This document shows positions 1 to 64,000 of a DNA stretch of 64,000 nucleotides, in pieces. Within the stretch, counting starts at the first letter, position 1, and each line of letters begins with the position of its first letter. The position numbers and the translations under genes were made by a program. This DNA is from a virus: IMG/VR virus record IMGVR_UViG_3300045988_117002. One strand, written 5' to 3'. The notes below the pieces were generated by a model. The model made no database searches. It had not been told where the DNA came from and saw nothing but the letters and a program-made list of their open reading frames with translations.

Positions 1-296
1 TCAATACTTACTTTCTTTCCAGAATACATTTTCATCCGCTTCATCTTTTTAAGAAATAGTTTCATTTCGTATCCTGTAAGTCCTACACAAGTATTTCCAA
101 TTCCTTTATCATCTCCTAAATCTGGATCATAAGACTGCAAAATATGTCTACCAGATTTTTTGTGTAAAATGTCGACTTTTTGTGTAAAATTATATTTCTT
201 ATCTTTTCTTTCATAGCTACATCCATATTTATCTTCTTCAACTTTTGTAAATCCAATCTCTGCTATTTTCTCATCTACTGTTTTAAATAATTTCAT
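1..296 (-). CDS. hypothetical protein (C-terminus beyond window edge); paralog of 18885..19145
   Basis: ATG (complement of 294-296) follows GGAGGA. Hand translation MKLFKTVDEKIAEIGFTKVEEDKY...VGLTGYEMKLFLKKMKRM shares EIGF and VGLT..EMKLFL.KM blocks with the 86-aa ORF at 18885..19145. Confidence 0.6.
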   Translation of the reverse strand, partial: MKLFKTVDEKIAEIGFTKVEEDKYGCSYERKDKKYNFTQKVDILHKKSGRHILQSYDPDLGDDKGIGNTCVGLTGYEMKLFLKKMKRMKMYSGKKVSI

Positions 297-331
297 TTTG
301 TGTCCTCCATATTTTAATTTTTATCATGATG

Positions 332-718
332 TTACTTTTTAAATCCAGAACTATACTCAAAATCATCATCATTGAATACAATAACTTCTTTATCACTCAT
401 ACCACAAAATTCCATTTCATATTCTCTGATATAATTATCCATAGATTTCTGATGCATCTCTCCGAAAAATGGATATGGAAATGTACTCACTTCATGGTTT
501 TTGACTTTATTGTAATCAATTCCTTTTGACACACTGATATGTTTATCAAATGCTTCTTCGTTAATTCTTACCCAGTCTATAATTGAGTTCATATTGAATG
601 TATAAGCTGTTTCAGATCCTCTAGTATACGAAACAAAATCAATTACAAAATCTGTCCAGGGGTATTTCTTGCTTCTGAATATCATTCCTGTTTTATATTT
701 CTCTTTATACTTTTTCAT
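332..718 (-). CDS. hypothetical protein
   Basis: 128-aa ORF from the track; 4-nt overlap with the upstream co-oriented ORF 715..1371. Confidence 0.55.
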   Translation of the reverse strand: MKKYKEKYKTGMIFRSKKYPWTDFVIDFVSYTRGSETAYTFNMNSIIDWVRINEEAFDKHISVSKGIDYNKVKNHEVSTFPYPFFGEMHQKSMDNYIREYEMEFCGMSDKEVIVFNDDDFEYSSGFKK

Positions 719-1371
719 TTACTCCTCTCATATTTCATTCTTCTCTCTACTTCTTTATCATTTTCCTCATCATTAAAATACTTGTAAGCTAACATCATAG
801 GATAATCAGAATCTTTAGCTCTTGGATATAACATATATTCACACCAATTAACTTCTCCATCATCCCTAACCCAACTTGTCCCTTCGAATAAATTCAAGAA
901 AACATTCTGATATGAATATTTTTCATTCTGCACAAAATAATCTTTGATGATTGTAGACTTATTATATCCACTGATTTTTACAAGAATATTATCAATCATG
1001 ACTCTTTTGCCTAATCGTACAAGCCATTTAATAAACTCTCTGTATGTTTCATCAAATTCTCTATCTCTCAAAGCAGCATCTACAACTAAGATGTATTCAT
1101 CTTGTGTACGCAACATTCCTCTACTTCTTGTTCTCTCACCATACCAATCAGTTAAATTATTAGTTCTTTCACCAAATTCATCACAAGAACAGGAACTATT
1201 ATGTCCATTCTTTTGAATTACATATACATCCATATCTTTCTCTGAACCAGAAACTATCGGTAAATGTGCCAGGACGGTATCAAGAATATACCTTTTCTGA
1301 GCTTGTGTGCATCCTATGGGAGATACTGTTATTGTTCCTGTTATGTAAGTCCAATATGACATTATAATCAC
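715..1371 (-). CDS. hypothetical protein
   Basis: 218-aa ORF from the track; overlaps both co-oriented neighbours by 4 nt. Confidence 0.6.
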   Translation of the reverse strand: MIIMSYWTYITGTITVSPIGCTQAQKRYILDTVLAHLPIVSGSEKDMDVYVIQKNGHNSSCSCDEFGERTNNLTDWYGERTRSRGMLRTQDEYILVVDAALRDREFDETYREFIKWLVRLGKRVMIDNILVKISGYNKSTIIKDYFVQNEKYSYQNVFLNLFEGTSWVRDDGEVNWCEYMLYPRAKDSDYPMMLAYKYFNDEENDKEVERRMKYERSK

Positions 1372-1553
1372 TCACTTTCGTTATTATCTTCTGGTTGATT
1401 GAAGTAAATTCTGTCGATAATCTCATAAACTTCATCAACATCAAATGTTTCTACTTCTGGAAAATATTTTCCGTTACAAATTCCACCGTGATAACGACTT
1501 GCATTATTATTCAACCTGTCTATTAATTCATTTCTAAATTCAACTGTTGTCAC
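1368..1553 (-). CDS. hypothetical protein
   Basis: 61-aa ORF from the track; GGAGGTG-type RBS just upstream on the minus strand; 4-nt overlap with the next gene. Confidence 0.5.
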   Translation of the reverse strand: MTTVEFRNELIDRLNNNASRYHGGICNGKYFPEVETFDVDEVYEIIDRIYFNQPEDNNESE

Positions 1554-1590
1554 TTTATCGCACCTCCTGAAAGCAATATTTCATATGTCG

Positions 1591-1764
1591 CTATATTCTC
1601 TGTTTTAATAATTTTGCCGTACTCTCAATTCTTTCAAGTAATGCCTTGTTATATTCATCAGGGATATGTCCTTTTAATAATCCTAATACACAAAATTTAA
1701 TATCTCCTAATTCTTCCATAATTGTCATCTGGTTTTCTAAAATTTCTCTAAATGCTGAGTTCAT
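1591..1764 (-). CDS. hypothetical protein (57 aa)
   Basis: Hand translation MNSAFREILENQMTIMEELGDIKFCVLGLLKGHIPDEYNKALLERIESTAKLLKQRI. Below the track's size cut-off; fills a gap in the minus-strand array. Confidence 0.4.
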   Translation of the reverse strand: MNSAFREILENQMTIMEELGDIKFCVLGLLKGHIPDEYNKALLERIESTAKLLKQRI

Positions 1765-1825
1765 AAAATAATCCTTTCTATAAATTTAATATTAATTTTT
1801 AATTATCCATTTTGGAAATATCGAC

Positions 1826-1854
1826 TTGAACAAGTCATAGAAACATGATATGAT
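1826..1854 (+). promoter_or_regulatory. sigma-A-type promoter on the antisense strand of the left arm
   Basis: TTGAAC (1826-1831), 17-nt spacer ending in TGa, TATGAT (1849-1854). Confidence 0.5.
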
Positions 1855-1860
1855 TTTCTA

Positions 1861-1930
1861 CATAGATCACTGGTCTTGATCTATTCCAATAACTCTACTG
1901 ATTGTCCACAACGTCAGTAGAGTTTTCTTT
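1861..1930 (+). ncRNA. candidate ~70-nt sRNA (orphan promoter-terminator cassette)
   Basis: Predicted start about 7 nt after the -10 box. Internal hairpin agatca/tgatct. Terminal 10-bp hairpin aactctactg(1891-1900)/cagtagagtt(1915-1924) followed by TTCTTT. No plus-strand ORF. Confidence 0.4.
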
Positions 1931-1970
1931 ATGTACAGCAAAGCTATTTATATATTCTCTAAATACTTCA

Positions 1971-2189
1971 TCAATAATCTCCCAAATATCCTGTGATAAC
2001 TTCTATCGTCCATAATAATACATACCATACAACAGGTGCTAAAAAGCATTTTAATAGTGAAATTCCCAATAATTTACCCGAAAATACCCCTGTTGCAATG
2101 GAAAATAACAGATGAAAGACGGGTTTCATGAATAAAAATCCCAATGAAATTATCACATTTGCTACTATTCCACCTAGAAAACAATCCAA
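1971..2189 (-). CDS. small multi-pass membrane protein
   Basis: 72-aa ORF with TTG start. Almost entirely hydrophobic segments (GGIVANVIISLGFLF, LLFSIATGVF, APVVWYVLLWTI). Confidence 0.45.
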   Translation of the reverse strand: MDCFLGGIVANVIISLGFLFMKPVFHLLFSIATGVFSGKLLGISLLKCFLAPVVWYVLLWTIEVITGYLGDY

Positions 2190-2226
2190 CCTAACTTTCT
2201 ACGAAATTTATGTATCTTTTCTTTAC

Positions 2227-2817
2227 TCATTCCTCTCCAATCAGCTCCTTATATACTTTTAATTTCTCCGCTAACTCAGGATTATCATTTGCATACATCT
2301 CATATCGCTTTGTCTGATCCATTTCAGTAATCATTTTATCCATCTGTTTCTTAATTTTATCAGCTTCTTTCTTACGTTCAGCTTTCTCTTTACGTTCTTC
2401 CACACGTTTATCATATGCTGATGTATCAACTTTGCAGATAACTTCTGCGGTGATATTTGTATTACATTCATCTGGTGTAAGAATTTCTTCAATTGTAAGA
2501 ATATCCTTATTTGCACCACTTACTACAATTTTGTCACCTGCTTTATATGTTTCTCCATCATCATAAATTGCATAGAAATATTTCTTTCCATAGCATCCTT
2601 CTTTTGTCCCTGCTACTGCATAATATCCTTCTAATTTTGCCATGTTATTATCCTCACTTTCAATTATTACAACATCTTTTTTATATAGGTAAAGAATTAT
2701 CCCATTGTCAAATTCAACCTGTACAATATCTGCATTTTCTTTAACAATTATCCCCTCTTTATAAAACATACCATAAACATTACCAATGTATTTAACCCTA
2801 CTCCCTACGCAACTCAA
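2227..2817 (-). CDS. hypothetical protein with Lys/Glu-rich coiled-coil C-terminus
   Basis: 196-aa ORF; TTG start 8 nt after AAGGTG; overlaps the stop of the upstream gene. Confidence 0.6.
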   Translation of the reverse strand: MSCVGSRVKYIGNVYGMFYKEGIIVKENADIVQVEFDNGIILYLYKKDVVIIESEDNNMAKLEGYYAVAGTKEGCYGKKYFYAIYDDGETYKAGDKIVVSGANKDILTIEEILTPDECNTNITAEVICKVDTSAYDKRVEERKEKAERKKEADKIKKQMDKMITEMDQTKRYEMYANDNPELAEKLKVYKELIGEE

Positions 2818-3608
2818 TTATTTACACCTTCTTTCAATTGTAATAATAATTTTACGTGGGTATTGTCGTGAATATCGACATCGAAATCTTGTTTGATTTT
2901 GTTAGATGTGAAAGGTAAGATATAATCTTCAAAATATATAATCTCATATTTATATGTAGGGATTTTACTAAGTAATTGTTCAAGAGTAATTGGAAAATAG
3001 TTTTCTCTCACTTCTCTATCCCAATTCTCTTTATATCTATATTTCATGAGATAATGAATCAAATTCCTGTTATCTCGTAAACTTCCCCATATTGATTCAT
3101 AATCCATTATCTGTAATTCGTCTGCTCGCCTGATTACTTTTGTATAATCATTAATATCACTCTGTCTATTGACTGATCTACTTACACAAAAATCTCTGAT
3201 AGCTATGTATCCATAATCATATCCAAAAACATTATTCCAAAACTTATCAATTCCATTAATATTTGAATAAGAATATACTTCATGAATCACGCTTGATAAA
3301 TTTAATAATGTTTTATTTGGGTTATTTTCTTTCAAAGATTCTTTTAAATCACTTACATATTGAATGTTTTCTAATTCATGAGGTGTCCTTATTCCCGCAA
3401 GAGAAATCATATCCTTGCTATTATCATATCCTATATATTGTAAATCTGGCATTTCACTATTCATTTCTCTAATTAATGTACCATCAGCACATCCAAAATC
3501 AACAACAGTGTTAATCTTCTCAATTTTACTCATCCAAAATAGTTTATCTGCGCTTGATTTCCCCATTCCTGATGTATAAGAATCATAATTCCTAATAATT
3601 TCTTCCAC
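2814..3608 (-). CDS. class I SAM-dependent methyltransferase
   Basis: 264-aa ORF with GTG start. SAM-binding motif I VVDFGCADGTLI followed by an acidic residue about 20 aa later (IGYDNS). No DPPY/NPPY DNA-MTase motif seen. Confidence 0.7.
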   Translation of the reverse strand: MEEIIRNYDSYTSGMGKSSADKLFWMSKIEKINTVVDFGCADGTLIREMNSEMPDLQYIGYDNSKDMISLAGIRTPHELENIQYVSDLKESLKENNPNKTLLNLSSVIHEVYSYSNINGIDKFWNNVFGYDYGYIAIRDFCVSRSVNRQSDINDYTKVIRRADELQIMDYESIWGSLRDNRNLIHYLMKYRYKENWDREVRENYFPITLEQLLSKIPTYKYEIIYFEDYILPFTSNKIKQDFDVDIHDNTHVKLLLQLKEGVNN

Positions 3609-3784
3609 TATTTACACCTCTTCTCTTCTGCTATTTTAAGCCATCTAAGAAGTTTCTCTTCTTCACGTAGCATTTTAGAATACATTTTGATAATCTGATC
3701 CTGTTCTTTGTAAAACTGTCTTACATACCTTGGAAAATCATATCCAAATAGCCACAAAATTATCTTTCCCTTAATCCATTTCAT
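3608..3784 (-). CDS. hypothetical protein (58 aa)
   Basis: Hand translation MKWIKGKIILWLFGYDFPRYVRQFYKEQDQIIKMYSKMLREEEKLLRWLKIAEEKRCK; its stop overlaps the GTG start of the methyltransferase. Confidence 0.4.
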   Translation of the reverse strand: MKWIKGKIILWLFGYDFPRYVRQFYKEQDQIIKMYSKMLREEEKLLRWLKIAEEKRCK

Positions 3785-3951
3785 GATTTATATTCCTCAT
3801 TAAAAGCATAATCACTACAAGTCCACTTCTCACCTCTATATACAAATCCATACATGCCTTTAAATTTTGGATGTGTATATACGTCTACGACTGCGCCTTG
3901 AACTTGTTTTGCCACACCTATGTTTTCTCCTTGCTTAATATGTTTAATCAT
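3781..3951 (-). CDS. hypothetical protein (56 aa)
   Basis: Hand translation MIKHIKQGENIGVAKQVQGAVVDVYTHPKFKGMYGFVYRGEKWTCSDYAFNEEYKS; ATGA overlap with the next gene. Confidence 0.4.
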   Translation of the reverse strand: MIKHIKQGENIGVAKQVQGAVVDVYTHPKFKGMYGFVYRGEKWTCSDYAFNEEYKS

Positions 3952-3956
3952 ATTCG

Positions 3957-4274
3957 TCACCCATTATAATTCTCTCCGTAGACTGCTATTTCTGGTTTAC
4001 CATTTTCATCCAATGCGTAATACGGCATTGTAGAAGTTGAATATGAACGCTCAGTATATACATACACAATTTTCGTGTCTTTATCATACACAAATATTTG
4101 ATTCGTAGCATTTCCTCTACTATCTGTATAATGATTTCTTTTAATTTCTATAAATTGTCCATAAGAGCTAACTTTTTCACCTTTCTCATTTATAACTTCA
4201 TCACCGCCACATCCACTAAATGAAAGTGTCAATCCAGATATAAGCAATCCAATTAATAGTTTCTTAACTTTCAT
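3957..4274 (-). CDS. lipoprotein
   Basis: N-terminus MKVKKLLIGLLISGLTLSFSGCGG: basic n-region, hydrophobic core, lipobox-like SFSG|C. Confidence 0.7.
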   Translation of the reverse strand: MKVKKLLIGLLISGLTLSFSGCGGDEVINEKGEKVSSYGQFIEIKRNHYTDSRGNATNQIFVYDKDTKIVYVYTERSYSTSTMPYYALDENGKPEIAVYGENYNG

Positions 4275-4510
4275 TCAATCACCATCCTTTTCTTTAGTTC
4301 ATTCAATAAATCTTCATTAGAAAGCTGCTCTACAATTTCTTCTTTGAAACACGTTTCAACCGTATAACATAACTCTCCATCTTGGTCTGTATATACATTA
4401 CTTATCCATGATGTTCTTTTAGATGGCACTTGAAAAATTGTCAATTCACAATCTTTCACCTGCAATGATGTGATTACTTCATTTCTGTCACTCTTTATTT
4501 TAATTTTCAT
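4271..4510 (-). CDS. hypothetical protein
   Basis: 79-aa ORF; AAGGAGG RBS upstream; 4-nt overlap with the lipoprotein gene. Confidence 0.55.
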   Translation of the reverse strand: MKIKIKSDRNEVITSLQVKDCELTIFQVPSKRTSWISNVYTDQDGELCYTVETCFKEEIVEQLSNEDLLNELKKRMVIE

Positions 4511-4561
4511 GCGATTACCTCCTTAAAAATTCCACCACCATATCATTTTTAATTATTCTAT

Positions 4562-4789
4562 TCATGTACTCTCTTCTATTTTTAATAGATCATATTTTTC
4601 ATGAATATCATTTAAAAATTCATTAAATATTAAATCAACTGCACATCCAAAACCTTCACAAAAATCATTGTTAATTTCTTCTGTAAAATATTCGTCATAT
4701 TCATTTTTCAGCATATATTCTTTAATGAGTCGTTTTGATTGTTTTGGCTTACCATAGACATATCTTGGTATGTGATTCATAATATTCAA
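4562..4789 (-). CDS. hypothetical protein
   Basis: 75-aa ORF from the track, co-oriented in the array. Confidence 0.5.
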   Translation of the reverse strand: MNIMNHIPRYVYGKPKQSKRLIKEYMLKNEYDEYFTEEINNDFCEGFGCAVDLIFNEFLNDIHEKYDLLKIEEST

Positions 4790-5243
4790 AATATAATTAT
4801 GAATATAATCTAATTTATAAAATTCATTTTCAAATTCCTTACTTATTGTATATCACTTCTTTTCTTTGAAACTCAAGTTTTAATAAAACAAGTCTTTCAT
4901 CTACATTTTTAAATTTATCACACTGACTCTCTTTCATTTCTTCTCCATGAAAACCCAATTGTAAATAACATTTATTAAGTATATTGCAGGTATCATAATC
5001 AACATAATATTATAAATCAATTCTATCATTCTTAATTACTCCTAAAACTCACATTTTATCTATGTTTTTGATATATTTTTAAAACTTTCAAATTTCATAT
5101 GACAATACGTTTCAAGTTTTGTAGCTATGTCAAATTAAATAGTTATCGTGTATATTACATAGCTTTTAGTGAGTGCTTAACCTCACCTTTCAGGTGCAAA
5201 ATCACCTGTACATTTCTGCAATGACGTGAATGAAACCACGCTT

Positions 5244-5411
5244 TTATCCTGTCTCCTCGAATATATTCCCAATCTGATGTCCAATCATCTTTCTATCCTT
5301 TATCTTCTTACATTTCGTGCATCGACATTTACCAATTACAACTTCTAATCCACTATAATCATACTTTAAATGTCGTGACTTTTCGATTAATACCCAATTG
5401 TGATTACACAT
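5244..5411 (-). CDS. small Cys-rich (zinc-ribbon-like) protein
   Basis: Track ORF 5244..5435. I prefer the ATG at 5409-5411 (MCNHNW...), 8 nt after AAGGATGG. Contains C..H...CRCTKCKK. Confidence 0.45.
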   Translation of the reverse strand: MCNHNWVLIEKSRHLKYDYSGLEVVIGKCRCTKCKKIKDRKMIGHQIGNIFEETG

Positions 5412-5991
5412 TATTTGTTCCATCCTTAGTATCATATTTTAGTAATTCTCCATCTCTATAAATCTTCTGTGAGCATACTTTTTTAATACATAAATTGGTA
5501 TCAAAATTAGATTTTAATTCCACTTTAGTTACAACAACAGGTGCAACTCCAAATCTTGTGCCGCAATAAATTACATCACCTTTCTGTAACATAAGACTCA
5601 TATAACCCCATGTTTGTGGTAATCTCCAAACAAATTCCTTATCATCTTTACTGTTAGGATGTTTCCCGTATACATAAGCAGTTAGTTTTTCCTTGTATGT
5701 AACAACGTGTTTAGATGGAATCAATCGTCCATACTTTTTACGTTGCTTATCAGTATAAGTATGTTTTCTCAGCGTCAAACGTTTTGCATTAACATATTCC
5801 ACATCATGACTTTTCAACACAAGATACATTATGTAACCATCTACTAAAACATTCTTCTCATCTACTATTATGTACCTATCCTGGTTTCCTGTTTTGTTAT
5901 AGTAATTCTCACACTTTTCATATTTCGACGCATTTGGTGTGCTGCTTTCAAAATCTGTAGGAATTTTAATTTCTGAAAGTTTCATTTTCAT
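5404..5991 (-). CDS. hypothetical protein, possible ParB-like N-terminal domain
   Basis: 195-aa ORF. The N-terminus IKIPTDF...RYIIVDEKNVLVDGYIMYLVLKSHDVEYVNA loosely resembles the ParB/Srx-fold pattern (..I.V....l.DG.hR..A). The assignment is weak. Confidence 0.5.
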   Translation of the reverse strand: MKMKLSEIKIPTDFESSTPNASKYEKCENYYNKTGNQDRYIIVDEKNVLVDGYIMYLVLKSHDVEYVNAKRLTLRKHTYTDKQRKKYGRLIPSKHVVTYKEKLTAYVYGKHPNSKDDKEFVWRLPQTWGYMSLMLQKGDVIYCGTRFGVAPVVVTKVELKSNFDTNLCIKKVCSQKIYRDGELLKYDTKDGTNNV

Positions 5992-6006
5992 ATGTATTCT
6001 CCCTTC

Positions 6007-8304
6007 TTATGCAACTGCTCCTTTATTAAATGCAATCAAGTCATTTCTCATATTGAGATAGTTCTTTTTCTGATCAACATCATATGTATTATTTCTATTG
6101 AAATAGTCCTTAAACCAATCGTCACAATCTACATCGTTTTGATAGGCATATGCAATAACTCCAATGATGGAATCATGGTTAGCGGCCTCGAGAAGTTTTG
6201 ATGAATTATCAACGTCTAAAGTAATCGTATCTAAATATTCTTCATAGTCCTGCACATCAAGTTCTGAAACTGCCTCATCAACACAATCCTGTACAAACTT
6301 TAATGCAGATTTCATATCAGTATGAATTGTGTTATCAATTACTTCTCCGCTCACATGTTCAATTTCAGTGTTTCCAATCGCTGAATACTCTGTTACTTCT
6401 GCGATAGCAGGTTTCTCAGGTGATTCTTCGACCGTTTCTGTATCAAATAAATCATCTTCAACGGTTTCTGGTTCATGTTCTTCTGTGATTTCCTCAACAG
6501 AATCTTCGATATGTAAATATTCTTTCATCAGAGTAAACAAATGATTGAATCTTTTTGTTACGGAAGAACGATCCTTTGTCCCTTTCTGACCATTTAAACA
6601 ATCGTATGTAATGCCATCAATTTCTTTATTATGTAATGTCTCTTTAAATTCCTGAATAAATCCATTAAATTTATCATCTTCAATGTCGTATTCTAAGAAT
6701 TTATCAAATAAAGCAAACCATAAAAATGAATTTTTATTATTAAAAATATCTGATGTATCACCTCTTAACACATTAAATAACTTCTCCAATGTCAAATAAA
6801 AATCAATAAATACTGATTCATTTGCATTTTCAGTTAAGTAAGCACACATTTTACCAAAATCTTTATCAAAATGGCTAAGATATTTAGATGTCATTATTGC
6901 TTCAATAATAATTCTTCTAAGTGATCCATTCTTAATATTCGTATTTGAATAACTTGACTTATCACAATCAACTTTAAAGAAGTCCATCTTTAAAATCTTA
7001 TCTACATATTCAGCATAGGATTCTTCTAATCCTAGCCATCCTGACTGAGAAACGTTCATTGGTCTACATCTGTTGAATCGTGCAATATCATAAGCAATAT
7101 CTTTCTTTGTACAATTCAAATTGAGCATTACAGGAACTTGATAATCTCTAAATTTGTCTTGTAATTCTTCTGGCAACTGAGAAAATTTCTTTCCACGAAT
7201 ATCAAACGTTTTACTTTCAGGTATTGGAAATCCATCTTCATTCAAAATTACATTTCCATCTTCATCTGTTTTGTCGCTCTGATATTCAATCATATATCTC
7301 TGTACATTTTTGGAAATTGCAAATCCATCTTCCAGATAATCTTTTAAATTTGTAGAACGCTGTTTTCCATCAATTAACCAATGCATTATAATTCCAGCTT
7401 TAATTTCTTCTGAAATTACAATCTGTAAAAGTGAATTACCTTGTAAAATATCAGAAATTAATTCACTTTTTGTAAGTAAACTCCATTGTCCATAAGTTCT
7501 TTGCAACGGATGGTTGTCTCTTAATCTGTGCTGCCTTAACTGTTTACTAAGAGATTCTATTGAATAACTGGTAGACTTTGTTCTTTCTGATGTTGTTGTT
7601 TTTGTTTCCATTGGTAATTCCTCCTCAATATTTGCATTCTCACATTCTTCCATTTTTAGAAGTTGTCTTTTTTCATATTCTTTCATATCAGAAAGATATG
7701 TATTATATTCCTTATCGGAGATATGTAAAATCTCTTTAATTTCCGTAGAATTACATCCTTGCATTATTAAATCCACAATTTGACGTTGCACAGATCCAAG
7801 TGAACTAATATATCTAATTACATTTTCTCCAAGATTTAACAATTCTCCAACATCAATACTACTTTCAATATCAAAATCTGAAGGAATTACATCAATATAT
7901 TTTGTTTCTCCATCATCTGTCATTAAATTATCTAATGACGTTGGATAAATATATTCCTTTACTTCCTTTCCATCTTCTTCTGTAACTACTATTTGACAAC
8001 GTTTTCCTCTGTTCTTACGTGTCATATAGGTTTTTATTTTATTTGAAATTGCAAAATACATAAATCCATTGAACTTATTTTCGTCAAAATCTTCAATTCC
8101 TTGTTCCAATTGAGAATTTACATACTTTGTAATCTCTAAATTTGCTATCGAATAGCATTCTTCTCTATCAAAATCGGTGATACCACCAAATTGTGAAAGA
8201 ATTTTATCTACGATGTTATGTAATTTTCTTGCTGATTCTTCTGGTTTATCCTCATTTACTTTATAATAAGATTCCAGAATGTCTTTGTAGTGCATTCGTA
8301 TCAC
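6007..8304 (-). CDS. sigma-70-like (regions 2 and 4) :: DUF262 (ParB/Srx-fold) fusion protein
   Basis: Continuous 765-aa ORF. The N-terminus has a region-2-like block FNGFMYFAISNKIKTYMTRKNRGKR and a region-4 HTH-like block LGSVQRQIVDLIMQGCNSTEIKEILHISDKEYNTYL. The middle has the DUF262 signature PLQRTYGQWS...ELISDIL...WLIDGKQRSTNLKDYL. The C-terminus is paralogous to the 59275..60252 protein. Confidence 0.7.
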   Translation of the reverse strand: MIRMHYKDILESYYKVNEDKPEESARKLHNIVDKILSQFGGITDFDREECYSIANLEITKYVNSQLEQGIEDFDENKFNGFMYFAISNKIKTYMTRKNRGKRCQIVVTEEDGKEVKEYIYPTSLDNLMTDDGETKYIDVIPSDFDIESSIDVGELLNLGENVIRYISSLGSVQRQIVDLIMQGCNSTEIKEILHISDKEYNTYLSDMKEYEKRQLLKMEECENANIEEELPMETKTTTSERTKSTSYSIESLSKQLRQHRLRDNHPLQRTYGQWSLLTKSELISDILQGNSLLQIVISEEIKAGIIMHWLIDGKQRSTNLKDYLEDGFAISKNVQRYMIEYQSDKTDEDGNVILNEDGFPIPESKTFDIRGKKFSQLPEELQDKFRDYQVPVMLNLNCTKKDIAYDIARFNRCRPMNVSQSGWLGLEESYAEYVDKILKMDFFKVDCDKSSYSNTNIKNGSLRRIIIEAIMTSKYLSHFDKDFGKMCAYLTENANESVFIDFYLTLEKLFNVLRGDTSDIFNNKNSFLWFALFDKFLEYDIEDDKFNGFIQEFKETLHNKEIDGITYDCLNGQKGTKDRSSVTKRFNHLFTLMKEYLHIEDSVEEITEEHEPETVEDDLFDTETVEESPEKPAIAEVTEYSAIGNTEIEHVSGEVIDNTIHTDMKSALKFVQDCVDEAVSELDVQDYEEYLDTITLDVDNSSKLLEAANHDSIIGVIAYAYQNDVDCDDWFKDYFNRNNTYDVDQKKNYLNMRNDLIAFNKGAVA

Positions 8305-8341
8305 CGATCCTCTCTGTTGATATGCTGTAATTATGTAATAA

Positions 8342-9073
8342 TTATTTTTTCTCTTTCGTTACGCCTTTCGCATAATCTTCGAGATATTCTTTAGACAAAC
8401 GTCTGTATTTATATTTAGAATTTGCAATCTTATCAATCACTTTCATGTATTTCCTGTTTTTAAATCTCTCCACATGGTATTGGAAAAGTTTTGCACAATT
8501 CCTATTTCTTTTACATATAGCACGTTGACGTTCATAATATTGCAATAAGTAACTAATTCTACTCATTGGCACTGTTCCCAATTTTGTTTCTTCATCTCGG
8601 ATAAAATGTCTTACGTCAAGAATTTTCAGATCATATTCTTTAATAAGATATTCCATATTCTCAATGTATTTCTCTCTATCAGAAATACAATCAATTACCA
8701 TCTTAAAGAAATTGCCGATTCCTATATCATTCATAGAAAGTTCTTTCTCTAAAGCAGTTTCTCCATGATATGTATAAGGATTATCATACTTTGGATTTCG
8801 CTGATAATCTTCATAGTAATCGTCAAGTTCCGCTAAGATACCGTTAATATCTTCTGGTAGTTTTTCTTCTTCAATTGGTTTAGGTTGAGCAGCGATTTCA
8901 GAGACTAGCTGAACATTAAAGTGAAATTTTCTCAATGGTTTAGGAAGATTCTTGATAATGTTTTTTGCTTTATCTTCTGAAAATCTTTCTGCAAGTACCT
9001 GACCGCATGTTTGAGGACTACCATTTGAATCTAAACGGATATATTGCTTGCCGTTTGTAATTAAGCAATCCAA
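8342..9073 (-). CDS. hypothetical protein
   Basis: 243-aa ORF; TTG start 9 nt after AAAGGGG; first gene downstream of the tRNA on the minus strand. Confidence 0.6.
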   Translation of the reverse strand: MDCLITNGKQYIRLDSNGSPQTCGQVLAERFSEDKAKNIIKNLPKPLRKFHFNVQLVSEIAAQPKPIEEEKLPEDINGILAELDDYYEDYQRNPKYDNPYTYHGETALEKELSMNDIGIGNFFKMVIDCISDREKYIENMEYLIKEYDLKILDVRHFIRDEETKLGTVPMSRISYLLQYYERQRAICKRNRNCAKLFQYHVERFKNRKYMKVIDKIANSKYKYRRLSKEYLEDYAKGVTKEKK

Positions 9074-9121
9074 TTTACATCGCCCCTTTCATTTTTATAA
9101 ACGTTATTTCTCCGTTTTGAA

Positions 9122-9195
9122 TGGAAATTGTGGGACTTGAACCCACGACCTATAGTTTATGAGACTATTTCTCTAACCAACTGAGATAAATTTCC
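9122..9195 (-). tRNA. tRNA with CAT anticodon (elongator Met or lysidine-dependent Ile2)
   Basis: Hand-folded 74-nt cloverleaf on the minus strand: acceptor GGAAATT/AATTTCC, D arm TCTC-AGTTGGTTA-GAGA, anticodon arm ATAGT-CTCATAA-ACTAT, variable AGGTC, T arm GTGGG-TTCAAGT-CCCAC, discriminator A. The 1-72 pair is G-C, so it is not initiator-like. No encoded CCA. Confidence 0.85.
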
Positions 9196-9321
9196 ATAAA
9201 ATACTTAAAAATGAGTACAAAAACTACGATGAAAGCCGACTTTCATTTGTAATATTTCTCTATATTTAGTTGTAATTAATTGGAATAATCGCAGAAACGC
9301 TATGATTAATAAAGATTTTGC

Positions 9322-9350
9322 TTGACATTTTTTGCCAAGAGTTCTAAACT
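9322..9350 (+). promoter_or_regulatory. sigma-A-type promoter (orphan, plus strand)
   Basis: TTGACA (9322-9327), 17-nt spacer, TAAACT (9345-9350). Confidence 0.5.
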
Positions 9351-9356
9351 AATTAT

Positions 9357-9454
9357 AACATATTAGATTATTCCAGTAATCTTCTATGTTGTGTGTTGTA
9401 AGGATCTTATCTCATATGGTGTTCCAGCACCGAGATAAGATCCTTACTTTTTTT
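9357..9454 (+). ncRNA. candidate ~100-nt sRNA convergent with the MazF operon
   Basis: Promoter at 9322-9350. Perfect 16-bp terminator stem gtaaggatcttatctc(9398-9413)/gagataagatccttac(9432-9447) followed by T7 (9448-9454). Only a 31-codon ORF inside. Confidence 0.45.
9398..9454 (+). terminator. rho-independent terminator
   Basis: 16-bp perfect stem plus TTTTTTT. The T-run is on the plus strand only. Confidence 0.75.
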
Positions 9455-9538
9455 ATTCTTGTGAAGATGTTTATATGATATACCAAACATTTGTTTGTGT
9501 CAATACTTTCCAGAACATTTGTTTGTATTTTTTCGATT

Positions 9539-9817
9539 TTATATTTTCATATGTCCCTTCTCAGCAAATAATATTGTTTTCTCTTTATTTTTATCTTGTG
9601 TTTTTAACGTAGACATTATGAAGTTTCTATTATATGTGATTGGAAGTCCAGTTGTAATAGCTTTAATTCCACAAGTTACACTTATTGGAATAGCTTCACA
9701 ATCAGGCGATCTCGTATCTAAATCAAATGAGGAAAATAACACATTCTCTCCACCGTTTTTCTTATACTCAGTTAATAATCTTATAGCTTCATCTACGGAC
9801 ACAATTCTTCCACTCAT
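9539..9817 (-). CDS. hypothetical protein, translationally coupled downstream of the MazF-like gene
   Basis: 92-aa ORF; 4-nt overlap with the stop of 9814..10203. Confidence 0.55.
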   Translation of the reverse strand: MSGRIVSVDEAIRLLTEYKKNGGENVLFSSFDLDTRSPDCEAIPISVTCGIKAITTGLPITYNRNFIMSTLKTQDKNKEKTILFAEKGHMKI

Positions 9818-10203
9818 GCTAATTCCTCCACTCTGATTTTCTTTTTACCATATAAGTTTGCAAGGAAACATTTTTCTACTAAAAGTCTATCCTCTTCATT
9901 GTCAATATTTCCCCATTTTTCAACTACATCACGCTTATCAATGGTAAAAATCTGTTCCCCTAAAACCATTGAGTCACATTTTAAACCATTAGATTTACTA
10001 GCTTTAATTACTTCGTGAGTGGGCTGCTCAACCTTTTTGATTTTACTGGTCAAGCACATGACAATCAAAGTAGGAGCAAACTTATTTCCAGAATCATTCT
10101 GGATTACAACAACAGGTCTTTCGATCTGCTGAACGTGTGATTTAGCTGATGTATTAACATTTGTTTTGACATAAAGAATATCAAATATATTAAACTCCAT
10201 CAT
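9814..10203 (-). CDS. mazF: MazF/EndoA (PemK) family endoribonuclease toxin
   Basis: ERPVVVIQNDSGNKFAPTLIVMCLTSKIKKVEQPTHEVI...DSMVLGEQIFTIDKRDV aligns nearly residue-for-residue with the remembered B. subtilis EndoA core [38 protein letters not shown]...DSVILLEQIRTIDKQRL. Confidence 0.85.
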   Translation of the reverse strand: MMEFNIFDILYVKTNVNTSAKSHVQQIERPVVVIQNDSGNKFAPTLIVMCLTSKIKKVEQPTHEVIKASKSNGLKCDSMVLGEQIFTIDKRDVVEKWGNIDNEEDRLLVEKCFLANLYGKKKIRVEELA

Positions 10204-10241
10204 ATCGTGTGTGCAGCTCCTTTCTTTATCTTATGTACCCC

Positions 10242-10270
10242 ATTATAGCGTATAGACTATATATTGTCAA
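10242..10270 (-). promoter_or_regulatory. consensus sigma-A promoter of the MazF operon
   Basis: Minus strand: TTGACA (complement of 10265-10270), 17-nt spacer, TATAAT (complement of 10242-10247). Confidence 0.7.
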
Positions 10271-10282
10271 GACTATATATTG
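10254..10282. repeat. 13-bp direct repeat x2 (AGACTATATATTG), candidate operator pair
   Basis: Identical copies at 10254-10266 and 10270-10282, separated by TCA. They overlap the -35 boxes of both divergent promoters. Confidence 0.7.
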
Positions 10283-10308
10283 CAAAAAATAAATATTTTT
10301 GTTATAAT
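10280..10308 (+). promoter_or_regulatory. sigma-A promoter of the XRE regulator gene
   Basis: TTGCAA (10280-10285), 17-nt spacer, TATAAT (10303-10308). Confidence 0.7.
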
Positions 10309-10336
10309 CAATTCATCAAATTTTGGAGGTATCACA

Positions 10337-10546
10337 ATGAAAGTAATCCTCAAAGAAACCCTTGAAAAACAGGGTAAATCACAATATTGGCTTGCAAAAG
10401 AGACAGGTATAGCTCAATCTACATTGAGTAATCTTTGTGCCAATAAAACAAGTAAAATTGATTTTCTTGTGTTGCAAAAAATCTGTAATGCTCTTGATTG
10501 TGATATTACAGACATAATTTCTGTCAAAGAAAGCGATGACAAATAG
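10337..10546 (+). CDS. XRE/Cro-CI family HTH transcriptional regulator
   Basis: ATG at 10337, 7 nt after TGGAGGT. QYWLAKETGIAQSTLSNLCANK is a classic HTH_3 helix-turn-helix. The track's longer TTG start (10280) would begin inside the promoter. Confidence 0.8.
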   Translation: MKVILKETLEKQGKSQYWLAKETGIAQSTLSNLCANKTSKIDFLVLQKICNALDCDITDIISVKESDDK

Positions 10547-10590
10547 TCATCGCCTACATAGTCATTGCTTAAAAGCAACCTTTCATCCAG

Positions 10591-11135
10591 TTATTCCAAA
10601 TCATTGATAAGTTTCTTAACCCTATCAATTTCTTCTGTTGTATGTGGTGTTCCACCTGCGTTCATGTCAATGTACCACTGTAATACTTCTTTCTCTGTTT
10701 TCAGATTATTTACATGAATAATTAATGTATTTGTATTCAAATGCCTTGGATCTTCATATTCTCTATAATAAGAATTAACACTTTAATCTCATTATTTATA
10801 AATCTCTGAATGGAAGTTAATCTCTGTAAACCATCTACACAAACAAAATCTTTATATGTATCTGGCTTTATGTTATTCATGTTCCAGTCCATCCAAAATG
10901 GATCATTGAAATAGACATCATTACCAGATTTACCACCTTTGAGAAAAAACTCTAACCACGCAATCTGTTGTTCCTCCGTCCATACATGTCCTCTCTGGAA
11001 ATCTGGATTAAGTTGCAAATTATATTCTTTAATGTTTTCTTCAATCCATATAGATACTCTACGAATATCCATATTCACATGATAGCTTGCATCTCTTGTA
11101 AATTGTGGTATATCCTTAAATTTTGTATACTTCAT
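10591..11135 (-). pseudogene. short DUF262 (ParB-like) gene interrupted by a single frameshift
   Basis: ORF 10737..11135 carries DFQRGHVW...FVCVDGLQRLTSIQRFINNEIKV, then runs into nonsense (LILIIENMKIQGI*). A second frame opens at 10780-10782 and reads SVNSYYREYEDPRHLNTNTLIIHVNNLKTEKEVLQWYIDMNAGGTPHTTEEIDRVKKLINDLE* (stop 10591-10593). Confidence 0.6.
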
Positions 11136-11278
11136 GATATAATCCTTTCTGATCTTAATGTTGTTTCAATCGCAATAGCGGTACACCCAATAACATTTGC
11201 TATCTCTTCAAATGATTTGCCATCTTTATACATTTTCTTAATATTTTCAATATCATTATAAGTAAACCAATTTTCCAA
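11132..11278 (-). CDS. small HTH protein (49 aa)
   Basis: TTG start 5 nt after GAGGTGA. Hand translation (M)ENWFTYNDIENIKKMYKDGKSFEEIANVIGCTAIAIETTLRSERIIS. ATGA overlap with the DUF262 gene. Confidence 0.5.
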   Translation of the reverse strand: MENWFTYNDIENIKKMYKDGKSFEEIANVIGCTAIAIETTLRSERIIS

Positions 11279-11306
11279 TTGTATCACCTCACTTGAAAGC
11301 TGGATT

Positions 11307-11612
11307 TCAGCGTTGTTTCTCTATCGGAAGCTCAAATCTATCTGGAAATAATCTATCATCAAGTAGTGAAGATATTCTTATTTCAGTTTCCTTATATTTT
11401 CCATCTTTTGTAAATATTCTATTGCTATCGGAATCGTTTGCAATACGGAAAATATATTCTGTCTCCCTATCACCATCACAAATTATAGCAATGCCTTTAA
11501 CTGCTCCAATTCCATTTTGCTTTTCATATTTTTGCAATTTTTCAATTATCTCTCTTGTACTTGCTACTTTTGAACCAAACATAATACCTCCATGAAAGTC
11601 GAATTTCATCAT
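11307..11612 (-). CDS. hypothetical protein
   Basis: 101-aa ORF from the track; its start overlaps the stop of the upstream 50-aa ORF (ATGATGA). Confidence 0.55.
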   Translation of the reverse strand: MMKFDFHGGIMFGSKVASTREIIEKLQKYEKQNGIGAVKGIAIICDGDRETEYIFRIANDSDSNRIFTKDGKYKETEIRISSLLDDRLFPDRFELPIEKQR

Positions 11613-11761
11613 TCTCCAATAATAATTGGTCTATAAATAACATCCACATTCTTTAAAAGTTCCAATGCTTCATCACACGCTTTCCAAGCATCACTTAATT
11701 TTTTATATCGTCCTAAATAAATACTACCTTTAGGAGCATAATTAATGTAACTTGTATACAT
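11609..11761 (-). CDS. hypothetical protein (50 aa)
   Basis: GGAGAA RBS. Hand translation MYTSYINYAPKGSIYLGRYKKLSDAWKACDEALELLKNVDVIYRPIIIGE. Confidence 0.4.
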   Translation of the reverse strand: MYTSYINYAPKGSIYLGRYKKLSDAWKACDEALELLKNVDVIYRPIIIGE

Positions 11762-11785
11762 ATATTCTCCATTATTTAATATACT

Positions 11786-12007
11786 TTATTTATTCTCTTT
11801 ATACCATAAATCAGCAATTGCATGAGTTAATTCAATTTGTAACATCCATGTTGTATTTGATCCAAAGTCTTCATTATAAGCCTTTCTAATCTTGTCTAAA
11901 TCTGTATCTGAATCAAAGAATCCCATTTCCTCTACTTTAAGAAATTCTCCATACAATTTTACCAGTTCTTCTTTTGATTTAGTTTCAAAAATATTAACAT
12001 GTCCCAT
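11786..12007 (-). CDS. hypothetical protein; intact paralog of the pseudogene at 18635..18862
   Basis: 73-aa ORF with TGGAGGT RBS. The decayed copy elsewhere in the window argues that this one is a real gene. Confidence 0.65.
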   Translation of the reverse strand: MGHVNIFETKSKEELVKLYGEFLKVEEMGFFDSDTDLDKIRKAYNEDFGSNTTWMLQIELTHAIADLWYKENK

Positions 12008-12030
12008 ATATTATACCTCCAAATCTGTCA

Positions 12031-12414
12031 TCATAAAATTTTATTCCACAATGATACTTTAATAATTTCATCTATTTCTTTATCTGTAATTGGTAACAAT
12101 TTTTTAACTTCTTTTCTACCTATATCTGAAAAACATAACGCCTCCATATACGCATCCATAGATATCAATAAATGTCTTTCTTTTAGTATAGGTACTCTCT
12201 TTAACATTCCAAGATGATCGTCCTCTTCTATAACGCACATTCGCATATTATTTTTTACTACAATATAAATAACTTCGTAAATGTCTAATTTCTCACCAGG
12301 TTCTCTGTTATCATAATAATTGATAAGCTCATTAATATCTTCTTTGTGTCCCACAAAAAACAACTTTCCATCTGGAAATCCAATAGAAAAAGTACCTATA
12401 TTAAGCATATTCAC
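12031..12414 (-). CDS. hypothetical protein
   Basis: 127-aa ORF; GGAGGTGTG RBS immediately upstream. Confidence 0.6.
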   Translation of the reverse strand: MNMLNIGTFSIGFPDGKLFFVGHKEDINELINYYDNREPGEKLDIYEVIYIVVKNNMRMCVIEEDDHLGMLKRVPILKERHLLISMDAYMEALCFSDIGRKEVKKLLPITDKEIDEIIKVSLWNKIL

Positions 12415-12459
12415 ACCTCCATAAAATCAGTCATTCATCGTATTATTCTACGTTTATAA

Positions 12460-13623
12460 TTATAAATTTATAATTGCAGGGTGTGAATATGCACCCACTA
12501 TCTCATTTGTAGTTACATTTGAGAATACTTTTCTCATAATTTGAAATGCACCATTAACATCCGCATTGATATATTCTCCGTTATTACTCTTAAATAATCC
12601 ACGTTTAATACGTCTTGATTTATTATAATTTTCTTTTATTGGTAACTCATTATCAAGAAAACTCGTTCCTGATGTATAGCTTTCTTCTGTCTTAATCAAG
12701 TTAATTCCAACGCTTTCACATTTATATTCAAGCTTATTGATAAATGTTTCGTATGGAATATACACAAAATTTTGATTAGTAACTTTATTCATTTCAGAAT
12801 TTTGTTTCCATTTATCGTTCTTTCCTATAACAATCGTACCAATATCGTATTTTATACAATAATTGACAATATATTTACTTGCACAGTGCATAAGGTATTC
12901 CATCTTGAAATATCTTTTATCTGTTAATTTTTGCATTTGTTTTGTCCAGTTAAGATCGTTTACTGTTTTGGCAATACTTCTTAATCTCGACATTTTCTTA
13001 TTCCAATATTGATTATAAGATTTTATTCCTTTGCCATTTATAACAATAGAAGATTCTCCTATGTTATTTACAATTGTTACAAAGTTATTTAATCCCAAGT
13101 CAATTGCAGCAATTCTATTACTGTTTAATTGGTAAATGTTTCCATCATCCTCATAAACAATTTCAATAATATAACAACCACCTTTAGGAATAATTCTTGT
13201 TGATAAATGATGTCCTTTTACATTTGATTTAATCAAATTGTTATAAGGTTTCATTCTCTTAAAAGCAAAATATAAATATCCATCTTTAATATGTGTTTGC
13301 ATGTTAGTTAATGTACAAGTAAATCTTCCATCTTTCTTCTTATAAGCAGGAATTTTCGGTTTTCCTAAATATTTTTCTGGATGTAATGTATAATCTTTTA
13401 CAGCTACAAGAAATGATTTCCACGATTTACATAATATTTTTGTAACCATTTGAGCAGAATTTGATCCTAACTCTTTAAATGCATCTGTACTTTTCAATTC
13501 TTTATTCAAGTCCCCATATTTTTTAATTTTTTGAGTTTTAAAAAATTCTTGACGGATAGTATAGTTGCAAAGATTATACATATTCTTTGATAAATAACAT
13601 AACTCATCACATATTTGAAACAT
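12460..13623 (-). CDS. tnpB: TnpB-like RuvC-fold protein (IS200/IS605-IS607 OrfB family)
   Basis: RuvC-I AAIDLGLNNFVT, RuvC-II INLIKTEESYTSGTS and RuvC-III INADVNGAFQIMRKV. No CxxC zinc finger between II and III. The reading frame stays open about 60 nt upstream of the ATG without a canonical start. Confidence 0.8.
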   Translation of the reverse strand: MFQICDELCYLSKNMYNLCNYTIRQEFFKTQKIKKYGDLNKELKSTDAFKELGSNSAQMVTKILCKSWKSFLVAVKDYTLHPEKYLGKPKIPAYKKKDGRFTCTLTNMQTHIKDGYLYFAFKRMKPYNNLIKSNVKGHHLSTRIIPKGGCYIIEIVYEDDGNIYQLNSNRIAAIDLGLNNFVTIVNNIGESSIVINGKGIKSYNQYWNKKMSRLRSIAKTVNDLNWTKQMQKLTDKRYFKMEYLMHCASKYIVNYCIKYDIGTIVIGKNDKWKQNSEMNKVTNQNFVYIPYETFINKLEYKCESVGINLIKTEESYTSGTSFLDNELPIKENYNKSRRIKRGLFKSNNGEYINADVNGAFQIMRKVFSNVTTNEIVGAYSHPAIINL

Positions 13624-13678
13624 TTGATGATTTCTATTTATTACATGTCGTTCTACATTTTGTATATTATCACCTCTA

Positions 13679-13828
13679 TTATTTCTTCTTTACAATCTTA
13701 GTCACTTCTCCAACACTTATACAGAATCTTTTGGCAACATTTTTCTTGTCACCACTTCTATTATAAGCATTCACAATATCATAGTATGTAAATTCTTTCT
13801 CAACTGGTTTATTCATAAAGCTATCCAT
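13679..13828 (-). CDS. small HTH protein (49 aa)
   Basis: Hand translation MDSFMNKPVEKEFTYYDIVNAYNRSGDKKNVAKRFCISVGEVTKIVKKK. Lies between the integrase and tnpB on the same strand. Confidence 0.5.
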   Translation of the reverse strand: MDSFMNKPVEKEFTYYDIVNAYNRSGDKKNVAKRFCISVGEVTKIVKKK

Positions 13829-13889
13829 AATCTATATACCTCCAAAATCTTTCTATAATATACTTCTCTGTTTGTTTCATTAATTACTC

Positions 13890-14714
13890 CTATTCTATCA
13901 TATCTGAATCATCTTGTGGACATAAATAATCTTCTGGTGTTTCTTCTTCATTCGAGAAAATGCACATTCTTTCCTGGTTTTTAAATATTTCTTCATCAGT
14001 GATACAAATATATCTTAAAGTAATACGCATATCAGAATGTCCGAAGATTGTCATAAGCTGTATCAGAGCCTGTTGTTTGTCTGGTGCTGCTAAATAATAA
14101 CTATGTCCAAAAGTCTTACGAAGTCCATGAGTACCAATAGACTGTTTAATACCTGCTTTTATTCTATTCCTCTCAACAGTTCTATACCATGTCATTTCTC
14201 CAATATGTTCACCTTTATTAGAAGAAAAAATATAATCAGTTAACTCAGGAGTTTCATTATGATCTTCTAACCACTTATGCCAATTCTGAATAGCCATTTT
14301 AAAGTCACTGTCATATCTTAATTTGACATATTTTCTTTTAATTACATTTCCACATCTATCTCTACGCTCTGTTTTTTCTGGAACAAACTTCTGTGACTTT
14401 TTAATTCTCCATCCATCTTCATATACATCTTTCCATGTGAGTTTGCAAAAATCCCCACCACGCAATCCAATATTGATTGCACATATGAACATTGTAAGAT
14501 TTCTCATAGCGTTCTTTTCTTTATTAACAGTAGTTGCATTATCAACATCTGTTTTAAACACATTATATACAGATAAAATTTCATCCTTAGTATACAAGCA
14601 TTCCATCTCTGTTGACTTCCCACGCCGTAATGTTTTCTGTTTTGGGAAGTTGTATATCGTTGCTTTCTGTTTTTGATTGATATAACACGACTGTTGGATT
14701 GCTAAAGCTGGCAT
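13890..14714 (-). CDS. tyrosine recombinase (short, catalytic-domain type)
   Basis: Catalytic signature GLRGGDFCKLTWKDV (Arg I), THGLRKTFGHSYY (H-x-x-R), IFGHSDMRITLRYI (His/Tyr). Confidence 0.85.
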   Translation of the reverse strand: MPALAIQQSCYINQKQKATIYNFPKQKTLRRGKSTEMECLYTKDEILSVYNVFKTDVDNATTVNKEKNAMRNLTMFICAINIGLRGGDFCKLTWKDVYEDGWRIKKSQKFVPEKTERRDRCGNVIKRKYVKLRYDSDFKMAIQNWHKWLEDHNETPELTDYIFSSNKGEHIGEMTWYRTVERNRIKAGIKQSIGTHGLRKTFGHSYYLAAPDKQQALIQLMTIFGHSDMRITLRYICITDEEIFKNQERMCIFSNEEETPEDYLCPQDDSDMIE

Positions 14715-14734
14715 AATTCCACCTCCTAACTATT

Positions 14735-15127
14735 TTATTTCTTCCAATATCCGTATAAGCAACAATCACCAGAGTCCCATTTATCATAGAAATTTCCATC
14801 AACTGATGCAACTGCGTGATTTGCCACGCTTAAAAAGTATGTACCTTCTTTATGTTCTTTTGTAAAGCTTTCTACCGTAGGACGTTTAGATCCTTTCTTA
14901 TTACTAATCCCTACATACTCAAAACCATGTTCCTCTAAGTATCTCTTGCAACATGGCTTGCTATTTGGATTACACTGTATATCTCTTGCAATCGGAATCA
15001 ATTCATCAAATACTTCTAACCATGTTTTGTTCATTACCTTGCATAATGCACGAATAACACAATCACTTTGTTCATCTTTTTTGTCTTTATCATTCGGATT
15101 AAAGTGCATATAATGTTTACTTGTCAT
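14735..15127 (-). CDS. hypothetical protein, possible Cys/His peptidase-like fold
   Basis: Track ORF 14735..15205. I prefer the ATG at 15125-15127 (MTSKHYMHF...), 7 nt after AAGGAGAA. Conserved-looking SDCVIRAL ... ANHAVASVDG ... DKWDSG spacing. The peptidase call is speculative. Confidence 0.5.
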   Translation of the reverse strand: MTSKHYMHFNPNDKDKKDEQSDCVIRALCKVMNKTWLEVFDELIPIARDIQCNPNSKPCCKRYLEEHGFEYVGISNKKGSKRPTVESFTKEHKEGTYFLSVANHAVASVDGNFYDKWDSGDCCLYGYWKK

Positions 15128-15146
15128 TTGATTTTTCTCCTTATCA

Positions 15147-15173
15147 CCGGGGATTATTCCCCGGTATTTTTTT
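15147..15173 (+). terminator. GC-rich hairpin with T-run on the plus strand only
   Basis: CCGGGGA-ttat-TCCCCGG (15147-15164) followed by TATTTTTTT. On the minus strand it sits between two genes without a U-tract. Confidence 0.4.
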
Positions 15174-15513
15174 ACTTTAACGCCTCTACAAATTTGCACA
15201 TCCATTTTTCAGATACGTTTCCAGCAATGATATAGTTAAGATTTTCCATAATTTCATCAATATCATAATTTCCAAACAGATCTGCCTTCTTGATATTATC
15301 CATCTTTAATTCAATTAATTCAGAAAAATTAACTTCAACGGAATCTTTAATAATTTTTGTAATAGTAAGAAGCTTTGATAAATCTTCTATTGCCTTATTC
15401 CAGTCATCGTCTGGTTTATCGGCATAGAAATAAACCTCCATATCATACTCTTTGTCGCATACCGTAATCTCTGCTCCGTTTTCTCTTAATTTAATATAAT
15501 CATATAACTTCAT
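15172..15513 (-). CDS. hypothetical protein
   Basis: 113-aa ORF; AAAGGAGAT RBS; first gene after the promoter at 15546-15574. Confidence 0.6.
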   Translation of the reverse strand: MKLYDYIKLRENGAEITVCDKEYDMEVYFYADKPDDDWNKAIEDLSKLLTITKIIKDSVEVNFSELIELKMDNIKKADLFGNYDIDEIMENLNYIIAGNVSEKWMCKFVEALK

Positions 15514-15545
15514 TTCTGGTATCTCCTTTCTCTTAACTTGATTAT

Positions 15546-15574
15546 ATTATAGCATTAGTACCATTGTATTTCAA
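15546..15574 (-). promoter_or_regulatory. sigma-A promoter with operator-like repeat in the spacer
   Basis: Minus strand: TTGAAA (complement of 15569-15574), 17-nt spacer, TATAAT (complement of 15546-15551). Confidence 0.65.
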
Positions 15575-15634
15575 TAGGCATTAGTACCAATATTCATAGT
15601 TATTATTTGTTATATTTATACAATAGTACCATTG
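15554..15634. repeat. three copies of (A)TTAGTACCA(T/A)T(G), candidate operators
   Basis: attagtaccattg at 15554-15566, attagtaccaat at 15580-15591, aatagtaccattg at 15622-15634. Confidence 0.6.
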
Positions 15635-15644
15635 CATTTCTTGT

Positions 15645-15673
15645 ATAAAAATAAGACACCTATTAAGATGTCT
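15645..15673 (-). terminator. rho-independent terminator after the RHH gene
   Basis: Minus strand: agacatc-ttaata-ggtgtct (7 bp including one G.U) followed by TATTTTTAT. Confidence 0.55.
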
Positions 15674-15682
15674 CATTTCTAA

Positions 15683-15870
15683 CTATCTCTTTCCATTTTT
15701 TCTTTAATAGCTTGCCTTATGAAACCTGCTTTTGTATATCCCTTTTCTTCACAATAAGTCGCAAGAGTAGCAGCTTCTTCTTTTGGCATAGACAGTTTAA
15801 CTTGTGCATATGCCTTTTTAAAATAACGCTCATTGGCTTCTTTTTTTGCTTTTGATACTGTTATCTTAAC
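15683..15870 (-). CDS. ribbon-helix-helix (CopG/Arc-like) protein, start codon unclear
   Basis: Open frame ..KITVSKAKKEANERYFKKAYAQVKLSMPKEEAATLATYCEEKGYTKAGFIRQAIKEKMERDS*, similar in pattern to the RHH ORF at 38833..39021. GGGAGG lies upstream, but no ATG/GTG/TTG occurs before Met-27. Confidence 0.45.
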
Positions 15871-16034
15871 CGCCTCCCATCATATCTCTTCTTATTATAA
15901 AGGAAATCTGCTCACGTAGCAAGTAATTATTTATCCGTTTTAACCGCATATCACCGCATTTATACGGTGATTTACGTCCGTTACCACTGAAAAGTCCTAT
16001 AAGTACTTATAACTTTTTCCATGAAATGTCTGTT

Positions 16035-16349
16035 TTAACTTTTCATCAAATCATCTACTGAATCAAAAAGTTTCAAATCATCATCTAAATTTTCATGAAC
16101 CCCATGATGATAAGCAAATCCTCCAATCCATTCAATAACTTCTTTTCTGTTTTGTAAATAATCTTCTTTTCGCATCTTTCTAACGTCATGTAATCGTTCA
16201 CTTGTTACCGATCCATTCCTCGTAAAAATCGTACAGTAACAATATCCGTCTTCTACAAAATCATGTAGTAAATGACAAGGATACCAGGATTTACCAATCC
16301 TAAACTCATACATATGATTATAATTTCCGTTAGCTTGTTCAACAGTCAT
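16035..16349 (-). CDS. hypothetical protein
   Basis: Track ORF 16035..16397. Start moved to the ATG at 16347-16349 (MTVEQANG...), after GGTGA. This removes the overlap with the upstream gene. Confidence 0.55.
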   Translation of the reverse strand: MTVEQANGNYNHMYEFRIGKSWYPCHLLHDFVEDGYCYCTIFTRNGSVTSERLHDVRKMRKEDYLQNRKEVIEWIGGFAYHHGVHENLDDDLKLFDSVDDLMKS

Positions 16350-16354
16350 TCTTA

Positions 16355-16564
16355 TCACCATCCAATCACACAATATCCATTTACGATTCCAACACAATTA
16401 TTTGATATAGATGTAATTTTAAAACATGCTTCTTTATTAGGTTGTATACTATAAAAGCAGATCATATCTCCAATCATATAATCATTATTTTGAGTAATTA
16501 CGTAACTTTTTATACCACTGATAATACAATCATATTCTTCTGACTGTATCTTTAATTTATGCAT
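16355..16564 (-). CDS. ASCH/DUF3850-like (PUA-fold) small protein
   Basis: MHKLKIQSEEYDCIISGIKSYVITQNNDYMIGDMICF matches the remembered DUF3850 pattern HeLKi.p.yF..i.sG.K..EiR.nDR.y.vGD.l. Confidence 0.5.
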   Translation of the reverse strand: MHKLKIQSEEYDCIISGIKSYVITQNNDYMIGDMICFYSIQPNKEACFKITSISNNCVGIVNGYCVIGW

Positions 16565-16763
16565 TTTCGGTTTTCTTATCATGTATATTTTCCTTTATTC
16601 CAAGATAATAATGATGAGTATCTTCTTTTATTTGTTCATCTTTTCTATAAATTCCATAACCATTTTGTTTATCAATAAACTTATATCCGTCTGGAATTTT
16701 ATCAACCAATTCTACCTTCAAATTATTTTCATTAATTTGAAATTCTTCAAAACCTATTACCAT
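16557..16763 (-). CDS. hypothetical protein
   Basis: 68-aa ORF from the track; GGAGGAAT RBS upstream. Confidence 0.5.
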   Translation of the reverse strand: MVIGFEEFQINENNLKVELVDKIPDGYKFIDKQNGYGIYRKDEQIKEDTHHYYLGIKENIHDKKTENA

Positions 16764-16797
16764 AATTCCTCCGATCTAATTTTATGAAATGCATGTT

Positions 16798-17040
16798 TTA
16801 TTGTAATTTGACCAAATCATAACTATTTACTGACATATCAATGATTTGTTGACCATCCCATTGTACATAAACAAATCCATCTGAGTAATAATGGAGTCCT
16901 TTTATAACAGTTCCATCTATATATTCTGTTGTATGATCATGTCTGTTTTTATATTTTCTTACTCGATCTCCCTTTCTTAAACACTTCCAATCTTTATTTT
17001 CTACCAACCACATACCCCTTTCATGAAAACAATCTTTCAA
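16798..17040 (-). CDS. hypothetical protein
   Basis: 80-aa ORF; 4-nt overlap with the upstream gene. Confidence 0.5.
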   Translation of the reverse strand: MKDCFHERGMWLVENKDWKCLRKGDRVRKYKNRHDHTTEYIDGTVIKGLHYYSDGFVYVQWDGQQIIDMSVNSYDLVKLQ

Positions 17041-17237
17041 CTTCTCACCAAATCCATCACAATCTTAACACCAAATCTCTCAAATGCTTCATAAGTTCTT
17101 TCCAACTCGTCATAAGTTGCCTTACTTAATCTGTCTCGCATCAACATTAAGTCATTTTCTGATGGATTAATTTCTTTTTTAATTTGATTTAATATAGCAT
17201 CTCTATATTTACATTTTATCGAAAAATCCCCAACCAT
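17037..17237 (-). CDS. hypothetical protein
   Basis: 66-aa ORF; AAGGAAGG RBS upstream. Confidence 0.5.
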   Translation of the reverse strand: MVGDFSIKCKYRDAILNQIKKEINPSENDLMLMRDRLSKATYDELERTYEAFERFGVKIVMDLVRS

Positions 17238-17256
17238 ATTTTAACCTTCCTTAGAA

Positions 17257-17484
17257 CTATAACATTACCCATAGATTTCTACCATAATATTCTCTTCTTA
17301 TATGAGAAACATCATTATCAATTTTAGACAATTCAACTTTTTCAAAAGTTACATTTTTGCAGCCATCCATAGTTCTGTTTCCAAATCTATTTTTAGTACA
17401 TTCAATTCCATTTGATAATTCCTCAACCATAACAGAAGTCACTTCTCGTAAATGTTTGATTTTTTGTGTTTCTTCATACGTCAT
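17257..17484 (-). CDS. hypothetical protein
   Basis: Track ORF 17257..17493; ATG at 17482-17484 lies 9 nt after AAGGA. Confidence 0.5.
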   Translation of the reverse strand: MTYEETQKIKHLREVTSVMVEELSNGIECTKNRFGNRTMDGCKNVTFEKVELSKIDNDVSHIRREYYGRNLWVML

Positions 17485-17522
17485 ATTATTCACATCCTTT
17501 ACAATGAAAGCAATTTTTCAAC

Positions 17523-17669
17523 TTATTCTACAATCTGTATAATATGAACATTTTCTTTTGGATAATTCATCTTCAAACAATCATCTTTGAATTTTCTTGC
17601 AGCGTTCAATGTCATTTCATCACTCATCTGATAACCGCCACTATGTCCTTTATATATAACTCTATACAT
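17523..17669 (-). CDS. hypothetical protein (48 aa)
   Basis: GGAGTGA RBS. Hand translation MYRVIYKGHSGGYQMSDEMTLNAARKFKDDCLKMNYPKENVHIIQIVE. Confidence 0.4.
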   Translation of the reverse strand: MYRVIYKGHSGGYQMSDEMTLNAARKFKDDCLKMNYPKENVHIIQIVE

Positions 17670-17691
17670 ATCTATCACTCCTTTAAAACCG

Positions 17692-17883
17692 TCATTTTAT
17701 GTTATTCTTAATCTTTTTTAATCTCTCTTGTGTTCCACCAAATTCGTAACACTTGCATGGTTGATTATTAACAGATACATCTTTTCCGTACTTCTTTCCG
17801 AAGCATCTACCAAGCCATTCTTTTTTTCTACATAGCTGGCAGTTATGCTTATTTTGTCCTGGTGTAATATGCATCATTATCAT
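17692..17883 (-). CDS. small Cys-rich protein
   Basis: 63-aa ORF with CQLCRKKEW...CKCYEFGG. Confidence 0.5.
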   Translation of the reverse strand: MIMMHITPGQNKHNCQLCRKKEWLGRCFGKKYGKDVSVNNQPCKCYEFGGTQERLKKIKNNIK

Positions 17884-17887
17884 CCTA

Positions 17888-18055
17888 TTAATTAGCTCTC
17901 ATTATTTCAAATATCTTTTCCTTCAATACAAGCTGACAAGCAATTCCGCAATCTTTCATATCGGTGATTGAAACATGGTTGTCCTCACAGAACTTCCTAT
18001 AATCTGTAACTGCCTGATTGATCTTCTGCGGATCCAGACTTCCTACATGATCCAT
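17888..18055 (-). CDS. hypothetical protein (55 aa)
   Basis: Hand translation MDHVGSLDPQKINQAVTDYRKFCEDNHVSITDMKDCGIACQLVLKEKIFEIMRAN. Locally higher GC than its surroundings. Confidence 0.4.
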   Translation of the reverse strand: MDHVGSLDPQKINQAVTDYRKFCEDNHVSITDMKDCGIACQLVLKEKIFEIMRAN

Positions 18056-18109
18056 GATTAGATTTCGGCAATAATAGACATCGTAGTATATCAGCTTACT
18101 AGATATATA

Positions 18110-18466
18110 TTATTCATTTTCTAACTCCTTCAGCTTTTTCGTTGCTTCTGCTCTTGTTAAAAATACTGTTTCTCCAAAAGATTCTTTGTAAAATATGATG
18201 CTAGATGTTGAAAATTCAATTGTTGTGCTTAAAATTTTTATTGATTTTATTTTTCTCCCGCAAATATTTTCTCCGCTGATGATAAAAACTGAATCTCCGA
18301 CTTTACACGGTAGTTTTAATAATAATCCCTGTTCTTCTAAATCTTCATATTCAGCAAGCTTAGTAAGAATTTTGTCTGCAAACGATTTTAATAATCCATC
18401 TGTGATTTCTTCCTTTGCAATGCCCGTACCATCAATATTTCTTTCTCTTTCTGTTAATCTTTCCAT
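18110..18466 (-). CDS. hypothetical protein
   Basis: 118-aa ORF; GAGGTGGA RBS. Confidence 0.6.
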   Translation of the reverse strand: MERLTERERNIDGTGIAKEEITDGLLKSFADKILTKLAEYEDLEEQGLLLKLPCKVGDSVFIISGENICGRKIKSIKILSTTIEFSTSSIIFYKESFGETVFLTRAEATKKLKELENE

Positions 18467-18634
18467 TATTCCACCTCTCTTACTTCCTGATATATAATTT
18501 CCATATCGAAATTACTTTCAACATCTGCGTTCGTCTTCATTACGTTTACTGATAAATTCATCAAAACTCAATATTTCTGACATGTTTATCTTCCTTTTGT
18601 TTGAAAGTTAAATTTCAAACTACTTAATACTATT

Positions 18635-18862
18635 TTAACATTCTTCATACCATATATCACAAATTGCACAAGTTAATTCAATCTGCATCATCCATGTTGC
18701 ATTACATCCAAATCATTATTCATATAATTCTTTTATTTTACCGATCTCTGAATCAATATCAAACATTCCAGTTTCTTCAACTTTTAAAAATTCAGAATAC
18801 AGTTTATGTAATTCTTCTTTAGTTTTAGTTCAAAAAATATTTTCATTATTCGTAGTAAATAT
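18635..18862 (-). pseudogene. decayed paralog of 11786..12007
   Basis: Hand translation ..NIF*TKTKEELHKLYSEFLKVEETGMFDIDSEIGKIKELYE**FGCNATWMMQIELTCAICDIWYEEC*, compared with the intact MGHVNIFETKSKEELVKLYGEFLKVEEMGFFDSDTDLDKIRKAYNEDFGSNTTWMLQIELTHAIADLWYKENK. Three in-frame stops, and the ATG is lost. Confidence 0.7.
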
Positions 18863-18884
18863 ACCTCTATCATTTTATTTTTCT

Positions 18885-19145
18885 TTATTTAATGTTTTCA
18901 ATTTCTTCCATTTTTTCTAAAAATAATTTCATTTCATTGACGGTAAGCCCAACAACAATATTTCTATCAGAAACCGTCTGATAAGAATATAAAACATATT
19001 CATTAGAGATTAATTTCTTCGCAATATCAACTTTATGAATATATTTAGATTCTTCATTTTCTCTAACATATTCATATAAATTTTCGTTTTTTATTTTCTT
19101 TTTAAAACCGATTTCTAATAACTTTTTATCTATATTTTTACTCAT
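18885..19145 (-). CDS. hypothetical protein; paralog of the partial gene at 1..296
   Basis: 86-aa ORF sharing the EIGF..K / VGLT..EMKLFL.KM blocks. Confidence 0.6.
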   Translation of the reverse strand: MSKNIDKKLLEIGFKKKIKNENLYEYVRENEESKYIHKVDIAKKLISNEYVLYSYQTVSDRNIVVGLTVNEMKLFLEKMEEIENIK

Positions 19146-19184
19146 TATTCTATCCTCCTAGCAAAATTCAATCTTGGAACTATT

Positions 19185-19391
19185 CTACTCATAATCTACT
19201 ATTCCAATTTGACTTCCCTGAGTTAATACTACTTTCTTTTCTTCTCCGTACTCCCAATCATTCACTGTAAATTCATCAATGTCATCTAACTCTGTAGCAA
19301 AATTACTTCCAAATGACTGTATCATTCCGATGCAAACAGGCATATCTTCATCATAATTTTCAAGTGCAGCTTTTAAATCTCCTACTGTCAT
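19185..19391 (-). CDS. hypothetical protein
   Basis: 68-aa acidic ORF, co-oriented. Confidence 0.5.
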   Translation of the reverse strand: MTVGDLKAALENYDEDMPVCIGMIQSFGSNFATELDDIDEFTVNDWEYGEEKKVVLTQGSQIGIVDYE

Positions 19392-19399
19392 AATTTCAC

Positions 19400-19600
19400 T
19401 TATCCTCTATTATACTTCTGTATATGCATATTAATAATCTCCGACTGACTAAGCATTCTTAAATATCCATTTCTTAATTCTTCATCAATCCAATCATCAA
19501 ATGATTTATCATATCCATGTGCAGTTTTAAAGACAAATAATGTCTTTAACTGATCTTCTGTATATACTCTTTTATCCGCAGCGCATTCAAAATATCTCAT
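19400..19600 (-). CDS. hypothetical protein
   Basis: 66-aa ORF, co-oriented; 8-nt gap to the next gene. Confidence 0.5.
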   Translation of the reverse strand: MRYFECAADKRVYTEDQLKTLFVFKTAHGYDKSFDDWIDEELRNGYLRMLSQSEIINMHIQKYNRG

Positions 19601-19634
19601 ATTCTTTACCTCTTAACATTGTCTTCTATATCTT

Positions 19635-19850
19635 TCATGTATTTTCCCTGTGAAAAATCTCATTCATCTGTAACATTAATTCAAGCTGCTCAATTTCCGT
19701 TTTCAACTTTTTCATTACCAGCAAATCATTAATTGTATTATCCTCATATGTGGGAGAATCTATGTTTTGTATATTTATTTTGAAGTATTCCTGTTTCTTA
19801 GATAAATCTTCTTGTAAAGAATTTATTCTTGCAATAATCCATTCATTCAT
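19635..19850 (-). CDS. hypothetical protein (coiled-coil)
   Basis: 71-aa ORF, co-oriented. Confidence 0.5.
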   Translation of the reverse strand: MNEWIIARINSLQEDLSKKQEYFKINIQNIDSPTYEDNTINDLLVMKKLKTEIEQLELMLQMNEIFHRENT

Positions 19851-19879
19851 ATTTTCGCTCCATAAAACTATTCTTTCAT

Positions 19880-20401
19880 CTATTGAATCTTACAATAATC
19901 TCTACTCATTTTTACAATTTGATTTGTAGAATAAGATGAATAAATTTTATTAAGTGCTTCTCTGTATTCAATAACATTAAAATCTTTTAATTTTTGTTCT
20001 GAAACTACTTTAAATAACTGTTTTGTAAATCTTTCTGATAATCCAACTAACCTCATATGTTTAATTTCTCCTGTTACAGCATCCACTAACATAATTGTCA
20101 GTCCTAATCCTTGATTTTTTCCAACTGAACTTAATTCTGACAAATTCTTGCTCAAATGTGACGAATATGGAGCGTCCATCCAATTAAGATTTCCGATTTT
20201 CGCCGTAATTATTATCAATCCATATAATTCTAAGAATCTTATTTCAAATTTATTTCCACTTTTAAATTGATTAATTTCATCTTGTGTTGGATTTCCAAAA
20301 AATATTATTAATGTTGCACCATCATCAGCAATATCAAAAAGAACACCTTCATGATGATTTTTAAAATTTTCTATAACCTGACCTACTCTATATGATGTCA
20401 T
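19880..20401 (-). CDS. hypothetical protein
   Basis: 173-aa ORF; 4-nt overlap with the upstream gene. Confidence 0.6.
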   Translation of the reverse strand: MTSYRVGQVIENFKNHHEGVLFDIADDGATLIIFFGNPTQDEINQFKSGNKFEIRFLELYGLIIITAKIGNLNWMDAPYSSHLSKNLSELSSVGKNQGLGLTIMLVDAVTGEIKHMRLVGLSERFTKQLFKVVSEQKLKDFNVIEYREALNKIYSSYSTNQIVKMSRDYCKIQ

Positions 20402-21363
20402 TTTACTTCAACCTCCTTAATATTATTTAATTGCTCAATATAACCATCTATTTTTATTTTTGCTGCATTAGTAAATCTAAAACCATTTTTCTCTGCAAAA
20501 ACTTCCACTTCTTTATAATGAGATACATCTACAATTACGCTTGAAGTGTCCCAATCCCATTTTGAAGTTTTTATTTTTCTCGCATCTTTATATATTTTAT
20601 CACTTTTGCCTTCCCATTTAATTGATAATAAGGTTGTATCTTTTCTTGAATATATCCATTTTGTATATTCATGTTTATATTTTCCGTCAACAGCTTTTTT
20701 AAGAATATCTTTATCGTGAATACAAATACAAAATCCATTTTTTAATAATTTATTTCCAATTTCCGCAGCTCTATCAGAGAAATCTCCAATAGTCTCTGTT
20801 AGGTTTCTATACCATGTTCCATCCCATTGATACTTGTTTGCTTTTACCAGATCAATAAAATCACTATTTTTTTCATATTGTAATACAATTCTATTATTAT
20901 TTTTTACAATTTCTACAATTCCGTTATGTTTTATTTCGTCAGGCTTTATACTATCTAAACTTACTAAAAGCTCATTCACTCTTTTCTTTTCATATTGACT
21001 ATGATATTCTTTAACAAACTTACCATTTAAACAATTTCTATTATCAATCCAAAATTTCGATTCTGCTTCATTATTTATTATATCATTAATATCAATATTT
21101 CTTTTTTCGCATTCTTCATAAAAATTAAGTCTAATGGTGTTAGCCCATGCTATCTGCTTTTCTGTGCCTTTCAAATCTGGAAACTCGTATTCTTTGGAAG
21201 TTTCCATTGATTTTTTATTCGATTCTTCTATTTGTTTAGCTTTGCAATTTTCACAAATTCCTTCAAAATGTCTATCTATCTTCCATTGTCTTTCAGACAT
21301 CTTTCCAACTACATTCACTCTGCCCTCATGTCCACACGAATATGTTCCATAATACCATGCCAT
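20398..21363 (-). CDS. hypothetical protein with N-terminal Cys/His cluster
   Basis: 321-aa ORF; N-terminus YSCGHEGRV...GICENCKAK. Confidence 0.6.
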   Translation of the reverse strand: MAWYYGTYSCGHEGRVNVVGKMSERQWKIDRHFEGICENCKAKQIEESNKKSMETSKEYEFPDLKGTEKQIAWANTIRLNFYEECEKRNIDINDIINNEAESKFWIDNRNCLNGKFVKEYHSQYEKKRVNELLVSLDSIKPDEIKHNGIVEIVKNNNRIVLQYEKNSDFIDLVKANKYQWDGTWYRNLTETIGDFSDRAAEIGNKLLKNGFCICIHDKDILKKAVDGKYKHEYTKWIYSRKDTTLLSIKWEGKSDKIYKDARKIKTSKWDWDTSSVIVDVSHYKEVEVFAEKNGFRFTNAAKIKIDGYIEQLNNIKEVEVK

Positions 21364-21383
21364 AATATTTCTCCTTCCGTAAT

Positions 21384-22004
21384 TTACTTTTCTCCGAAAA
21401 TCTCCATAAATTTATTATACTTAATAATCTTCGGAATATTTCCTTCTCTTTGCATTACAAATATATATTCTTTATCAATCATTCCAAGTGGCATGATAAA
21501 TAATTTTGATCCTTTATATTCATTTCCACAATCATCCATGTAAAATGTATTTGCGTATACTCCTTCAGGAAAGAATTTAACATCATAAAATTCATATCTT
21601 TCACCATTGTAATTTACATATTTTCCAACGAGATTCCGCAGTAATGGAAATGATCCTTTCCCGAAACCTTTAAATGGTTTATATTCTGGAATATATTCTA
21701 TGTATTCAAGATCATTTAATGTGTTATCAAGTTTATATATGTCATTATCAGAGAATTTATGCTCAGACACAAATGTTTTACTATAAAAACCATCAACTTC
21801 TGAATGACAACATTCATAAGCATATAATGTTTTCCCAGTTTTATGATTAACATATTCTATTTCTGTCCAAGATACAAATGACTTGTTAATATTAATATCT
21901 CTTTCTTTATATTGTATATTATTTTTATTTAATGCATCAATATAATACTCATCCACTTTGTCAATTACTACAAATTCTACCCCTTCAAAATATGTTTTCT
22001 GCAT
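21384..22004 (-). CDS. hypothetical protein
   Basis: Track ORF 21384..22016; ATG at 22002-22004 lies 5 nt after GGAGGA. Confidence 0.6.
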   Translation of the reverse strand: MQKTYFEGVEFVVIDKVDEYYIDALNKNNIQYKERDININKSFVSWTEIEYVNHKTGKTLYAYECCHSEVDGFYSKTFVSEHKFSDNDIYKLDNTLNDLEYIEYIPEYKPFKGFGKGSFPLLRNLVGKYVNYNGERYEFYDVKFFPEGVYANTFYMDDCGNEYKGSKLFIMPLGMIDKEYIFVMQREGNIPKIIKYNKFMEIFGEK

Positions 22005-22083
22005 ATTATCCTCCAAATTATACTAAAACCATCTTATTATTTTACCACATTATATACAAATTGTCCATGAGATAAGAATACTT

Positions 22084-22293
22084 TCATATATTAACTACGT
22101 TTCCGTTAAAGTTTTTCAAACGATTAAATTCGCTCGTAGCTCTCAATAATTCGCCAGTTTCCAGAAAGAAGAATATAGTTCTTTTCGAATCCTTATGGCT
22201 CTTCTGATATTCTTCTGGTATAAATCCTTTCAGCAAATATCCTGCCATTTTCATAGAATAAATATTTATATATCTGTTATTATTAACCCCCAT
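22084..22293 (-). CDS. hypothetical protein
   Basis: Track ORF 22084..22308; ATG at 22291-22293 lies 8 nt after GGAGGT. Confidence 0.5.
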   Translation of the reverse strand: MGVNNNRYINIYSMKMAGYLLKGFIPEEYQKSHKDSKRTIFFFLETGELLRATSEFNRLKNFNGNVVNI

Positions 22294-22347
22294 TATATTT
22301 ACCTCCATACATATGTAATATTCGTGTTGTTTGTAAGATTCTTATAT

Positions 22348-22749
22348 CTAATTTTTAAATTTAATATTTCTTTCCTCTAAATAATCAATTAATGGTCTAA
22401 AATAAACATCTGGTTCTTTGATGCTAGAAATGTTATTTTTCGCCCATTGAAGTAATTTTTCTGATAATTCTCCACCATTCACTAAATAATTCAATTCAAG
22501 AAGATGTAATTTATCTGCTACATCTAGTGGATATTTTTCATATAAGTATTTAGATGGAAGCATACATATCCATTCTTTTGCCAAATAAGTTTTCATCTTT
22601 AATTTAGTAATTTTCGATTTTGTCAATTCGCTTATCAAATCAATTCCATCTTCTTCCATATCATTTAATCGAAAGAAATTCTGTATAACTTCTATATCAG
22701 TTCTGCCAGAAATCTGTTGTTCCGTTACTAAATCTTTTAATGTAATCAT
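22348..22749 (-). CDS. hypothetical protein
   Basis: 133-aa ORF; AGGGAGTGAG RBS upstream. Confidence 0.6.
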   Translation of the reverse strand: MITLKDLVTEQQISGRTDIEVIQNFFRLNDMEEDGIDLISELTKSKITKLKMKTYLAKEWICMLPSKYLYEKYPLDVADKLHLLELNYLVNGGELSEKLLQWAKNNISSIKEPDVYFRPLIDYLEERNIKFKN

Positions 22750-22776
22750 TATCTCACTCCCTTTGAAAACTGGTTT

Positions 22777-23052
22777 TCATCTACTCTTTTCAATCATATC
22801 AAAAATTTCATCCCAATCAGAATAATTCTGTAATTTTTCTTGCGGAACTAATAATTCATATTCTTCTTCAATTTCTTCTCGTGATCCATATCCATTAAAA
22901 CTAGGAAGACTACCAAATAATTCATTATGTTTTTCCATTTGTCTAAAAACAACAATGCTTTTCTCTGGGAAATTTCCCATATGTGTAGCGTAACTATCAA
23001 TTTGAATAATTGACTTATCTTTTTTGTTTACATAAATATCTCCAAGTTTCAT
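22777..23052 (-). CDS. hypothetical protein
   Basis: Track ORF 22777..23067; ATG at 23050-23052 lies 8 nt after GGAGGA. Confidence 0.55.
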   Translation of the reverse strand: MKLGDIYVNKKDKSIIQIDSYATHMGNFPEKSIVVFRQMEKHNELFGSLPSFNGYGSREEIEEEYELLVPQEKLQNYSDWDEIFDMIEKSR

Positions 23053-23117
23053 TTTATTTTCCTCCATGAAATTCTCGTTTCAAATTGACTTACACTCTCT
23101 GTATTCTGATTCTGTAA

Positions 23118-23417
23118 TTAATCCTTCATTATACATATCTTCAAGCGTTCTAAATATTGCATTCGCTCTCCAACTTGCATAACAATGACCATCAAATTCT
23201 CCAACAACTGCATCTTCATTCTCTTCTCGTTGTTTTTGTAATTTCTCTCCCAAATCCCAATTATGAAAGAAAACGCTTTATATTGAGCTGCAATAATTCT
23301 CAATAATTCTATTTCGTATTCTTGTGAAATTAATTTCTCTTGTGCATTTAATAATTCCAATCCTGCACTTCCTAATGGACTGTTCTCAATTCTATTCTTA
23401 AAATATTTGTCATTCAT
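23118..23417 (-). CDS. hypothetical protein
   Basis: 99-aa ORF, co-oriented. The C-terminal third looks odd, so an undetected frame problem is possible. Confidence 0.45.
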   Translation of the reverse strand: MNDKYFKNRIENSPLGSAGLELLNAQEKLISQEYEIELLRIIAAQYKAFSFIIGIWERNYKNNEKRMKMQLLENLMVIVMQVGERMQYLERLKICIMKD

Positions 23418-23438
23418 AATTTTTATTCTCCAATTATA

Positions 23439-23507
23439 TTAACTCAACAGCGCAATAATGAATACTGCAATTCCTACATATGCGATTATACATCCTAAAG
23501 TATACAT
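23439..23507 (-). CDS. 22-aa hydrophobic micro-ORF (paralog of 28661..28729)
   Basis: MYTLGCIIAYVGIAVFIIALLS, compared with MYELGYCLGIGLTILIIVAILS at 28661..28729. Same length, and the same position directly 5' of a larger gene. Confidence 0.4.
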   Translation of the reverse strand: MYTLGCIIAYVGIAVFIIALLS

Positions 23508-23522
23508 CTCATTTCCCCAATC

Positions 23523-24077
23523 TTATTTATAAATGTTACTTGTAATATGAACAGTCGCATAATATGTTCTTCCAATCTCTTTTGCGATTTCCACATTACC
23601 CTTATTCTGTTTCATAAGAACTTTAATTCTTCTTCGTTCTTCTGGTGTGATCTTGTTTCTATGCCTTTCTGGTATGTACGAATTTTTTATACTACACATC
23701 CAATCTGGCTCTGGTAATATAGAACCAGCTTCATATTTACGCCAGTTGATTTCTGTTTTATGATTTTTCGCCCATTCCCAAAAGTTATCAGGATCAATCA
23801 GATATCGTGTCGAATTGGAAACTTTAAACTTCTTACATGGAAGTTTTAACTTTTCAATCCATCTGATCACAACAGATATGTCACAATTGAATGCTTTTGC
23901 TATTGTTTTAGCAGCAAGGCATTCTCCGCAGTAATGATTAAGACCTAATTTCCTCGCCTTATGTTTAACAGATGATACACTTCTGTTCAAAAATTTTGCC
24001 GTAGTTTCAACTGATTGATTCAAATACCTTCTATACATATAAGTTTCTTCATCTTTTGTCCATTCTCTTCTTCCCAT
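23523..24077 (-). CDS. DNA-binding protein with two HTH-like segments (Myb/SANT-like N-terminus)
   Basis: REWTKDEETYMYRRYLNQSVETTAKFLNRSVSSVKHKARKLGL, plus a C-terminal ..RRRIKVLMKQNKGNVEIAKEIGRTYYATV. Confidence 0.55.
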   Translation of the reverse strand: MGRREWTKDEETYMYRRYLNQSVETTAKFLNRSVSSVKHKARKLGLNHYCGECLAAKTIAKAFNCDISVVIRWIEKLKLPCKKFKVSNSTRYLIDPDNFWEWAKNHKTEINWRKYEAGSILPEPDWMCSIKNSYIPERHRNKITPEERRRIKVLMKQNKGNVEIAKEIGRTYYATVHITSNIYK

Positions 24078-24120
24078 ACACTACCTCTTAGCTCTAGCTT
24101 TCAATAAAATACGATTTTCA

Positions 24121-24339
24121 TTATTCTCTAAAACAGTTTTGATAAATAACTCCATTTTCGTTTATGTGTATTTCTGTTACATTTTTTACATCTGCAAAAG
24201 TTTCGCCGTGTAAATGATTATTGATATATTTATAAGCTTTTTCTTTTGCATCTTCTTTATTTTGAGCATATAAAATACAAATTTTACAAAATATTTCATA
24301 GCCAGTGTCTATAATTAATTTCACTTTATAAACTTCCAT
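24121..24339 (-). CDS. hypothetical protein
   Basis: 72-aa ORF, co-oriented. Confidence 0.5.
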   Translation of the reverse strand: MEVYKVKLIIDTGYEIFCKICILYAQNKEDAKEKAYKYINNHLHGETFADVKNVTEIHINENGVIYQNCFRE

Positions 24340-24501
24340 AAATTTTCTCCTATTTATGCAACATTTCTCTCAACCACACATCAAAGTTAAAATTTTCCAT
24401 ATTTTCTTCTCTTTCTGTATAATTTCCATTATAATTACGAAAACAGTTTCCAGAATCACGCTTGTCTTTATCCCAATGTTCTACATATTTATTTGTTCCT
24501 T

Positions 24502-24720
24502 TCATTCTTTCTTCACCTCTTCCATAAGATATGATAATCCCTTACTATAGTGACGATTGAACCAATCATATACAGCATTCTTATTAGTTCCTTTTGGAAA
24601 TGCATACCATGCAGCTTTAAGATTTCCATTACGATCTACAGGAATACTCTGAAATTCTTTCCATAATGCTTCTACATTCTTATCAATTATATTCTGTAAC
24701 GTTAATTCTTTTGCTTCCAT
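24502..24720 (-). CDS. hypothetical protein
   Basis: 72-aa ORF, co-oriented. Confidence 0.5.
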   Translation of the reverse strand: MEAKELTLQNIIDKNVEALWKEFQSIPVDRNGNLKAAWYAFPKGTNKNAVYDWFNRHYSKGLSYLMEEVKKE

Positions 24721-24932
24721 ATAGTTCTCCCATCATTTATGAATTTGTTGTATGATTTGCAAAAAGGATTAAAACATCTATCCACTAACACAAATTTCCC
24801 ATTAACAAAATCAAAATACTGTTTTCTACTTTTCTGTCCGCACACATAACAATTAATCATGTTCTCATTCCATTCTTGATACTGAATCACAAATTTTCTG
24901 ATTAAGTCTCTGATATATTTCCGCTGACTCAT
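24702..24932 (-). CDS. small zinc-ribbon-like protein
   Basis: 76-aa ORF with CYVCGQ...CFNPFCKSY. Confidence 0.5.
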   Translation of the reverse strand: MSQRKYIRDLIRKFVIQYQEWNENMINCYVCGQKSRKQYFDFVNGKFVLVDRCFNPFCKSYNKFINDGRTIWKQKN

Positions 24933-25079
24933 CTACTCATCTAATGCTTTAATTACAGATGTTTCATATGTTAATTTTTCTGCTCTGTAAACATTGTCAA
25001 TTAAACAAATCAAACCATTTGATAAAATACTTATTTCCTTTGGTGTAAGTTCCAATTTGATTTTCCCGTTATTGTCCAT
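24933..25079 (-). CDS. hypothetical protein (48 aa)
   Basis: GGAGGAAAA RBS. Hand translation MDNNGKIKLELTPKEISILSNGLICLIDNVYRAEKLTYETSVIKALDE. Its stop abuts the next ATG. Confidence 0.45.
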   Translation of the reverse strand: MDNNGKIKLELTPKEISILSNGLICLIDNVYRAEKLTYETSVIKALDE

Positions 25080-25103
25080 AATATTTTCCTCCTGATCCTC
25101 ATA

Positions 25104-25283
25104 TTAAGTGAATTGCATTCTAATTTTCCTTAAATCATTAACCGCATAATCACATATTGTTTGTAAACTTACGCTATCACAATCATCGTTTACCACTTTT
25201 GTTAAATCTTCGATAATTCTATCAAGATCATTTCTTAACTTTTCTGTTTCGTTGAATGTAAGAATCGTGCATTCTTTCAACAT
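25104..25283 (-). CDS. hypothetical protein (59 aa)
   Basis: GGAGGAAAT RBS. Hand translation MLKECTILTFNETEKLRNDLDRIIEDLTKVVNDDCDSVSLQTICDYAVNDLRKIRMQFT. Confidence 0.45.
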   Translation of the reverse strand: MLKECTILTFNETEKLRNDLDRIIEDLTKVVNDDCDSVSLQTICDYAVNDLRKIRMQFT

Positions 25284-25295
25284 AAATATTTCCTC

Positions 25296-25754
25296 CTACA
25301 AATTAGTTGCGTTTCCATCTGCATCGTATTTAATTGGCTCAAAATGTCCTACATACCCAATATCTGTTTCCTTATCATAAATTCTTATTGAATGACCTGT
25401 ACCACCTTCAAATGAATAACGTTTATCATCAGATTCTAATAAATTAATTATATGTTCAACAATATTACATAACTGTATGGCTTCTTCTTTCTGTTTTTCG
25501 ACTTTTGTTATTTTTACATAAAACTTATGATTAAAACACCATTTAAGTGAATGTAATACATTTAATGTTTTATCGTACGTTCCACCAATAACACATCCAT
25601 ATTCATAACAAAATCCTTTACTATCATCAAAATAAATATATTCATCTTCTTCTAATCCATCAGAAAATAATTTATCTGTATTTCCTAATTGGACAGAATT
25701 AAGACCGGCTTGTAAAGTAACTTCTCTATATTCATTTGTTGGATAAAATTGCAT
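25296..25754 (-). CDS. hypothetical protein
   Basis: 152-aa ORF, co-oriented. Confidence 0.6.
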   Translation of the reverse strand: MQFYPTNEYREVTLQAGLNSVQLGNTDKLFSDGLEEDEYIYFDDSKGFCYEYGCVIGGTYDKTLNVLHSLKWCFNHKFYVKITKVEKQKEEAIQLCNIVEHIINLLESDDKRYSFEGGTGHSIRIYDKETDIGYVGHFEPIKYDADGNATNL

Positions 25755-25804
25755 ATGTATTCCCTGTTCCTTTCTGCAAATTAATTAGTTTTATAAATAT
25801 TACT

Positions 25805-25966
25805 TTATGATTCGTAATTTCCTTTTTGAACTTCATTTTTAATGTAAAGTGGAATAATCCCAAATAACCAAAATGAAGTTTGCTTTATATATTGTTCACC
25901 AACTTTTGTATAATAACCAGATTGCTTAACTTTTTTAATGTAAAATCTTTCTCTTTTAACTAACAT
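25805..25966 (-). CDS. hypothetical protein (53 aa, one TM-like segment)
   Basis: Hand translation MLVKRERFYIKKVKQSGYYTKVGEQYIKQTSFWLFGIIPLYIKNEVQKGNYES. Confidence 0.35.
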   Translation of the reverse strand: MLVKRERFYIKKVKQSGYYTKVGEQYIKQTSFWLFGIIPLYIKNEVQKGNYES

Positions 25967-25992
25967 ATAACAATCTCCTTTCGATCAAAAAT

Positions 25993-26370
25993 CTATTCTA
26001 ATTCTTCTATTGAAAATCCATATTTTTCTTCGAATTCATTTTCCCCGTAAGTCTCTAACATATCCATAATATTAGGATGTTGCCAATCAACAAATTCAAA
26101 TAATTCTTCTGCTACATCTTTGTGTCCATTACATTCTTCTACAAAATCATTTCCCGTATAACAACTATGAAGAACATTTTTAATTTCTTCCTTATTTAAT
26201 TTTGTATCTATATTAATTTCATTCAAATCAATATCTGGAATATAAATAATATCATCAGTTATTTCAAAATCACTTTTATATATAATACAGTCCTGTCCAT
26301 CCGAAAAATGAAATAAATCTTTAAGTCTATATCCTTCGATTAATTTTTTCTTTAATTCTTTTGCTGTCAT
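25993..26370 (-). CDS. hypothetical protein
   Basis: 125-aa acidic ORF, co-oriented. Confidence 0.6.
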   Translation of the reverse strand: MTAKELKKKLIEGYRLKDLFHFSDGQDCIIYKSDFEITDDIIYIPDIDLNEINIDTKLNKEEIKNVLHSCYTGNDFVEECNGHKDVAEELFEFVDWQHPNIMDMLETYGENEFEEKYGFSIEELE

Positions 26371-26403
26371 ATTTATTATTCCTTTCTTAAAATCATCATT
26401 TCA

Positions 26404-26556
26404 TTAAAATCCTAAAATCATCAATATAATTGCTACTACTAACATTACAAATGACATCAAAGCTAAAAATACTCTCTCACCATCTCTTTCGTCATTATAA
26501 TTTGTAAGTATATACCAACAAGCCAAACTGATTATCGCACTCGAAATACTTCTCAT
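26404..26556 (-). CDS. small membrane protein (2 TM)
   Basis: Track ORF 26404..26607. I prefer the ATG at 26554-26556 (MRSISSAIISLACWYIL...), 5 nt after GGAGGA. Second TM segment LALMSFVMLVVAIILMILGF. Confidence 0.55.
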   Translation of the reverse strand: MRSISSAIISLACWYILTNYNDERDGERVFLALMSFVMLVVAIILMILGF

Positions 26557-26581
26557 AATTTCCTCCAATTCTTCTTTTATA

Positions 26582-26800
26582 TTATAATTTGTTAATTTCT
26601 TCTGCAATTTTCTTCAATACATTACCGCCTTCTATTTTCTCAATGCTATCTCCATTTTCCCATATTGTTAAAATTGGGTAATCATTATATTGTGGATCAA
26701 AATAAGTTTTGTCACACATTTTCTTTCTTATCATGTTAATATCTTCTGATATACAAGCAGTGCGCCCTGTGTTGTATTCTTCTAATATATATATTTTCAT
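26582..26800 (-). CDS. hypothetical protein
   Basis: 72-aa ORF; AGGAGGAAAA RBS. Confidence 0.55.
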   Translation of the reverse strand: MKIYILEEYNTGRTACISEDINMIRKKMCDKTYFDPQYNDYPILTIWENGDSIEKIEGGNVLKKIAEEINKL

Positions 26801-26834
26801 TTAATTTTCCTCCTGAAACTCTTGTTTCAATCTA

Positions 26835-27062
26835 TTACACTAAATCATCAATCTCAATCACATCTGGATTATCACTAAACCATGTATCGTTCTCAGAAAT
26901 TTCCTTTAATTCAATAAAATCACATTCTGGATTATATTCATTGGAATGTTTTAAATATGCTGTTTTAACTTTCTCTCTTGCATCATCGTATGATTTAGCT
27001 TTAACAATCCCGATTGCTAAATGTTCAATTCTATATCCGTATAATCCTTCTATATTTAACAT
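26835..27062 (-). CDS. hypothetical protein
   Basis: 75-aa ORF, co-oriented. Confidence 0.5.
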   Translation of the reverse strand: MLNIEGLYGYRIEHLAIGIVKAKSYDDAREKVKTAYLKHSNEYNPECDFIELKEISENDTWFSDNPDVIEIDDLV

Positions 27063-27170
27063 AACATTTCCCTCAGTTCTTCAATTTGAAATATCTCTTT
27101 CATCTGTTAATTCTCTGTTAATTAAAACAGGTGGCACTCTATATCAAGTACCACCTGTAAGTATGTAATA

Positions 27171-27908
27171 TTATCGTTCTGTATATTCCCATTCTGCGAT
27201 AAAGTCAAACGCTTCATTGTAATACATAGGGTTTAAATCCTTATAAGAACTACATCCAAACCTTTCCTTTAATTCATTCCACATATTGATAAAATAGCTT
27301 TTGGAATAGCATTTGTATTTAGTCCCATGCGCTCCATCCAGAAGTTTATCGATTCTGTCTTTCGCTGCTTTATATAACTTCTGTTGCTGTCTAGTGGATA
27401 ACGTCATATTTTCCACCATCTTGTTGAGCATTTCTGTCTGTTCTCCGAGAAGATCTTCCATTGCGTTAATTTGAACTTGCATTCCTTCAATACGTCCTGT
27501 AAGTCCTAAATCATTAAAAAATTCTTGTTTCTGTTCTTCTGTTCCGAAAAATGCCTCGTGAAGTGTTTTAGCAGCTTTTAACTGATATAAAACAAGTTTT
27601 TGTACACCTTCTGGATTATTCCTTCTCATAGTAGGAGTAAGAGAAATTTTAGCAAGCCATAGTGTAACATAATCTTCAACGACACATAATGTTTCCTGTT
27701 CTCCACCTTTGGAAGGGTAACGCAAAATTGCGATTCCTTTTGAAAGCACGATATCTTTTCTTGCATTTTCAACCTGTCTCCTAGTCTGACCATCCGAAAA
27801 CCCTAAGTCATAACAAACATTTCTGATTGCCAACCATAATTTTCCAGAATCATCTTTGATTCCTAACAGTTCACTACCTTCAAATGGAATTTTCTTTGTT
27901 TCTACCAT
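27171..27908 (-). CDS. antirepressor-like protein (P22 Ant N-terminal-type domain plus ORF6C-like C-terminus)
   Basis: ATG 5 nt after CAGGAGGA. IPFEGSELLGIKDDSGKLWLAIRNVCYDLGFSDGQTRRQ...PSKGGEQETLCVVEDYVTLWLAKI fits the remembered P22_AR_N pattern (F.g..l..v...g..wv....vc..LG.....Q.r.l.....GG.Q......l..WL..I). Confidence 0.6.
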   Translation of the reverse strand: MVETKKIPFEGSELLGIKDDSGKLWLAIRNVCYDLGFSDGQTRRQVENARKDIVLSKGIAILRYPSKGGEQETLCVVEDYVTLWLAKISLTPTMRRNNPEGVQKLVLYQLKAAKTLHEAFFGTEEQKQEFFNDLGLTGRIEGMQVQINAMEDLLGEQTEMLNKMVENMTLSTRQQQKLYKAAKDRIDKLLDGAHGTKYKCYSKSYFINMWNELKERFGCSSYKDLNPMYYNEAFDFIAEWEYTER

Positions 27909-27980
27909 AATTGATTCCTCCTGTACTTGCATATTATTTAGTTCTCAATGTGCATTTGTAAAATATTGGAAATTTTCTGA

Positions 27981-28010
27981 TTGACTAATCGTGTTGAAAT
28001 GATATATAAT
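27981..28010 (+). promoter_or_regulatory. sigma-A promoter on the antisense strand between the RHH and antirepressor genes
   Basis: TTGACT (27981-27986), 18-nt spacer, TATAAT (28005-28010). Bracketed by a perfect 10-bp inverted repeat ctgattgact (27977-27986) / agtcaatcag (28016-28025). Confidence 0.55.
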
Positions 28011-28016
28011 AGATAA

Positions 28017-28100
28017 GTCAATCAGTTAATGGTTTTCCATGCTGATGGCGGTTAATGGTGGTTTCTAGTTTCTCAGGCTGTGAACCACCATTTCTATTTC
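28017..28100 (+). ncRNA. candidate ~85-nt antisense RNA (sar-like) in the RHH-antirepressor intercistronic region
   Basis: Promoter at 27981-28010. 9-bp terminator stem atggtggtt(28055-28063)/aaccaccat(28083-28091) followed by TTCTATTTC. No ORF. Confidence 0.4.
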
Positions 28101-28249
28101 TGCTTATCTTTCTCCCGTTCTACAAGAATCATTCTTATGAGATTAGAAAAATTTGTCCCCTTTTCTTGTGCTTCTCTTTCCAATGATTCCTCCAATTCTT
28201 TTGAAATATAAACAGACTTTCTTATTCCATTCTGCTTAGGTTTCGCCAT
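28094..28249 (-). CDS. ribbon-helix-helix (Arc/CopG-like) regulator
   Basis: GGAGGAAAT RBS. Hand translation MAKPKQNGIRKSVYISKELEESLEREAQEKGTNFSNLIRMILVEREKDKQK, with a beta-strand/helix/helix pattern typical of RHH proteins. Confidence 0.65.
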   Translation of the reverse strand: MAKPKQNGIRKSVYISKELEESLEREAQEKGTNFSNLIRMILVEREKDKQK

Positions 28250-28272
28250 TGGATTTCCTCCTTACGTCTATT

Positions 28273-28301
28273 ATATTATCATTTTAACAGGTACTTGTCA
28301 A
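28273..28301 (-). promoter_or_regulatory. sigma-A promoter driving RHH and antirepressor
   Basis: Minus strand: TTGACA (complement of 28296-28301), 17-nt spacer, TAATAT (complement of 28273-28278). Confidence 0.65.
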
Positions 28302-28385
28302 CATCTATTTTCATTATTTTTATGTTCATAAGCACTATCATAGTTACTAAAATTTCCATTCTAGCAACTACTAACTACAAACGAA

Positions 28386-28646
28386 TCATGCTATATGTAA
28401 TCCTGATGCTTTCAATAATGCTTCAAATGCGTTTATCAATTCTATCCTCATTTTCTTTTTAGCAACTGAACCTTTTCCGCCTTCTCTTATACTATCATCC
28501 AGGCGTGTTTTGTATTTTCTTACTTTATCATTCGCAAACAGATCAATCTCTTCTATTTTTCCGTTATCCATCTGCATTCTCATAAAAACGTGTGTATTCT
28601 GTTTATTTCCATCTGTATACTCTATGAAGCTTGCTAAATTCTGCAT
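28386..28646 (-). CDS. hypothetical protein
   Basis: Track ORF 28386..28712. I prefer the ATG at 28644-28646 (MQNLASFIEY...), 8 nt after GGAGGA. Confidence 0.55.
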   Translation of the reverse strand: MQNLASFIEYTDGNKQNTHVFMRMQMDNGKIEEIDLFANDKVRKYKTRLDDSIREGGKGSVAKKKMRIELINAFEALLKASGLHIA

Positions 28647-28660
28647 ATGTATATCCTCCA

Positions 28661-28729
28661 TCAACTCAGTATTGCTACTATAATAAGTATTGTAAGTCCA
28701 ATTCCCAAACAATAACCTAACTCGTACAT
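28661..28729 (-). CDS. 22-aa hydrophobic micro-ORF (paralog of 23439..23507)
   Basis: MYELGYCLGIGLTILIIVAILS; see 23439..23507. Confidence 0.4.
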   Translation of the reverse strand: MYELGYCLGIGLTILIIVAILS

Positions 28730-28818
28730 TTTAATCTTCTCCTTTAATCCTGTTCTAAGTATAAAATTAGCCTTATAGATTTATTCTCTACAAGGCTATA
28801 AAAGATACATTTCATCTG

Positions 28819-29016
28819 TTAGTCTTCATCTGGTTCATCCCATCCGTATGTATCTCTAACTTGTTCTAAAATATCATCACTGGAAATCATAGCACTACAA
28901 CAAAGACATATAGGGATGGTTTTCTGTACACGTTTTCCATTTTTCTTTCCATGATATGTATATTTCCCAATAGGCACTCTATTATTAGTTGTATTACAAT
29001 ACCAACAATTTGACAT
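28819..29016 (-). CDS. small zinc-ribbon-like protein
   Basis: Track ORF 28819..29031; ATG 8 nt after GGAGGA. CWYCN...CLCCSAM. Confidence 0.55.
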   Translation of the reverse strand: MSNCWYCNTTNNRVPIGKYTYHGKKNGKRVQKTIPICLCCSAMISSDDILEQVRDTYGWDEPDED

Positions 29017-29056
29017 AACTATTTCCTCCATAACGTTCTTTATATATTATTTCCTA

Positions 29057-30139
29057 TCATTCCTTATATAAAGGATTTACACCAGCAGATTTTTCAATAG
29101 TCTTTCTTGCATTCTCAATCATCTGTTCTGCATTTCCCATATTGTCAATGTTTACTTTTAAATTTTCCATAGCTTCTGAACGTGTTTTCCCTTTTGCTAT
29201 CAGCAAACCAACTCTTTTAACAGATATTTTCCATTCGTCATTATCACGTAATATAAAGAAATCTATTCCATATTTAGTAAAACATTCTGCAATAACTTTT
29301 CTCCATGCAGAATGATCTTTATTATGAAATACAATGTAAACTTCCTGGATGTCTTTTTCTTTGTGTTCTGCTTTCTTACGTGGATTATACTCAACAGGTT
29401 CTTTAAAATCTGAACTCGTAATATTTTCCAGATATGCCATTCTTTCCTTATAACCTTTAGGAAGTTTCAAGCCTGTTACACACTCAAAGATTTTAATGCT
29501 TGCTTTATTTCCATTATGTAAACGTTCTTTAATCTGGTTCTTACAATATGGAATATCATAATAATGGATTAATGGCAATAAATTATAATTCCATTTCTTT
29601 TCCATGCCATATACATCAAGAAAAATATCATCAATAATTTTAGTTTCCATTTCTGGTAAACGTTCCATATCTTCTGCAAGTAAAGTCTTAACACGTTCTA
29701 TTTCTTTCCGTTCCTGTTCTACTTTTCCCAACGCAGCACGTTCATTTTCTTCCTGTAAACGTTTCTGTTCTTCCATATATACTTTATGGTCTGCAATAGC
29801 TTTTTTCATAGCTTGTTCTGTATCAAGTCCGTTATTGATAAGGTATTCAACAAAACCATATTCTGTCTTTTTCAATTCTATATAAGTCTTTTCATTCTTG
29901 TTGACAAACTTATATAATGTTTTCGGTTTGGTCAATTCGCCATTACGCTTATAGTATGTATAGTTCTCTACTTTTTCCAGATAGTAACCTTCTAAAAGCT
30001 TTAAGCAAAGATAATCTACCATATTATATATTTTTCCATCATATCTAATTAATTTGTCAAATAAGTTTTCCACTTTTGTTTTACGTGGTTCTTTGATATT
30101 GTCTGTAAATCCGAAATAAAAGCTATCTGTTTCAATCAT
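29057..30139 (-). CDS. hypothetical protein (central coiled-coil)
   Basis: Track ORF 29057..30157; ATG at 30137-30139 lies 8 nt after GGAGGA. Confidence 0.6.
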   Translation of the reverse strand: MIETDSFYFGFTDNIKEPRKTKVENLFDKLIRYDGKIYNMVDYLCLKLLEGYYLEKVENYTYYKRNGELTKPKTLYKFVNKNEKTYIELKKTEYGFVEYLINNGLDTEQAMKKAIADHKVYMEEQKRLQEENERAALGKVEQERKEIERVKTLLAEDMERLPEMETKIIDDIFLDVYGMEKKWNYNLLPLIHYYDIPYCKNQIKERLHNGNKASIKIFECVTGLKLPKGYKERMAYLENITSSDFKEPVEYNPRKKAEHKEKDIQEVYIVFHNKDHSAWRKVIAECFTKYGIDFFILRDNDEWKISVKRVGLLIAKGKTRSEAMENLKVNIDNMGNAEQMIENARKTIEKSAGVNPLYKE

Positions 30140-30153
30140 ATTCTTATCCTCCA

Positions 30154-30663
30154 TCACTTACATTTAAAACTGTCTAATACGTTCTTTAAATTTTCCAACT
30201 GATTCTCTGCTTCTGTTCTTGCGTATTCGTCAACAAGAAATTGTTTTCTTTCCTGTCTACATTCTTCAAGAACATTCTGTAGTTTTGTATCTATACTATT
30301 AATGATAACAGTTTCCGCTGTTTCCCAGTCCTCTACTTCTTGCGATTCTCTTTCTTTAAGGTAACGATTGTATAAATCACGTTCCTGTAATTTCTGTTCT
30401 ATGTCATCATCTGGAATAGGATCGTCAATCCAATTCTGCATACAGAAATGTAACAATTCTATTGATTTTCCATTGTATGTAGACATATGGAAACTATTTC
30501 CACCAGCTACGTCATACCACATTGTTATAATTCCATCTTCTGAAATTTCTACAATGTAGCGTAAATTTTTATTCTCTAAAGCTGATTTATACGCTTCAAT
30601 TCCTTTATGGATGATTCTTTCTTTATTCTGTTCAATCAGTTCTAGCCATTCTCTGTTAGTCAT
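30154..30663 (-). CDS. hypothetical protein
   Basis: Track ORF 30154..30687; ATG at 30661-30663 lies 7 nt after TGGAGGT. Confidence 0.6.
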   Translation of the reverse strand: MTNREWLELIEQNKERIIHKGIEAYKSALENKNLRYIVEISEDGIITMWYDVAGGNSFHMSTYNGKSIELLHFCMQNWIDDPIPDDDIEQKLQERDLYNRYLKERESQEVEDWETAETVIINSIDTKLQNVLEECRQERKQFLVDEYARTEAENQLENLKNVLDSFKCK

Positions 30664-30688
30664 TCTTATACCTCCAAAATTTTCCACT

Positions 30689-30723
30689 AAAAAAGGAAAC
30701 TAATTCAATTTAGTCTCCTTTTT
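30689..30723 (-). terminator. hairpin with flanking A/T runs (bidirectional-type terminator)
   Basis: aaaggaaactaa / ttagtctccttt (12 bp, 1 mismatch), flanked by A-run and T-run. A U-tract follows on the minus strand. Confidence 0.5.
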
Positions 30724-30739
30724 AGTATTCTCTATTATT

Positions 30740-30991
30740 CTATTCTTCATCATATCTTTCATTAATGACATCTATAATATCATCCAGATACATTTCTTCA
30801 TTGTATGTTGATTGATTAGAAATTTCTAATATTTTATTATCTATATCAAAATTAAAATAAATACCGTAATCAATTCCTCCTGCATTAATTGTCACTGTCC
30901 ATTCATCAATGTTATTTACTCCGTTATTTACTTTATTCAAACAATACGCAAGTGAGTTTACACTCCTTTCAATGTCCACTGAATATCTCAT
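30740..30991 (-). CDS. hypothetical protein
   Basis: 83-aa ORF; AGGAGGAAAT RBS. Confidence 0.55.
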   Translation of the reverse strand: MRYSVDIERSVNSLAYCLNKVNNGVNNIDEWTVTINAGGIDYGIYFNFDIDNKILEISNQSTYNEEMYLDDIIDVINERYDEE

Positions 30992-31052
30992 TCTTATTTC
31001 CTCCTATTCTCACATTCCATAGAAAACACTTTCTTTTCTATTTTTAATCATT

Positions 31053-31241
31053 CTAGCATGCTGATTTTACAATTCTATAATCCTGTTCTTCCCATCCATC
31101 TGCAATAAGATCGTCATACAATTTATTAAATTCTTCTGCATTGTAAATAGTTCCTAAACCCTCTGTAATATCTCGATACTCACCATCTCCAAAATCCCAA
31201 AAGACTTTCTCTTCCGTTCCTTTTTTTATTACTATATCCAT
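31053..31241 (-). CDS. hypothetical protein
   Basis: 62-aa acidic ORF, co-oriented. Confidence 0.5.
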   Translation of the reverse strand: MDIVIKKGTEEKVFWDFGDGEYRDITEGLGTIYNAEEFNKLYDDLIADGWEEQDYRIVKSAC

Positions 31242-31254
31242 GTGCTATCCCCCT

Positions 31255-31497
31255 TTACAATATCTCAACTTCTTTCACATTCCATGTGATTTTTGTTAAA
31301 TCATCAGAAATTTTCCCATCATAACTCTGATGTGTAGAATCCCATATGAGTTCTACTGTATCATCTGGACGTACACAAGCCCATAAATGATCATGATTTA
31401 CTTTTGTGATACAGATAATTCCTGTATCGTCAAATGTTCTATGCTTTTCTGCTCTTTCCTGTTTTAATAATTCCATTGCTTTTTCATAATTTGTCAT
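31255..31497 (-). CDS. hypothetical protein
   Basis: 80-aa ORF; GGAGGGTTGA RBS. Confidence 0.55.
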   Translation of the reverse strand: MTNYEKAMELLKQERAEKHRTFDDTGIICITKVNHDHLWACVRPDDTVELIWDSTHQSYDGKISDDLTKITWNVKEVEIL

Positions 31498-31545
31498 AGT
31501 ATCAACCCTCCATCACGTTTTGACCTGTTTATATTATTGATTATA

Positions 31546-31782
31546 TTACAATGCTTTTAATTTCACAACACCATTATATATAGTAAATTTTCCATATACA
31601 TAATTGTCTTGTGTAAAATCATAATCGTAAACGTGCCATAATTCCAATTCAGTGTTACATTTCCATCTGTTCTTATTTAAGATGTCGCAAATTTTCTTTG
31701 CGCTTCTATCCGAAGCAAAGAAAGCATATGTTTTTGAATGTAGATACTCCGTTCCCTTATTTGTCATTGCAATTAATTTCAT
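31546..31782 (-). CDS. hypothetical protein
   Basis: Track ORF 31546..31836. I prefer the ATG at 31780-31782 (MKLIAMTNKG...), after AAGGAAGG. Confidence 0.55.
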   Translation of the reverse strand: MKLIAMTNKGTEYLHSKTYAFFASDRSAKKICDILNKNRWKCNTELELWHVYDYDFTQDNYVYGKFTIYNGVVKLKAL

Positions 31783-31867
31783 GTTATCAATTCCTTCCTT
31801 ATTATATAGTGTTCTGTTTGACCGTTCAATCGGCATACAGAACTATTTTCCGTATGCCTATCAACGG

Positions 31868-32077
31868 TCAAACATTGTTGTATAAGCGGTCAATTGTTCT
31901 CATGATCTTCATCATCAAACCATATTCTGTTAAACCTTCCCACATAACAATAGAAGTCTTTCCGTTTACGGTAACAAACACGCTTTCCGATTCTTCTGAA
32001 TATGTCACTGTTACTCTGTTTCCGTTTGTATACGGATTTTCTTCTAACATTTCATTAAATTTGTTGATCCATTCCAT
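31868..32077 (-). CDS. hypothetical protein
   Basis: 69-aa ORF, co-oriented. Confidence 0.5.
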   Translation of the reverse strand: MEWINKFNEMLEENPYTNGNRVTVTYSEESESVFVTVNGKTSIVMWEGLTEYGLMMKIMRTIDRLYNNV

Positions 32078-32093
32078 TTTTCTTTTCTCCTGT

Positions 32094-32276
32094 TCATTCT
32101 ATTAATTCTTCTATTGTTTCGCACAATCTTAAAAGAGCAGCTTTCACCACACTATTTCCGTTAAGTTGTGATAACTCATTGTATAGTTCTGTTTCCGCTT
32201 CTTCTCTGTTTTCTTCATCGTCATAGCCATCGGAAAGACAGTCGATAATCTTTCTTGCTAATTCTGAACTATTCAT
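32094..32276 (-). CDS. hypothetical protein
   Basis: 60-aa acidic ORF; GGGAGGAAAT RBS. Confidence 0.5.
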   Translation of the reverse strand: MNSSELARKIIDCLSDGYDDEENREEAETELYNELSQLNGNSVVKAALLRLCETIEELIE

Positions 32277-32297
32277 GTTTATTTCCTCCCTTGTGGT

Positions 32298-32654
32298 TTA
32301 ATGAACTTTCCAACATTGCCAATAATAATCTTCTTTTGTTGCTATTTCTTCTGGAGTCATATCAGGATTAAACATTTGTGTTCTTCTAATAAAATCTTTG
32401 TACTGTTCATTAAAATCATCACAATATGTAATTTCTTCTGATAAAATTCTCCCATCATCACTCGCATATTCATAAATAATACTTGATTCATCACTATTGT
32501 ATGTTTCCAAAAATTTATTAATTGTTCTGCCGTCTTCTGTTTCTATTAAATAATCTTGTAAACATTCTTTTGTAATTTTAAATCTTACTTCTCTTTCTAC
32601 ATCCAAAGTATCATCAATATAGTTACAAATTTTTAATTCTACAAACTTATCCAT
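32298..32654 (-). CDS. hypothetical protein
   Basis: 118-aa ORF; CAGGAGGTAA RBS. Confidence 0.6.
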   Translation of the reverse strand: MDKFVELKICNYIDDTLDVEREVRFKITKECLQDYLIETEDGRTINKFLETYNSDESSIIYEYASDDGRILSEEITYCDDFNEQYKDFIRRTQMFNPDMTPEEIATKEDYYWQCWKVH

Positions 32655-32685
32655 ACCAGTTTACCTCCTGTCTGAAATGTGAATT

Positions 32686-32916
32686 TCAACCTGTTATATA
32701 TATTTTCCTATTACTTGTTTTTTTAATAAGTGTTAACTCTTTAATTGTTGGAATTTTAATATTATAATATTCTTCTAAGATACATTTTAAAGAACTGTAA
32801 CTCATTCCATCCCATCCCCATATATTTCCTGTGTGTTCTCTTTTAGTGGTTTCTTCATTTTTGATTTCTGCAAACCATTTACCATTTTCTTGTGTAATAT
32901 GATCGAGTATATACAT
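32686..32916 (-). CDS. hypothetical protein
   Basis: 76-aa ORF; GGAGGAATGA RBS. Confidence 0.55.
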   Translation of the reverse strand: MYILDHITQENGKWFAEIKNEETTKREHTGNIWGWDGMSYSSLKCILEEYYNIKIPTIKELTLIKKTSNRKIYITG

Positions 32917-32919
32917 CTT

Positions 32920-33096
32920 TCATTCCTCCATATCCTGATATGCAAAATTTAAGCGTTCTTTTAAATCTTCAATGTTATCATGTAAACTGATCAATGTTTC
33001 ATCATCTGCATTATTTTCCAATGCAAGTTTATATTCACGTTTTAAATTTGTAAGTGCTTCTTTTAATGTGTTTGGTTTCTCATACTGTTTATACAT
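32920..33096 (-). CDS. hypothetical protein (58 aa, coiled-coil)
   Basis: GGAGGTGAAG RBS. Hand translation MYKQYEKPNTLKEALTNLKREYKLALENNADDETLISLHDNIEDLKERLNFAYQDMEE. Confidence 0.45.
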   Translation of the reverse strand: MYKQYEKPNTLKEALTNLKREYKLALENNADDETLISLHDNIEDLKERLNFAYQDMEE

Positions 33097-33106
33097 GCTT
33101 CACCTC

Positions 33107-33394
33107 CTAAAATTCCGCTTTCAGCTTTCCATTGTACTTTTCCGTGTATTCAAATTCAGGTTCACCAAAATAAAAGCCTGTTACTTCTGTGCTAATACAA
33201 AGATTTGTTTTCTTTTCGATTATATCCGACATAATAAAAGTTGCATCTGCTTCTGCTGAATAACATCCATACACAACTTTTTTATACGCATCTGCTTCTG
33301 CTGAATAACATCCATACACAACTTTTTTATACGCATCTGCTTTGCCTCCGTCGTATGTAATAGTTTTCTTTTTCTTATCTTTAATGATAAACAT
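33107..33394 (-). CDS. hypothetical protein containing an in-frame 15-aa tandem duplication
   Basis: Track ORF 33107..33409; ATG 8 nt after GGAGGA. ADAYKKVVYGCYSAE is repeated exactly. Confidence 0.55.
   Translation of the reverse strand: MFIIKDKKKKTITYDGGKADAYKKVVYGCYSAEADAYKKVVYGCYSAEADATFIMSDIIEKKTNLCISTEVTGFYFGEPEFEYTEKYNGKLKAEF
33243..33343. repeat. perfect 45-bp tandem duplication (2 copies plus 11 bp)
   Basis: gcatctgcttctgctgaataacatccatacacaacttttttatac at 33243-33287 and 33288-33332, then gcatctgcttt. Confidence 0.9.
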
Positions 33395-33421
33395 ATTATT
33401 TTCCTCCATGAAATTGTACTT

Positions 33422-34018
33422 TTATCTTGAAATTTTATCCGCATATTCCATCATAAATTGAGCTGTTTTCTTAATTGTTTTTGATTTGTCGACTACTTCA
33501 TCATTAAAACAAATTGTAAATACATCGCCAACATTGTCATCAACAATCCAGTACGGTATATTCTTACGGGGTTTCCAATATGTTGTCCAATAATTATAGT
33601 TGTAATTGTCACCAATTATATTTTTTCTATAAAAGTTAGCATCTTCGATTCTTACTGGATGACAAATACCATAACCAACAAAAAGCTCTTTTGTAATTAT
33701 TCTACTATTTTGATATTTTTTAATTGCTTCTTCTTTACCAAAACAAGCAATCCAATTGTATGTTAAATCTTTTTCCGTATCATTAAAATATTTATAATTC
33801 ATCATCTCTTTTTCGTTCCGTGGTGTACTATATGACATTTCCCAATTAAAAGGATTGTCTAACGCCGGATTTTTCATTCTAATAGGATATGCTTGATCTC
33901 CATTTTTTCTAAGTTCAATCCATGCATTTTTTCCACTATCAAGACATGATAATAACATTATCATAGCCTTATTTACGTTTGTTGTTGCTTCTGTCCATGT
34001 TGTATGTACTTTGCTCAT
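33422..34018 (-). CDS. hypothetical protein
   Basis: 198-aa ORF, co-oriented. Confidence 0.6.
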   Translation of the reverse strand: MSKVHTTWTEATTNVNKAMIMLLSCLDSGKNAWIELRKNGDQAYPIRMKNPALDNPFNWEMSYSTPRNEKEMMNYKYFNDTEKDLTYNWIACFGKEEAIKKYQNSRIITKELFVGYGICHPVRIEDANFYRKNIIGDNYNYNYWTTYWKPRKNIPYWIVDDNVGDVFTICFNDEVVDKSKTIKKTAQFMMEYADKISR

Positions 34019-34157
34019 ATGTTTAAATTCCTTTCTTTATCTATTCTTTAATGCCTCTATAACGCTGTTAAACTCACTTTAACAGTGGTCAAATTGTAAC
34101 TATTTCCGCTGTTCTCTACATTGATAACTTTTCCACCTGCATAGATATTAATTTCCA

Positions 34158-34343
34158 TTAACGTTCCACCACCTCTCTGATATAATAGTCTTTCAGATAA
34201 TAACGACTTGAGCGTGGGTTATTACGCTTTATAACGTAACCTCTTCCGTATCTGCCCTTATACGGTTCTTTGATTTCTTTCCCGACAGGAATATATCCCC
34301 TGTCGCTTGCGGTATGGTGATATGTATACTTAACTTCTTTCAT
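34158..34343 (-). CDS. hypothetical protein (basic, Tyr/Arg-rich)
   Basis: Track ORF 34158..34352; ATG after AGGTGGA. Confidence 0.5.
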   Translation of the reverse strand: MKEVKYTYHHTASDRGYIPVGKEIKEPYKGRYGRGYVIKRNNPRSSRYYLKDYYIREVVER

Positions 34344-34355
34344 GCTTTCCACCTT

Positions 34356-34751
34356 CTACTGTATAAAGTCCCAACGTTCTATAACGTCATCATCATAATT
34401 GCTATATGGGTTATATACGCAATAAGTAATGATTGTATCTCCAATTTCTGCATCATCTACGCTTGCATAGCTGATATAATAGCCTCCATCAACAGGCGGA
34501 TTGAGTACAGTTCCGTTCTTTTCATTATCGGTTACTTTTCCGATAATGCGCTCAATGTACATAATGTTATGATCTGCTCTTGTTGTAAGCATTTCCTCTG
34601 TTAAGTCATTACAATCAATGACTTTTGTGATAGGTGCATTTTTTGCGACATCTGGAAATGTTCTTGCCTGTACAGGTGCGCTTGTTACGTTTCCGATAAT
34701 GCTAATACTTGCAAGTGTTATAATTAATGCTTTCTTAATTCTGTTCATCAT
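34356..34751 (-). CDS. secreted protein (signal peptide)
   Basis: MMNRIKKALIITLASISIIGNVTSAPVQA|R: n-region, h-region, AXA-like cleavage site. Confidence 0.65.
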   Translation of the reverse strand: MMNRIKKALIITLASISIIGNVTSAPVQARTFPDVAKNAPITKVIDCNDLTEEMLTTRADHNIMYIERIIGKVTDNEKNGTVLNPPVDGGYYISYASVDDAEIGDTIITYCVYNPYSNYDDDVIERWDFIQ

Positions 34752-34778
34752 AGTTCTTTCCACCTTTCTTATATATAA

Positions 34779-34934
34779 TTAATATCCTTTTGCAATGTAG
34801 TCTAAAAACATCCAAACAGGCATTGTAAACAGGAAGAAAGCGCAAATATATGTAAGTGCTGTTTTAACTTTCCGCTTGCGTTCCTGTTTAAATACTGCTT
34901 TCCAATAACTTCTAGTTCCATAAATCTTTTCCAT
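34779..34934 (-). CDS. small membrane protein (51 aa)
   Basis: Hand translation MEKIYGTRSYWKAVFKQERKRKVKTALTYICAFFLFTMPVWMFLDYIAKGY. Confidence 0.4.
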   Translation of the reverse strand: MEKIYGTRSYWKAVFKQERKRKVKTALTYICAFFLFTMPVWMFLDYIAKGY

Positions 34935-35041
34935 AGTAGTTCCCCTTTCTTTTATGTTGTGTTATTTGCCATTATAAGCACTATAAAAGGCACGAATGAT
35001 ATAATTTCCATTCATGCCCTATTTAGTGATTATAAAGCGGT

Positions 35042-35362
35042 TTAGGCTTCATGTTTCCGTTCTAATTCTTTGCAAATTTCAGAATCGTAGCTAAACGGAT
35101 ATTCTTTCACAAGTCCATTCTTACTGTAAATACTTGTGATAAACTTCACATCATAGAATGATGTATAATTCAGTGAATATGTAATTGTGTTATTAATATA
35201 AATGTTTACGGATTGCCCGTTATCGTAATACTGAAAAGGTACGTCCGATATTTCCAGATCATCAAGAACTTTCTTTCCTTCATAATAATTTCTTTCAAAC
35301 TGTTCTTTATTTCCCCATGTTTCACCTTTTGTAAGTTCCTGTAACATTGATACGATTGACAT
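35042..35362 (-). CDS. hypothetical protein
   Basis: Track ORF 35042..35398. I prefer the ATG at 35360-35362 (MSIVSML...), 7 nt after GAGGTGG. Confidence 0.55.
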   Translation of the reverse strand: MSIVSMLQELTKGETWGNKEQFERNYYEGKKVLDDLEISDVPFQYYDNGQSVNIYINNTITYSLNYTSFYDVKFITSIYSKNGLVKEYPFSYDSEICKELERKHEA

Positions 35363-35381
35363 ATTATTCCACCTCTTCATT

Positions 35382-36314
35382 TCATCTTTCAAAATCAATC
35401 TGTAATGGTTTTACTTTTCCGCTTCTCAATTCTTCCAGTGCGATTTTATTAACTTCATTTGTAAAATAATCCACCTTGTAAGAATCAATAATTTTGTTTT
35501 GATTGTTCATTCTGGTATAAAATTCTTGTGAATTATCTTCCCAGTACCATACAAAATAAGTATGAAGAATACAATTTTCATCATCATATACACGCTTACA
35601 ACGTCTTTTATTTCCATTCATTAAGAAAATATCTTCTGTTACGTTTAATGCGTCATACTCTGTATTTGAACAATGATGTACTACTTCTTTATATGTCCAG
35701 ATGACCGATCCGCCCCAGGTTTTTCCTGTCACAATAGCTCTATGAGTTCTTAACCACGCTTGCATTTCTTCTTCTGTTCTCCATGCGTGATTCTCTATAA
35801 AATACTGATAATCACTATCTGATTTTCTATGAGACAGATAATATTTATCATGTGTTTTTGTGGAAAACATTTCTTTATTATCGTTACATTCCCACAAATT
35901 AACAGTTGCGGTAAAATAAACTCCACCATTTGCACATGCCCCGTTATGTCCAAATGTCCAGAAAATATTAGTTGTCTTTCCAATATATGTAAATCCGTTC
36001 ATTTCATGATGGCTAAATGAACCACCAGAAGTACTATGACAAAATTCGCCTTCGTGAATATTTGTGTACATGTTTCCATTTTCGCAAATTTCCGTATTGT
36101 CATAGATGTTGGTTATCATTGCATGTGGGAAATATTCCCCGTATTCATTTGTATATTGCACTACGTCCCCAACCTGGATACGTTCTGTTGATCGTGAATT
36201 TTCGATCGCATCAATAATTTTATTAACTTTCATCACATCTGATTCTGTGATACCATGTTCATAGTCAAAATGATAATTTTCTTTCTTTAATGTTTCCACT
36301 GTATATTTCTTCAT
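35382..36314 (-). CDS. hypothetical protein
   Basis: 310-aa ORF, co-oriented, His/Trp/Cys-rich. No motif recognised. Confidence 0.65.
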   Translation of the reverse strand: MKKYTVETLKKENYHFDYEHGITESDVMKVNKIIDAIENSRSTERIQVGDVVQYTNEYGEYFPHAMITNIYDNTEICENGNMYTNIHEGEFCHSTSGGSFSHHEMNGFTYIGKTTNIFWTFGHNGACANGGVYFTATVNLWECNDNKEMFSTKTHDKYYLSHRKSDSDYQYFIENHAWRTEEEMQAWLRTHRAIVTGKTWGGSVIWTYKEVVHHCSNTEYDALNVTEDIFLMNGNKRRCKRVYDDENCILHTYFVWYWEDNSQEFYTRMNNQNKIIDSYKVDYFTNEVNKIALEELRSGKVKPLQIDFER

Positions 36315-36336
36315 AATTTCCGCCTTTTAACCTTTC

Positions 36337-36699
36337 TTATTTAATCTCTGTAATTTCTTTCTTGATACTTTCCACTTCTTTATAAAGTGGCTCAAAAATT
36401 TCATAACCATATCCATACTGTTTCAAATACTTTTTGAGCTGTTCTGAATTACATTTATATGAATATCCTTCATTTTCCAGATAATCATTTGTCATAGAAA
36501 TAAATGCAGTCCAGATGATTGTTGTTACTTTTCTTGTGTTCTTTATGTACTCACGCATCTGTTTATCACATCTGAATGTAACATCAATCTCTGTATAAAT
36601 AGAGTCTAAAAAATAATCCTTATTCAATTTCATGTTTCCCGTATTGAGAAAATAGCTATCAAGTGTATCAAATGTAGCTTTAATGTTTGTCTTTGCCAT
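36337..36699 (-). CDS. hypothetical protein
   Basis: 120-aa ORF; AAGGAGGTTT RBS. Confidence 0.6.
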   Translation of the reverse strand: MAKTNIKATFDTLDSYFLNTGNMKLNKDYFLDSIYTEIDVTFRCDKQMREYIKNTRKVTTIIWTAFISMTNDYLENEGYSYKCNSEQLKKYLKQYGYGYEIFEPLYKEVESIKKEITEIK

Positions 36700-36713
36700 T
36701 ATTTTAAACCTCC

Positions 36714-36881
36714 TTAAATTCTTGTGAACATTTCAATAGGTGCTGTTATCGTTCCACCTTCACAAGTTGCGGAAATAACAATATTTCCGTCCTTTGTGAT
36801 TCTATATTCTCCTGTATAAGTGCATTTGATTGAATGCGCTTTGTCGTTGTTACCATAAATAAGTTTCTGTCCTTTTGTCAT
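36714..36881 (-). CDS. hypothetical protein (55 aa)
   Basis: Hand translation MTKGQKLIYGNNDKAHSIKCTYTGEYRITKDGNIVISATCEGGTITAPIEMFTRI. GGGAGGTAAAC RBS. Confidence 0.45.
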   Translation of the reverse strand: MTKGQKLIYGNNDKAHSIKCTYTGEYRITKDGNIVISATCEGGTITAPIEMFTRI

Positions 36882-36886
36882 TCTGT

Positions 36887-37036
36887 TTACCTCCCTATCA
36901 GAGCATTGATTGTTTCAACGTTCTTTAAAACCTGCTTACGTGTTTCTTCATACTGTTTTGACATTGCTTTAATTTCTGCAATGTTTTTTTTGATAGCTGT
37001 CGTGTATGAATTACGACGGAATAACTTTTTGATCAT
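36887..37036 (-). CDS. hypothetical protein (49 aa)
   Basis: Hand translation MIKKLFRRNSYTTAIKKNIAEIKAMSKQYEETRKQVLKNVETINALIGR. GAGGAGGTG RBS. Confidence 0.45.
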   Translation of the reverse strand: MIKKLFRRNSYTTAIKKNIAEIKAMSKQYEETRKQVLKNVETINALIGR

Positions 37037-37049
37037 TCTGTACACCTCC

Positions 37050-37259
37050 TCACATGCACCGACAAACCAAACCGCCTCTTGTGCGGTTACGTTTCAGAGT
37101 TGCTAACTCTTTTTCAAGAGTGTTTGATCTTTCGATCAGGTCAACGGGTACAGATTCCTGATTCCAGAAGTCATAGCAAGCGGAAATTTGACTTTCCACT
37201 TCTGAAAGCTCTTTCTCAAGAGTGTTAATAGTTGCATATTCTCCAAAATATTTAATCAT
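37050..37259 (-). CDS. hypothetical protein (coiled-coil)
   Basis: 69-aa ORF, co-oriented. Confidence 0.5.
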   Translation of the reverse strand: MIKYFGEYATINTLEKELSEVESQISACYDFWNQESVPVDLIERSNTLEKELATLKRNRTRGGLVCRCM

Positions 37260-37297
37260 GACACATTCTCCTTTTTCTTATTCTCTGTTTATAGGTA

Positions 37298-37332
37298 CTA
37301 AAAAGCACACAAGCGTTATTTACTTGTGTGCT
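37298..37332 (-). terminator. rho-independent terminator (minus strand)
   Basis: 10-bp stem agcacacaag (37304-37313) / cttgtgtgct (37323-37332), followed on the minus strand by TTTTT. Confidence 0.6.
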
Positions 37333-37342
37333 ATGTTACTGC

Positions 37343-37501
37343 CTATAAATTTGTTGATACCCAACGTTTTGCACTTGTAAGTGATTTACAATTCTTTAAA
37401 ACTGTATCATTTGCAACTACGTCATAAGTGTTATTATATGTAAGTTCAATCCATACATATTGACCATTGCGTTGGTGTGCCGTTCTCTGTATCACATTCA
37501 T
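37343..37501 (-). CDS. hypothetical protein (52 aa)
   Basis: Hand translation MNVIQRTAHQRNGQYVWIELTYNNTYDVVANDTVLKNCKSLTSAKRWVSTNL. Confidence 0.4.
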   Translation of the reverse strand: MNVIQRTAHQRNGQYVWIELTYNNTYDVVANDTVLKNCKSLTSAKRWVSTNL

Positions 37502-37549
37502 GAATAATATGCCATTCTTTCATTGTAAAACCTCCTTAAAACATGGATT

Positions 37550-37753
37550 TCATTTTGTGTAATACTTTAAAACGTTGATGGTATCTTCAAGGTCGCACAT
37601 CTTACAACCTTTAACATTTTCAATCTGCTCTTGAATATCAACAGGAAAAGCAAGGCTCTCAAACGTTTCTTTGCATTCCTGGAATATCTGATTTTGAATT
37701 GTTTCGGGCAACTCACATACATAGGTATGAGCTGTTATCTTTGTTTTTGTCAT
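37550..37753 (-). CDS. hypothetical protein; first gene of the leftward arm
   Basis: 67-aa ORF; CAGGAGGTATAA RBS. Confidence 0.55.
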   Translation of the reverse strand: MTKTKITAHTYVCELPETIQNQIFQECKETFESLAFPVDIQEQIENVKGCKMCDLEDTINVLKYYTK

Positions 37754-38609
37754 TGTTATACCTCCTGTTATATATTGTTTATTCTCTTTTTGTTCTCATT
37801 TTTGCAAGCCATTATAATTCAACATTAGAAATTATTTATACTTGACTACTACTCACCGCCACGGGTCTTACGCTTTTGCCCGTCTTTCAAATAACTTTGC
37901 TTGTTGATAATGCCTTGCAACCTAAGTAAAACAAAAAAGTAAATGCTTTATGATATAGAATCAACCACATTTACAAGAATTAACTATTTCGGCAGTCATC
38001 CGCTTTTAACGATTGTATGTTATCGGAAAGTTTTATGTATCATTGATAGATGTTACCTTTCAAACTATTTCAGTCTAAACAAAATCTTAGGTCTTTGTTT
38101 TGCATCTTTCCCCGTTTTTTGATCAGATACGGACAACTGAACTTTTTGTTATTGTTACCCTGTTCACATGGGCTTTTGGTTAGACTTTTTATTTACTTGC
38201 TATCTTGTCAGTATCGCAACCCTTGCAAGAAACTTTATAGCAGTTTATACTTTGTTGCTCTGTATTTTACAAGACTTCTCTTGTCTGGATTTAGTTTATG
38301 TATTACCAGAATCAAAAATCTGTTTTTTTTTTGAAAAGAAATAGATAAAACTTTTTGTTGCAATTGCTTTTTAAGATTTTAAAAATCTTTTGAGATATCC
38401 GATTAAAGCTAACCAGATGTCGTTAGACTTGAGGTATCTACTTTTTCAAACTCGACGCGCCCTCACGGGATACTACACGGCTCATAGCTATTAACTAGAG
38501 ATCTCACGAATTATTTCGCTTTACCTCACAAGCGGTAACGACTCCGCTTGTCACAATATGAAGTTTTATGTATCAACTTGTTTCCCTCTGTTGATGGTAT
38601 TACTATAAC

Positions 38610-38623
38610 ATAGGGTACCCTAT
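38610..38623. promoter_or_regulatory. operator O1: perfect 14-bp palindrome ATAGGGTACCCTAT
   Basis: Self-complementary 14-mer; a second identical copy lies at 38686-38699. Confidence 0.7.
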
Positions 38624-38629
38624 TAGTCA

Positions 38630-38643
38630 ATAGGTTACCCTAT
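38630..38643. promoter_or_regulatory. operator O2: ATAGGTTACCCTAT (one mismatch)
   Basis: Lies 6 bp after O1; 13/14 identical to the palindrome. Confidence 0.6.
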
Positions 38644-38685
38644 GATTTTTTATGTTTGTGAATTGTGTATAATTTACATATTTGT

Positions 38686-38699
38686 ATAGGGTACCCTAT
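38686..38699. promoter_or_regulatory. operator O3: perfect 14-bp palindrome ATAGGGTACCCTAT
   Basis: Occupies the spacer between TTTGTA (38681-38686) and TATAAT (38703-38708). Confidence 0.7.
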
Positions 38700-38731
38700 T
38701 AGTATAATATATACAAATGACCATAGAAAAG

Positions 38732-38760
38732 TTGACAAGATAAAGCTATAATGTTAATAT
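38732..38760 (+). promoter_or_regulatory. sigma-A promoter of the rightward arm
   Basis: TTGACA (38732-38737), 17-nt spacer, TAATAT (38755-38760). The predicted start falls on ACTACTCTT (38766-). Confidence 0.6.
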
Positions 38761-38832
38761 GTAATACTACTCTTACACCAAAAATGAAAAGAGAATTATT
38801 ACATATAATAAATAAAGGAAGGTGTAAGAATT

Positions 38833-39021
38833 ATGGCATATAGCCCAAAATCACAAAAAGATTATAATGATAGATGTACAGTTGTAAAACTTAAATATAC
38901 ACCAGAAGAAACGGAAGAATGTGCAAGAATGAAACGGTATGCAAAAGATAATAACATACCAATGAGCGTATATATCAAGAAGCTAATACAGGATGATCTT
39001 GACAGAAAAGGTTATAAATAA
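38833..39021 (+). CDS. ribbon-helix-helix-like small protein
   Basis: AAAGGAAGGTG RBS. VVKLKYTPEETEECARMKRYAKDNNIPMSVYIKKLIQDDL has the strand-helix-helix layout and resembles the 15683..15870 product. Confidence 0.55.
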   Translation: MAYSPKSQKDYNDRCTVVKLKYTPEETEECARMKRYAKDNNIPMSVYIKKLIQDDLDRKGYK

Positions 39022-39025
39022 ATAT

Positions 39026-39472
39026 ATGATAGACGATAAAATAACAAAAGAGCACATAGAACATTTAAGAGACATAAACTATTATGATGCTTTAAAGTTG
39101 TTTGATAATGGAAATATACGTTATTTATATGATGATTTATTTATAGAGTATATACGCCACATAATAAAGAAATGCTTGTTTATAACTGATACTGATAACA
39201 TGACAGATATAATATATAAATGTTTTGTTGTATCTGGTAACGTGTCAAGATGTCTTAATATGCTTAGATATAATAATATACAGTATAATCAAAAGTTATC
39301 AAATGGAAGATATAGAGTTAATAAGGAAGACGTATATAACGCTTTGAATAATGGTAGATGTGCAGATATTGAAATAGATTTTATAGCACATTTATTATGG
39401 TATGGAAGAAACTACAATGAATTAGATAGTTATATAGATACTATGTTGTCAAAGATAAAACAGTTGTATTAA
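39026..39472 (+). CDS. hypothetical protein
   Basis: Track ORF 38993..39472. The ATG at 39026 avoids overlap with the upstream gene. Confidence 0.5.
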   Translation: MIDDKITKEHIEHLRDINYYDALKLFDNGNIRYLYDDLFIEYIRHIIKKCLFITDTDNMTDIIYKCFVVSGNVSRCLNMLRYNNIQYNQKLSNGRYRVNKEDVYNALNNGRCADIEIDFIAHLLWYGRNYNELDSYIDTMLSKIKQLY

Positions 39473-39876
39473 CCGCATATAATAGGAAGTAACCCTTTAT
39501 CAATCATTGTGATCTGCATAACCTGTTATCATGCGTAAAATGTACAGATAGCCTTGTAAGCTTGTATTTTGCGTTTTAAGGGCTTTTATATCGTATATGA
39601 TAATTATTATAGGCTTATATGCTTAAAGTCATTTATACGGCGTTTTACAAGGTTGTTTTTAAGATAGGATGTACAAAAAGGTTACATCTGGACTGTTTGA
39701 AACGTGCAACATGATGATATTTATGTATCATTTTAATACATTGTTGAGCGTATTTTTACGTCAAAATGTGCGCTATTTTATGCAAGAATATTGTGTATTT
39801 ATACATTGTTTGCGATGTGTTTTTATGCAAAAATTTGTATAAGATAGCGTTGTTTTTATGGGTGGAATAGGTAAAA

Positions 39877-39898
39877 TATTGCGGTAAAATTGCGGTAA
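39877..39898. repeat. perfect tandem 11-mer ATTGCGGTAAA x2
   Basis: Copies at 39877-39887 and 39888-39898. Confidence 0.8.
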
Positions 39899-40680
39899 AG
39901 TGTGAGTATTTTATCTGATTTATGATGTATTTTTATCTTGTTTAATGTGTGGTTTTATCTGTTTTTATGTGGTGTTTTATGTCCTGTTTTGAGATAATTT
40001 TGTTGTGATCTGTTGTTATATTTTAATCTCTGGACGGTGTTAGAATGCTGTATCTATAATGATTTTAGATGATACAGATTGTATAATGTGGCGTGGTTAG
40101 TGTGGTTATATTATGCGTTGTTTGTGTGGTATTATGTTAGATTATGTGAGTATGTATTGTAGTATATTGTATAGTATATCAGAGGTATTATAATAGTAAT
40201 ATTATGTGGTATATTGTAGATGTATAGTTGGATATAGATAGATGTATATTGTGAGTTATATGTGATGTATAATGTATATTATGATGTATATTATTGTATG
40301 TTTATGGTGTGAATTAAGCGTGAGTATTTGATGTGATAGTATGTTATGTTAATATGATTTTGTAGTGAGTTTGGGATGTAATCTTGTCTGCTGTTGTGCG
40401 TCCAGATTGTTTTATTTCGTCCAGATTTGTGTTATGTAAGTGTGTTACAATTTTTGTGTTACATTTGTGTATTATAGTGTAGTGGTGTGCCATCCCATTT
40501 TTACCGCTGTTTTTGATGATAAAGTGGAGTGTATTAGTCTTATTTGTTACGTTTTTGTGGTGTAAGTGGTGATATGATTTTGTGTTATTATTTTGTGTTA
40601 TAATCTTGTAATCGAATTTTTTGTTGGAAATCCAACATAACGAACAGAATTGACCAATAGTCATTTATTTACGTTTTTTC

Positions 40681-40726
40681 GCTCATTTTCTCTTGTTTTC
40701 TCTTATTTTCTCACTTTTCCTTTTTT
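40681..40726. repeat. four T-tracts phased at exactly 10 bp (..TTTTCTC..)
   Basis: cattttctc ttgttttctc ttattttctc acttttcc. Helical phasing predicts intrinsic DNA bending. Confidence 0.7.
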
Positions 40727-40748
40727 CGAGTATACTATAATAATATTT

Positions 40749-40766
40749 ATAATTGTATATACAATT
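40749..40766. repeat. 18-bp perfect palindrome TAATTGTATATACAATTA
   Basis: Self-complementary. It sits where the plus-strand composition flips from C-poor to G-poor. Confidence 0.8.
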
Positions 40767-42062
40767 AAAATCTCCCGTCCGTGATCTGCGTCCAGAATAC
40801 CCAATAAAATTTTAGTTTTATCATACTAACTTTTATATCCTGTACCACCCCCATGTTTTTGACCGGAGTAAAAATGTCAAATAATAACAAAACTTGACTT
40901 TTTACACTTCCTACAAAAGTGCAAAAGTTAGTTTTATTCAACAATAGCAAGGCTTTTCGGGAATTGCATATTACACTATTTTAATCCGATTTTATGATCC
41001 TGTTTTATAATGTATACCAGTAGGACGGGGATAGTTTACATTTGTAATTTTAATATGATATTGTCATATCCACTGATGAGTTCAACTCACACTACTCGTC
41101 CAAAAATCAAAACTGGTAATCCATCATCCCACACTCGCCTCCAACAGAAAAAATTCTCACCCTCACATCACCTCACAAATTGCACCAAATCTACACACAA
41201 CTCACCAAAATAATCAAAATGAGTTCGAGACGGAGTTCGACCGCACCCTTACATGTCAACGCAAAATAAATTTTCTGACAATTCTAAATCACCAATTTTC
41301 ACCCAAAATTACCTATCCCAAATCACAATATCCCTTGCAAAATCTAACAATTTACGAAGTCCTCTCGAAGCGATACCATCACATAATAAATTTAATCTGC
41401 GCACAATTCCAAATAATTTACTCCATCTTCATCCTGCAATATCCCAAATTCCCTTGCCACATCTACCTAAAACGCAGCAATCACTTCTTATTATAAGCAC
41501 ACATCACTCTCCCATCTCAATCAAAATTATCACCCAAAACACTCCCCTCGAAGTCCCAAATCTCAGCTTACCAGAAAATACCCATCTAAATTGTGTTAAA
41601 CTTTCGCACAATTCTAATCACTAAAATTTACTTAAAAAATATATCATAAAAACTTGAAGTGCCAAATTGACACCTCAAGATACAATCATCAAAAACTCTA
41701 AAATCAATTTTATTCTCACTATTCTAATGTACAACTTAAAGCAGACATCACAACTACCCTCACCTGAGCAACTTAGCATCTGCATATTACAATTTTCAAA
41801 TTAAATCTACATCATATTATCTGCAATAAATATCTCAAACAGAGAATCTTATATACAAAGATATATAGGGGGTACTTTTACATCTACAAAAAATCACTAC
41901 TCTCATATCCCACCTAACCTCAAATTTTCACCAGCAAAAATAAATCCTATTTATTTCAAATAGAGAATCTACAACCAGTAACATGCAAACTAAATATTTC
42001 AATACGCAAAGAGAGAAATAATAATTATCAAAAATCATTAAAATAAAAAGGAGATTACACAA

Positions 42063-42686
42063 ATGAATAATAAAATTAACAGTAATGAATATTTGACTAA
42101 ATATTTTAATGGCACAAGATTATATCCTATCAATCTTATTAATTATTTTAAACATTATTACAATTATGATTTTTGCTACCAACATAATGATAATAATTTT
42201 GATGGATCTTTAGATATTATTTTGGATTATCAAGATGCATATAGATTAATTACTTCAAATATATTTCAACCACTTACAATATACAAATGGAATTTTTCAT
42301 CGGCAACATTAAACAAAATCAAATCCATAACAAACAAATATCTTGCCGATAAGAGAATATACATACCAAAAATAACACCAAAATCATACTACTATCTCTC
42401 AAGGGGATATGGTAAATCAATCAGAGAATTGCGTTATTTCATAAAACTAATATCAGATTCAGAAAAGAGTCAATTTTCATATAATCCATATTCATCAGAA
42501 TATACAGTGCAAAATTATAAATCTGATATGGAGAATTTATATAAGAAGATAATATCTGAAAAGATACTTAACTCATATGAAACACAAAATAACTCTACAA
42601 AACAGAAAAGTAATAACAAAGAAGAAATGAGCTGCTTAAAAATTATTGCCGATAAAAACAATATAAATAAGAAATTTCACAAATAA
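42063..42686 (+). CDS. hypothetical protein (Asn/Tyr/Lys-rich)
   Basis: 207-aa ORF; AAAGGAGAT RBS. Confidence 0.6.
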   Translation: MNNKINSNEYLTKYFNGTRLYPINLINYFKHYYNYDFCYQHNDNNFDGSLDIILDYQDAYRLITSNIFQPLTIYKWNFSSATLNKIKSITNKYLADKRIYIPKITPKSYYYLSRGYGKSIRELRYFIKLISDSEKSQFSYNPYSSEYTVQNYKSDMENLYKKIISEKILNSYETQNNSTKQKSNNKEEMSCLKIIADKNNINKKFHK

Positions 42687-42701
42687 AGGAGATCAACCAT
42701 T

Positions 42702-43244
42702 ATGAGAAAATCAAAAGACGACAAAAATAACACAACTACTACTATCACACCATTGACATCTAATGAGACACCAATTGAGATTGCATTACAGATTGACAAA
42801 GATGGAATGACAACGGCAAGTAAACTATATGCTTTCTTAGAATTATTACCATCAAATTTTGCTAGATGGTGTAAGAAAAATATCGTAAATAATAAATTTG
42901 CAACTGAAAATGAAGATTATTTCCCGTTCATCATGCAAGAAGAACGAGATAAACCAAAAAATCCAAAACCAAAAACAGACTATAAACTTACATCTGAATT
43001 TGCAAAGAAACTTTCAATGACAGGTAACACTGAAAAACATGAGAAAGCAAGAAATTATTTTATTGCTTGTGAGCAAGGATTAAAAATCGCTACCGCTAAA
43101 TTACAGGCAAGAAATGATGATATTCAAGCTTTAGCACAGAGTGTAAATAATCTTGTACAAAAGATTGATAATAAATTTGATTCATTAGAAGCTAGAATAT
43201 CTACATTAGAAAACACTACCCCAAAATCATTACCAAAGAAATAA
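42702..43244 (+). CDS. AntA/AntB-type antirepressor-domain protein with coiled-coil tail
   Basis: AAAGGAGAT RBS. TASKLYAFLELLPSNFARWCKKNIVNNKFATENEDYF fits the remembered AntA pattern (Lh.fL.....f..W.k..i....f.en.Df). Confidence 0.5.
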   Translation: MRKSKDDKNNTTTTITPLTSNETPIEIALQIDKDGMTTASKLYAFLELLPSNFARWCKKNIVNNKFATENEDYFPFIMQEERDKPKNPKPKTDYKLTSEFAKKLSMTGNTEKHEKARNYFIACEQGLKIATAKLQARNDDIQALAQSVNNLVQKIDNKFDSLEARISTLENTTPKSLPKK

Positions 43245-43268
43245 CGGTTCACATACTGGCAATCCAAG

Positions 43269-43562
43269 ATGTTTCCTAAATATCAAGCATTAGCAGAATA
43301 TTTTGAAATCCAACTGAAAGATCTCTATAAGAATCTATATAGAGAATTTCAGAATATGTATCCTGATATTGAGCTAAACCAGATTGTAGATGATTATTGC
43401 TACGAGAATAAATTAGAAACTTGTTACACCTTAGACGCAATAGAACACGATAAAACTGTAAGAGTATTATTTGAGCAGTTAGTAGATACTCTTTTGGAGA
43501 AATATGATTTAGTACTTCATAAAGAGAAACTTATAGTATCAACAATTTTTGACACAAAATAA
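43269..43562 (+). CDS. hypothetical protein
   Basis: 97-aa ORF, co-oriented; weak RBS. Confidence 0.5.
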   Translation: MFPKYQALAEYFEIQLKDLYKNLYREFQNMYPDIELNQIVDDYCYENKLETCYTLDAIEHDKTVRVLFEQLVDTLLEKYDLVLHKEKLIVSTIFDTK

Positions 43563-43625
43563 TTATCCTTTGTGAGAACAAATAAAAAATACACCAAAAA
43601 TCAATTTGAAGGGAGAAACACATAA

Positions 43626-43832
43626 ATGTCCACTAAGTCCATTACAATTGAAAATCACAGCCCAAAATATAATAGATTACTGAAAAACTTAGCAAACCAA
43701 TCAACTGATACTATTCTGGAATGGAAAACGTATTTCAAAAAATGTAAAGTAAATCCAAAATGCAACACTGACTATTTCATAATGACTATTCAAGTGTGTG
43801 AAGATATTCTAAAAGAAAGAAGAGAGAAATAA
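43626..43832 (+). CDS. hypothetical protein
   Basis: 68-aa ORF; GAAGGGAGA RBS. Confidence 0.5.
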   Translation: MSTKSITIENHSPKYNRLLKNLANQSTDTILEWKTYFKKCKVNPKCNTDYFIMTIQVCEDILKERREK

Positions 43833-43837
43833 TACAT

Positions 43838-44044
43838 ATGACCGATTTAGAAAAGAAATTAAATAAGATTTACAATTATGCTGATTTAATCCATTCGGAG
43901 AATCTACTAATACTATCAATTATTGGCTCTCTGTTAAGAGAAGTTGATAAACCAGAGATTGAAAAATGTATCAAAACTTATATTCAGCAAAGAGAGAATA
44001 TTCAAAAAGGAGTATACGAAGATGATGTTGAGATTACACAATAA
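43838..44044 (+). CDS. hypothetical protein
   Basis: 68-aa ORF; 5-nt gap from the upstream gene. Confidence 0.5.
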   Translation: MTDLEKKLNKIYNYADLIHSENLLILSIIGSLLREVDKPEIEKCIKTYIQQRENIQKGVYEDDVEITQ

Positions 44045-44171
44045 TACAAGCAAGATGTGGTTTTTTAAAATATATTTTATTTATGAATGTAATGAATAAA
44101 TAAAATATATTTAGTCTGTCTTATTAAAAAGTAGTATATCTTCTTTCTGTTCAGTTTATGGGAACTGGGTA

Positions 44172-45425
44172 TTGTCAGATGAACACTCATTTGAGGTTTT
44201 CATAGGACTCAGCGCACATAAACTGAACGCTCGTAAAATGAATATGGGGGTGAGAATCATTAATAAAAACACAAATAATTATAAAGTGTATATACATACT
44301 AACATATTAAATAATAAGAAATATATTGGTATAACAAAAACATCAGAAAGAGAAAGATGGAATAACGGAAATGGTTATCATAAAAATCAAAAATTCTATA
44401 AAGATATTCAAAAATATGGTTGGGTTGATGGATTCACTCATGAGATCATACAAGACAATTTATCATATAGTGAAGCAAGGCGTTTAGAGAAGTATTATAT
44501 ATCAAAATATAATTCTGTTTCAAATGGATATAACAATGAAAATTTTAATTTAAGTGGATCTTTACAATTTGATTTTGATAATTTCATTCCAATAGATAAT
44601 CCTGATGGAGAAATAAATAATAACAAGGAATATTTTACAAGAGTACCAAATGAATTTATACAAATTGATATTAGAAAGAAATATAATCTTCACAGAATAT
44701 TTTATGTTGTATATATTCTTATTGATAAACATAGAAGTTACGAGGATAAATCATACATTGTAATTTCAGAAATATTTGATTTATGTGGTTATAAACTTGG
44801 TAAAAATAAACCAAAGGTATTTTATGAAATTATAAAATGTTTACTATTCTTAAATGAAAGTAACATGATTAGAATTACATCTAATTTTGATATTTACGCC
44901 GTTGGATATACTGATTGTATTCAAATGGATATTATATCTTCTAATTTTGACGCAACAGATAAATTCTCAAAAATTACATCTTCGCAACTTGACTTCATAA
45001 TGATGAGTGAATTAAGTATTAACAAAGAGAATATATTAATGGCATTCCTTTATATCAATTCTTATATTTTCATTCGTCCAAAGAATAAAAATAATGAAGA
45101 AATAATAAGTGATCCGAAATCTAAACCAGAAGCATTTTTTCGCAGCATGGAAAGTATGGCAAAAGAATTGGCAATTTCAAAAGATACATTAAATCAATGT
45201 ATTCAATGTTTAACTTCTTCTAGCGAAAACCAAAAACCTCTTTTGATAAAAAGAGAAGTAGGTAGTATACAACCAGATCCTAAAAAGCCACCACAAAATG
45301 TTCCAAATATCTATGTACTTAATAAAGAAGGATATGAACAAGAAATTGAATGGGCTATTTTAAAGATGCTAGAAGTATATAATGTAGATTCATTTGGAGA
45401 ATTAACAGGTAAGGATGTGAAATAA
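44172..45425 (+). CDS. GIY-YIG nuclease domain fused to a C-terminal putative winged-helix DNA-binding region
   Basis: YKVYIHTNILNNKKYIGITKTS..RW.NGNGY...FYKDIQKYGW..FTHEII...SYSEARRLEKYYISKYNS is a textbook GIY-YIG domain. The start is uncertain: TTG 44172, or ATG 44238/44244 just before the domain. Confidence 0.8.
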   Translation: MSDEHSFEVFIGLSAHKLNARKMNMGVRIINKNTNNYKVYIHTNILNNKKYIGITKTSERERWNNGNGYHKNQKFYKDIQKYGWVDGFTHEIIQDNLSYSEARRLEKYYISKYNSVSNGYNNENFNLSGSLQFDFDNFIPIDNPDGEINNNKEYFTRVPNEFIQIDIRKKYNLHRIFYVVYILIDKHRSYEDKSYIVISEIFDLCGYKLGKNKPKVFYEIIKCLLFLNESNMIRITSNFDIYAVGYTDCIQMDIISSNFDATDKFSKITSSQLDFIMMSELSINKENILMAFLYINSYIFIRPKNKNNEEIISDPKSKPEAFFRSMESMAKELAISKDTLNQCIQCLTSSSENQKPLLIKREVGSIQPDPKKPPQNVPNIYVLNKEGYEQEIEWAILKMLEVYNVDSFGELTGKDVK

Positions 45426-45563
45426 ATTTGACGGATAGAAAGGACGTTGATGATACACATGATTGAATAAATAAAAAAGAGAATATACATATATAACTAT
45501 TAACCAGTATCACAAAAAGGAGTGATGCAATTATGAATTTTAAATCAAAGGAGAACATTAAAT

Positions 45564-45806
45564 ATGACAGAAACAGAAAACAGAAAAAACCATGAATACA
45601 GCTATAACAAATATTATACTATGCCAAGCAGAGAAGAATTACATAGAGGATATAGTGGTTGGTTAAACAATGCGGATTTCATTATGTCAAGAGGAAATAA
45701 TCAAAAACAATCCAGAATTGCGGAAAAAATTGCATCCGATTGGCGATTAGATGAACAATTTCATAAAAATATTATTAGTAAAGAAAGAGAGAAAAACAAT
45801 GACTGA
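45564..45806 (+). CDS. hypothetical protein
   Basis: 80-aa ORF; AAAGGAGAA RBS. Confidence 0.55.
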   Translation: MTETENRKNHEYSYNKYYTMPSREELHRGYSGWLNNADFIMSRGNNQKQSRIAEKIASDWRLDEQFHKNIISKEREKNND

Positions 45807-46116
45807 AAGAAATTTTGATAACAATAATGAAAATTGTATTGAATTCCTATCTGGTGAACGATATGCCGTTGCAACTTTTACAAACAGGAAACATATCACT
45901 CGTTTGAAGAAAATTTATGCTGAAAGAAAAGATGAGATTAAATACTTTAGAGAAAATAAAGATGGTAGTATTTGTGTGAAATTTCCTCTTAAATGGGTAA
46001 AGATAAATCCTGGCTCTATACCTGATCCAAATAAACCCAAAAAAGTATTAACAGAAGAACAAAAGGAAAAATTGATACAGAATTTGCAAAAATATCGTGA
46101 GTCTAAAAAGAAATAG
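45799..46116 (+). CDS. hypothetical protein
   Basis: ATG at 45799 (MTERNFDNN...) overlaps the upstream stop by 8 nt. The track's longer start (45751) is unnecessary. Confidence 0.55.
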   Translation: MTERNFDNNNENCIEFLSGERYAVATFTNRKHITRLKKIYAERKDEIKYFRENKDGSICVKFPLKWVKINPGSIPDPNKPKKVLTEEQKEKLIQNLQKYRESKKK

Positions 46117-46283
46117 TATATACCACTACTCTCTTATGTTCAGTTTATCGTAAAATTATAAAGAAATGATAGTCAAATTTCAATTCTACGGTATCTATGG
46201 TTAAGTTGTTCCACCTACAACTTAAAATCGAAATTTACCCAAAATTTATCAATATATATTGAGAATAATTAAATAAGGAAAAT

Positions 46284-46727
46284 ATGATGAGAAAAATGGA
46301 TTACAAATATTTCTCAAAAGCCAAGCAGATTGCACAGGTGTCTGATTTCCCAAAGGTACATATTGGATGTATCGCTGTTTATCAGAATCGCATTATCGGA
46401 ATTGGTTGTAATACAAATAAAACTCACCCTACCCAGAAGTATTATAACCGATACAGAATAGATGACAACGATTTTGATAATTCTGAATCACTTCTACCAA
46501 AACTCCACGCAGAAATAAATTGTATAAATCAACTGAAACATTTGAATATTAATTTTTCAAAAGTCAAGTTGTACATATATCGCACTAGAAAAGATATTGT
46601 GTGTGGAATGGCTAGACCTTGTGCAAGCTGTATGCAAGCGATAAAGGATCTTGGAATTAGAGAAATATATTATACAACAAATGATGGTTATTCATATGAA
46701 AAGTTAGAGAAAGGATGTGTTGCTTAA
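46284..46727 (+). CDS. dCMP (deoxycytidylate) deaminase
   Basis: Zinc-binding CDA signature LHAEINCI ... ARPCASCMQAI; size and layout match ComEB/T4-Cd-type deaminases. Confidence 0.85.
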   Translation: MMRKMDYKYFSKAKQIAQVSDFPKVHIGCIAVYQNRIIGIGCNTNKTHPTQKYYNRYRIDDNDFDNSESLLPKLHAEINCINQLKHLNINFSKVKLYIYRTRKDIVCGMARPCASCMQAIKDLGIREIYYTTNDGYSYEKLEKGCVA

Positions 46728-46948
46728 TGGTGTGCGCAGGTTGCCACATGAGTTATTGTCCGTCAACGTATCCTAACTATATTCCTGAGAATGTAACTCA
46801 CTACTGCTCTATTTGCGGTAATGGAATTTACAATGGAGAAGAATTTATAAGGAATGATGGTGATTATGCTCATTGGGAATGTATTGACGGAAAGAATGAC
46901 TTAGCTGAATGGTTAAATTATGAGATTGGAATTATGGAGGAAAATTAA
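46727..46948 (+). CDS. small Cys-rich protein
   Basis: TAATG overlap with the deaminase stop. MVCAGCHMSYC...YCSICGNG...HWEC. Confidence 0.5.
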   Translation: MVCAGCHMSYCPSTYPNYIPENVTHYCSICGNGIYNGEEFIRNDGDYAHWECIDGKNDLAEWLNYEIGIMEEN

Positions 46949-46949
46949 A

Positions 46950-47387
46950 ATGGGAAGTAAATATTATTGTAACGATTGTGGAGAAATTTACGATAGCTCT
47001 TTATTAAGAACTGATTTATATAGTGCGTATGATATGCCTTGTCCTAAAGCAGGATGCAATGGATCAATGTATGAAGTAGATGAATTAATGTTACCAATAA
47101 TTAAAATTTTGAATGAAAAAGGGTATACAACCAAGTTTTGTTGTTCTGGTCATTATTATCATAGTCCTTCTAGTGGATATTTATGGTTTGAAGAATGGGT
47201 TGAATTACCGAATTTACCAGAAGGATTTTCAATTGATAAAAATACAGAAGTTGGAATTTGTATTCGCCCCACAAGAGCATTTGATAAAAATCATTATGAA
47301 TCTACGGACAAAGATTTTAGCATTATTTGTGACGAAGCAAAGTCTTTATTTGAATGGGCGGTAAATCTCCCAGAAGTGGATTATTAA
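46950..47387 (+). CDS. zinc-ribbon-containing hypothetical protein
   Basis: ATG at 46950 after GGAGGAAAA. YYCNDCGEIY...CPKAGCNG, later FCCSGHYYH. Confidence 0.55.
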   Translation: MGSKYYCNDCGEIYDSSLLRTDLYSAYDMPCPKAGCNGSMYEVDELMLPIIKILNEKGYTTKFCCSGHYYHSPSSGYLWFEEWVELPNLPEGFSIDKNTEVGICIRPTRAFDKNHYESTDKDFSIICDEAKSLFEWAVNLPEVDY

Positions 47388-47445
47388 TTGGGGGTGAGTT
47401 GTCATTAGTGAATATGGAATTAAGATAAAAAATATAAGTGCAGGT

Positions 47446-50169
47446 ATGTTATATGATGTAAACTTAGGAATTAGAGATTATTTTACATATACTGATGCAA
47501 TGTTAAATAATAGTTTATTTAGTTTTTTTCTTAAAAATAATGGGTTGAAAATTCATAAAAGTAAAAATAAAAAAAATGAAAGCACACGTGATATTATTTG
47601 TTTAGATTATGAATTCGGCAGTCGCTCATATGAAGAAGAAAAACAACGACTTGAAAAATTATTCAAAAATTCTGATGACATTTCTAAAGAACGAATAAAA
47701 AATACACTTCAAAAAGTAGAGTCTCAAAAAGATTTATATTCCCCTAAAAAACGTGATGAAATTCGTGAATATTTTTATGAAAATGGTGTTGATGTAACTT
47801 ATAGACGAAAATCACATAATGAAACTATTGAAGAGGAAACAATTCATTATGAAATGTTATTTCGGACAAGTGCAAAAGCTAAATTGGGACAAGTAATTTT
47901 TATTAATAGTAAATTATATGATATTGCTTATGATTGGTTAACAATTGGACTTGGTAAGAAAATGCAATATGATAATGCAAAAATTGTGGAAATGTCAGCA
48001 TATGCACCTCTCACTACATCTACTATTGTTGGAACAATTTATATTCCGGTTGAAGATATTTTAATTTTAAAAGATCAAGATTCATTTTTTAAAACAATTG
48101 CAAATGTGGTAAAAGCTGAAGAATATGTTGATAAAAATAAAAAGACTCAAAAGAAATGTATTGTGTCAAAAGAAGAACGAGAAGTAAAAAACACTATTTG
48201 GGATGGAATGGCATTAATTGAAGCTGATGCTAAATATTTAAAACTTCCTTCTTTTGTTAATGGAATGGCATTATTGAGACAACATTTGTTTAAAGCATGT
48301 AGTTTTAAAGCATATTTACAATTATTTTTTCAACAATGGTGTAGAGAAAATGGACATGATTATAATACATACAGAGTTCAAGATATGTTTGGCAAATGGC
48401 ATTATCTAAAAGATATTAAAATGATTACTACTGATAATGCAATTAAATGGAAAAAATTTGCGGATTTAATGGGGAATAACTTAACAGAAGCATATGAATA
48501 TTGGTGTGATAAAATTCGTGCAGATAAAAATGTTTGGGGAATTGTAAAAACAGACCACCCAAGTAAACTTGGAGAATATCAACAACTTAGTTATCAAATG
48601 ATAAATACCCTTCCTTGTACAAGTGATGATGTTAAAGATATTGCAAAAATAAGCATTGATTATATAGAAACACTAAAACAAAATAATGATGAGTTTGAAA
48701 AGTTTCTTAGAAAAAACGCAAATGAAGTAAATCATTATGAAATGTTAGCTGATTTATATGCACAAAACCATAATTTTGGAAATAGTAAATTTTTTAGATA
48801 TGAAAAAAAAGAAATTATTAAGCAATATGTTTTTCGTATGAGAAAAGGAAAGATTATGGTAAACGGTGATAATCTTACTGTATGTGGTAATCCATATGCA
48901 TTACTACTTTATTCGGTTGGTGAAAATTTTGAAAAAGATCCTTGCTTTAGTCAAGAATTTGGAACTATACAATGTTATACAAAACGTTTTGGTAACAATG
49001 AGTATCTAGCAGCATTTCGTAATCCACATAATTCCCCAAATAATGTTTGTTATTTACATAATGTATATTCTAATGAAATGGAAAAATATTTTCCATTTAG
49101 CAAAAACATTATTGCTATAAATTGTATTCGTACTGATATTCAAGATAGAGCTAACGGGATGGATGAAGATTCGGATTTTATGTTAGTTACAAATCAGCCA
49201 ACAATTGTGAGATGTGCAAAAGAATGTTATGAAAATTTCCCGACTATTGTAAATGCTTTAAAAGAATCTGGAATCACATATACAAATAGTAAAAAAGATT
49301 ATGCCGCGATGGATAATAAGTTTTCAAAATCACGTATGGGAATTGGATATTCAAGCAACCTAGCGCAATTGGCAATGACGTATTATTGGACGGAAAAGCA
49401 TAAAGAAGATCCAGATAAATCACGTTTAAAAGAATTATATGATAATTTTATTATTCTATCAGTTCTTGCGCAAGTTATTATTGATGGATGTAAACGAGAA
49501 TATGAAATTGATAGTAATAAAGAAATTGATCGTATAAGTAAGCTTCAATGTATGTCTATGAAAAAATTAATAGGATATACTTCGACTGGTAAATCAAAAT
49601 ATCAAAAATGTGATTTTCCAGAATTTATGAAATACACAAGAGAGATCAAATATACTAAAGATGGAAAAGAACTACCTCAAGAAGAAATAAATGAATCAAA
49701 AAACAAATTAAAAAATCGCATCAATGATAATTTATTATGTCCTATGAATTGGCTTGAAAAATGGCTTGATAAAATACAGCATGCTACTACTTCTGATGCA
49801 TATGAAACTTCTAAGTTTTTTATTAAAATGTCAGGTGATGCAAATAGAAGACAAATGACAAAAATAATGAAAATAATTGAAGATTATGATTCATGTATTA
49901 AAATTGTAAAAGCTAATTCAAAAAACAATGATGAATATGTAAAATTTATAATTGAGAAAAATGAAGAAATTATAAATGAATTATCTAAAATGAAAATCAA
50001 AAACATTGTTACTATAAATAGACTTATAGAGCTTGCACTTGGACTAAGTTCTGAAAAAGGTGCTTCTAAATCCAGAACATATAATCCAGAAAAATACAAA
50101 AGAAAAATATTGAATCTATTGTACAAAATTGACAAAAATAGATTTTTAGCTAATTTTTCTTGTGAATAA
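47446..50169 (+). CDS. YonO-like single-subunit RNA polymerase candidate (two-barrel, RdRP-related)
   Basis: 907-aa ORF. AAFRNPHNSPNNVCYLHNV...(32 aa)...RANGMDEDSDFMLV (D573/D575/D577, nt 49162-49176) mirrors the RNPxxxPGD...GGDLDGD block of cellular RdRPs/YonO and the NADFDGD loop of beta-prime. HU gene nearby, as in SPbeta. The frame is open back to 47398, with GGGGGTGAG and an in-frame ATT at 47404, so the true start may be non-canonical. Confidence 0.6.
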   Translation: MLYDVNLGIRDYFTYTDAMLNNSLFSFFLKNNGLKIHKSKNKKNESTRDIICLDYEFGSRSYEEEKQRLEKLFKNSDDISKERIKNTLQKVESQKDLYSPKKRDEIREYFYENGVDVTYRRKSHNETIEEETIHYEMLFRTSAKAKLGQVIFINSKLYDIAYDWLTIGLGKKMQYDNAKIVEMSAYAPLTTSTIVGTIYIPVEDILILKDQDSFFKTIANVVKAEEYVDKNKKTQKKCIVSKEEREVKNTIWDGMALIEADAKYLKLPSFVNGMALLRQHLFKACSFKAYLQLFFQQWCRENGHDYNTYRVQDMFGKWHYLKDIKMITTDNAIKWKKFADLMGNNLTEAYEYWCDKIRADKNVWGIVKTDHPSKLGEYQQLSYQMINTLPCTSDDVKDIAKISIDYIETLKQNNDEFEKFLRKNANEVNHYEMLADLYAQNHNFGNSKFFRYEKKEIIKQYVFRMRKGKIMVNGDNLTVCGNPYALLLYSVGENFEKDPCFSQEFGTIQCYTKRFGNNEYLAAFRNPHNSPNNVCYLHNVYSNEMEKYFPFSKNIIAINCIRTDIQDRANGMDEDSDFMLVTNQPTIVRCAKECYENFPTIVNALKESGITYTNSKKDYAAMDNKFSKSRMGIGYSSNLAQLAMTYYWTEKHKEDPDKSRLKELYDNFIILSVLAQVIIDGCKREYEIDSNKEIDRISKLQCMSMKKLIGYTSTGKSKYQKCDFPEFMKYTREIKYTKDGKELPQEEINESKNKLKNRINDNLLCPMNWLEKWLDKIQHATTSDAYETSKFFIKMSGDANRRQMTKIMKIIEDYDSCIKIVKANSKNNDEYVKFIIEKNEEIINELSKMKIKNIVTINRLIELALGLSSEKGASKSRTYNPEKYKRKILNLLYKIDKNRFLANFSCE

Positions 50170-50421
50170 TGCACCAAAATTACACGATTAAATTGTTAAA
50201 AACGCCTGGAAGTGTCTATTTTATTGAATTTTTAAGCTATACTTATAGGGTGTAATATGGAGAGAGAAAACGCAAAATTGTGTGAGTAGGCTTCCACGCT
50301 ATTGCCAATGCGTGTAATTAAATATGGACTTGCAAGTTTAAAAGTATACTAGGGGCAGACGTAGTATTATCTGCCCTGAAACAAAATAATTAAATGATTA
50401 GTTAAAAAGGAGAATCAGTAC

Positions 50422-51033
50422 ATGATTTTAAAAGAAGCATATCGCTATCAGAACTTTCTTACAAACCTTATTAGCAATGCACAGACATATCTTGGAAGTG
50501 GATCATTTGTCATGACAACTACTCAAAGACATATGAAAAGCAAAGCTAATCCAGAAGCAACTGATGATGATTTGGAAGTTCCAAAATCTTATAATGTAGA
50601 TTTCACACCAATTCAATTAGTTGATTTCCTAATGGATACAATTCAAGAAAAGCAAAAGTTGTCTGATGCTATCGCAGAAGCTAAGAAAAATACTGAGATT
50701 GATTTGGATTCTTCTTATGCTATGAATAAAACAAAACAGAGCCTTGCTAAAGTCTTCAAGACGATGGCTGGTAGAAAAGCTACTGAGACTGAAAAGCAAG
50801 GTCGAGATTATAGATTCAATGTCAACCAGGAGCAGGTTGCTTATACATACACTATCAAAGAAGTTACCAAACTTGACTATGATAGAAATGTGGTCAAAGC
50901 ACTTGCAAAGAAATTAGCAAAAGAAACAGATGAAGTTTCAACTAAACTTGATCAGCTTGAGCTTACTACTCTTGTTGACCATGAACCTAAGTATGATATG
51001 AATGATACACTTGAAGATATTGTGGTGAAGTAA
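50422..51033 (+). CDS. hypothetical protein
   Basis: 203-aa ORF; AAAAGGAGAA RBS. Confidence 0.6.
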   Translation: MILKEAYRYQNFLTNLISNAQTYLGSGSFVMTTTQRHMKSKANPEATDDDLEVPKSYNVDFTPIQLVDFLMDTIQEKQKLSDAIAEAKKNTEIDLDSSYAMNKTKQSLAKVFKTMAGRKATETEKQGRDYRFNVNQEQVAYTYTIKEVTKLDYDRNVVKALAKKLAKETDEVSTKLDQLELTTLVDHEPKYDMNDTLEDIVVK

Positions 51034-51865
51034 AATTCACCACTACTCTTCTATTCGGATATTTACAAGAGACTAAGATTGATTCGTAATGGTCAATCGG
51101 TTCAGATGCAGATGAACTGTGATGCTGCGAGGTAGATGATAATACCAGAATTGTCATAATTAAAATTTAAAAAAGAATATGTCATACATATTATTATAGA
51201 TATTATTGGGTAAGTATAAGTTATACTTAACATTGGAAATTTAAGAAAAATCAAGATGATTCGTTAATCAACATTACGTTTCATTAATGCGAAAATACAA
51301 GATTTCATTATTTCGATATTCCAACAATTTGTAAATTCGATAAAACAATATACGTTTCGTTAATATTAATTCTTAAAAGAATATATCGGGCGAAAAGCCT
51401 AAACATTTGAAGGGACGAATTATTCAAATTCGATCGAAACATTTGTGTTTCAGATGAAATTAAAAGGTTTTGTGCAATTTTTGTACAGATTTTTAGCAAA
51501 TTGGTTGAGATTATGGAGAAATCTTAGTCTGTTTTATGTATTCGAATGGATGTTAGTTTTACTACGGTATATTTTGATGCCGAAGAGTGAGAACTTAGTT
51601 ACTCACTAAAATCTATGTTTTAAAAAAATAGATACAAAACTTATGAATATCCGAATAGAAATACAGTTATAATTAATTTTGCGATTAATTGGTATAGTAA
51701 TCGGTGGTTGCACTGTTGTTTCGCCTTTCTTTTAACGGTGCAATCGCTGGTTTTCTTTTGATTATAATAAGAAAGCTGAGTCGTGATATTTGAGCCGAGA
51801 GGTGAATGATATGTAAAGTAAATTTTTGATTAAAAGATAATTAGACTATTTGAAAAGACAGATAT

Positions 51866-51950
51866 GGCAACGTGGCAGAATTGGCAAATGCTCCTGACTT
51901 GAAATCAGTGAACCCGAAAGGGTATGTGGGATCGAAACCTACCGTTGTCG
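51866..51950 (+). tRNA. type-II tRNA-Ser (anticodon TGA)
   Basis: Hand fold: acceptor GGCAACG/CGTTGTC (one G.U), 3-bp D stem GCA/TGC, anticodon loop CTTGAAA, long variable arm ACCC-GAAA-GGGT, T arm GTGGG-ATCGAAA-CCTAC, discriminator G. Atypical A at position 54 and a 27-43 mismatch. Confidence 0.65.
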
Positions 51951-52019
51951 TTACTCTCCTACTTGGAGAAATAAATGCAAAGGACGTGAATTGTTATAAA
52001 AGCAATTAGTAAAAAAGAA

Positions 52020-52172
52020 ATGGAATACCTTATGAAGAAAGGCTTTAAGTTCCATGAAGACATTTTTAAGACATATAGTGGTAAGAATAAATACTACTAT
52101 AGAGAATGCAATGCTATTAATAAGACATTAGATGATTACCATAATGGATTAAATGTTGTGGAATATAAATGA
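52020..52172 (+). CDS. hypothetical protein (50 aa)
   Basis: Hand translation MEYLMKKGFKFHEDIFKTYSGKNKYYYRECNAINKTLDDYHNGLNVVEYK. ATGA overlap with the next gene. Confidence 0.4.
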   Translation: MEYLMKKGFKFHEDIFKTYSGKNKYYYRECNAINKTLDDYHNGLNVVEYK

Positions 52173-53649
52173 CAGAAAAGAAAGATAAAATATATAGGAA
52201 AGGTGGTAAGTTACCATCGGAAAGAAAAAGAAAAACAGTGTTAAAATATCATTTATAGACTCACCATCATCAGAAGATGTTACAGGGAGTCTTATTTATA
52301 TTTCAACACAGAATCATCGAATTTTAGTTGATTGTGGCTTACATCAGACAAATGACAAGTATAAAGATTTTTTGGTAAACAATCGTAAATATAAAGAATT
52401 TAAACCAAAGGACATTGATTTTGTATTTATCACTCACAATCATGGGGATCACTGCTTGTTATTACCGAAATTATATAAAGAAGGATGTAGAGCTGCCACT
52501 ATTGTTTCAGAAGGATCAAAGCAAGTTTTGAAAGATATGGCAATTGATTCTGCTTTAATTAGTGAAAGAGACATATTGGTTATCAATTCTCAGAATAATA
52601 AGAATTATTCACCACTTTATTCTATAGAAGATGTAAACAAAATGTTGGAATATACACTAGAGAAACCAACAAATGAAAAAATTATCATTGATGATGAATT
52701 AGCTTTTGAATTAATTCCAAGTGGTCATCTTCTTGGAAGTTGTCAAGTGAAATTATATTTTACTGTTGATGGACTAACAAAAACCTGTTTAGTTACAGGA
52801 GATTTAGGAAATAAGATAATTCATAATAGATTTGTTGGTGAGTATCAACAAGTAGATTATGCTGATGTTGTTATTGGAGAATCAACATACGGAGATAGAC
52901 CTGATTTAAAAACTGGACTTAAAGAACGAAAAAATGATTTAGAAAAATTTAAAGCAATTATAGAAACACAAGTTCATGAAATGAAAGGACGGGTTGTTAT
53001 CCCAAGTTTTGCGCAATCAAGACTTCAACAACTTGTACTGATGATTTATGAAATGTATAAAGATTCTCAATGGAAACCAAAAGTGTATATAGATTCACCA
53101 TTGTCTATTAAGATTTTTGATGATTATGAAGAATGCTTAACAGGTGAAGATAAAAAACTTTTTGATGAAATGATTCAAGATAAGATATTTACTTTTGTAA
53201 AAGAATCCGAAGACAGTAAAGCACTTGTACAAAGTAATGAACCTTGTGTAATTTTATCAACCAGTGGCATGTGCATGGTCGGCAGAATCAGGCATCATTT
53301 AAAAAAATGTATTCCAAATCCTAATGCTACGATGCTTTTTGTGGGGTTCAGTACAGATGGAAGCCTTGCTTCACTTTTAAAAGACAATAAACGTAAGTCT
53401 GTTACTATTGATCAGAAAGAATATCCGTGTAGATGTGCTTCTTATTCATTAAAATCAATGAGTGGACACGCACCATTCTGGCAGCTGATAGATAATTATA
53501 CAAAAATTAATAGTCAAAAAATTGTTTTACATCATGGTTCTAAACAAGCAAAAGAAACATTAAAAATTGCTCTTGAAAAAGAATTAGAGAAGCAATGTAA
53601 GTCAACAAGAGTTGTAATCGCAAACTCAAGTTTAAAATTTACATTATAA
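52169..53649 (+). CDS. beta-CASP metallo-beta-lactamase-fold nuclease (frame break in an A-rich tract near 52221-52236)
   Basis: ITHNHGDHC (HxHxDH). The N-terminal MBL strand ISFIDSPSSEDVTGSLIYISTQNHRILVDCGLHQ lies upstream of the track's TTG start in the same frame but has no start codon. An ATG-led ORF (52169, MTEKKDKIYRKGGKLPSERKRKT..) lies one frame away and meets it in GAAAGAAAAAGAAAAAC. Confidence 0.75.
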
Positions 53650-53680
53650 AAATATTACGAAAATCGAGGTATTACAGCCT

Positions 53681-54325
53681 ATGACAAATAAAAAAAAAGC
53701 AGATACAGCATATCTTGATATTGCTATTCCACAAAATGCAGAAAACCTTCAATTACCAGATCCATCTCTACTTCAATTTTATAAAAATTACGAAAATAGA
53801 ATAATCTGGATTGACGATGAGATTACTACTATGACATTGGAATACGCAAAAATGATTATGCAATGGAATTTTGAAGATAAACAAAAGAATATTCCTATTA
53901 ATGAGCGTACTAAAATTAAAGTTGTATTCTTTAGTCCTGGTGGAGATTTAGAAGTAAATAATTGTCTTGTTGATACAATCTCACTTAGTCAAACTCCTGT
54001 CGTTGGAGTAAATGTCGGTATGGCGGCTTCAAGTGGATGTTTTATTTATCTTGCTTGTCATGAACGACTAACTCTACCTTCTGCTGAATTCCTCATTCAT
54101 AAAGGAGCAGGACAATTTAGTGGTTCTTATAATGATGTAGTTGCTGCTATTTTAAATTATCAAAGACAAATTGATGAACTTGGTAAATTTGTATTATCCA
54201 GAACAAATATACCAGAAGATATATTCTATGAAAACTTTGAAAATGACTGGTATTTATCTGCAAAAGAAGCTATCGAGTACAAAGTAGCAGATAGAATTAT
54301 TAAAAGTTTAGACGAAATTATCTAG
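53681..54325 (+). CDS. ClpP-family serine protease
   Basis: FFSPGGDLEVNNCLVDTI...VGMAASSGCFIYLACHERLTLPSAEFLIHK...WYLSAKEAIEYKVADRII parallels E. coli ClpP GQAASMGAFLL..R..LPNSRVMIHQP...FMSAPEAVEYGLVDSIL (Ser and His in place). Confidence 0.85.
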   Translation: MTNKKKADTAYLDIAIPQNAENLQLPDPSLLQFYKNYENRIIWIDDEITTMTLEYAKMIMQWNFEDKQKNIPINERTKIKVVFFSPGGDLEVNNCLVDTISLSQTPVVGVNVGMAASSGCFIYLACHERLTLPSAEFLIHKGAGQFSGSYNDVVAAILNYQRQIDELGKFVLSRTNIPEDIFYENFENDWYLSAKEAIEYKVADRIIKSLDEII

Positions 54326-54358
54326 GAAGAGTGGTTATCACTACTCTTCTATTTTTAT
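54326..54358 (+). terminator. hairpin plus T-run carrying the CACTACTCTTCTATT motif
   Basis: gaagagtggt-tatc-actactcttc (10 bp, one G.U), then TATTTTTAT. Confidence 0.6.
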
Positions 54359-54388
54359 GCAAATATATAGATTCAAGGAGAAGAAAAC

Positions 54389-54586
54389 ATGATCAAGATT
54401 AACGAAATTAAAAGTAAAACCACCCCACGTAAGAAGAATATTCAGCTTAAAAATATTTCATTACATGACCTAAATCTTATTAATACAGATACAGGTGAAA
54501 ACATTACTCAAGAAGTCATTGATGCCTTACCAGAAGGAATAGAAACAATTGACTTCAATATTAGTGTAGAACTTCCAGAAGAATAA
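54389..54586 (+). CDS. hypothetical protein
   Basis: 65-aa ORF; CAAGGAGAAG RBS. Confidence 0.55.
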   Translation: MIKINEIKSKTTPRKKNIQLKNISLHDLNLINTDTGENITQEVIDALPEGIETIDFNISVELPEE

Positions 54587-54594
54587 TAAGTTGG

Positions 54595-55812
54595 GTGGTG
54601 GATGATATAAAGTCATATAAAAGATTAGACGGAGAAACACCAGAAGAATTAATTTATAGAGTATGTGCCGATAAAGATTCTATTGGATCTTGGAATGATG
54701 TTGCTTTAATTTTAAATACATTATTAAATCAAGATTATGGTGAATCTACATACCGTAAAAAATTTCAATCATTTAATAAAATGTTAGATGCAAATAGAAA
54801 GAAATTTTCAGATTCAAGTAAACAGTTAGATGAATTGGATAAGAAAATTAAAGAATACCGTCAAGAACAGATTAAACTTCAAACTCTTAATATTGAAAGA
54901 AATCGTTTAGATAGAAGTGAATCTCGACAAGAACTGTATTATCAGTATGTTGGAAATGTTATTAATACATTACCATTGCCAGAATTTGAAGATATTATAA
55001 GTTATGAAGACAATAATTCTCATGAATATATTCTAAACCTCAGTGACTTGCATTACGGGGCTTCATTCGTAAGCGAAAATAATATTTATTCACCAGAAAT
55101 CACAAGAGAAAGATTATTCTATCTTACATCTTATATGATTGATTTTATCAAATCACATAAGCTACATAAATTACATGTTTTGTGCACAGGTGATATATTG
55201 CAAGGACTTATTCATTTAACCGATCTAAAAATAAACGATAGTACAGTCGTAAAATCATGTGTGGAAATTTGTAGATTGATTGCACAAATGTTAAATACAT
55301 TATCTGCTTATGTACAGATTGAATATTATCATACCCCATCAGCTAATCATACACAGATACGTGCATTAGGTGCGAAAGCAAATGAGTTAATGGATGAAGA
55401 TATGGAATATCTGATTGGAAATTATATTAAAGATTTATGTGCCAATAACAATCGTATTATTGTTCATCTTGCAGAAGAAGGAAAACAATATGTAGCATTT
55501 AGTATCAATGGGTATAATATTGTTGCCATGCATGGACACCAGATTAAAAACATTGAATCAGCAATTAAAGATATTTCTATGATGCGTAGAGAATTTGTAG
55601 ATATTTTAATTTTAGGACATTTTCACGCAGGAAAACAAATAACTGTTGGTGAAGGATGCTGTGCAGATTGTGAAGTACTAATTAATCCATCATTTGTAGG
55701 AAGTGATCCATATTCTGATTCACTTATGAAAGGTAGCAAGGCTGCTGTAAATATATATGGTATACACGAAATCTGCGGGCATGATGAAACGTACAAAGTA
55801 ATTTTAAATTAG
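54595..55812 (+). CDS. calcineurin-like metallophosphoesterase with N-terminal coiled-coil extension
   Basis: GTG start. Motifs LSDLHYG (DxH), CTGDILQG (GD), PSANHTQ (NH), AMHGHQ (H), LILGHFHAGK (GHxH). Confidence 0.7.
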   Translation: MVDDIKSYKRLDGETPEELIYRVCADKDSIGSWNDVALILNTLLNQDYGESTYRKKFQSFNKMLDANRKKFSDSSKQLDELDKKIKEYRQEQIKLQTLNIERNRLDRSESRQELYYQYVGNVINTLPLPEFEDIISYEDNNSHEYILNLSDLHYGASFVSENNIYSPEITRERLFYLTSYMIDFIKSHKLHKLHVLCTGDILQGLIHLTDLKINDSTVVKSCVEICRLIAQMLNTLSAYVQIEYYHTPSANHTQIRALGAKANELMDEDMEYLIGNYIKDLCANNNRIIVHLAEEGKQYVAFSINGYNIVAMHGHQIKNIESAIKDISMMRREFVDILILGHFHAGKQITVGEGCCADCEVLINPSFVGSDPYSDSLMKGSKAAVNIYGIHEICGHDETYKVILN

Positions 55813-55869
55813 TATTGAGCTAGATTATTTTTCTAGTACAGACCAATTTGTAATTGGATTAATTGACAT

Positions 55870-55897
55870 GGAGAGTACACCGCTACTCTCCTATTTT
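55870..55897 (+). terminator. hairpin plus T-run carrying the CGCTACTCTCCTATT motif
   Basis: ggagagta-caccgc-tactctcc (8 bp perfect), then TATTTT. Confidence 0.6.
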
Positions 55898-55929
55898 AGT
55901 ATAAATATATAGAAGAAAGAGGTTTAAAA

Positions 55930-56205
55930 ATGACAAAAATTGAATTTGTAGATGCAGTTGCAAAAGAAACAGAATGGACAAAGAAAGATTCTGAGGAAGC
56001 TATTAATGCTGTGGTTAAAGTAATCACAAATGCTTTAGTAGCAGGTGAGAAACTTTCTATTGTTGGATTTGGAACATTTGAAGTTGTTGAAAGAGCTGAG
56101 AGACAGGCTAGAAATCCACAGACTGGGACTGCAATTATGGTTCCAGCATGTAAAGTCCCTAAATTTAAACCAGCAAAGGCACTTAAAGAACTTATTAATG
56201 CGTAA
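55930..56205 (+). CDS. hup: HU-family DNA-binding protein
   Basis: MTKIEFVDAVAKET..SKKDSEEAINAV...GEKLSIVGFGTFEVVERAERQARNPQTGTAIMVPACKVPKFKPAKALKE aligns along its whole length with remembered HBsu. Confidence 0.9.
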   Translation: MTKIEFVDAVAKETEWTKKDSEEAINAVVKVITNALVAGEKLSIVGFGTFEVVERAERQARNPQTGTAIMVPACKVPKFKPAKALKELINA

Positions 56206-56221
56206 TAAGAGGGTTAATTAT

Positions 56222-56818
56222 ATGAATAAAATTCCAACTATTTGTTTTGAAGATATTTATGAATTCTGTGAATCTATGGATTCTGAATTTAATAGACGAT
56301 ATTATGCATCTAAGTCAGATGAATCTGTAGATATTTCAATCTTTGCAAAATATGACAATGCAAGAAAAATCATTAATTTTCTTACTGACTATGATTATGA
56401 GCTTGCTAATATAAATTTTCATGATCCTGAGATTGATGGATATGAAGATGAATTTATAATTACGTTATGCGCAAGAATCAGTAATCATGATACACCTGAA
56501 ATCTGGGTTGAACCTGCCAAACGAAAAGACGGTTATCTTCTGAATGAAGCAGATGCAACTTATATTCTTGACGAATGTAGTAGAGCACTTTTACCACAAG
56601 TAGAAACTGTTAAAACTTACTTTGTTGAGTTAAAAGAAAATGTTGATGATGAATATGACGATTTCGCAGATGACTTAGAATTAGGCAATTGTTACGATTG
56701 CTGTTGTCATCATGATTGCGTAGATTGTGATATGGATGATGAAGAATATGTAAATGTGACTCTTCCTAAAGAAGATATTGAAACTTTACATATGCTTTGT
56801 CGTATTTTCAAAGTGTAA
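56222..56818 (+). CDS. acidic hypothetical protein with Cys/His-rich C-terminal patch
   Basis: ATG at 56222 after AAGAGGG. CYDCCCHHDCVDCD near the C-terminus. The track's 56045 start would overlap the HU gene out of frame. Confidence 0.55.
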   Translation: MNKIPTICFEDIYEFCESMDSEFNRRYYASKSDESVDISIFAKYDNARKIINFLTDYDYELANINFHDPEIDGYEDEFIITLCARISNHDTPEIWVEPAKRKDGYLLNEADATYILDECSRALLPQVETVKTYFVELKENVDDEYDDFADDLELGNCYDCCCHHDCVDCDMDDEEYVNVTLPKEDIETLHMLCRIFKV

Positions 56819-57090
56819 TCTATCTTTATAATAGACATAGATCTCCTTTTAGTGTGCGTGGGTGTCATAGCTTACGCACTCTTTTTATATTCCATTGGAT
56901 TGTTTTGATCAATGGAGAATTAATTATTGGGTGGGATGGATAATCCCTCAAAGAGTAAACGTAGGATGGTTGGTACTCTCCTATCTCTGAACCTCTGTAA
57001 ATATTAACTGGTTGGTCAGTTAGACCAATAAAGAGAATTACAAGCGTAGGCTTATCTCTACCTTCAATTGTATTATTGGAGGATTTTTTA

Positions 57091-57897
57091 ATGAAAAACG
57101 AAATCAAAATTAATGGAACTCAAAAATTTATGGGAATGGATATTCCTGTTGTAGAAGGTGGCTTTGGCGAAGATCAAAAAGTCATACTAGCAAGAACTGT
57201 AGCTGAAATTCATGGTGTAAGGATGAATGATATACAAGATTTAATCATTCAAAATTATGATGAATTTGAGATTGGCGTTGATATTCTTGATTTGTGTGAT
57301 GATAATTTCAAAACCGACGCTATCGGTTTAGGATTTGTAACCAGTAACCGACAAAAACATTGTTATCTTCTTTCTGAACAAGGATATGTTTTACTTGTTG
57401 GATTCATGAGAACTGATAAGGCAAAAGAAATCCGAAAGAATTTAAGAAGAGAATATTTTACAATGAGACAAATCATTAATTCTGATGAACAACTAACGGC
57501 AAATTTATTATTATCAATTTACAAAGGTGGACAAGATGCTGTTGTAGCTTCTAAGAAATTATCAGAATTAGAAGTTGCTAAAGCTACTGCCCCATTAATT
57601 CCAAAAGCAGAATATCATGATAATGTTCTTAACAAAGATGGTTTAATTTCTACGACTATTATTGCAAAAGATTTAGGTCTTAGAAGTGCAATGAGATTAA
57701 ATCAAATTATGAATAAAAACGGAATCATCTGGAAGCAATCTGGTGTATGGAATCCACGTGCAGATTACGCATGGCTCATAACGGAACATTATGCTGATTA
57801 TCAGAGTTATGAAAACGATAATTCTGCACCTTGTTTGAAATGGACTGAAAAAGGACGCAAATGGATTATTGAAAATTTTGATAGCTGGGCTAAATAA
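57091..57897 (+). CDS. phage antirepressor (ORF6N/Bro-N-like N-terminus plus KilAC/ANT C-terminus)
   Basis: ATG after TGGAGGA. The N-terminus VILARTVAEIHGVRMNDIQDLI and the C-terminus AEYHDNVLNKDGLISTTIIAKDLGLRSAMRLNQIMNKNGII match the remembered KilAC pattern. Confidence 0.65.
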   Translation: MKNEIKINGTQKFMGMDIPVVEGGFGEDQKVILARTVAEIHGVRMNDIQDLIIQNYDEFEIGVDILDLCDDNFKTDAIGLGFVTSNRQKHCYLLSEQGYVLLVGFMRTDKAKEIRKNLRREYFTMRQIINSDEQLTANLLLSIYKGGQDAVVASKKLSELEVAKATAPLIPKAEYHDNVLNKDGLISTTIIAKDLGLRSAMRLNQIMNKNGIIWKQSGVWNPRADYAWLITEHYADYQSYENDNSAPCLKWTEKGRKWIIENFDSWAK

Positions 57898-57959
57898 ATA
57901 TCAAGTACATAGAGAGACAGTTTTAATACTGTCTCTTTTATAAAAATTTATGAAAGGAA

Positions 57960-59000
57960 GTGAGATTATTGGATGGTAAAATCGCAGATAGATCTGTTGA
58001 AATAACAGATGAAGAATGGCAAACAGTAAATGAATTTAATAGAGAAATGGTTGAGGATTATCTTGATAATCAAGCTGACCTTTCTGTAAAAACTTTGCCA
58101 GCATATAAATCGGGATTAAGGATTTTCTTTATCTGGGTTAGGGATAACCTCAAGGACAAGAATTTCACCGATATCAAAAAGAAAGAATTTCAAAAATATC
58201 TTAATTGGTTAACCAAAAGAGGTTTTTCTGATTCTGGTATTAAATTTAAAAAATCTGCTGTAAGTACATTTTGCAATTATGTAATGATGATGTATGAGGA
58301 AGAATATCCTACATTTCGTAATTTCACAATTGGGCTTAAAGTAGTACAAACAGGATATGTTCATGAAAAAGTTCCTCTTACCCCAGATGAATATATTAAT
58401 TTATGTCAAGAACTTGAAAAACGTGAAGAATGGCAAATGTTAGCATATCTTACATTTTCTTACAGTACAGGATGTAGACGTGCAGAAGCTAGACAATTAC
58501 TCAAGGAAGTAATTGATTATTCTGCAAACGAAAAGAAAATCAAAGTTCTGGATGAAGATGGACATGAATATGAAACTATTTCAAAACAGTATTTGACTCA
58601 CACTATTCGTTGCAAAGGAGCATCTCTTGTAGGTAAACCACGTAAACTTAAATTCGGTGATGATGCAATGCAATGGTTGAAAAAATGGATTGAAGTACGT
58701 GGCGAAGATGACTGTCCTTATATGTTTGTAATTAAATCTAAAGATGGGAAAGAAGTTAGACAAGTGAGTGAAAGCACTTTTAATAATTGGTGTCAAGGAT
58801 TATTTACACAAATTGTTGGACGTAGGGTGCATCCTCACTTATTCAGAGAGTCAAGAGCTACAAACCTTGTTGTGTTTCAGCATAAAGCACCAGAGGTAGC
58901 TCAGAAATTACTAGGACATAATCAAGTTACTACGACTTTAGATCATTATATTATTCGTAATGATGAAAATGATGAGTCTGATGAAGCATTTACCGATTGA
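57960..59000 (+). CDS. tyrosine recombinase / integrase (XerC/D-like)
   Basis: SYSTGCRRAEARQL (Arg I), HPHLFRESRATNLV (H-x-x-R), LLGHNQVTTTLDHYI (His/Tyr). Start is GTG 57960 or TTG 57969. Confidence 0.85.
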   Translation: MRLLDGKIADRSVEITDEEWQTVNEFNREMVEDYLDNQADLSVKTLPAYKSGLRIFFIWVRDNLKDKNFTDIKKKEFQKYLNWLTKRGFSDSGIKFKKSAVSTFCNYVMMMYEEEYPTFRNFTIGLKVVQTGYVHEKVPLTPDEYINLCQELEKREEWQMLAYLTFSYSTGCRRAEARQLLKEVIDYSANEKKIKVLDEDGHEYETISKQYLTHTIRCKGASLVGKPRKLKFGDDAMQWLKKWIEVRGEDDCPYMFVIKSKDGKEVRQVSESTFNNWCQGLFTQIVGRRVHPHLFRESRATNLVVFQHKAPEVAQKLLGHNQVTTTLDHYIIRNDENDESDEAFTD

Positions 59001-59274
59001 TGTAAAATAACCCATCAAAGCCCGTAGTGTAGACCAAACACACCTATATGGAAACAAGCGCACGACATCGGACTGTCAAATCGCTTCGGGCAAATACCTT
59101 TCTTTCTATATATTTTTGTTTCATATTTCTTCTCAAAAGAGACATAACTTTTTCATATGATCTCTTCTCCTGAAAAGGGCAGCTCACTACTGCCCTATCT
59201 TAAAGCAAACTTGTCCTTTACAATATTTTCCAATTGTGATAATGTAAAAATATCAAAAATTGGAGGTGTTGTAT

Positions 59275-60252
59275 ATGGAGTTCAACAGAAAGACACAAAC
59301 TGTCAAATCATTTGCACGAGATATGAAAAATGGAAAATACAATATGTTCCATAAACTACAGCGAAAAGAAGGACAATGGAAAAATTATGAGCAGAGCTTA
59401 TTGATCGACTCAATGCTTCGCAACTATCCTGTTGATCCTATTCGTTCAGAAGAAAAAGAAGATAAAATCAGATATGTGTTTGACGGTGTTCAGCGTAGTA
59501 CAACTATCAGAGATTTCTTAACTGATGGATTCAAATTAAGCCAAAAGCTGAAACCAGTAGCAATCGAAGGCACTGTATATAACATTGCAGGTAAGAAATT
59601 CTCACAATTTGATGAAGTTGTCCAGGATAAAATCAATGACTATGAAATGATACAATATATCTTTTCTGATTGTACAGATGAAGATATTCGTGAAATGTTC
59701 CGTAGACAGAATGGTGGAAAACCATTATCCAATACTCAGAAAAGAAAATCATTAGAGAGTGATGAAGTTAGTGCAATTATCTTTGATGTTGCAAATCATC
59801 CATTCTTTGCAAAAATATTATCGCCAACACAATTGAAGAAAGATGTTGCGAATGATATTGTGCGTCAGACACTTATGTTGATTAATACTACAGATGATAA
59901 TGATTTTACATCATTCAGAGCGAAAGATATTGATACATTTGTAGAATGGTATAATGAACATGTTGATGAGAAAGATATTATTTTATTGAAATCTGCTCTG
60001 GCATTCTTGGATGAAAAATTTGAAGAAAAACTTAATCTCAAGTCTACTTCTCTTCCGATGATGTTATATGCTGCATATACATGCGTGAAGAATGAAAAAG
60101 ACTTTGATGAATTTGTAAATATTGTGCAGGAATTTGTAAATAGCTATGGTGATAATATGGACTATGTTCAGTATTGTACCAGCGGTACATCTTCTGCTCA
60201 GTCTGTCCAAGGAAGATTTAATTACTGGAAGAATCTTTGCAAAGGATTATAG
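59275..60252 (+). CDS. DUF262 (ParB/Srx-fold) protein, paralog of the central part of 6007..8304
   Basis: ATG after TGGAGGTG. FHKLQRKEGQWKNYEQSLLIDSMLRNYPV...YVFDGVQRSTTIRDFL. The C-terminal ..TSGTSSAQSVQGRFNYW parallels ..NGQKGTKDRSSVTKRFNHL of the 765-aa protein. Confidence 0.7.
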   Translation: MEFNRKTQTVKSFARDMKNGKYNMFHKLQRKEGQWKNYEQSLLIDSMLRNYPVDPIRSEEKEDKIRYVFDGVQRSTTIRDFLTDGFKLSQKLKPVAIEGTVYNIAGKKFSQFDEVVQDKINDYEMIQYIFSDCTDEDIREMFRRQNGGKPLSNTQKRKSLESDEVSAIIFDVANHPFFAKILSPTQLKKDVANDIVRQTLMLINTTDDNDFTSFRAKDIDTFVEWYNEHVDEKDIILLKSALAFLDEKFEEKLNLKSTSLPMMLYAAYTCVKNEKDFDEFVNIVQEFVNSYGDNMDYVQYCTSGTSSAQSVQGRFNYWKNLCKGL

Positions 60253-60306
60253 CATATAATATTGCTGAATCAAATAAGAAAGCATGGATTTATTCGATGT
60301 TATGCT
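60233..60306 (+). pseudogene. 3' remnant of a gene homologous to 60735..60986
   Basis: The alternative frame reads ..LQRIIAYNIAESNKKAWIYSMLC*, compared with ..LIAKIIGDVAELNKKAWIYSML* at the end of 60735..60986. 37/41 nt identical (60261-60301 versus 60942-60982). Confidence 0.6.
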
Positions 60307-60486
60307 GAAATAATATAAATTTAATTTATATTCAGGTAATTCCATACCTGTATAGTGAGGTAATTACACTCACTAAATATTGTAGAATGAAATACGATAA
60401 TGGAAATAGAAACTTAATATTGAAATTTATGAGAAGTCGCCTTATTGGTGGCTTCTTTTTGTATACGAAAAAAATGGAGGTATTAC

Positions 60487-60735
60487 ATGGCAGCTAATTT
60501 ATTAAAAGTTGGTAATGATCCAAACTCAGCAATCAAAACATTTTGCGTAGATACTATTGAAGAAATTGCAAAACTTCCTACTATGGAACATGGCGCAACA
60601 GGTGATTTTGCAAATATTCCTGGTCTTGAATCTCCTGCTCCTATGGGAAGTCAAGCTATTGTAGGAAATGAATCAGGCACAGTGAAAATCTATATGCTGT
60701 TTTCATTTGGTTGGAAAGATACAGGCACAGAATAA
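60487..60735 (+). CDS. hypothetical protein
   Basis: ATG at 60487 after TGGAGGT; 82 aa. Confidence 0.55.
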   Translation: MAANLLKVGNDPNSAIKTFCVDTIEEIAKLPTMEHGATGDFANIPGLESPAPMGSQAIVGNESGTVKIYMLFSFGWKDTGTE

Positions 60736-60986
60736 TGGATGTATTATCTTATATTATTACAAGCAGACTTCTCTCCTGTCCTGGTGGAAATGGGGCAAAT
60801 ATTAAACTAGATGAAAACGGAAATATTATTACAGATGAAGATGCAACATTGTATGTAGATTTTCCTACTGCAAGTTTGATGACTGATGGAGATATATTCT
60901 CAGTTACAAATAGTTATTTAATCGCAAAAATTATTGGTGATGTTGCTGAGTTAAATAAGAAAGCATGGATTTATTCAATGTTGTAA
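60735..60986 (+). CDS. hypothetical protein
   Basis: TAATG overlap with the upstream gene; 83 aa. Its 3' end is duplicated at 60261-60301. Confidence 0.55.
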   Translation: MDVLSYIITSRLLSCPGGNGANIKLDENGNIITDEDATLYVDFPTASLMTDGDIFSVTNSYLIAKIIGDVAELNKKAWIYSML

Positions 60987-61024
60987 AAGAGTCATTCACG
61001 ATGATGTGGGTGGCTCTTTTATTA
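60986..61024 (+). terminator. rho-independent terminator
   Basis: aaagagtca / tggctcttt (9 bp, one G.U) with trailing TTTTATTAT. Confidence 0.55.
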
Positions 61025-61038
61025 TGCAATTTTGTTGT

Positions 61039-61231
61039 TTCGTATAGAGTGATTATTTCACTCTGCGATTATATTTAAAGGTTTCCTTCATAAATGTAGA
61101 ACGACTATTATTCCCCCCCCCTTCAACCCAAAATAGTCGCTCTATACGAGACAATAAATGAAACATATAAACCGCAGTTTCGCTGAAACTACGGTTTCGA
61201 CTCCACTTTGCTAAGGCAAAGCGGTGTCGGA
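61039..61231 (+). other. GC-rich multi-hairpin element with a C9 loop (unclassified RNA or DNA structure)
   Basis: Long-range pair tcgtatagag(61040-49)/ctctatacga(61140-49). Inner stem cgactatt(61102-09)/aatagtcg(61132-39) encloses CCCCCCCCC (61113-21). Then hairpins at 61170-61196 and 61197-61231. Confidence 0.4.
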
Positions 61232-61283
61232 GATATAGATATTTTACTTTAAAGAATTTTAAACATTACAGGAGGATTTTGTT

Positions 61284-61880
61284 ATGGCAAAAACAAAGAA
61301 AACAGTTTATCTAAGTGAAGATTATGGTGTAATTGACACTATAACAGGAGAATTAAAAAGTGAAAGCGGTGATACCGCAAATCTGGTTATGAGAAAAATT
61401 ACAGTTGAAGAATTATTTGAAGAACCAGAAATAGAAAACAATGAGGTTAGATTTATGGATGATACTACATATATTAGAAGTTTTAGAGGTAATGGTGTGT
61501 TATTTCGACAACTATTGACTGCCGAAGAAACTCAGTTAGCATTATTCTTGCAAGATTTTGTATGCTATAACGATTGTATTTTAAGAACTAATGGAAATAA
61601 ACAAGGAAATCCATTAACCCTTGATATGTTGGCAAGTATGTATGGATTAAAATATGATACTTTCAGAAAGATTATGTCATCTTTAAAGAATAAAGAAGTT
61701 ATTGCATATCATAAATCTGGAAGTGCAAGTCCAGAGAAAAATAAAATGAAATGTATTACTTTAAATCCTTACATATTCTGTAGAGGTATGGAAGTTGATA
61801 AATGGATTAGTGATTACTTTTCAAATAGTCAATGGGCTAATTTTGAACGTCAGAAAATCAAAAAATATACAAAAGATTAA
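61284..61880 (+). CDS. winged-helix DNA-binding protein, RepL-like
   Basis: ACAGGAGGA RBS. The layout F..LLTAEETQLALFLQDFVCYNDCIL....PLTLDMLASMYGLKYDTFRKIMSSLKNKEVIAYHK...ITLNPYIFCRG resembles the remembered Firmicute RepL pattern. Unverified. Confidence 0.45.
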   Translation: MAKTKKTVYLSEDYGVIDTITGELKSESGDTANLVMRKITVEELFEEPEIENNEVRFMDDTTYIRSFRGNGVLFRQLLTAEETQLALFLQDFVCYNDCILRTNGNKQGNPLTLDMLASMYGLKYDTFRKIMSSLKNKEVIAYHKSGSASPEKNKMKCITLNPYIFCRGMEVDKWISDYFSNSQWANFERQKIKKYTKD

Positions 61881-62041
61881 TGATACAACAATATAGTATT
61901 AAGAGTTAGCGATGCGAAAATTCTTAAAATCACTTGTGAATATTGAATATTATAAAACGTACTTATCCGAAATTTGACTCATTTTCGGAATATTAATGAC
62001 GGTTTTTATTTTACATCAAATACACATTAAAGGAGCTTAAC

Positions 62042-62224
62042 ATGGAAACAAGAATTGTATTTAAAATTAGCGTAGCAAGACAATTAATCAAACTCGGATA
62101 TAGAGTTATTGATCTAAAACCTCAGAAGAAAAAAGATGGAAACTTAGATTTTACGAGATGTTATTTTGTATTTGAATACCAGAAGGGACTTGATGATGAT
62201 ATTAGATTACTAATTAATAAGTAA
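62042..62224 (+). CDS. small protein, DUF5659-like
   Basis: AAAGGAGC RBS. FKISVARQLIKLGYRVIDLKP...RCYFVFEYQKGLDDDI resembles the remembered DUF5659 pattern. Flanked by a 12-bp inverted repeat. Confidence 0.5.
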   Translation: METRIVFKISVARQLIKLGYRVIDLKPQKKKDGNLDFTRCYFVFEYQKGLDDDIRLLINK

Positions 62225-62438
62225 TTTCGGATTCTCAATGCCTTTGATGGCACTCATATTCCGAAAAATTAGTAGAAACTACTAAACATTTGCAGAAATG
62301 ATTTTTAATATTATGGGAAGATTATACAACTAAATTTAGATTATAAGAGAAAATCTCAGAATCCCTTGGTACACTTGAAAACCTTGTTCACAGAAATACT
62401 ATCTTTTTAATTTTGTGAACTCATATTATGATTTTTAC

Positions 62439-62470
62439 GGAGAGTGGTTTTATAACTACTCTCCTATTTT
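62439..62470 (+). terminator. hairpin plus T-run carrying the AACTACTCTCCTATT motif
   Basis: ggagagtgg-ttttataa-ctactctcc (9 bp, one G.U), then TATTTT. Confidence 0.55.
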
Positions 62471-63100
62471 AATGGAGAAATAAATATTGACTATAAGCGG
62501 TTGGCGTTTGTTGTCCTGTCGGTGGGGTGTAGTTGAATCTTAATAGAGTGAGAAACTAAGGAAGTCATGAGCCTTGGCATAGTAGATACTCGCACTACTC
62601 TCTCACTCTATTGTACTAAAGATGTTTGCGAGTGGAAAGCGAGAAATTGGAATTATGGGTTTATTAACAAAAGAAATTGAAGTAACATTAAATTCAAGAA
62701 ATATAGAGCATTATGCGAATTTGGGATATGAAATTCCAAAATATTATAATAAAAATAGTTGTACTTGGAGAGTGAAAAGAAATACTAAAATAATAGTTAA
62801 AATTGAAGATGTTCCAAAATTCACAAATTATTTAGTTGATGTTCAATGTGATAATGAAAATTGTGCTAATGTTTTACATATGCCATATCAAAGATATAAT
62901 TATCATCTTAAAAACGGTAAATATTATTGTCAAAAATGCGCAATGGCTATTTATAATAGTGGAGAAAATAATCCTTCATGGAATCCCAATCTAACAGATA
63001 AAGAAAGAATTACAGGTAGACATTTTCCAGAATATAAGGATTTTGTCAAAAGAGTTTTAGCAAGAGATCATTATACGTGTAAATGTTGCGGACATTCTAG

Positions 63101-63978
63101 AGCGTGTCTGAAAAACATTTTAAATTGTTTATTTTAACCAAATTAATATTGAGGCGATACAAATAAATACCAAGTAGGTTGCAGCTAATTTGTCATAACG
63201 TGTAGCGATTCGTCGGAATGCTTTTAATTTCAGAAAATACTTTTCTACTAAATGGCGTTCTTTGTATAACCACCAATCACAATGACGTTCAAATTTAGCT
63301 CCCTTTCGGGATGGAATGGTTGGCTCTCCACTGCGGGCGTACACATAATCAAGTAATTTATTACTGTCATATCCTCGGTCAGCTAACACATTGCTTCCGT
63401 TTATTTCAATTTGATCGAGCAAAGGGATTGCATAATTGATATCATTACGCTGTCCCTCACTGATCATTAAATAAACTGGATATCCATAGGCATCTACTGC
63501 CGCATGGATTTTGGTGCTGGCTCCTCCACGGCTATGCCCGATTTCATTTGAAGGCCCCCTTTTTTTGCACCGGCACTATGCTGGTGCGCCTGAATAATAG
63601 AAGCATCAATGGATAATTCTTCCAATTCTGCTTCAAGACTTAAAATACGGAAAATATTATCAAGGATACCATCATCGATCCATTTTCGGAATCGGCTATA
63701 GACAGTTTTCCATGAACCATAACGTTCAGGAAGATCGCGCCAAGGTGCCCCACTACGTGCAAGCCATACAATTCCATTCATAATGATACGATTGTCTTTT
63801 CTTGGACGTCCTTGTTTTCCAGTATTTTCAGGAGGTAATAAAGGTTCAATGCGAAGCCATTCTTCATCAGTCAACTCATATCGTCTCAACATAGTGAACA
63901 CCCCCTTTTTCTTTATTTTATCATGAAAAAGGGAAATAAAACATGCGTTTTGTGCAATTTTTATTTTTCAGACACGCT
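63101..63978 (-). mobile_element. IS5-family insertion sequence (IS427/IS5-like)
   Basis: Perfect terminal inverted repeats AGCGTGTCTGAAAAA (63101-63115, and complement of 63964-63978), flanked by a CTAG direct repeat (63097-63100 and 63979-63982; YTAR-type target). Confidence 0.85.
63129..63901 (-). CDS. IS5-family DDE transposase made from two frames by -1 frameshifting
   Basis: orfA (63494..63901) MLRRYELTDEEWLRIEPLLPP...GRPRKDNR..NGI.WLARSGAPWRDLPERYG.W.TVY.RF..W. orfB (63129..63467) ..LADRGYDS...ATRYDK. Shifting -1 at A AAA AAG (63559-63567) gives ..GAKKRGPSNEIGHSRGGASTKIHAAVDAYGYPVYLMISEGQRND... Confidence 0.85.
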
Positions 63979-64000
63979 CTAGTACAAATTTAGAAGTTCA

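Follow-up and report, generated by a model that had tools for sequence, protein, structure and literature searches.

Several described systems resemble parts of the locus reported here. In the immI region of phage P22 (arc/mnt-ant), an immunity-type control region, small repressors lie upstream of an antirepressor gene. Circular replicons have origins at which the skew switches, and transcript-dependent phage origins include oriF and oriG of T4 and the ori transcript of the lactococcal phage c2. Near-G-free, structure-free RNA made of A, C, and U is found in the omega leader of tobacco mosaic virus and in synthetic G-less cassettes; these are tens to a few hundred nucleotides long, are eukaryotic or synthetic, and act in translation or as in vitro tools. 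The heavy and light strands of vertebrate mitochondrial DNA are GT-rich and AC-rich, respectively, an asymmetry ascribed to the loss of amino groups from C and A while one strand remains single-stranded. We know of no origin for which kilobase-scale exclusion of one base has been described, and our literature searches found no description of a mirror-skewed feature of the present kind. Finally, the rut sites or C>G bubbles of Rho-dependent terminators and leader attenuators, such as rutA and rutB of lambda tR1 (for general rules, see PMC6144790), consist of C-rich, G-poor, unstructured, and untranslated RNA that is marked by composition and YC dimers, not by a consensus. Nadiras et al. (2018, PMC6144790) reported that Rho-dependent termination occurred in vitro on every tested template with a bubble of >78 bp or an area of >700 %xbp.

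Here we describe a 2.6-kb gap without genes at positions 39473 to 42062 of a 64-kb window (the whole stretch of 64,000 nucleotides that was analyzed) from a ~175-kb human-gut phage. The gap is best explained as a noncoding early-control region where two gene blocks diverge. Its right part shares the above features with rut sites as well as their leader position upstream of phage early genes. It differs from them in that known bubbles are about 80 to 350 nt long whereas the phage tract is ~1 kb with 3 to 7% G, in that the role of Rho is here presumptive and the host probably a Firmicute, and in that the mirror-image C-free arm is without counterpart. Like the omega leader and the G-less cassettes, the right part corresponds to a G-poor, unstructured RNA, but it is kilobase-long and has an SD only at its very end. 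As at replication origins, the gap is noncoding, lies between divergent blocks where the skew is lowest, and contains repeats, bent DNA, and an AT-rich stretch; unlike them, it is without DnaA boxes or an adjacent initiator and has a local skew opposite to the origin convention. The mitochondrial asymmetry is genome-wide and graded with exposure time, whereas the phage has two sharply bounded arms of opposite sign and normal synonymous sites in the flanks. By analogy with P22 immI, the gap is preceded by a regulator cassette that has palindromic operators and followed, in the same orientation, by an AntA-type antirepressor gene, although a 2.6-kb composition-skewed spacer and a 207-aa gene intervene. 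At the family's main control point there is a kilobase-scale element detectable by composition-based analysis only, which suggests that "unalignable, ORF-free" phage DNA can be strongly constrained.

RESULTS

Genome setting and coding status

The gene blocks flanking the gap diverge there, and this divergence is the sole one in the window as well as in the complete relative genome MT835469 (176 kb). The two roughly 85-kb blocks of the latter (4 to 92 kb and 92 to 172 kb) diverge at its copy of the region and converge opposite, and its GC skew switches at both points. Upstream of the gap is a small RHH- or HTH-type regulator (repressor) cassette with palindromic operators, and the gene directly to the left encodes a 159-aa protein with only six close homologues. 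The first rightward gene, starting at 42063, encodes a 207-aa protein and is followed by an AntA-type antirepressor and further genes, with a CDA-fold deaminase gene 4 kb downstream; the phage also encodes an Xer-like tyrosine recombinase. Pfam, PHROGs, NCBIfam, and PDB sequence searches with the 159-aa and 207-aa proteins and with an encoded 907-aa protein were uninformative, and the AlphaFold model of the 207-aa protein (pLDDT 40) was unusable. The phage belongs to a family of 150 to 220 kb that is common in human gut metagenomes (>100 contigs were found, and one protein occurred in 132 collection blocks). One binned MAG and the strong SDs point, weakly, to a clostridial Firmicute as the probable host.

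A first-pass annotation of the window had reported no credible CDS in the gap, and this held, since reading frames were not conserved among 19 relatives and gene callers agreed. The ORFs that it named (40344 to 40664 on the minus strand, 41010 to 41213, and 41253 to 41624) carry frameshifts or in-frame stops in most of these relatives; it had correctly remarked that nothing but the impossibility of TGA and TAG keeps them open. Among 23 gap ORFs of at least 25 aa, the sole one intact in 15 of the 19 relatives was a 29-aa ORF at 41180 to 41269 without an SD. Independent gene callers left the gap empty in 9 of 10 other contigs and made a 48-aa call in the remaining one, and alternative genetic codes in which TAG, TGA, or TAA was recoded gave no meaningful ORF rescue. 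tRNA and Rfam searches of the region gave no match at gathering thresholds and nothing better than E = 1.8 at relaxed thresholds, and RNAalifold, used as a test for structured noncoding RNA, showed no compensatory pairs within the clade.

Base composition

The mirror-image depletion first noted by hand count was confirmed in 100-nt sliding windows, and both counts were reproduced exactly: 4 C from 40081 to 40380 (A82 C4 G78 T136) and 37 G from 41101 to 41640 (A204 C162 G37 T137). GC skew is +0.85 to +1.00 at 40100 to 40350, changes sign at ~40620, and is then −0.5 to −0.8 over 41050 to 42000, with no monotonic gradient outward from the center in the 100-nt profile. The GT-rich strand of each arm runs 5′ to 3′ toward the center.

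No part of the 64-kb window is as depleted of C as the left arm: outside the region, 300-nt windows contain at least 23 C. The G depletion of the right arm, taken by itself, does recur (18 G per 300 nt versus 14 to 18 on the plus strand opposite minus-strand genes); there, however, C>G goes with T>A, whereas in the right arm it goes with A>T. On the keto/amino axis (keto skew, G+T−A−C, that is, GT versus AC; window mean 0.00, standard deviation 0.095), the arms again stand apart as both extremes of the window, at +0.47 and −0.39 (z of +6.2 and −5.3). The same was seen in MT835469, where all of the top eight 300-nt keto-skew windows of one sign fell inside its copy of the region, as did five of the top eight of the other sign, the remaining three lying just beyond, over the first rightward genes.

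Compared to the genome composition, the left arm has A lower by 10 points, C lower by 9, G higher by 8, and T higher by 11, with a purine fraction near 50%. Third codon positions contain ~8% C and 12% G, compared to 23 to 26% G in the left arm and 27 to 30% C in the right arm. These bases stand two- to three-fold above third-position levels, against the AT pressure of the genome; the GC content of the arms (27 to 37%) exceeds GC3 (about 20%), and the third positions of adjacent genes are normal.

Left arm, core, and right arm

A proximal noncoding segment (39473 to 39850) follows the 159-aa gene. It has G>C, is moderately conserved (80 to 91% identity to relatives), contains no conserved ORF (that at 39669 to 39842 is broken in relatives), and gave no terminator in a plus-strand scan. 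The left arm (39850 to 40660) is C-starved and GT-rich on the plus strand (about A25 C6 G23 T46%) and consists of low-complexity, degenerate tandem units of 7 to 23 nt. It is the most divergent, mosaic part of the region, with identities of 57 to 99% and 75% of alignment columns variable. It is also a hot spot of assembly breaks, contig starts being scattered 136 to 1011 nt upstream of the core block, and the region accounts for the tendency of assemblies of these phages to break there. The extreme C-free left arm is clade-specific and missing from the largest clade; other clades have a weaker GT-rich segment. Four of the five exact copies of CGTCCAGA in the 64 kb lie within 40029 to 40796: an inverted one (40029 to 40036, minus strand), two direct ones on the plus strand (40399 to 40406 and 40418 to 40425), and a fourth in the core (40789 to 40796). 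The direct pair holds some of the few C residues of the left arm and is kept in most close relatives, and GTCCAGA occupies a fixed core position in 11 of 41 distant loci.

The central core (40660 to 41064) has near-neutral skew. In addition to the fourth CGTCCAGA, it contains a T-tract array with a 10-nt period (40676 to 40712), an AT-rich stretch (40730 to 40770), and the best-conserved block (40870 to 40960), which includes a hairpin-like AAAAATGTCAA-N13-TTGACTTTTT. Two conserved boxes at a fixed spacing on the plus strand, Box 1 (GGGGATAGTTTACA, 41031 to 41044) and Box 2 (CTGATGAGTTCAACTCACACTACTCGTCCAAAAATCAAAA, 41073 to 41112), mark the start of the G-starved tract. Their equivalents in distant relatives are GGGGTAG..AAAAC and, ~45 nt further, ATAGCTGATTCATCCACACACCAACTCAAAAA; no consensus RNA structure was found for the boxes. 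A k-mer search for iterons found weak, degenerate repeats only, the four CGTCCAGA sites and the tandem units being present but clade-specific, and motifs shared between the region and the rest of the window were chance 11-mers only. A sigma-70 promoter scan gave 28 sites compared to 32 expected and no conserved site; neither of the candidates, TTTACA-18-TATTGT (41035) and the minus-strand TTGGCA-16-TATATT (41665), is kept in relatives. Two further candidates were rejected. First, the 16-bp palindrome AATTGTATATACAATT (40751 to 40766) was dismissed as a telomere-resolvase-type site, since it is lost in relatives, most of which carry a C at one position, and since chance alone should produce about three palindromes of this kind. 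Second, the arms are not a degenerate inverted repeat or long hairpin, because the left arm scores 27 against the reverse-complemented right arm and shuffles score 28.9 ± 3.3.

The right arm core (41065 to 41645) is G-starved and C/A-rich on the plus strand (about A38 C28-30 G6-7 T25-27%). In the rightward reading, this tract lacks structure, has few start codons and SD cores, and contains closely packed YC dimers. Its outward-read (plus-strand) RNA folds with −12 to −28 kcal/mol per 300 nt, the weakest value being −12.2 compared to a window mean of −44.9, and the RNAalifold consensus reaches merely −15.7 kcal/mol over about 630 nt; the few predicted helices allow wobble pairs on the plus strand only. 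For the outward-read (minus-strand) RNA of the left arm, the value is −3.5 kcal/mol per 300 nt (window mean, −49.7). Nowhere else in the window does RNA fold as weakly as the outward-read RNAs of the two arms. The two arms so read contain hardly any SD cores and have 9 to 14 start triplets per kb (13.8 in the right arm versus 48 for the window) compared to 48 to 58 for the window. The first description of the region as nearly G-less when read outward both ways was confirmed.

A G island within the right arm, GAGTTCGA-N4-GAGTTCGA, is present as first noted, with its coordinates corrected from 41220 to 41239 to 41221 to 41240. Its complementary or inverted partners are CGAAGTC (41355 to 41361), TCGAA (41365 to 41369), and CCTCGAAGTCC (41546 to 41556). 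This motif set is kept in distant clades, where GTTCGA changes to GTTCGG in concert with TCGAAC to CCGAAC. The pattern is compatible with either short RNA or single-stranded DNA helices or repeated protein-binding sites. Where the strongly G-starved tract ends on the right, the minus strand has a hairpin with a 9-bp stem and a 9-nt loop, followed by a U-run (41643 to 41679). The hairpin resembles an intrinsic terminator that would act on leftward transcripts, and its variable positions pair as G·U on the minus strand only. The distal G-poor segment (41680 to 42062) is rich in indels, with a 27-nt insertion and about 110-nt deletions in relatives, and the conserved SD AAAAGGAGAT (42046 to 42055) precedes the gene at 42063.

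Conservation across relatives

The sequence of the region evolves at approximately the synonymous rate or faster. For instance, conservation among close relatives is 0.84 to 0.92 in the right arm versus 0.80 to 0.95 at third codon positions, and it is lower in the left arm. Substitution spectra are mirrored, with 217 A/G versus 96 C/T changes on the left and 159 C/T versus 47 A/G on the right. Across the wider 150- to 220-kb family, blastn of the region found almost nothing and the region cannot be aligned, whereas the 907-aa protein is 60 to 79% identical. Nevertheless, 73 of 80 loci have a C>G tract of 0.4 to 0.95 kb (G 4 to 10%, C 20 to 32%) ahead of the plus-strand block, the other seven having too little upstream sequence. 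The tract always adjoins the first SD-led rightward gene and starts at the two fixed-spacing boxes. Alignment with related phages, proposed in the first-pass annotation, thus showed composition being kept while the sequence drifts. Because composition is retained in relatives whose sequence has changed beyond recognition, it appears to be maintained for a purpose. These comparisons argue for selection that maintains the base composition of the gap rather than its sequence, and selection is favored over simple C-to-T decay because G and C stand two- to three-fold above third-position levels next to normal neighboring genes.

DISCUSSION

We tentatively interpret the right arm as a long leader that cannot be translated and on which Rho would load, so that it would serve as a gate; we infer that the arm is transcribed, in the rightward direction, and that Rho is involved. 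The arm (41065 to about 42050) would form a ~1-kb untranslated leader of the rightward gene block. Since it is nearly G-free, its RNA would have almost no start codons, SDs, or secondary structure, and since it is C-rich and YC-dense, it would be an ideal rut-like tract for Rho loading. Transcripts from the core or the upstream repressor cassette would be terminated in the right arm unless Rho were blocked, with antitermination set up at the conserved boxes as an alternative way through. The gate would delay or limit expression of the 207-aa protein, of the AntA-type antirepressor, and of the genes that follow them. The left arm is a clade-specific, fast-evolving, C-free tract carrying CGTCCAGA sites. 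Read leftward, it is G-free and structure-free and may insulate the regulator genes against antisense transcription; read rightward, it would be invisible to Rho because it is C-free.

Several observations are consistent with such a gate. First, the outward C>G bubble of each arm far exceeds the published thresholds (PMC6144790) and is the largest on its strand: 41024 to 42052 on the plus strand (area, 18,287 %xbp) and 39496 to 40671 on the minus strand (17,018 %xbp). Antisense strands of ordinary genes also give large bubbles, with areas of 8 to 16 thousand %xbp. Second, YC dimers in the right arm number 15.8 per 100 nt, with 41 starts of the (YC-N9-13)4 motif, compared to a weak 8.3 YC per 100 nt and three motif starts for the left arm read leftward. 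Third, the outward RNA is without a conserved ORF and is poorly structured. Finally, the minus-strand terminator at the right edge speaks against leftward transcription entering from the gene side, the plus-strand-only wobble pairs of the predicted helices are a further indirect clue to polarity, and the lack of an extreme left arm in the largest clade speaks against intrinsically symmetric models. Of the earlier suggestion of two divergent, unstructured G-less leaders or noncoding RNAs, the part concerning the right arm therefore survives as the best fit: family-wide, it lies directly upstream of the first rightward gene, is structure-free with few starts and SDs, and begins at the boxes. Two equivalent leaders are not supported as a general rule, the extreme left arm being clade-specific. 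On the other side, the scans identified no promoter reading into the right arm and no conserved sigma-70-type site. Rho dependence was judged by E. coli rules, and Rho of the probable Firmicute host may differ in specificity and importance. One kilobase far exceeds the length that a rut site needs, and the model leaves the G enrichment, hypervariability, and CGTCCAGA sites of the left arm unexplained. If the right arm does gate transcription through Rho, few examples of regulation encoded by composition would be as clear, and it would offer a handle on the timing of early genes and the antirepressor in uncultured phages.

A possible, if unlikely, alternative is an origin of bidirectional (theta-type) replication, in which the core would bind an initiator, transcription might activate the origin, and the arms would give outward-moving 5′-to-3′ helicases and nascent leading strands a G-free, hairpin-free single strand. 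The two nearly equal arms formed by the MT835469 blocks, which diverge here alone and converge opposite with a GC skew switch at both points, fit such an origin, and the Xer-like recombinase is expected of a circular replicon. The phased T-tract array, the AT-rich stretch, the tandem units, and the four CGTCCAGA sites also fit, as does an AA/TT periodicity of ~11.25 nt in the left arm of the window; this periodicity, however, is not a consistent feature of the family. The region shows no enrichment of DnaA boxes, and Pfam, PHROGs, and NCBIfam searches recognized no adjacent initiator, helicase, helicase-loader, or primase gene. The GT-rich strand heads toward the center, opposite to the sign expected of an origin, and the largest clade is without the extreme left arm although both forks should need one. 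Moreover, the genome-wide skew tracks gene orientation and need not reflect replication. The earlier suggestion of a replication or packaging landmark is possible: it agrees with the location at the single strand switch of a two-replichore-like genome but not with the absence of DnaA boxes, a recognizable initiator gene, and fixed contig ends, and the local skew has the sign of a terminus or genome end rather than that of an origin. An origin, or genome ends, would provide a landmark to orient and curate these genomes.

It is unlikely, though possible, that the arms are an undescribed kind of phage element defined by excluding one base from one strand, with the kilobase-scale G-free outward strand used as single-stranded nucleic acid. 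Possible uses are a hairpin-free zone in which replication or transcription could start and which could be copied without (d)GTP, DNA nearly free of restriction or guide-target motifs needing G and C on one strand, and a decoy RNA for a host factor. In a possible variant, the skew is actively kept up by a deaminase, either the CDA-fold enzyme encoded nearby or one of the host.

Rather unlikely, in our estimate, is a mutational footprint without function. One strand per arm, for example the displaced R-loop strand of inward transcription or a 3′ tail, would be recurrently single-stranded, so that its amino bases deaminate (C to T and A to G), and the unconstrained DNA would settle at an equilibrium rich in G and T. 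Nearly all departures from genome composition are of the transition type, the evolutionary rate of the arms is close to neutral, and a CDA-fold deaminase gene lies 4 kb downstream, all of which would suit a footprint. However, the normal third positions of adjacent genes require that single-strandedness be sharply bounded, there is no monotonic gradient from the center, G-containing motifs and boxes are conserved within the arms, and arm GC content lies above GC3. Furthermore, if the right arm is transcribed rightward, as the gene order suggests, the exposed nontemplate strand would be rich in C, a sign opposite to the one required. Decay by C-to-T change, as raised in the first-pass annotation, is weakened by the G/C enrichment, the normal flanking third positions, and the composition held in unalignable lineages; a persistent one-strand, two-base bias (C to T plus A to G) is still formally possible.

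More doubtful is an abundant long noncoding RNA acting in trans, in which the C-rich, structure-free right-arm RNA would sequester a host factor, such as Rho, an RNA-binding protein of the KH or cold-shock type, or, via CCUC/UCCC motifs, SD sequences. Such an RNA would have the same physical properties as the proposed leader, conserved boxes at its 5′ edge, and a composition kept without sequence conservation. It has no defined promoter or 3′ end and no Rfam relative, k-mer analysis found no repeated binding unit, and the case for it is purely inferential.

We consider it very unlikely that the region represents physical genome ends or a packaging site, with the core as a short terminal repeat collapsed by assembly and the arms as end-proximal DNA whose 3′-ending, GT-rich, telomere-like strands are exposed by resection or incomplete lagging-strand synthesis and favor recombinase loading. 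The polarity fits, because the GT-rich strand runs 5′ to 3′ toward the center in both arms; the roughly 400-bp neutral center matches the size of known short terminal repeats, and contig breaks cluster at the region. Phage c-st (404-bp repeats) has skew of the same sign beside its ends, but this skew is weak and the analogy was rejected. Contig ends are scattered over about 900 nt, as expected of strain heterogeneity, the region is internal in most complete-length contigs, MT835469 is without a terminal repeat, and the largest clade is without the extreme left arm. Lastly, decayed or unusual protein-coding genes, with the long low-complexity ORFs being real or lately lost, are refuted for practical purposes: ORFs of 67 to 123 aa do occur in the gap, but they are without SDs, are broken by frameshifts and stops in most relatives, gain nothing under alternative genetic codes, and lie in DNA whose keto/amino skew is unlike the purine-rich skew of the coding strands of the phage.

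Opposite base depletion in the two arms of the gap

The ORF-free gap at 39473-42062 contains a C-starved left arm (~39850-40660), a core of near-neutral skew (40660-41064), and a G-starved right arm (~41065-42050). A recount gave exactly the 4 C in 40081-40380 and the 37 G in 41101-41640 stated in the first-pass annotation; the duplicated GAGTTCGA listed there is also present, but at 41221-41240 rather than 41220-41239. The left arm (39900-40660) contains 24% A, 6% C, 23% G, and 47% T, and the right arm (41050-42000) 39% A, 27% C, 7% G, and 27% T. In 100-nt windows, GC skew is +0.85 to +1.00 at 40100-40350, crosses zero at ~40620, remains between -0.4 and +0.2 until 41050, and then stays at -0.5 to -0.8 up to 42000. 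The depletion is exceptional for the window only in part: the C content of the left arm is the window extreme, whereas the right arm is matched in G depletion by plus-strand sequence opposite genes of the minus strand (14 to 18 G per 300 nt). The lowest G count in the window (14 per 300 nt) falls in a second ORF-free gap of ~450 nt (4790-5240), which is very AT-rich and lacks the C enrichment of the right arm.

In this phage, coding strands carry an excess of purines (G>C and A>T). In the left arm, G>C goes with T>A, making it keto-rich, and in the right arm C>G goes with A>T, making it amino-rich. Their keto skews (G+T-A-C) of +0.47 and -0.39 (z of +6.2 and -5.3, respectively) are both window extremes. 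When the top eight keto-skew windows of each sign are taken from a relative's complete genome, the region holds all eight of one sign and five of the other; the remaining three are located immediately past it, where the first rightward genes lie. The first rightward gene of the window (42063-42686) is itself G-poor (8.7% at third and 10.8% at first and second codon positions), and therefore the bias of the right arm spills into it; its keto skew is -0.31 at 42475, and its N-terminal 46 to 77 residues are replaced in many relatives.

The phage has ~30% GC and the standard genetic code; its genes are encoded by the minus strand as far as 37.75 kb and by the plus strand from 42063 onward. In the nearest database record, MT835469 (176,210 bp, human faeces; 81% identity across the gap), one gene block spans 4-92 kb and the other 92-172 kb, so that the gap is the single point of divergence of two near-equal genome arms.

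Composition is conserved while the sequence drifts

The wider family consisted of 80 loci on 150- to 220-kb contigs, found through a 907-aa protein (60 to 79% identical). A C>G tract lies 5′ of the plus-strand block in 73 of these loci (0.2 to 0.95 kb, mostly at least 0.4 kb; G, 0.04 to 0.10; C, 0.20 to 0.32), the other seven having too little upstream sequence, and blastn of the gap against the loci gave essentially no similarity. The alignment check proposed in the first-pass annotation thus showed that composition is kept as the sequence changes. The family tract begins at two boxes of fixed spacing (GGGGTAG..AAAAC, ~45 nt, ATAGCTGATTCATCCACACACCAACTCAAAAA) that are recognizably homologous to 41031-41112 of the window. 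In roughly half of the loci, keto skew reaches its maximum for the whole locus (0.25 to 0.38) directly 5′ of the tract. Near-total exclusion of C is confined to the window's clade, and the largest clade is only T-rich there; therefore, the arms are separable features, the right arm being the universal one.

In all close relatives retrieved (34 viral-contig loci, 30 metagenome contigs, and 10 further contigs), a C-starved tract is followed by a G-starved one. The left arm, 57 to 99% identical, is the most divergent and mosaic part of the gap. The right arm is 69 to 92% identical, similar to third codon positions of the downstream genes (0.70 to 0.95), which means that neither arm is much constrained in sequence except in a few blocks. 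These are 40870-40960, the boxes at 41031-41112, TTCGA-type G islands, AAATTGTGT at 41585-41600, and the Shine-Dalgarno (SD) sequence before the first rightward gene. The substitution spectra are mirror images (left, A/G 217 versus C/T 96; right, C/T 159 versus A/G 47), and substitutions to the excluded base are under-represented in the arms.

Fourteen contigs from different assemblies (L007, L055, L064, L066, L069, L070, L074, L076, L078, L079, L082, L089, L092, and L094) begin within the C-starved arm (window 39900-40750), scattered 136 to 1,011 nt 5′ of the conserved core block. Assemblies tend to break in this arm, and the probable causes are mosaicism at the strain level and low complexity.

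A putative leader and the alternative explanations

As the first-pass annotation had it, the strands read outward from the center are nearly G-less in both arms, being made up of A, C, and U/T. On either strand, the 300-nt window with the weakest folding lies in these outward-read tracts: -3.5 kcal/mol at 40101 on the minus strand (mean, -49.7) and -12.2 kcal/mol at 41301 on the plus strand (mean, -44.9). Start-codon triplets number 9 to 14 per kb compared to 48 to 58 in the window, and SD cores 1 to 2 compared to 3.5 to 9.6. Their C>G bubbles, with areas of 18,287 (right arm) and 17,018 %xbp (left arm), are the largest on their strands; in the work of Nadiras et al. (PMC6144790), bubbles of >78 bp or >700 %xbp led to Rho-dependent termination in vitro on every template. 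YC dimers are dense in the right arm but not in the left arm read leftward. Read inward, the arms give GU-rich RNAs with more stable folds than average.

Our tentative reading is that the right arm is a putative long, untranslatable, structure-free leader on which Rho would load to gate transcription; in looser terms, it would be an element of transcription polarity. Such a gate would sit ahead of the rightward early genes, and the conserved boxes at its start may be the point where the decision is set. The G-starved tract always adjoins the first SD-led plus-strand gene, and the few predicted right-arm helices include G.U pairs that are possible only on the plus strand. A minus-strand hairpin and U-run at 41679-41643 is conserved, and its variable positions stay paired (G.U) only on that strand; leftward transcripts arriving from the genes would thus end short of the strongly G-starved tract. 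A terminator scan between the upstream regulator operon and the arms detected none, and a promoter search covering the entire gap gave no conserved site of the sigma-70 type. RNAalifold gave -15.7 kcal/mol with zero compensatory pairs over ~630 aligned nt of the right arm and nothing in the core; the gap has no ARAGORN or Rfam match. The left arm would be a clade-specific companion with a less clear role than that of the right arm, either an insulator against leftward antisense transcription or a Rho-invisible, putative protein-binding tract, the latter because the window has five exact copies of CGTCCAGA and four of them fall in 40029-40796.

A replication origin would fit the position of the gap but is unlikely: there is neither an excess of DnaA boxes nor a recognizable initiator gene, the sign of the local skew is opposite to that expected, and an origin would not be expected to show the asymmetry seen between clades. 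Decay by mutation is rather improbable. At third codon positions, the window as a whole shows ~8% C and ~12% G (GC3, ~20%), compared to 23 to 26% G or 27 to 30% C in the arms, so that the retained base is enriched two- to threefold against the genome's AT pressure. Genes touching the arms have normal third positions. Simple C loss by deamination predicts a halved GC content, which the arms do not have. A two-base deamination bias on one strand (C to T and A to G) reproduces the arm composition well, because the purine fraction stays at ~50%, but it requires persistent single-strandedness with sharp bounds and, in the right arm, also leftward transcription or a 3′ tail. Taken together, the base enrichment, the normal flanking third positions, and these demands favor selection on composition, with the mutational model kept as a rival.

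That the gap encodes a trans-acting sponge RNA is less probable again. Genome termini, to which a telomere-like polarity would point, are very unlikely, since contig ends are scattered, no terminal repeat was found, and the analogy to phage c-st is weak. The chance that the gap encodes protein is negligible: in agreement with the first-pass view that it holds no credible coding sequence, its ORFs are each broken by a frameshift or stop in most of 19 distinct relatives, the only intact one among the 23 of at least 25 aa (29 aa, without an SD, within the best-conserved 200 nt) is kept in 15 of the 19, and gene callers left the gap empty in ten independent contigs except for one 48-aa call.

The arms were also considered as a degenerate inverted repeat, which was rejected. 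A literature search found no description of such an element. The nearest known cases are rut sites, G-poor leaders of viruses, skew-switch origins, and mitochondrial heavy/light asymmetry; in none of them is a tract that is a kilobase long and almost devoid of one base paired with a mirror-image partner and maintained throughout a family in composition but not in sequence. Even so, we doubt that the element is categorically new.

Neighboring genes

On the left, plus-strand genes encode a 62-aa RHH-like protein (38833-39021) and then a 159-aa protein. Three copies of a 14-bp palindrome, ATAGGGTACCCTAT (38610-38623, 38630-38643 with one mismatch, and 38686-38699), and the promoter-like sites beside them, TTGACA-17-TAATAT (rightward, 38732-38760) and TTTACA-16-TATAAT (leftward, 38888-38861), lie 5′ of or overlap the RHH-like ORF. 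The 38600-38900 segment resembles an operator combined with a face-to-face-promoter switch. In relatives, this regulator cassette is replaced by HTH_3 or by 65-aa plus 194-aa (plus HTH_26) cassettes. The operator region is separated from the last minus-strand gene by an ORF-free, comparatively GC-rich stretch of ~830 nt (37754-38583) with GC up to 40% and no Rfam match; homology among relatives breaks sharply at ~38584, where independent contigs L024 and L025 end within a few bases.

On the right are the 207-aa protein, with no function assigned, an AntA-type antirepressor, a GIY-YIG protein, a CDA-fold deaminase, and the 907-aa protein, followed by a beta-CASP nuclease, an exonuclease, a ClpP-like protease, and a Xer-like recombinase. 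A 147-aa protein at 46284-46727 carries zinc-deaminase motifs (HAE...PCxxC), and its homologues have precomputed Pfam matches to dCMP_cyt_deam_1 and, weakly, MafB19-deam. It is most likely a dCMP deaminase of nucleotide metabolism, worth noting as a neighbor of a region with deamination-like skew. The tyrosine recombinase of Xer/integrase type at 57960-59000 (PHROG 1, E = 1.5e-38; XerC model, E = 2.5e-23) suggests a life cycle that includes a circular or integrated stage. Three contigs of 0.2 to 1 Mb, one of them 302,254 bp long, carry an identical copy of the 207-aa protein; they exceed the ~176-kb phage genome in length and could represent a host chromosome with a prophage, a larger relative, or misassembly. 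The strong SDs, together with a single binned contig from a Lachnoclostridium MAG, are a hint that the host is clostridial. Within the small-gene block, a TnpB-family RNA-guided endonuclease gene (12460-13623, minus strand; NCBIfam NF040570, E = 1.5e-47) is an IS200/IS605-type element. The window also encodes tRNA-Met (CAT) at 9121-9196 on the minus strand and tRNA-Ser (TGA) at 51865-51951 on the plus strand.

What the first reader, a model, noticed from the sequence alone, without database searches (positions are those of the whole stretch)
40398..40797. Pivot of the gap: phased T-tracts, an 18-bp perfect palindrome and CGTCCAGA repeats
Three features cluster exactly where the composition flips:
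- Four T4 tracts spaced at exactly 10 bp (40681-40726), a classic bent-DNA arrangement.
- A perfect palindrome, TAATTGTATATACAATTA (40749-40766).
- The 10-mer CGTCCAGATT twice in direct orientation (40398-40407 and 40417-40426), CGTCCAGAAT at 40788-40797, and an inverted copy TCTGGACG at 40028-40035.

Iteron-like repeats plus bent AT-rich DNA plus a dyad is the grammar of replication origins, partition sites and recombination sites. No initiator gene is adjacent.
Basis: partly seen in the sequence, partly recalled or inferred. Interest (0 to 1): 0.7.

Follow-up and report, generated by a model that had tools for sequence, protein, structure and literature searches.

The report
Origin-like control region in gut phage
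The repeats, bent DNA and palindrome are real and sit in the conserved core of a 2.6-kb gene-free region of a roughly 175-kb gut Firmicute phage; the core is built like a replication origin, but its function remains unproven.

Summary
All the reported features exist, each one base to the right of the stated coordinates. CGTCCAGA occurs 5 times against 0.3 expected. The T-tract array has the strongest 10-11 bp T-tract periodicity in the window. The 18-bp palindrome is not rare on its own (2 seen, 0.9 expected), but it lies in the least stable 40-mer of the 64 kb.

About 40 related phage contigs share one architecture:
- a C-depleted kilobase;
- lineage-specific short direct repeats (TGTGTTAY x5 here; 3-4 perfect DnaA boxes in a sister clade);
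- a dyad whose sequence is free but whose symmetry is kept (8 forms);
- a fixed CGAAC;
- a T-rich 10-bp array, present in some lineages only;
- the dyad AATTGTnTATACAATT;
- an invariant 77-bp block;
- a G-depleted non-coding kilobase.

The perfect palindrome, the T-tracts and the inverted copy at 40029 are not universal. The GTCCAGAT pair is kept in the window's own clade.

Best reading, at about 45%: a modular, bidirectional replication origin with swappable initiator-binding cassettes. Rivals are a transcription-control region or leader, a T5 iss-like or genome-end element, and a partition or recombination site. The mirror-image strand composition is unexplained. No recognisable initiator gene lies in the window.

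The parts
39473..42062 (.). Gene-free gap between ORF159 (stop codon at 39472) and the first right-arm gene (ATG at 42063).
   Evidence: The ORFs inside it show no codon periodicity in their substitutions, and indels are often not multiples of 3.
39850..40640 (+). C-depleted, G+T-rich half, made of short quasi-periodic repeats with periods of 11-13 and 22.
   Evidence: It contains the lowest-C 500-nt window of the 64 kb (3.4%). Composition is kept in all relatives (C 2.8-4.8%, G 20-26%), although the sequence no longer aligns between clades.
39909..39980 (+). Second phased T-tract array: TTTTATCTG/T three times, 22 bp apart.
   Evidence: Found. It has the second-strongest 10-11 bp T periodicity in the window. 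GATTTTATCTGA also recurs in clade E.
39686..39693 (-). GTCCAGAT motif in inverted orientation.
   Evidence: Located. An inverted copy is kept at about this distance in most relatives with enough left flank.
40029..40036 (-).
   Evidence: Present only in the window, L009 and L015. It is lost in MT835469 and the other relatives.
40399..40427 (+). Pair of direct CGTCCAGATT repeats, 19 bp apart.
   Evidence: GTCCAGA is kept at both sites in most of the window's clade, whichever cassette lies to the right. It is absent from the DnaA-box clade.
40428..40601 (+). Lineage-specific short direct repeats, TGTGTTAY x5 in two clusters with a 13-bp period (40428, 40441, 40455; 40581, 40594).
   Evidence: Located. 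The same position holds ATGAACAAAT repeats (type B), TGTGGTTAT (type C) or 3-4 perfect DnaA boxes TGTGGATAA (clade E) in relatives.
40617..40645 (+). T6 run, then the dyad TGTTGGA-AA-TCCAACA (40622-40637), then a fixed CGAAC (40641-40645).
   Evidence: Eight different dyad sequences occupy this position across lineages. Seven have stems of at least 6 bp, against 11% of random 42-nt windows. One change is compensatory (GG/CC to GC/GC in clade E). CGAAC lies at a near-constant distance from the invariant block (-223 to -244 in 19 of the 20 forms listed; -193 in L056).
40674..40727 (+). T-rich, roughly 90% pyrimidine array with a 10-bp period: TTTTCTCTTR x3.7, and TCTCTTGTTTT / TCTCTTATTTT.
   Evidence: Found. 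It is present in types A, A*, C and, degenerate, in E. It is absent from types B, D, F, G and H.
40731..40770 (.). Least stable 40-mer of the window. It contains TATAAT at 40736 and 40748 and the palindrome at 40750-40767.
   Evidence: Stability rank. The core AATTGTnTATACAATT is kept across cassette types, with the centre base A, C or G. In types D, G and H the half-sites are 13 bp apart. The core marks the mosaic boundary between type A and type B.
40789..40798 (+). CGTCCAGAAT, the third direct copy. It is preceded by TATCYCC units (1 here, up to 3 in relatives) and by GTGATC.
   Evidence: (G/A/T)TCCAGA is kept in most relatives but is variable.
40876..40952 (+). Block that is almost wholly invariant: GTCAA-n13-TTGAC, then TTTTTACACTTCC-n-AAAAGTG, then AATAGCAAGG.
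   Evidence: Three stretches within it (40876-40921 apart from a 3-nt variable loop, and 40943-40952) are identical in representatives of both clades. A type II-A CRISPR spacer in a Firmicute contig matches it: 29/29 in several relatives, 28/29 in the window.
41060..42000 (+). G-depleted, C+A-rich non-coding half with degenerate internal repeats (CACAATTC, CCCTTGC, CGAAGTCC, each x2).
   Evidence: Composition and repeats. Many short blocks are invariant across clades. There is almost no consensus RNA structure.
38833..39472 (+). Context: an RHH-like 62-aa gene (38833-39021) and ORF159 (38993-39472), both transcribed rightwards towards the gap.
   Evidence: ORFs; no family hits. No terminator-like site follows them. 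In MT835469 two large ORFs read into the gap in the same direction.

Best explanation
The pivot (about 40400-40960) is most likely the cis-acting core of the phage's vegetative or plasmid-type replication origin, firing in both directions.

Proposed mechanism, all steps inferred:
- An initiator binds the short direct repeats on the left. In this lineage the repeats are TGTGTTAY and the protein is unknown. In the sister clade the repeats are DnaA boxes and the protein would be host DnaA.
- The phased T-tract array bends the DNA.
- The extremely A+T-rich 40-mer around the AATTGT/ACAATT dyad melts.
- The free-sequence dyad followed by the fixed CGAAC acts as a structure-dependent signal once the DNA is unwound. 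It could be a hairpin for helicase or primase loading, comparable in idea to the primosome assembly sites of Firmicute theta plasmids.
- The GTCCAGAT sites, the TATCYCC units and the invariant block bind further factors.

What is shown: the anatomy, its conservation, the DnaA boxes in relatives, the duplex-stability minimum, and the genome-wide position.

What is not shown: replication, any protein binding, or any role for the strand-biased flanks.
For: 1. Position in the genome. In the complete relative MT835469 (176 kb), two co-oriented gene arms of about 88 and 80 kb run from this region and converge on the far side. The GC skew changes sign at both places. The phage has its own DnaE-type polymerase and a primase-helicase. 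Its closest DnaE relatives are Clostridium phages c-st and phiCD211; from my own recall of the literature, both are maintained as plasmid prophages.

2. DnaA boxes in a sister clade. Six contigs of that clade (L029, L036, L042, L044, L048, L049) have 3-4 perfect TGTGGATAA boxes. They all point the same way, spaced 12/21(/21) bp, at the exact place where the window has TGTGTTAY x5. There are no other perfect boxes in those loci.

3. Swappable cassettes. At least four kinds of short direct repeat are exchanged between lineages beside a constant core. This is the pattern expected of swappable initiator specificity.

4. Melting and bending. The window's least stable 40-mer and its two strongest phased T-tract arrays are here.

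5. The dyad. Its symmetry is kept through eight sequence forms next to a fixed CGAAC.

6. No competing explanation from coding or RNA. The region is non-coding, has no Rfam match and no conserved RNA fold.

7. Promoters. No sigma-A-type promoter is conserved across both clades. The divergent operator region for the two arms lies elsewhere, at 37760-38830.
Against: - The window's own lineage has no DnaA box with one mismatch or fewer in the gap.
- No initiator gene was recognised in 64 kb.
- The iteron type does not co-vary with the neighbouring genes. ORF207 N-terminal variants and the presence of ORF159 are both independent of it.
- The T-tract array is absent from several lineages.
- DnaA boxes in a conserved phage non-coding region need not mark an origin, as the T5 iss region shows (10.1101/866236).
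- GC skew is confounded with gene orientation, and the strand switch lies 2 kb from the pivot.
- The local skew of the flanks is opposite to a mutational leading-strand skew for forks leaving the pivot.
- The match of the T-rich unit to the E. coli 13-mer consensus TCTnTTnTTTT is not enriched in the window (7 seen, 5.7 expected).
- The related phages c-st and phiCD211 have no such region.
Confidence: 0.45

Rival explanations
1. This is a transcription-control region and long leader, not an origin. The dyad at 40750-40767 would be an operator overlapping a -10-like box (TATAAT at 40748, TACAAT at 40760), with the phased T-tracts acting as an UP-like element. The repeats would bind regulators. 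The G-free, C+A-rich 1.2 kb would be an untranslated leader of the ORF207-antirepressor operon, acting as a target for Rho or for an RNA-binding protein. The immI regions of P22 and P1, which control antirepressor genes, are the comparison.
For: - TATAAT and TACAAT boxes lie at or in the dyad, and clade E (L029) has TGcTATAAT just upstream.
- The dyad sits in the most easily melted DNA.
- The first downstream genes are ORF207 and an AntA-type antirepressor.
- The right half is conserved, unstructured and G-poor, as expected of a Rho-loading RNA.
- An RHH gene and other putative regulators are nearby.
Against: - No -35/-10 pair is conserved across both clades at the pivot, and promoter-like sites are not enriched (29 seen, 32.7 expected).
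- The upstream TATAAT is lost in L042, L048 and L049.
- A separate operator-rich divergent region already exists at 37760-38830.
- DnaA-box arrays and a free-sequence dyad are not typical promoter parts.
- The mirror-image C-free left half has no gene to lead to.
Confidence: 0.25
2. This is a DNA-entry or genome-end element. It would be a large conserved non-coding region with repeats, palindromes and, in some lineages, DnaA boxes. It would work like the T5 injection-stop region, or hold the terminal repeat or packaging site.
For: - The T5 iss region is a 1.7-kb conserved non-coding stretch full of repeats and palindromes, with ordered DnaA boxes, and it lies far from the T5 origins.
- The related phage c-st has 404-bp terminal repeats inside non-coding DNA.
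- The invariant block could be a terminase or cutting site.
Against: - There is no sign of ends here. Locus boundaries proved to be storage chunks, and whole small contigs end at scattered positions.
- MT835469 and an IMG/VR contig break elsewhere.
- The terminase and portal genes are about 20-25 kb away.
- The DnaA boxes here are tandem and co-oriented, not paired as in T5.
Confidence: 0.1
3. This is a plasmid-prophage maintenance site. It would be either a partition centromere made of 11-13-bp repeat arrays bound by an RHH or other adaptor, or a core site for one of the phage's tyrosine recombinases, serving dimer resolution or integration.
For: - The left half is built of arrays with periods of 11-13 and 22 bp, and an RHH gene lies just upstream.
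- The window carries two tyrosine recombinases and a MazF-type toxin.
- The dyad can be read as 6-bp arms around a 6-bp spacer.
- The dyad marks a mosaic boundary.
Against: - No ParA, ParM or TubZ-type NTPase is adjacent; ORF159 had no family match and I saw no Walker A motif on reading its sequence.
- The RHH gene has its own palindromic operators upstream.
- The recombinase genes are 17-27 kb away.
- All of the roughly 40 relatives are colinear through the dyad. None shows a bacterial junction or an inversion.
Confidence: 0.1
4. The elements are chance features of A+T-rich, low-complexity spacer DNA and have no specific function.
For: An 18-bp palindrome is expected about once per 64 kb. The 13-mer-like pattern is not enriched.
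Against: - The motif counts and the phasing exceed shuffles.
- The elements keep their order across two clades whose flanks no longer align.
- The dyad is kept through compensatory change.
- A host CRISPR spacer targets the invariant block.
Confidence: 0.03

Closest known systems
DnaA-dependent origins: oriC, and plasmid or phage origins with DnaA boxes such as P1 oriR and pSC101
   Same: In clade E there is a co-oriented cluster of perfect DnaA boxes next to a T-rich, periodic, easily melted region. The region lies near the point where the two arms diverge and the skew changes sign.
   Different: The window's own lineage has no DnaA box. The order of boxes relative to the T-rich strand is not that of E. 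coli oriC. There is no dnaA or rep gene beside it. It also has extra parts: a free-sequence dyad with CGAAC, an invariant 77-bp block, and kilobase-long strand-biased flanks.
Iteron origins of plasmids and lambdoid phages (lambda ori, P1, F, R6K)
   Same: Short direct repeats are swapped between lineages as a specificity cassette. Bent DNA and an A+T-rich segment lie next to them. A nearby dyad shares TACAAT with one of the window's five TGTGTTAY repeat copies (40446), which recalls inverted half-iterons used as operators.
   Different: The repeats are 8-10 bp with a 13-bp period, not 17-22 bp. No rep or O-type gene contains or flanks them. Binding is untested.
Transcription-primed theta origins (ColE1 RNA II, pAMbeta1 with its ssiA hairpin, T4 oriF)
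   Same: Genes upstream read into the region without a recognisable terminator. The transcript entering from the left would be G-rich and nearly C-free, which favours R-loops and would escape Rho. A structure-dependent hairpin lies at the core.
   Different: No transcript, R-loop or primer has been observed. The arrangement is mirror-symmetric on both sides, which none of these systems shows.
Phage T5 injection-stop (iss) region
   Same: It is a large, conserved non-coding stretch packed with direct repeats, palindromes and DnaA boxes.
   Different: T5 boxes come in pairs 3 bp apart inside large inverted repeats within the terminal repeat. Here the boxes are tandem, occur only in one clade, and nothing places the region at a genome end.

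Membership tests
DnaA-box (oriC-type) origin | A cluster of DnaA boxes (TTATCCACA or near-consensus) | tested here: not met
   The window gap has no box with one mismatch or fewer. The feature is met only in sister clade E, with 3-4 perfect boxes.
DnaA-box (oriC-type) origin | An adjacent A+T-rich DNA unwinding element | tested here: met
   40731-40770 is the least stable 40-mer of 64 kb. A T-rich periodic array lies beside it. The resemblance to the 13-mer consensus is weak.
DnaA-box (oriC-type) origin | A strand-skew switch at the site | tested here: inconclusive
   The arms switch skew near here. However, the skew follows gene orientation, the switch lies about 2 kb to the left, and the local flanks have the opposite sign.
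DnaA-box (oriC-type) origin | Initiation of replication mapped to the site | not testable with these tools
   This needs marker-frequency sequencing, 2D gels or an autonomous-replication assay.
Iteron-type origin | Three or more regularly spaced direct repeats, specific to the replicon | tested here: met
   TGTGTTAY occurs 5 times with 13-bp spacing in two clusters. Other repeat families replace it in other lineages. The units are shorter than classical iterons.
Iteron-type origin | A cognate initiator gene next to the iterons or containing them | tested here: not met
   No Rep, O, RepL or DnaD-type family was found in the flanking genes or in any other window ORF of 100 aa or more that I judged a likely gene; ORFs nested on the opposite strand of longer ones were left out. 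The neighbouring genes do not co-vary with the repeat type.
Sigma-A promoter with operator | A -35/-10 pair conserved in relatives | tested here: not met
   No pair at the pivot is shared by both clades. Only -10-like boxes are present.
Sigma-A promoter with operator | A dyad-symmetric site overlapping the start region | tested here: inconclusive
   The dyad AATTGTnTATACAATT is conserved and overlaps TATAAT and TACAAT. The transcription start is unknown.
Structured non-coding RNA | A conserved secondary structure or a match to a known family | tested here: not met
   There is no credible Rfam match (one weak snoRNA hit, E = 0.12, far below its gathering score). Consensus folding energies are only -3 to -11 kcal/mol per 150-370 nt.
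T5 iss-like or terminal-repeat element | Location in a terminal repeat or at fixed genome ends | tested here: inconclusive
   No contig or record ends cluster here. Virion ends cannot be read from assemblies.
Tyrosine-recombinase core site | Rearranged junctions (attL/attR or an inversion) in relatives | tested here: not met
   All relatives are colinear through the dyad.

The most novel reading that the evidence does not exclude
The mirror-image strand composition is itself the functional device. About 1 kb that is nearly C-free, and about 1.1 kb that is nearly G-free, flank a hairpin-marked core. The composition is kept in every relative even where the sequence is not.

One possible mechanism is two convergent untranslated transcripts that are C-free. 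Lacking C, they would escape Rho and would be prone to forming R-loops, so they could prime or activate a bidirectional origin.

The converse is also possible. Outward transcripts would be G-free and C-rich, and would act as giant Rho-loading insulators around the origin.

Either would be an origin design not described before, with initiator-binding cassettes, host DnaA boxes among them, swapped between close relatives.
Probability: 0.15. Interest if true: 0.75.

Novelty: new variant of a known kind. Interest (0 to 1): 0.45.

Why it matters
If this is the origin, it gives a defined cis element for a widespread, uncultured group of roughly 175-kb human-gut Firmicute phages. That element would be useful for building shuttle replicons and for reading replication activity from metagenome coverage. 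It would also show close relatives exchanging initiator-recognition cassettes, one of which recruits host DnaA. The composition-selected flanks could reveal a way of shielding or priming an origin through RNA composition, which RNA-seq and Rho inhibition can test directly. If it is only a regulatory leader, the finding is ordinary.

Tried and rejected
- **Contig ends as evidence for genome termini.** Rejected. Locus boundaries are storage chunks: L035 ends exactly where L006 starts. Whole small contigs end at scattered positions.
- **Coding potential of the C+A-rich ORFs** (41010-41213, 41253-41624, and 40344-40664 on the minus strand). Rejected for the two plus-strand ORFs, which were tested: substitutions show no codon periodicity and indels are often not multiples of 3. 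The minus-strand ORF was not tested; it lies in the stretch that is replaced wholesale between cassette types.
- **Known RNA families, tRNAs and terminators.** Nothing relevant was found. The one terminator-like hairpin (41653-41679, minus strand) was not pursued.
- **A giant hairpin formed by the two halves.** Rejected. The pairing gain equals that of shuffled controls, and the weak inverted matches are not nested.
- **A cognate protein inferred from co-variation.** ORF207 N-terminal variants and the presence of ORF159 or the RHH gene do not track the cassette type.
- **Homologous regions in c-st and phiCD211.** Neither has a comparable gap, shared motifs or DnaA boxes at its divergence point.
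- **Plasmid database.** No match.
- **PDB, NCBIfam, Pfam and PHROGs searches of the flanking small proteins.** Uninformative.
- **An invertible segment between the inverted GTCCAGAT sites (39686 and 40400).** No relative shows the inverted state.
- **The c-st genome paper.** It could not be read.
Full report
**Observation**

- CGTCCAGATT lies at 40399 and 40418, and CGTCCAGAAT at 40789.
- The inverted copy lies at 40029-40036.
- The perfect 18-bp palindrome lies at 40750-40767.
- T4 tracts start at 40686, 40696, 40706 and 40715, flanked by T6 runs.

CGTCCAGA occurs 5 times in the window against 0.30 expected. One phased array of at least four T-tracts is seen against 0.03 expected, and it has the strongest 10-11 bp T-tract periodicity in the 64 kb. 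Two perfect palindromes of this length are seen against 0.9 expected, so the palindrome is not remarkable alone. It does lie inside the least stable 40-mer of the window, 40731-40770.

The composition flip is real. On the + strand, C falls to 0-5% with G at 21-29% on the left. On the right, G falls to 5-7% in most 100-nt bins (12% in one) with C at 21-37% over most of the half, 16-25% near its right end.

**Context**

The window belongs to a roughly 175-kb phage from the human gut with about 30% G+C. The only GenBank relative is the unannotated record MT835469. I read that record in full.

The phage has two long co-oriented gene arms.
- The window's left arm runs on to a primase-helicase, a DnaE-type polymerase and NrdD.
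- The right arm runs on to the portal, tape-measure, tail-fibre and endolysin genes.
- The arms are about 88 and 80 kb long and converge on the far side.

The host is probably a clostridial Firmicute.
- The closest DnaE sequences (about 40% identity) are those of Clostridium phages c-st and phiCD211; from my own recall of the literature, both are maintained as plasmid prophages.
- One MAG contig is labelled Lachnoclostridium.
- A Gram-positive contig with a type II-A CRISPR array carries a spacer against this region.

One correction matters. The gene-strand switch is not at the pivot. It lies at 37760-38830, a separate non-coding stretch with three TAGGGTACCCTA palindromes. From there an RHH-like gene and ORF159 are transcribed rightwards into the gap. 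In MT835469 two large ORFs do the same.

The ORFs inside the right half of the gap are not genes. Their substitutions show no codon periodicity, and many indels are not multiples of three.

**Comparative anatomy**

DNA-pattern scans gave about 40 true relatives. Aligning them shows one shared order of parts on the + strand:

1. A C-depleted G+T-rich kilobase. C is 2.8-4.8% and G 20-26% in every relative, although the sequence no longer aligns between the two clades.
2. A pair of GTCCAGAT sites, in the window's clade only.
3. A cassette of short direct repeats that differs by lineage.
   - The window type has TGTGTTAY x5.
   - Type B has ATGAACAAAT.
   - Type C has TGTGGTTAT.
   - Clade E has three or four perfect DnaA boxes, TGTGGATAA, all co-oriented and spaced 12/21/21 bp.
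4. A dyad whose sequence is free but whose symmetry is kept.
   - There are eight forms, and seven have stems of at least 6 bp, against 11% of random windows.
   - TGTTGGA/TCCAACA here becomes TGTTGCA/TGCAACA in clade E.
5. A fixed CGAAC at a near-constant distance from the invariant block.
6. A T-rich array with a 10-bp period. It is present in types A, A*, C and E, and absent from B, D, F, G and H.
7. The dyad AATTGTnTATACAATT.
   - The centre base is A, C or G.
   - In three lineages the half-sites are 13 bp apart.
   - It marks the boundary between cassette types A and B.
8. One to three TATCYCC units, followed by a variable (G)TCCAGA.
9. A block at 40876-40952, most of it identical in all sequences compared.
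10. A G-depleted C+A-rich kilobase (G 4.6-7.8%, C 26-31%) with many short invariant blocks.

The perfect 18-bp palindrome is peculiar to this genome; clade E has a perfect 14-bp core. The inverted copy at 40029 occurs in only three genomes.

**Interpretation**

The best-supported reading is a modular replication origin. The supporting points are:
- the position about 2-3 kb from where two nearly equal arms diverge;
- DnaA-box arrays in one clade, at the place where other lineages have their own direct repeats;
- bent DNA and the easiest-melting DNA beside those repeats;
- a structure-preserved dyad;
- no coding potential or RNA structure;
- no promoter conserved across both clades.

I put this at about 0.45, because several points count against it.
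- The window itself has no DnaA box.
- No initiator gene was recognised among the window ORFs scanned, which were the flanking small genes and the ORFs of 100 aa or more that I judged likely genes.
- The cassette type does not co-vary with the neighbouring genes.
- The T5 iss region shows that ordered DnaA boxes in phage non-coding DNA need not mark an origin.
- The skew evidence is confounded by gene orientation.

The rivals, with my estimates, are:
- an operator-plus-leader region for the ORF207-antirepressor operon (0.25);
- an iss-like or genome-end element (0.1);
- a centromere or recombinase site (0.1);
- chance (0.03).

**Unexplained**

The strand-mirrored composition is conserved as composition, not as sequence. 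Its sign is opposite to that of the adjoining arms, and opposite to a mutational leading-strand skew for forks leaving the pivot.

The two halves would pair as RNA only because of their composition. Three ideas could account for the pattern, and strand-specific RNA-seq could test the first two:
- inward transcripts that are C-free, so that they escape Rho and tend to form R-loops;
- outward transcripts that are G-free and load Rho;
- a G-free lagging-strand template.

c-st and phiCD211 have nothing similar.

**Verdict**

The region is best filed as a new variant of a known kind, an origin-like cis element, of moderate interest. There is a smaller chance that the composition-selected flanks reflect an undescribed mechanism.

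Noticed in passing
window 38610-38703: Three copies of ATAGGGTACCCTATTAGT, whose core TAGGGTACCCTA is a perfect 12-bp palindrome (the middle copy is imperfect). They lie in the 1-kb non-coding stretch where the gene strand actually switches, just upstream of the RHH-like gene at 38833. They are probably its operators and the true divergent promoter region.
   Followed up: partly
L060 (OIWL01004460.1), CRISPR array at about 5850-6420 and cas genes at 6473-8323: A Gram-positive contig with teichoic-acid genes carries a type II-A CRISPR locus (Cas1, Cas2, Csn2). One of its spacers, AGTCAAATAATAACAAAACTTGACTTTTT, matches the invariant block of the gap: 29/29 in several relatives and 28/29 in the window at 40875-40903. 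This links the phage to a host, and the target is non-coding DNA.
   Followed up: partly
window 12424-13661: An IS605-type TnpB (OrfB) gene lies here. In MT835469 the same 1.2-kb segment, 96% identical, sits at a different place (41302-42539). The element has therefore moved recently.
   Followed up: no
L041, L050, L051, L054, L057, L058, L061, L063, L064, L070 (samples Ga0209475 and Ga0209692): Ten unrelated contigs carry the same 23-mer, GTCAAATAATAACAAAACTTGAC, directly after a repeated element of about 110 nt (CAATAGCGTCCTAAATAAAAAAAATGATAGAGAG...). Their upstream flanks all differ. This looks like a repeated or mobile element in another community. The reason for the shared 23-mer is unknown.
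   Followed up: no
window 39909-39980: A second phased T-tract array, with TTTTATCTG/T three times at 22-bp spacing, lies 750 bp to the left of the pivot array. The motif GATTTTATCTGA also recurs in the DnaA-box clade.
   Followed up: partly
window 42063-42686 and relatives: The first right-arm gene, ORF207, has at least four unrelated N-terminal modules joined to one conserved C-terminal part (…SATLNKIKSITNKYLADKRIY…). The modules are shuffled independently of the upstream cassette type.
   Followed up: partly
window, one ORF each among those of 100 aa or more (positions not resolved): Pfam hits point to a MazF/PemK toxin, a Clp protease, an IS4/5 transposase, GmrSD-like nucleases and two tyrosine recombinases (13890-14714 on the minus strand, 57960-59000 on the plus strand). 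This gene content resembles that of a plasmid prophage.
   Followed up: no
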